From: an uncultured archaeon
GTDB lineage: Archaea > Asgardarchaeota > Lokiarchaeia > Sigyniarchaeales > SOKP01
Reading direction: 5' to 3'
DNA: 17,552 bases
Assembly (NCBI GenBank): GCA_964525635.1
Contig: CAZGJX010000089.1
Location: forward strand, 1 to 17,552
The stretch's first letter is position 1. Each line of letters begins with the position of its first letter. Position numbers and translations under genes: made by a program. This document shows positions 1-17,552 of the stretch, piece after piece. Below the pieces are notes generated by a model. It did no database searches, was not told the origin of the DNA, and saw only the letters and a program-made list of their open reading frames with translations.

Positions 1-301
1 GATAGAATTTAAAATAGATAGAAAATTAGTTAAAATAATAACTTAACAGTCTTTTAAAGTTTTTTGACATAATAATTTTATTTTATTTTATTTAATTAAT
101 AATATTAAATTTCATAAAGTAATATAAAAAGGTATATGGTCATAATTTGAATATTTTGTTAACTCAATTAATAAGAAAATTAGTAAAATAGTAATTTAGT
201 AATTAAAGAATATTCTTTAAAAAGATAATATTATTTTTTTTCATTATTTTATCTTGATGAATCGTGTTTAAAATTAAATATCCAATTCTTAAGATTTAAT
301 T

Positions 302-931
302 TTAAAGATATTTTCTTATAACCTCTCCTTCAGGGGTTTCTTCTTCAAATAAGATTGCTTGAAAAGAATAAATCTTTGTATCTTTTTCTTTCCATGCATC
401 TGCATCAAGCCACGCTTTTTGACATGTATGGGACAAAAAGGTGGATACATCCCAATTTCGTCCACGATCAACGGGAACTTGAGGTAAAAGCAATCCGCGA
501 CGCATCCCCCTCTCAGCAATAAGTCCATCTCTACCAATTATAATCTTTTTTAAATATTCATCGGGATTATCAACTTCAATAAGTTTAGGTGGAGTTAAAA
601 TTGATATTTCAATAGTAATATGATCCATCTCTTCAAGACTTACTGAAGGAAAACGGGGATCCTCTACAGCTGAACTAATTGAAACCTTATGGATAACTTC
701 ATACAAAGAAAATGTAGGTTCTATATATCCTATACAACCTCGTAAAGGATTACCTTCTATATTAATTTTATTTAAAGTTACAAAACAGCCATATTTATCT
801 TTGAATTTTTCTTTCAAATTCTCAGGAACAATAATTCTTCTGCTATTTTTTAAGTAATATTCAATATTTTCTCGAGCAAACTGTATTAATAATTTACCAT
901 CTTCTATTGTAAATGGTTCTCCTTCTGACAT
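302..931 (-). CDS. AMMECR1-domain protein (AmmeMemoRadiSam system protein A-like)
   Basis: 209-aa ORF with the family signature LRGCIG, plus GCFVTL, DPRF, IEISILTPP, GRDGL and GLLLPQVP motifs typical of archaeal AMMECR1 homologs. Confidence 0.92.
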   Translation of the reverse strand: MSEGEPFTIEDGKLLIQFARENIEYYLKNSRRIIVPENLKEKFKDKYGCFVTLNKINIEGNPLRGCIGYIEPTFSLYEVIHKVSISSAVEDPRFPSVSLEEMDHITIEISILTPPKLIEVDNPDEYLKKIIIGRDGLIAERGMRRGLLLPQVPVDRGRNWDVSTFLSHTCQKAWLDADAWKEKDTKIYSFQAILFEEETPEGEVIRKYL

Positions 932-992
932 AACTATGAATTAAAATTTATTTAATTAATATAATAAAACATTATTTCTGATATTTTAAACT

Positions 993-2387
993 TTATTCTG
1001 TTCTAATTAAGACTTTTCCCTTAGGTTTAGAATCCTCTAAATTTATTTCATTTCCATTCAAAAAAACTTTCCATATTTGAACTTTTGAAATGTAGTCTTT
1101 AAATGGAGAAAATTTAGCTTTCGTTTTAAAATATAGAGGATTGATTTTATAATCCAAGATTTTATCGATAATTATTAAATCAGCATCATAACCTTCTTTA
1201 ATAAATCCTTTATTTTGTAATTTAAAGATTTTAGCTGGATTCTCACATGCAATTTTAATAAATAGTTCTAGTGATAATTCATAATTACATATTTTATCCA
1301 GAAGAATTAAGGGATAGGTTTCAAATCCAGGGAACCCGGAAGGAGCTGTCATATAACCCCCTTCTTTTTCCTTAATTGTATGTGGCGCATGATCTGTTCC
1401 AATTAATTGGATATTTCCTTTTTTTAATTCGTTAAATAAAAATTTAGAATGCTCCAAATCTCTTAATGGGGGTAATACCTTTCCATGATTCTGGTTTTCA
1501 AGTTTAATCTTTTTAGATAGAAAAAGGTGATGTGGAGTCACTTCAAAAGTGATCTTCAATTCCTTATATTTTTTTAAGGAATTTATTATCAAGGAATAAC
1601 TATCTTTACAACTAATATGACAAAAATGCACAATAGGATATTCTTCTGATTTAATTTTTGACTCAAAAATGAGTTTATAATAATTTTCAATTATAAAATT
1701 TACATATTTAGCTTCTGTTTTGGGAGGATATAATTCATTATGTAATTCTAAGATATCAATTTCTTGATTTTCATATTTCTTGAAAATATCTGCTTTTTCT
1801 TCCTCTGAGAGAGAAAAATCTGGGTGTATAAATATTGGAATTTGGAATTTAGATGAAATATCAAGTAATTTTTGTATATTTAATGAATCTGTCCAATCAA
1901 TACCATTTAAAGAACCAAGGGGATATATTTTAAATCCTAAAACGCCCAATTCAATTATTTTAGTTATTTCATTAAAATCCATTTGTATAGGAACCCCCGA
2001 AATAAAATGAACATTAGTATAAATGTTTCCCTCAGCTTTTTGTATCCAATTCTTTACTCGTTGAGCAGATATAGCAGGAGGTTTAGTGTTTGGCATATTA
2101 AACACTGTAGTTATACCAGAATAAGCAGCGGCTTTTGTACCCGTTATAAATGTTTCCTTTTCACTTTGTTCCAAATCTCTTAAATGAGAATGAATGTCAA
2201 TGATTCCCGGAATAATTATCTTATTTTCACAATCAATTATATCTTTATCATCATTTTCTTTTTCTATATCTTCTAAATTTATATCATTATCTTCAGAGAT
2301 AATTGATTTAATCTTTCCATTCTGAATTAGGAGTATTGCTTTCTTAAGCGTTCCTTCTGCATATATTTTTGCATTTTTTAAAATCAA
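993..2387 (-). CDS. pyrC: Dihydroorotase (class I, amidohydrolase superfamily)
   Basis: PGIIDIHSHLRD (HxHxR metal/substrate motif), GITTVFNMPNTKPP, GFKIY (carbamylated Lys position), HFCHIS, EVTPHHL, PPLR, GTDHAPH, NPAKIF, GYDADL. TTG start. Confidence 0.88.
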   Translation of the reverse strand: MILKNAKIYAEGTLKKAILLIQNGKIKSIISEDNDINLEDIEKENDDKDIIDCENKIIIPGIIDIHSHLRDLEQSEKETFITGTKAAAYSGITTVFNMPNTKPPAISAQRVKNWIQKAEGNIYTNVHFISGVPIQMDFNEITKIIELGVLGFKIYPLGSLNGIDWTDSLNIQKLLDISSKFQIPIFIHPDFSLSEEEKADIFKKYENQEIDILELHNELYPPKTEAKYVNFIIENYYKLIFESKIKSEEYPIVHFCHISCKDSYSLIINSLKKYKELKITFEVTPHHLFLSKKIKLENQNHGKVLPPLRDLEHSKFLFNELKKGNIQLIGTDHAPHTIKEKEGGYMTAPSGFPGFETYPLILLDKICNYELSLELFIKIACENPAKIFKLQNKGFIKEGYDADLIIIDKILDYKINPLYFKTKAKFSPFKDYISKVQIWKVFLNGNEINLEDSKPKGKVLIRTE

Positions 2388-2400
2388 TTCTTATCAATTT

Positions 2401-3084
2401 CTATTTTTTTAATTGTTTATCAATTTGATAATTAAGATATAGTATTATATCTTCGGAAGGTTTTATTTTATTAAATTCCATTATCTTAATTCTTTCAAAC
2501 ATTTTAGGATTGTTATTTTTAATTATATTCAACAAATCAATCAAATAATCATCATCTTCACAATTTAATTGTATAATATAAAGATAATCTTCTATGTTTT
2601 CAAAATAATTAAAGGTCTTAACTTTGGATAATATATCAAAGCATATTTGAGAATCTATTTTAGAATACATTTTATTGTTAGCAACAATAACTATTGGTCT
2701 TAAATTATATGAACCTAAATATGAAATAAATGATTCATCATCATTGAATTTCCTAATAAAAATACCTGGCGTTGATTTTATCCATTTATTAGGATTATGA
2801 GTTTTCTTTTGATCTAATGTATATAAGGCTTTTTTTAAGAGTAAAGCTTGTGATCTTTCGTCAGAACCTAGGAATCTTATTTTATTACCATTAAATTCAA
2901 TAAAAATATGCTGATCTTGAAAATATAACCATAATATATTTTCTTTTCTTATTGCATATGAAAGACAAAACATCTCTCTTATACAAGAACATAATTTATA
3001 TATTTCCAATGGAGTGTAACCTTGATCTATATCCTTTTTTGTATAAGGTATTATTTTATTAATATAGATGAGAATATCAACCAA
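2401..3084 (-). CDS. TrmY-like SPOUT protein (tRNA pseudouridine-54 N1-methyltransferase homolog), divergent C-terminal half
   Basis: LCSCIREMFCLSYAIRK, EFNGNKIRFLGSDERSQALLLKKAL and WIKSTPGIFIRK match the TrmY N-terminal motifs (LCRC...FFLSHDIRR, F.G..L....PDER..A..IKKAL, STPGIYV). TTG start; near srp54. Confidence 0.7.
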   Translation of the reverse strand: MVDILIYINKIIPYTKKDIDQGYTPLEIYKLCSCIREMFCLSYAIRKENILWLYFQDQHIFIEFNGNKIRFLGSDERSQALLLKKALYTLDQKKTHNPNKWIKSTPGIFIRKFNDDESFISYLGSYNLRPIVIVANNKMYSKIDSQICFDILSKVKTFNYFENIEDYLYIIQLNCEDDDYLIDLLNIIKNNNPKMFERIKIMEFNKIKPSEDIILYLNYQIDKQLKK

Positions 3085-3201
3085 TTTTGATCAAATTTCA
3101 ATAATTTTAATTTAATAAAGAAAATTAGACTATAATTAAATAAGTATTTTATTTAAAAGAATTCAATTCTATTATAGATTAATTATAATTAAAAAAACGA
3201 C

Positions 3202-3522
3202 TTGATATGTGTGGCGCTATGTCCATATTGTAATTCTGATCTTAAATTAAAATTATCTCTAAATCCAGTAGATATAGATCAAGAGTTTAAAGATAATGCA
3301 TTGAAAGCGATGGAAAGTTTTATAGAAATTCAAGCAGAGGTTATGTCATTTGGTGGGGGCCTTGCTAAACGCTTTGGAAAGATTGCATTAAAGTTTGCAA
3401 ATAAATATTTTGATAAAATTGGTGCTTTTCCAATAGTAGTATTATCATGCAATCAATGTAATAATACAATTACGGCAGATATATTCCAAGCTTCAGAATT
3501 TTTCCCAAATATGTCAAAATAA
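3202..3522 (+). CDS. Small hypothetical protein with split Zn-ribbon (CPYC ... CNQC)
   Basis: 106-aa ORF, GC-richer than its flanks, with two CxxC pairs near the termini. The real start may be GTG at 3211 (MALCPYC). Confidence 0.75.
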   Translation: MICVALCPYCNSDLKLKLSLNPVDIDQEFKDNALKAMESFIEIQAEVMSFGGGLAKRFGKIALKFANKYFDKIGAFPIVVLSCNQCNNTITADIFQASEFFPNMSK

Positions 3523-3695
3523 AAGTAATTTTTATAAAAATGTAAAAATCAATTCTAATTTTATCTTTTTTTTATATAAAGGACTTTTCATATTGAATAG
3601 AATATGTTATTATCTTATTTTAAAAAGAGATTATTAAAATAAACGAATTACATTAATATAAAAAAACTATCAAAATATTACATAAAATTGTTGTA

Positions 3696-5051
3696 CTAAA
3701 ATCCGCCGAATTTTTTAAGCATCTTATCAAATCCAGGAGGAAGTCCACCTTTACCACCTTTCTTTTTCATTTGAACCATATTTTTCATCATTTTCTTCAT
3801 TTGACGATATTGATCAAGCATTTTATTGATAACAGAATAAGGTTGTCCTGATCCTATAGCTATCCGTCTTTTCCTCGATCTCTTAATAATTTCTGCTGTA
3901 TTTTTCTCTTCAGCAGTCATCGAATTCAAAACTACTTCCCATTTTTCAATATTTTTTTCAGCATCTTCTTTCAATAAACCTGAAATATTAGCTCCACCCA
4001 ACATTTCTATAAGTTTCCCAAATTTTCCTACTTTTTTTAAAGACTTTAATTGTGTACAAAGGTCATCTAATGTAAATTTACCTTTCATCATACGTTTTAT
4101 AGCCTCTTGATCTACCTCTATTTCCGCTTCTTGTACTCTTTCTATGAGACCTTGAATATCAGGAATACTTAATAAAGATCCTACAAAACCAGTTGGATTA
4201 AAATCATCAAGATCATCTATTTTCTCTCCAACACCAATGAATCGAATAGGAACATTAGTTGCAGCACAAGCAGAAAGGGCGCCACCTCCTTTTGCTGTTC
4301 CATCCAATTTTGTAACAATAATACTTCCAAGATTAGTTGATTTTGAAAATGCTTCTGCTTGTGTATAAGCTTGTTGACCTAAAGTGCCATCTATTACCAA
4401 AATTACTTCATTAGGTTTTAGAACTTTTTCTATCTTTACCATTTCCTCCATTAATTCTTTCTCTTGTTTGTGCCTTCCTGCAGTGTCAACAATTAAAACA
4501 TCAAAACCCTCATTTAATGCTTTTTTTGTTTCTTTAACAGCGATTTTTAATGGATTTTTTTCATTTGGATCTCCAAAACATTTGACACCAATTTGGTTTG
4601 TCAATTGTTGGAGTTGCTCATACGCACCAGGTCTCCATGTATCCGTTGTTAATGTAGCAACCTTGAATCCCTTACTCTTATAGAAATATGCTAACTTACC
4701 AATTGATGTGGTTTTTCCTGACCCTTGGATACCAACCAGTAATATCACATTTTTTTTCTTAGGATTTATTCTAATTGGCGCTGGTTTTCCTCCTAGTGTT
4801 TTTATTAACTCATCATGTACAAGTTTAATAATGAATTCTTTACGACTGGCTTTTTGGAGTGTTGTATTCATTGCCTCTTTTTTAATATTCTCTGTCATCT
4901 CTAAAACAAGATTCACATTTACATCCGAATCTATTAATGCCCGCTGAAGTTCTTGGATTAGAGCCATAAGAGCATCTTTATCTATCTTGGGTAATCTACG
5001 TAATTTTCGAACAGCATTATCCAAGGCCTTACCGAGATTTTCTAAAACCAT
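3696..5051 (-). CDS. srp54: Signal recognition particle protein SRP54
   Basis: N domain (LQRALIDSDVN), GTPase motifs GIQGSGKTT, DTWRPGA, DTAGRH, TKLDGTAKGGGALS, GVGEKIDDL; M domain FTLDD...NSMT..E...RRIAIGSG and Met/Gly-rich tail. Confidence 0.97.
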   Translation of the reverse strand: MVLENLGKALDNAVRKLRRLPKIDKDALMALIQELQRALIDSDVNVNLVLEMTENIKKEAMNTTLQKASRKEFIIKLVHDELIKTLGGKPAPIRINPKKKNVILLVGIQGSGKTTSIGKLAYFYKSKGFKVATLTTDTWRPGAYEQLQQLTNQIGVKCFGDPNEKNPLKIAVKETKKALNEGFDVLIVDTAGRHKQEKELMEEMVKIEKVLKPNEVILVIDGTLGQQAYTQAEAFSKSTNLGSIIVTKLDGTAKGGGALSACAATNVPIRFIGVGEKIDDLDDFNPTGFVGSLLSIPDIQGLIERVQEAEIEVDQEAIKRMMKGKFTLDDLCTQLKSLKKVGKFGKLIEMLGGANISGLLKEDAEKNIEKWEVVLNSMTAEEKNTAEIIKRSRKRRIAIGSGQPYSVINKMLDQYRQMKKMMKNMVQMKKKGGKGGLPPGFDKMLKKFGGF

Positions 5052-5300
5052 AATAACCAGCTTTTAAAATATTTAATTAATTAAATTAATTCTGAAAAAT
5101 AAAATTTGTTCTGGATTATAAAAATACTCCATAATTCAATGAAGATAGTTAGTCTATATATTTATATAACTTTTTATTCCTTATAATCATTAAAAATATA
5201 AAAATTTTAAAAAAATATATGAAGAACAATTAATTTTGAACCATATTAACTTTAAAATTATAAAATTAAAATATTCTTATCGTAATTAACTAACTGAGAA

Positions 5301-5307
5301 AAGGTGA
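5301..5307 (+). promoter_or_regulatory. Shine-Dalgarno sequence (AAGGTGA) for aIF5A
   Basis: Matches the archaeal SD consensus GGTGA and lies 7 nt before an in-frame ATT (5315) at the position expected for the aIF5A N-terminus. Confidence 0.65.
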
Positions 5308-5314
5308 AATAATT

Positions 5315-5746
5315 ATTTCCATAAGAAGAGATGAAATACAAAAATTAAAGTCCGGTAATTTTATTATGATTGAAAATGAACCGTGTGTTATTAAAAACAC
5401 AGAACGAAGTAAATCTGGAAAACATGGACATGCTAAAGTCAGAGTTGTATGTGTAGGTCTATTTGATGATAATAAGCGTTCTATTACAATACCAAGTGGA
5501 CACTTAGTTGACATACCTGAAATAGTAAAAGGAAATGCACAAATAAATTTCATTGAAGAAAGTTCTATCAATATTATGGATCTCGAATCATATGAATCTA
5601 TTGATGTCAATTGGCCTAAAGATGAAGATATGAAAAAAAAATTAACAGATTTAAAAAATAATCCAACAGAAATGGCCCAAACTCAAGTAGAGTATTGGAG
5701 CTTAGCCGGAAAAACTTTAATTAATAGAGTTTTTTCTAATAAGTAG
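5315..5746 (+). CDS. eif5a: Translation factor aIF5A (eIF5A/EF-P family); probable start at ATT 5315 rather than ATG 5366
   Basis: Hypusine loop SKSGKHGHAK, EPC, GLFD, MDLESYE, VEYW. The frame stays open upstream of ATG 5366 to TAA at 5291 and encodes the conserved SIRRDEIQKLKSGNFI segment. Confidence 0.95.
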   Translation: MSIRRDEIQKLKSGNFIMIENEPCVIKNTERSKSGKHGHAKVRVVCVGLFDDNKRSITIPSGHLVDIPEIVKGNAQINFIEESSINIMDLESYESIDVNWPKDEDMKKKLTDLKNNPTEMAQTQVEYWSLAGKTLINRVFSNK

Positions 5747-5747
5747 A

Positions 5748-5765
5748 TTTTTATTTCTTTTTTTA
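5748..5765 (+). terminator. Possible oligo-T archaeal terminator after aIF5A
   Basis: TTTTTATTTCTTTTTTT directly after the stop codon. Weak evidence because the background is T-rich. Confidence 0.35.
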
Positions 5766-5833
5766 TATTAATATAAACAAAAATTTTATTTTTCTTTAAA
5801 ATTAATATTCTTTAGATATAATTAAATAATAGC

Positions 5834-6757
5834 TTGAGTCATATGGAACAAAAACCGATTGCCTTAGCTTGTAGAATGGATTCAGAAAGAGCATTGAATT
5901 TAGCTAAAGATATTTTCCATTTTTTAATTCAAGATAAACAAAGAGAAGTTATATTGGAGACAAGAATCTCTCCCAAAATAATGCCTCATAACGGTATAGA
6001 TTTAGAAGAGATGAGGGCTAATAATACCGATTTTATTATTGTAATTGGAGGAGATGGGAGTGTTTTAAGGGTTGTAAAGGGATTATATCAAAGAGATCCG
6101 CCTCCTATCTTAGGTGTCAATATAGGATCTATTGGTTTTTTGGATGAAAGTTATGAAAAAAGAATTTATAAAGATTTAGAGAAAGTTTTGGATGGTGATT
6201 ATATAATTGAAAAAGTATCCAAAATTACGCCCTATATTATTAAGAATAATTCTGAAGAATTAAAATTAAATAATGCATTAAATGAGATTTTAATCATTTC
6301 ATCTAAATTTTCAAAAGTTCTACAAATTTCAATAAAAATTGATGGAGTTTTCTTAAATAGAAGTTATCTGGATGGGGTTATAATTTCAACTTCTACGGGC
6401 TCCACGGCATATAATCTCAGTGCAGGTGGATCGATTGTCTTTCCTAGCTTGGATATTATGCAGATTACAGAATTAAACCCTTATGCGCGTTCTGGATTAA
6501 AACCAATAGTTGTTCCAATCGATAGTGATATTGAAGTTAAACTCTTAAGACCAAGACTTACTGCTAAAATAGTTATTGATGGCCAAACAGTTATAAAAGA
6601 AATTCAACCTAATACTAAAATTCGAATTAAAAAAGCTAACTCTCACGTTAAATTCATACGTTTCTCTCAATCTCTCTCAATGAATTATTATAAACGTCTA
6701 AGGAAGAAAATAATTGGTAATATAAGGATTCCAATGGGTGATTCACCTGAGGAATGA
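5834..6757 (+). CDS. nadK: NAD(+) kinase
   Basis: IGGDGSVLR, GVNIGSIGFL, ALNE, DGVIISTSTGSTAYNLSAGG, IDGQ motifs. Start is TTG 5834 or ATG 5843. Confidence 0.95.
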   Translation: MSHMEQKPIALACRMDSERALNLAKDIFHFLIQDKQREVILETRISPKIMPHNGIDLEEMRANNTDFIIVIGGDGSVLRVVKGLYQRDPPPILGVNIGSIGFLDESYEKRIYKDLEKVLDGDYIIEKVSKITPYIIKNNSEELKLNNALNEILIISSKFSKVLQISIKIDGVFLNRSYLDGVIISTSTGSTAYNLSAGGSIVFPSLDIMQITELNPYARSGLKPIVVPIDSDIEVKLLRPRLTAKIVIDGQTVIKEIQPNTKIRIKKANSHVKFIRFSQSLSMNYYKRLRKKIIGNIRIPMGDSPEE

Positions 6758-6833
6758 AACGATCTTATAGTTTTTTTAAATAGAATTTTATATAATCAGT
6801 ATACATATTTGTAAAATCTTTAAATGATAATTA

Positions 6834-7415
6834 ATGATGGCACCAACGGAAAATGAAAATGAAACTAAAGAATCCATAATAATTTTTGATACAAATATCT
6901 TTCTTAAAGGTCTAGATTTTAATGTTATAAAAAGTGAAATTTATACTGTTCCAGAAGTCCTTGATGAGATTAAAGTTGAGCGATATCTCAAAAAGAATAG
7001 AACTATTATTGATAGAATTCATTGCGCTATTGAATCACAGAAATTAATTTTAAAATCAGCAAATGAAGAATATGTAAGAAAAGTTGTCGAGAGATCTAAA
7101 ATTACGAATGACTTTATTGTCTTATCTGATGTGGACATCAAATTAATTGCTCTTGCTCTTGAGTTTAAGCAAACATCAAATAAAAAAATAGTTTTATATA
7201 CTAATGATTATTCAATGGAAAATTTATGTTTAGAATTAAATATTTCATTCTCTCCATTGTATAAAGAAGGTATTATAAAGAAAAAATTATTTGAAATTTT
7301 TTGTCCTTTCTGTAAAATCCAAAAAAATTTAAATGAGCAAATATGTGAGATTTGTGGTTCAAAATTAAAGAGAAGGACAAAAGAAAATTCAAAGAATACT
7401 GTAAATAATAGATAA
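6834..7415 (+). CDS. nob1: Nob1-family PIN endoribonuclease with C-terminal Zn ribbon (rRNA maturation)
   Basis: PIN motifs FDTN, TVPEVLDEIK, LSDVDIKLIALA, YTNDYSMEN; Zn ribbon CPFC...CEICGSKL. Confidence 0.9.
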   Translation: MMAPTENENETKESIIIFDTNIFLKGLDFNVIKSEIYTVPEVLDEIKVERYLKKNRTIIDRIHCAIESQKLILKSANEEYVRKVVERSKITNDFIVLSDVDIKLIALALEFKQTSNKKIVLYTNDYSMENLCLELNISFSPLYKEGIIKKKLFEIFCPFCKIQKNLNEQICEICGSKLKRRTKENSKNTVNNR

Positions 7416-7459
7416 AAACACTATATTTATAAATTAAAAATCAATGCAAGTGACATATT

Positions 7460-8515
7460 ATGGGAGTAAAAATAAACGATCTAGTAAAAGAAGTAAAACG
7501 CACAATTACATTTGAAAATCTCTTAAATAAAAAGATTGCCATCGATGCATTTAATACAATTTATCAATTTTTAGCTATAATTAGACAGAGAAATGGAACA
7601 CCTTTAAAAGATTATGAAGGAAATATAACATCTCATCTATCTGGATTATTCTATAGAACAATTAATTTTATAGAACATAATATTAAACCCATCTATGTAT
7701 TTGATGGAAAACCTTCTGAATTAAAACTTGAAACAATTGAAGAGAGAAGAAAAGTAAAAAAAGAAGCTAATATAAAAATGATTAAAGCTCAAGAAAAGGG
7801 AGATATGTCAGAAGCTAAAAAGTTTGCTCAAATGACATCAAAATTAGATAATAATATGATTGAAGAATGTAAAAAATTAATAAATTATATGGGTATACCA
7901 ATTATTCAAGCTCCTTCCGAAGGGGAAGCACAATCTGCATATATGGTAGATGTTGGTGATGCATGGGCCTGTGCTTCTCAAGACTATGATACTCTTCTAT
8001 TTGGAGGAAATAGATTAATTAGAAATTTTGCTATCAGTAGAAGTAAAAAAGTTAAAAATACAACTATAACATTAGATATAGAATATATATCCCTTTCAAA
8101 GTTTTTAGATAAATTTGATATTACGAGAGAACAACTAATCGAAATGGGTATTTTAATCGGAACTGATTTTTTTCCCGGAGTAAAAGGTATTGGACAACAT
8201 AAAGCTTTAGAATTAATTAAGAAATATGAAACATTAGAAACTATTATCAAAAGTAATGTTTTACCCCCTAAAAATAATCTAGTTTCAAATTTAGACTTAA
8301 TAGAACAAGCAAAAACAATATTTTCTACTCCTACTATTAAAAAGGATTATCCTACTTTAAAATGGGAAAAAATTGAATATGACAAAATAGAGGAATTATT
8401 GGTTGAACAACATAATTTTTCTAAAAATAGAGTAATAAATGCCTTAGATCGGCTTAAGAAATTAGATAGTACTTCAAAACAGGTATCTCTGGACTCATTT
8501 TTTGGGAGTAGATAA
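7460..8515 (+). CDS. fen: Flap endonuclease 1
   Basis: MGV start, AIDAFNTIYQFL, TSHLSGLFYRT, VFDG, APSEGEAQ, SQDYDTLLFG, GTDFFPGVKGIG (H3TH), C-terminal PIP box. Confidence 0.98.
   Translation: MGVKINDLVKEVKRTITFENLLNKKIAIDAFNTIYQFLAIIRQRNGTPLKDYEGNITSHLSGLFYRTINFIEHNIKPIYVFDGKPSELKLETIEERRKVKKEANIKMIKAQEKGDMSEAKKFAQMTSKLDNNMIEECKKLINYMGIPIIQAPSEGEAQSAYMVDVGDAWACASQDYDTLLFGGNRLIRNFAISRSKKVKNTTITLDIEYISLSKFLDKFDITREQLIEMGILIGTDFFPGVKGIGQHKALELIKKYETLETIIKSNVLPPKNNLVSNLDLIEQAKTIFSTPTIKKDYPTLKWEKIEYDKIEELLVEQHNFSKNRVINALDRLKKLDSTSKQVSLDSFFGSR
8480..8503 (+). other. PCNA-interacting (PIP) box of FEN-1, QVSLDSFF
   Basis: Matches Q-x-x-L-x-x-F-F exactly at the C-terminus. Confidence 0.9.
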
Positions 8516-8806
8516 AATTATTTCTCTATAAATCGTAAATTTATGATATAATTTTCTTCTTTCTTAAAAAAAAGGAATTAAAAATTACTATTCAATAATT
8601 AATAGGTATCCGTATTATTTTAAAAACAAAACCTCTATAAATAGTAATGTTATATATATTTTATAAGAAAAGTAATCATCACTGGAATTAAAGTATTTAT
8701 TATTATTATATCTATGAATAAATTTGTAAGATTTTATAATTATTTTTGTGATATTTTCTTTTTATTCGTATAAATTAAAAAAAACTCGAAAATTTAAGAT
8801 TAAAAA

Positions 8807-11002
8807 ATGTTTTTTAGTGAGAACAAAGAACTAGAAGCCTTCATTTCTTATGGTAAATATCAACAAGCATTAAAATTATTAAACTCCATTGAGAAAGAAA
8901 GAACTCTTATGGATGATGAAGATTTAATAAAATTATACATACAAAGTATTATTCATCTTGATAAAGGGATGTTTCAAAAAGGAAAGACACTTGCTAGTGA
9001 ATTAATAAAAAAAGCTAAAGAAAAAAACAATATTTTAAGAGAGCTTGATGGTATTAATGCAAAAATAGAACATCTTGTTTGTTTAACATTATTTAATGAA
9101 GCTTTTGATTTAATAAGCCAGGGGGAATTAATATTAAGCAATATTCAAGGTAATTTCAATGAAGAATATAACTATAGAAAAGCATATCTTTTATTTCTAA
9201 AAGGAAGAACTTATATGAATGCCTATAAAGATTTAGAAGCTATTGAATTATTTAAAAAAAGTTATGAAATTAGAAGCAATATAGATGATAAATTTGGCGT
9301 TTTATATACTTTAATAAATCAGGGTTTTGTGACTACGAGTATCGGTGATTTTAGTGAAGCTGAAAAATTTATTAATGAGGCTCTGACTATAGCAGAAGAA
9401 TTAGATATAAAAAATGGAATTGTATGGGCTCTATTACAGTTGGGATGGATTAAGTATCATTTGAGAGATCTGGATACTGCTATGAAATCTGCTGATAGAT
9501 GTATGCAAATTTGTAAGAAAGAAAGCTATATATATGCTTCTTCCATATGTTATGATCTTACTGGACATTGTTATTTTATCAAAGGAAATCTAAATAAAGC
9601 TTTATCTTATTTTCAAAAAAGTCTACATATTAGAGTATCATCAGGACATAAGGGATTAGTAACGCAATCATATTATAGTATTGGAAATGTGTTTAGTCGG
9701 AAAGGAGAACTTAAAAAAAGTCTGGAATATTACGAAAAAGGATTAAATGTATCTGTTGTTGAAGATAGAGTGGTATTAAAACCAGTATATTTAAGTATAA
9801 TTGGTAAAATATATGGAGAGCTTGGAGATTTTTCTACCGCTAAAAAAAATTTATTGGAAGCTTTAGATTTATTAATAGAAAGAGGAATCTTCATCTATCA
9901 TTTTCAGAATTTTAGTATTTCTATAGCTAAAACATATCATTATCTTATTGTTCTCTCACTAAATAATAATGATTTAGATAAAATAGATGAATATTTAAAT
10001 CAATTATATGAGTTAAGTATCAAATATAAAGATAATAAACAAATTAAACAATTATACGAGTTAGATAAAGCAATTATTTTAAACTCAAAAGATCGTTTAA
10101 TGGAAAAAATGAAAGCTGGGATAATTTTCAAGAAAATCAGCAAAGAGGAAATCTTAGACCATGAAATCTCTGTTGAAGCTATGATACATCTATGTGATAC
10201 TTTAATATATGAATTAGAGTTATCGGGAGATAGGAAAATTCTCAAAGAGATAGAAGAACTATCTGATAAACTGCTTAATATCGCACAATCTCAATATTTG
10301 TATGATTTATTAGCAGAAACATATTTTCTCAAAGCAAAAATATCAATACTCAATTTAGATATCAAAAATTCACGTATGTTATTAACTAAAGCTCAAACAA
10401 TTGCGAATGAACATGGATTGAAAAGATTGGCAAATAAAATCTCCTATGAACATGATTCTTTTTTGATTAATTTAGAGGAATGGGAAGAAAAGACTAATCA
10501 AAATGTTTCATTACAAGAAAGAATAAATAGTTCAAAACATGAATTCTTATTTTCAAAAATGATTAGAACTAAAATTGAAGAATTACCTAAAGATATAGAA
10601 ATACCTGTATATATAGTAATTCTCAGTACTATTGATGGGCATTGTTTATATAGCAACGCTTTTGAGGAGATTAGTCTAAAAGATGGAGATTTAATAGCCG
10701 GATTTATTTCTGCTATTAATATGTTTGGTAAAGAAGCTTTTGCTACTTCTGGTTCTATAGATAGAATTAAACATGGTGAATTTTTAATAATCTTTCAATC
10801 TAAAGAGAATTTTCTATTTGGATATGTTTTTAAAGGACATTCTTATTCTGCATTCTCTAAATTGAAAGATTTTGTTCAAAAATTATATAAAGAAGAATAT
10901 ATCATTAGAGAATTGACTTTATCTGCTAATAGTTATACTGAAATATCAGATGGGATTACCTCCTCCATTAATCAGCTAAGCACAGAGATTTTCTTTGAAT
11001 AA
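8807..11002 (+). CDS. TPR-repeat protein with C-terminal longin-like domain (paralog 1)
   Basis: Repeated TPR-like units (G..Y...G....A..Y..K.L.I, e.g. TGHCYFIKGNLNKALSYFQKSL and IGNVFSRKGELKKSLEYYEKGL). The last ~130 aa have a beta-beta-alpha-beta-beta-beta-alpha pattern (VYIVILSTIDGHCLYS / DLIAGFISAINMFGKE / IDRIKHGEFLIIF / FLFGYVF / helix), as in longin/sedlin folds. Confidence 0.8.
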   Translation: MFFSENKELEAFISYGKYQQALKLLNSIEKERTLMDDEDLIKLYIQSIIHLDKGMFQKGKTLASELIKKAKEKNNILRELDGINAKIEHLVCLTLFNEAFDLISQGELILSNIQGNFNEEYNYRKAYLLFLKGRTYMNAYKDLEAIELFKKSYEIRSNIDDKFGVLYTLINQGFVTTSIGDFSEAEKFINEALTIAEELDIKNGIVWALLQLGWIKYHLRDLDTAMKSADRCMQICKKESYIYASSICYDLTGHCYFIKGNLNKALSYFQKSLHIRVSSGHKGLVTQSYYSIGNVFSRKGELKKSLEYYEKGLNVSVVEDRVVLKPVYLSIIGKIYGELGDFSTAKKNLLEALDLLIERGIFIYHFQNFSISIAKTYHYLIVLSLNNNDLDKIDEYLNQLYELSIKYKDNKQIKQLYELDKAIILNSKDRLMEKMKAGIIFKKISKEEILDHEISVEAMIHLCDTLIYELELSGDRKILKEIEELSDKLLNIAQSQYLYDLLAETYFLKAKISILNLDIKNSRMLLTKAQTIANEHGLKRLANKISYEHDSFLINLEEWEEKTNQNVSLQERINSSKHEFLFSKMIRTKIEELPKDIEIPVYIVILSTIDGHCLYSNAFEEISLKDGDLIAGFISAINMFGKEAFATSGSIDRIKHGEFLIIFQSKENFLFGYVFKGHSYSAFSKLKDFVQKLYKEEYIIRELTLSANSYTEISDGITSSINQLSTEIFFE

Positions 11003-11147
11003 GAGTACTTTATACCTTATCTCTTAGATTAAATATTAGTCTTATATGAAAATTAAAAGAAAATTTACTAATATATCCAAAGATCAAGATTTATAGATAA
11101 TTTATTTTATTATCATATAAAATAACACTGATTTATTTAATTGAAAA

Positions 11148-13343
11148 ATGTTTTTTAGTGAGAACACACAACTGGAAGCTTTCATTTCTTTTGGTAAATA
11201 TCAACAAGCATTAGAAGTGTTAAATTCAATTGAGAAAAAGAAATCATTATCTGTTAATGAAAAATTAATCAGAAAATATATTCAGAGTTTTATATATCTA
11301 GATAAAGGTGAATTTAATAAAGGTAAAGCCATTGCAGAAGAAATGATTGAGGAATCCAAATTAAAAAACATACCATTACGAGAAATTGATGGAGTAATAG
11401 CAAAAATAGAAAATTGTATTTGTCTGACATTATTTGATGAATGTTTTGAATTAATCAAAGAATGGGAATCATTATTAAGCAACCTAAAAGACGTTTCTGA
11501 AGAAGAATATAAATATCGTGAAGCTTATTTCTTTTATTTAAAAGGAAGAACTTTTCAAGACACACATATTGTACATGAGGGATTAGTTTCATTAGAACGA
11601 TGTTATCAGATAAGAAAAGAAATTAATGATAAATTTGGAATATTATGGGTTATAATAAATACAGGTCATTTAGAAACATCTATAGGTAATTTTCAAGCAA
11701 GTGAAGATAAGTTAAATGAAGGACTAATTATTGCAGAAGAATTAGATGTTTCAATAGGAATTACATGGATATTGATAATATTAGGGTGGATAAAATATCA
11801 TACAAGAGAGTTAAATGCTGCAATGAAATATGCAAATAGATGTTTACCCATTTGCATAAAAAACAATTTTAGTTATGCTCTTACAATTTGTTATGATCTT
11901 TTTGGCCATTGTGATCTTCTACAAGGTAAACTTGACGAAGCTTTAACTTATTTTGAAAAAAGTTTGAATATTAGAGTATCAATGGGACATAAGGGATTAA
12001 TAACTCAATCATACTACAGTATTGGAAATGTATTTAGTCGCAAAGGAGAGCTTAAAAAAAGTTTAGAATATTACGAAAAGGGATTAAATATACCTGTTGT
12101 TGAAGATAGAGCAATGTTAAGACCTGCATATTTAAGTGTAATAGGAAAAATTTATGGAGAGCTTGGTGATTTTTATATCGCTAAAAAATATTTATTAGAA
12201 GCTTTAGATTTATTGAATAAGAGAAAAATCTTTATATATCACTTTCAGAATTTTAGTGTATCTATAGCTAAAACATATCATTATCTTATTGTTCTCTCAC
12301 TAACTAATAATGATCTTGATAAAATTGATGATTATATAAAACAATTATATGAGTTAAGTAATAAATATAAAGATACAAAACAAATTAAACAAATATATGA
12401 ATTAGATGAAGCAATTATTTTAAAATCAAAAGAACGTTTAAGAGAAAAAATGAAGGCTGGAATTATTTTCAAAAAAATTAGTGAAGAAGAAACTTCAGAT
12501 CATGAGATCTCTATTGAAGCTATGACACACCTGTGTGAAATTTTAATATATGAACTAGAATTATCAGGAGATATAAGCATTCTTGAAGAGATAGAAGAAC
12601 TATCTGATAAACTGCTAAATATTGCAAAATCACAATATTTATATGATTTATTGGCGGAAACTTATTTTCTCAAAGCGCAAATATCAAAACTTAATTTAGA
12701 TATAAAAAACTCACGTATATTTTTAAATAAGGCTCAAGATATCGCCAATAAGCATAATTTAAAATTATTAGCGAATAAGATTTCTAACGAACATGATTCA
12801 TTATTAACAAATTTAGATAATTGGGAGAATAATAATGAACAAAACAAACCAATTAAGGAAAGAATAAATCAATCCAAATATGAATTCTTATTCTCAAAAA
12901 TGATAAGAGTAAAGATTGAAAAATTTCCTAAACAAACAGAAAAACCCGTATTTCTTGTTATATTAAGTATTATTGATGGTCACTGTTTATATAATAAATC
13001 TTTTGAAGGATACAATCTTAAAAATGGAGATTTAATAGCTGGATTTATTTCAGCGATTAATATGTTTGGTAAAGAAACATTTGCCCCTTCAGGGTCCATA
13101 GACAGAATTAAACATGGCGAATTCTTAATAATCTTCCAAGTTAAAGAGAATTTTTTATTTGGATATGTTTTTATTGGACATTCTTATTCAGCTAGTACTA
13201 AATTCAATGATTTTATCCTAAAATTATATAAAGAAGAATATATCATTAGAGAATTAAAAATGTCTGCCAATAGTTATACTGAGATTTCAAATAAAACTGC
13301 TTTAATTATTGATCAACTAAGCAATAATATTTTCATTGAATAA
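11148..13343 (+). CDS. TPR-repeat protein with C-terminal longin-like domain (paralog 2, tandem duplicate)
   Basis: Same length (731 aa) as paralog 1 and colinear with it at a constant 2341-nt offset; same TPR and longin-like motifs. Confidence 0.8.
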   Translation: MFFSENTQLEAFISFGKYQQALEVLNSIEKKKSLSVNEKLIRKYIQSFIYLDKGEFNKGKAIAEEMIEESKLKNIPLREIDGVIAKIENCICLTLFDECFELIKEWESLLSNLKDVSEEEYKYREAYFFYLKGRTFQDTHIVHEGLVSLERCYQIRKEINDKFGILWVIINTGHLETSIGNFQASEDKLNEGLIIAEELDVSIGITWILIILGWIKYHTRELNAAMKYANRCLPICIKNNFSYALTICYDLFGHCDLLQGKLDEALTYFEKSLNIRVSMGHKGLITQSYYSIGNVFSRKGELKKSLEYYEKGLNIPVVEDRAMLRPAYLSVIGKIYGELGDFYIAKKYLLEALDLLNKRKIFIYHFQNFSVSIAKTYHYLIVLSLTNNDLDKIDDYIKQLYELSNKYKDTKQIKQIYELDEAIILKSKERLREKMKAGIIFKKISEEETSDHEISIEAMTHLCEILIYELELSGDISILEEIEELSDKLLNIAKSQYLYDLLAETYFLKAQISKLNLDIKNSRIFLNKAQDIANKHNLKLLANKISNEHDSLLTNLDNWENNNEQNKPIKERINQSKYEFLFSKMIRVKIEKFPKQTEKPVFLVILSIIDGHCLYNKSFEGYNLKNGDLIAGFISAINMFGKETFAPSGSIDRIKHGEFLIIFQVKENFLFGYVFIGHSYSASTKFNDFILKLYKEEYIIRELKMSANSYTEISNKTALIIDQLSNNIFIE

Positions 13344-13705
13344 GGATGCTTTTTAACTTTTATATCTAAATGAAAAAATTTCTCATTTATATAAAATTAT
13401 AAAGTAAATCAATTAATTTAACAAAAAATCGAGAGTTTATCTTTCTTTTAGTATTACTGTATATAAAAGTAATATTTATTTATCTTTCTTTAAGATATGT
13501 AGATATTCTTTTTTATATTTTTTCTCTTTTATGTTATTGGTGTATTTTTATTTAATAATCTTTATAAAATAAATTAAGAAAAATTTAATTGATCTGATTT
13601 ATTATATTAAATTAATAAAACCTATTAAAAAATTATAAGTAGTAAATTGTTCAATATTAGGTTTTAAGGACTAATTTATTCATATTAATATTCTAAAGTC
13701 CAAAA

Positions 13706-13732
13706 AATTTTGCAAAATTGTTGTTTTTATAA
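13706..13732 (+). promoter_or_regulatory. Candidate cdc48 promoter: palindrome AATTTTGCAAAATT plus TATA-like TTTTATAA
   Basis: Perfect 14-bp palindrome at 13706-13719, just upstream of TTTTATAA (13725-13732), which ends about 38 nt before the ATG. Confidence 0.3.
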
Positions 13733-13769
13733 TATCAAATAAAGAAATATTTCTAATAATCAAATACTC

Positions 13770-16007
13770 ATGACAACTTCTGATAGTAAAGATAATAAGA
13801 AAGAAGATGGAGAGCAGTTAAAAGTAATACTCCGAGTTCAAAAAGCTAAAAAAAGAGATATTGGGCGAAATATAATCAGAATAGACCCAAAAACTATGGA
13901 ACAATTGGATATTCAAACTGGTGATGTAATTGCTCTAAGAGGTAAAAAAGAAAGTGCAGGAATTGCATGGCCTAGTTATCCTCAAGATAATGGTCTGGGA
14001 ATTGTAAGAGTGGATTCTCGCCTTAGAAAAAATACAGGAACTAGTATTGATGATACTGTTGAAATACAAAAAGTTAATGCTGCTATTGCACAAAATGTTA
14101 TTTTGGCTCCAGCAAGTGTAAGAATAAGAAGTAATCCAAGATTTGAAACATTTGTAAAAAGAAAGCTCAGTAATTATCCAGTAACTTTAGATGACATCAT
14201 TCTTATTTCAATCGGAATAAGCAGGGAAATTACATTTAAGGTTACAAATCTTAGACCTAAAGGTGTATGTATTATTAAACAAGATACTACCCTAAGTATC
14301 AGTGAACATATAACTGAAGAAGAAGATAAAGGCGAAGGATATGTTACTTATGAGGATGTTGGTGGTTTAGACCGAGAAATACAAAGAGTAAGAGAAATGG
14401 TAGAATTACCATTAAGACATCCTTCTTTATTTAAACGCTTAGGAATAGACCCTCCAAAGGGAGTGCTTTTAAGAGGGCCACCTGGTTGTGGTAAAACTTT
14501 AGTTGCAAAAGCTGTAGCAAATGAAAGTGAAGCTAATTTCATTTCTATAAATGGACCTGAAGTTATGAGTAAATTTTATGGAGAATCTGAAAAAAAATTA
14601 AGAAAAATCTTTATAGATGCTGAAGAAAAAAGTCCTTCAATAATATTTATAGATGAAATTGATGCAATTGCTCCAAAGCGGGAGACAGTTACTGGAGAAG
14701 TAGAAAGAAGAGTTGTTGCTCAACTTCTAGCTTTAATGGATGGTTTACATAGCCGAGGGAGAGTTATTGTTATTGGGGCTACAAATAGACCAAATAGTCT
14801 AGATTCTGCATTAAGAAGACCTGGACGGTTTGATCGTGAAATAGAAATAAAGGTTCCTAATGAAAGAGGAAGAAGAGAAATTTTTCAAATACATACTAGG
14901 AATATGCCACTTGACAATAAAATGGTATTAATAAAAGATTTTGCTCAAATAACTCATGGTTTTGTTGGAGCGGATATTTCAGCAGTTTGTCGAGAAGCTG
15001 CAATGTCAGCTTTGCGTCGCTATTTGCCAAGAATTGATTTAGAATCTGAAATTATTGATCCTGAACTATTAGAACAAATAAAAGTAACTAGGGATGATTT
15101 TGAGCAAGCATTAAAAGAAGTACTTCCTTCAGGAATAAGAGAAGTATTTGTAGAAATACCAAATGTGAATTGGAATCAAGTTGGAGGATTAAATGAACTA
15201 AAACAGAAATTAATTGAAGCAGTCGATTGGCCTTTATCACACCCTAAAATCTTTAAACGAATGGGTATAAGACCTCCAAAGGGAGTTTTATTATATGGAC
15301 CACCTGGTTGTGGAAAGACTCTATTAGCAAGAGCAATAGCTACAGAAAGTAAAGCAAATTTTATTTCCATAAAGGGACCAGAGCTTTTATCAAAATGGGT
15401 TGGAGAAAGCGAGAAAGCAATAAGAGAAGTATTTCGAAAAGCGAAAATGGCCGCTCCCTGTATAATATTTTTTGATGAATTTGACTCAGTTGCACCAAGT
15501 AGGGGACGTTTTAATTCTGATTCTGGAGTGACGGAAAAAGTTTTATCTCAATTCTTAACAGAATTAGATGGCTTAGAAGTTATGAAAGATATTGTTGTAA
15601 TCGCAGCAACAAATCGACCTGATATACTCGACACAGCATTAATCCGACCTGGAAGGATAGATAGAATATTACTAGTTCCCCCTCCAAATGAGGTAGAAAG
15701 ATTAGAAATATTAAAATTATTCACTAAAGATATGCCATTAACCACAAATATAGAATTAAAAGAATTAGTTAACATGACCGAAGGATTTTCAGGAGCAGAT
15801 ATAGAAACTTGGTGCCGAGAAGCGGCTATGGGCGCTCTTAGAGAAAATATAAGAGCAAGAAAAGTATCTATCGAGCACTTTAATGATGCAAAAGAAGAAA
15901 TCCATCCTACAATTACTCCTGAAATTTTAAAATGGTATGAGGATTTTGGTAAAAAGTTAAGACGTAGAAAAATTCAAAAACAAAAAGAAGAAGAATTATT
16001 TGTGTAA
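13770..16007 (+). CDS. cdc48: Cdc48/VCP(p97)-family AAA+ ATPase
   Basis: N-domain ([12 protein letters not shown]), two AAA modules each with GPPGCGKT, Walker B (IFIDEID; FFDEFD) and SRH ([10 protein letters not shown]; LIRPGRIDR); pore loops KFYGESE and KWVGESE. Confidence 0.98.
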
Positions 16008-16096
16008 TTCCAAAAAATTAATTAATTTTAAAATATAATGTTATAATATTACTTCTTTCTTTAAATATTATTAAAATCTAATAAGTATAATAAGAG

Positions 16097-16372
16097 GTGA
16101 ATCATCTGGATAGATGGAATAAAAGACCAGTTATTAATTCGATTATAGATATTCTTGTTGACAATAAAGGAGAGGCTCTTGATAAAAGAATTGAAGAACT
16201 CTTGAGGAAGGAATATCCTTATATCAATTCATATAATTTAGAAGAAATCTTTATGAAAATGGAAAGTAACAATATCATTACGGTATTTCGAGTATCAAAA
16301 AGTAAGAATATGATAGTTCTTAATAAAGAAACAAGAGTTATAAAAAAAAAGAATATTAAAGATTTAGCTTAA
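16097..16372 (+). CDS. Small winged-helix-like protein downstream of cdc48 (start may be CTG 16106)
   Basis: Helix-helix-helix then beta-hairpin pattern (IIDILVDNKG / DKRIEELLRK / LEEIFMKMESNNIITV..SKNMIVL) typical of wHTH. GAGGTGA SD at 16094-16100. Confidence 0.6.
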   Translation: MNHLDRWNKRPVINSIIDILVDNKGEALDKRIEELLRKEYPYINSYNLEEIFMKMESNNIITVFRVSKSKNMIVLNKETRVIKKKNIKDLA

Positions 16373-16381
16373 TTCTTTATT

Positions 16382-17552
16382 TTACCAATTAAAACACGTC
16401 TGAGTTAAAGAGATATTTTCAAAATTTGATTTATATTTTCTCTCTCTGACATTAATAAATATTGGATAATTTACAGCGTTACCCATCAATAACATTTCTC
16501 CTACTCCCAAACTAGAAATCATATTTGCATGTTCTTTGGTGATAGCTTCTGAACTATCCATTAAATGCTTTAAATCATAAGGATTTTTTATATTTAAAAC
16601 CATTTTTGAATTCATTTGAGATAAGGCGGTCGTACTTAATTTTTTAGGCCTCTGGCTAATTAAACATAAGCATGCCATAAATTTACGTCCTTCTCTAGCA
16701 ATAGTTTCGATAATCTTTTTTGAAATCGCAGTAGATTGTGAGGCTTCAGGACATAATTGGTGTGCTTCTTCAACAATAAATAATATTGGGGGGATCTTTT
16801 CCATTCGTCGTAAATAAAAAAGACGATTGAATATATAATCTACAATAATTTGTTTTTTCCTAAGATTAATTTCACTTTGGAGGGAAAAGATAATTAACTT
16901 CCCTTTCTTAATTAAATTCTTTAAGATTGGATTTTCCAAAGGACCAAAAAGATTTAAACGTTCTAATTCTGAAAGCCATCCAATTAAAGCTTGTTTAGTA
17001 TTTTTACTTCCTTCTGGATCTGATTCTATAAGATCTATTATATCATGTAAGGAATATTTTCCTTTTTTTTCATCAATTTTATTTATATTTTGAATATATT
17101 TAGAAAGCTCTCTTACCTGAGCATAAGATATTTGTTGTTGATATTTTTTAAAAGCCCAAGCAGATATTTTTGAAGTGGCAATCTGAAAATAACTTATATT
17201 TTGTAATTCTATTTTGTCTTTTAATTCTCTTATATTTTTTAAGTATGAATATTCTCCATGTATATCTATTAAGATGATACAAGGGGTTCCTTCCTTTCTT
17301 GATAATAGCTCTTCAATAAGAACAGACGTAAGATAACTTTTTCCTCCTCCTGAAATTGATAGAATTGCAAAATGCTTATTTAGTAGGCGATCAACATCTA
17401 TTTTAGCTTTTAAATGAGAACCCTTAATATTTCCTAAATCTAATCCCTCTAAGATATTAAAACCTACGAATTCATTTATTATATCATCATTAACAAGATA
17501 GACTTCTGCCCCAGGGCTTGCAGGGTAAGTCATTCTATGAAGACTATGAATT
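16382..17552 (-). CDS. herA: HerA-family (FtsK/HerA, DUF87) ATPase/helicase, 5'-partial (runs off the window end)
   Basis: HFAILSISGGGKS (Walker A), IDIHGEY, IVEEAHQLCP (Walker B), IAREGRKF (Arg finger), ISQRP, LSQMNS. No in-frame stop between 17533 and the window end; YPASPGAEVYL resembles the end of a HAS-barrel. Confidence 0.87.
   Translation of the reverse strand, partial: IHSLHRMTYPASPGAEVYLVNDDIINEFVGFNILEGLDLGNIKGSHLKAKIDVDRLLNKHFAILSISGGGKSYLTSVLIEELLSRKEGTPCIILIDIHGEYSYLKNIRELKDKIELQNISYFQIATSKISAWAFKKYQQQISYAQVRELSKYIQNINKIDEKKGKYSLHDIIDLIESDPEGSKNTKQALIGWLSELERLNLFGPLENPILKNLIKKGKLIIFSLQSEINLRKKQIIVDYIFNRLFYLRRMEKIPPILFIVEEAHQLCPEASQSTAISKKIIETIAREGRKFMACLCLISQRPKKLSTTALSQMNSKMVLNIKNPYDLKHLMDSSEAITKEHANMISSLGVGEMLLMGNAVNYPIFINVRERKYKSNFENISLTQTCFNW

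Follow-up and report, generated by a model that had tools for sequence, protein, structure and literature searches.

Two adjacent TPR genes next to cdc48, here called A and B, belong to a family of soluble TPR-longin proteins in Asgard archaea that has no name yet and turns over its genes fast, and their place beside cdc48 is no more than chance. The family is a real longin fusion that is publicly unannotated, and gene order in relatives points to a small GTPase as its likely partner. The right experimental target is the set of GTPase-linked loci of these relatives, not the locus described here.

Gene order and assembly support

The window, i.e. the whole 17,552-nt stretch of DNA that we analysed, is the entire contig C89 of a 4.45-Mb genome, and its DNA was found in 2019 salt-marsh metagenomes. 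On the plus strand it carries eIF5A and NAD kinase (both names read from the sequence), PIN/Nob1, fen1, A, B, cdc48 and a 91-aa ORF, with HerA convergent. The original prediction had described two co-oriented large TPR genes, cdc48 after a 426-nt gap and a small wHTH gene; the two 731-aa ORFs, cdc48 on the same strand after 426 nt and the 91-aa ORF are all present as claimed. The features of the locus are as follows.

7460..8515, + strand: fen1, XPG_N/XPG_I flap endonuclease, the ancestral upstream neighbour of cdc48 (Pfam, synteny)
8516..8806: spacer brought in with the insertion; the insertion point is directly behind the fen1 stop codon
8807..11002, + strand: TPR-longin paralogue A, 731 aa (Pfam, AlphaFold model, fold matches); TPR/alpha-solenoid at residues ~7-575 (8807-10531), longin at residues ~594-731 (10586-10999)
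11003..11147: spacer between A and B, belonging to the 2341-bp tandem unit; its sequence is 71% similar to the first ~140 nt that follow B
11148..13343, + strand: TPR-longin paralogue B, 731 aa, tree sister of A (69.5% identity)
13543..13769: ancestral fen1-cdc48 spacer, kept ahead of cdc48 (70% over 273 nt to a congener)
13770..16007, + strand: Cdc48/VAT/p97 ATPase with N-domain and two AAA rings (Pfam, solved relatives)
16097..16372, + strand: 91-aa ORF, small winged-helix-like protein, the downstream neighbour of cdc48
16382..17533, - strand: HerA/DUF87 ATPase, convergent, close to the contig end (Pfam, synteny)

Contigs assembled from other salt-marsh runs span the junctions A-B, B-spacer and spacer-cdc48 piece by piece, which rules out an assembly artefact as the source of the gene order. 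An assembly chimera was rejected on the basis of these bridged junctions, which come from runs that may belong to one campaign; no fen1-to-cdc48 joint was listed. A scan for sigma-70 promoters and terminators stayed at chance level, with a model that is unsuited to archaea.

A longin domain behind a TPR solenoid

The AlphaFold model of A (pLDDT 86.6) has a helical solenoid at residues 7-575, followed by an alpha/beta domain with the topology beta-beta-alpha-beta-beta-beta-alpha-alpha(-alpha) at 599-730. When residues 594-731 were folded separately from 76 homologues (model pLDDT 83.5), DSSP assigned the longin topology. By VIA, this C-domain matched the Vamp7 longin (Z 13.3, rmsd 2.8 Å, 118 aligned residues) and synbindin (also Z 13.3), followed by AP-3 sigma (Z 12.7) and Sec22b (Z 12.4), and its best longin matches had an rmsd of 2.6-2.8 Å over 118-120 residues. 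The top 24 rows of the fold search were longins throughout, with roadblock proteins ranking lower, while the best Foldseek matches were the TRAPP core, Vamp7 and Sec22b. At the sequence level, Pfam Fuz_longin_1 (PF19036) was matched by nine of the 76 family members (best E 9e-6); A itself had no Pfam longin match, TPRs being all that Pfam detects in A and B, and a profile of the longin alignment found no significant match among PDB sequences. Judged by its predicted structure, the C-terminal domain of A and B belongs to the longin fold family, and the longin-like domain of the original prediction is borne out by topology, VIA scores and Foldseek matches alike. Its helix alpha1 (627-645) contains a Gly and, of the segments compared across the 17 paralogues of this genome, varied least (entropy 0.74, against 1.33 over the whole domain).

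The solenoid gave Pfam matches to TPR_12 (E 9e-30 and 6e-19) and TPR_MalT. Its closest folds were APPBP2 (Z 31.6), LGN (28.9), Rap (26.1) and NprR (25.4), and the series of the APPBP2/LGN/RRNPP/MalT group extended to 22.6, with about 315-355 residues aligned. The TPR repeats are 40 residues long, and their groove has invariant or near-invariant residues. Entropy was 1.19 at groove positions, 1.0 at structural positions and 1.75 on the outer surface. Repeats of 40 residues and a conserved groove are shared with the peptide-binding TPR superhelices, namely the CRL2 degron receptor APPBP2, LGN/Pins, the RRNPP receptors (Rap, NprR, AimR) and MalT domain III, although TPR resemblance of this kind is often convergent and, for Rap, NprR and AimR (Z 21-26), is a likeness of fold alone. 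Unlike A and B, none of these proteins has a C-terminal longin. RRNPP receptors instead have an N-terminal HTH or 3-helix effector and an adjacent signalling-peptide gene; no Pfam HTH was matched in A or B, where the extra domain is the longin.

Distribution of the family

This genome contains 17 full-length paralogues on five contigs, 48-69% identical to A. C3 carries a tandem run of eight and a further pair, C77 another pair, and the window the pair A and B; three are singles. Full-length homologues of A and B were Lokiarchaeota/Promethearchaeota proteins, with 0-30 family matches per Lokiarchaeia genome. Records that bear the labels Heimdall-, Hod-, Hermod- or Thorarchaeota also contain members. 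Most of the family lies in tandem arrays. Many of the genomes searched gave no family member, whereas Cdc48 is single-copy and near-universal. Conservation within the family is concentrated in the C-terminal half. Loci labelled Hermod- or Hodarchaeota (L109 compared with L110; L082, L117) are near-identical to, or nested among, Promethearchaeota loci; mis-binning or transfer is possible, so claims about the phylum range call for care.

In databases, family members are named 'tetratricopeptide repeat protein', and a literature search, with subscription journals largely outside its coverage, found no description of a TPR-longin fusion. Asgard longin/roadblock fusions are patchy and lineage-specific according to the passages found in 10.1101/2020.10.19.343400. 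The longin/roadblock eukaryotic signature proteins covered there and in PMC10933270 resemble the present family in being patchy multi-paralogue longin fusions with non-eukaryotic architectures; the passages found in these two sources do not describe a TPR-longin fusion.

Several individual loci deviate from the single-unit gene. In L082 (2-4039), an ORF of 1346 aa holds two complete TPR-longin units per chain, which would fit a dimeric function or a lost stop codon. On C3 (19795-54141), the eight-paralogue array is followed by a trp operon and a 923-aa ORF and then by two more paralogues, while a putative DENN/longin-like ORF of 307 aa lies upstream of the array (17402-18325).

Insertion and tandem duplication behind fen1

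A and B are sisters in the tree (SH-aLRT 99), and their nearest relatives are the single genes of three congeners. In these congeners the single orthologue lies at another locus, flanked by genes whose orthologues in this genome sit on C10 and C128. The tandem repeat unit measures 2341 bp. The gap between B and cdc48 has two parts: the first repeats the A-B spacer, with 71% identity over 157 nt, and the second is similar, over the 273 nt listed above, to a congener's whole fen1-cdc48 spacer plus the start of cdc48. From this make-up we infer that one gene was inserted behind fen1 and duplicated in situ, leaving the upstream region of cdc48 intact; 13543..13769 is presumably cdc48's own promoter region. 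The spacer at 8516..8806 has a weak likeness to the region upstream of the congener's orthologue (73% over 60 nt), and neither terminal inverted repeats nor a transposase were found as marks of the insertion. Synteny and trees support a lineage-specific insertion of a copy that left the ancestral locus, followed by tandem duplication.

Between A and B, dN/dS is 0.23 and stays below 0.3 in every segment, which indicates purifying selection on both copies and argues that both are functional genes. The N-terminal repeats have diverged with a dN of 0.26-0.40, compared with 0.09-0.16 in the C-terminal helical part.

The conserved neighbourhood of cdc48

We scored 126 of 136 Lokiarchaeia genomes in which fen1 and cdc48 lie on one contig and strand, leaving out ten with the genes on different contigs or strands. 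The fen1-cdc48 gap measured 80-298 nt in 124 of them, including all three congeners, and this genome was alone among the 126 in having a TPR-longin gene adjacent to cdc48. Family members were absent from both large fen1-cdc48 gaps (G005, G014) and from behind fen1 in G017; the G014 exception is apparently a frameshifted cdc48. A comparison of neighbourhoods in 29 relatives gave the same picture: none has a TPR-longin gene upstream of cdc48, and the constant neighbours are fen1, a small winged-helix ORF and HerA (27 of 29 each), with fen1 abutting cdc48 in all three congeners. Neither cdc48 nor fen1 was found in the flanks of the other family loci (L031-L138).

The original prediction had proposed the pair as part of a candidate Cdc48 adaptor/ATPase module and had named absence of the TPR genes from this locus in relatives, with random scatter elsewhere, as grounds for giving it up. 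The synteny survey refutes the module on exactly these grounds, as the pair is missing from this locus in the relatives and the 17 paralogues are scattered. The caveat that the pair may be an unrelated insertion was correct. Since A and B are two of 17 copies and recent arrivals beside cdc48, the module reading is unsupported; we hold their adjacency to be incidental with high confidence, and the locus provides no evidence of an Asgard Cdc48/NSF-like trafficking module.

This bears on the idea that A and B are adaptors that bring substrates to the adjacent Cdc48, on the model of alpha-SNAP and NSF, which we consider highly improbable. The locus resembles alpha-SNAP/NSF and the p97 cofactors (UBX, VIM, VBM, SHP, PUB) in that a gene for a helical solenoid adjoins one for a type II AAA ATPase. 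TPR proteins can act as ATPase adaptors, and the genes lie close together on one strand, but this linkage was found in one genome of the 126, cdc48 retains its ancestral upstream region, and a single-copy, near-universal ATPase contrasts with a family of 0-30 copies that is often not found. The best solved relatives of the ATPase are VAT (E 2e-249) and p97/Cdc48, and its Walker A/B motifs are intact in both rings; by sequence it is of VAT/p97 type, not NSF/Sec18. The analogy with alpha-SNAP is likewise weak: Sec17/alpha-SNAP matched the solenoid at rank 47 (Z 15.2, rmsd 12.2 Å), and the SNAP-family Pfam (PF14938) had no match in A or B at E<=0.1, even though the automatic name of one ESM Atlas family cluster, which is not a test, mentions SNAP. 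A pattern scan of A and B for VIM, VBM, SHP and FPR motifs was empty, archaeal cofactors possibly differing in motif, and no UBX or other p97-cofactor Pfam domain was matched.

A better candidate for a conserved partner or regulator of Cdc48 than the TPR pair is the winged-helix-like ORF, which is found behind cdc48 in 27 of 29 relatives spanning two families, independent of the pair. The 91-aa ORF had no Pfam match and resembles ArsR-like winged-helix clusters (ESM features 0.93). The C-terminus of Cdc48 (15990-16007) ends in an HbYX-like ELFV, with LFV in this family and LYT, LYA or LYS in the sister family (loci L002-L030). Such a tail suggests docking to the 20S proteasome. In other species, unrelated insertions in the fen1-cdc48 spacer (L177/G005; L176/L006/G017) carry SDR-like and other ORFs and a transposase-like ORF, so the spacer tolerates insertions. 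In G014 (L175), both cdc48 and fen1 seem frameshifted, either through assembly error or through inserts.

A Rab-like small GTPase linked to relatives of the pair

For 82 informative family genes, i.e. those with a downstream neighbour that is neither another family member nor a contig edge, we asked what that neighbour was. In 16 cases it was a co-oriented Ras-family GTPase (by Pfam) of ~180 aa, 75-132 nt downstream, compared with a background of 17 per 3145 genes (0.5%) across this genome. The linked GTPases group in a single clade (97/97) within a wider family that has a core copy in nearly every genome of the family, and it is from this core family that the TPR-linked GTPases of other Lokiarchaeia arose. 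A reverse search found an adjacent TPR-longin gene in six of seven loci of the linked GTPase clade vs none of 23 other loci. On the TPR-longin side, all linked genes fall in a single subclade of 29 rows (support 90); the linkage thus probably goes back to one ancestral event kept across genera and not to 16 independent ones.

A and B fall in another clade, at genus level (support 100). No GTPase gene adjoins any of this genome's 17 paralogues, and just one has a GTPase within 10 kb. Neither this genome nor its congeners yielded a member of the linked GTPase clade; the sole GTPase of the wider family here is the single-copy core gene on contig C27. The suggestion that the fusions are small-GTPase-sensing scaffolds has gene-order support in another subclade and none in the window's own clade. 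A predicted complex of two C-terminal halves of the L100 TPR-longin with the adjacent GTPase scored 0.03 (mark 0.32), which is evidence neither for nor against. According to PMC10933270, gene order in MK-D1 makes it difficult to recognise which GTPase belongs to which regulator. The GTPase-linked subclade is one of few gene-order clues to the regulator that an Asgard small GTPase may have.

The core Rab-like GTPase gene itself lies in an operon-like run with genes for a thioredoxin-like protein and a V4R/DUF2507 protein of the TRAPPC3-like fold family (L169 1504-2926). The same run is kept in L151, L153-L157, L159-L163, L165-L168, L170 and L172-L174, often with a convergent second GTPase. Near it on C27 is a possible stand-alone longin (31670-32185; weak hhalign match, probability 27%).

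A candidate intron in the core GTPase gene

The core GTPase gene on C27 contains a 30-nt insert with a TAA stop (33768-33797; in L169 and L144). It splits the G3 motif between WDI and AGQ and is missing from the congeners and all other 29 loci compared. The insert forms a canonical bulge-helix-bulge, with a 4-bp central helix (GACA:UGUU), bulges UUU and AAG, and flanking stems on the exon and intron sides. Cutting is predicted at two sites, and both fall on the insert boundaries defined by homology. The minimum-energy fold is a shifted form of the same hairpin. A genome-wide scan for this motif, run without a shuffled control, returned the insert among 45 candidates, most of them probably chance occurrences in AT-rich DNA. 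The insert is a candidate mRNA intron spliced by the tRNA endonuclease (EndA).

Possible function of the TPR-longin proteins

We give about even chances to a scaffold that senses peptides and, through its longin, docks a small GTPase. An extended peptide or the tail of a protein would be bound in a groove made by the 40-residue repeats, and the conserved alpha1 would pair with a second longin, from the same protein or a neighbouring paralogue. The resulting dimer would be a platform on which a Rab-like small GTPase docks, with the TPR-longin acting as GEF, GAP or effector in the manner of eukaryotic longin dimers. The large number of paralogues would serve to adjust input or localisation. The best candidate partner in this genome would be the core GTPase on C27. 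Many longins, such as those of SNAREs and AP sigma/mu, have no part in GTPase regulation, and a shared fold proves no function.

By analogy, A and B may work like the longin platforms of TRAPP or Mon1-Ccz1. Longin-dimer Rab GEF platforms include the TRAPP core Bet5/Trs23 (TRAPPC1/C4) and the first longins of Mon1-Ccz1, Fuzzy-Inturned and HPS1-HPS4 (PF19036), and the longin of A compares with Z 13.3 to synbindin, 11.3 to CPLANE and 8.6 to Mon1-Ccz1. A conserved, Gly-containing alpha1 is common to both, and a sister subclade of the window's proteins is linked by gene order to a Rab-like GTPase. A and B differ in having a single C-terminal longin on a ~575-aa TPR solenoid, instead of being N-terminal or tri-longin subunits, and in belonging to a clade that lacks a linked GTPase. 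Longin/roadblock dimers are platforms for small GTPases, mainly as GEFs, in the passages found in PMC10933270.

The main competing explanation is a GTPase-independent scaffold or peptide receptor, in which the TPR groove does the recognising and the longin is no more than a cap for dimerisation, auto-inhibition or cargo binding, like the longins of Vamp7, Sec22 or AP sigma. It is possible, if clearly short of even odds. The best fold matches are SNARE and adaptor longins, an alpha-solenoid with a longin recalls the AP/COPI trunk with sigma, and most subclades, including the window's and the Heimdall members, have no GTPase neighbour; these points have to be set against the one GTPase paralogue clade that sits behind TPR-longin genes at nearly all of its loci and in several genera. 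The scaffold that docks a GTPase can be extended to a more speculative scheme, which we think unlikely. Each family member would then be a one-component receptor in which longin dimers connect the recognition of a peptide to the switching of a Rab-like GTPase, with tandem paralogues like A and B forming combinatorial heterodimers, a prokaryotic forerunner of Mon1-Ccz1/TRAPP-type GEFs, acting here on a core GTPase that needs mRNA splicing at its bulge-helix-bulge intron.

Less probable still is a fast-evolving surveillance or defence receptor array, whose paralogues would diversify against foreign (viral) proteins and signal via the longin. Tandem arrays, relocation and variable copy number would fit such a role, as would the faster divergence of the N-terminal repeats, but the low dN/dS in every segment and a groove about as conserved as the structural positions argue against it, and the neighbours seen are mostly housekeeping genes.
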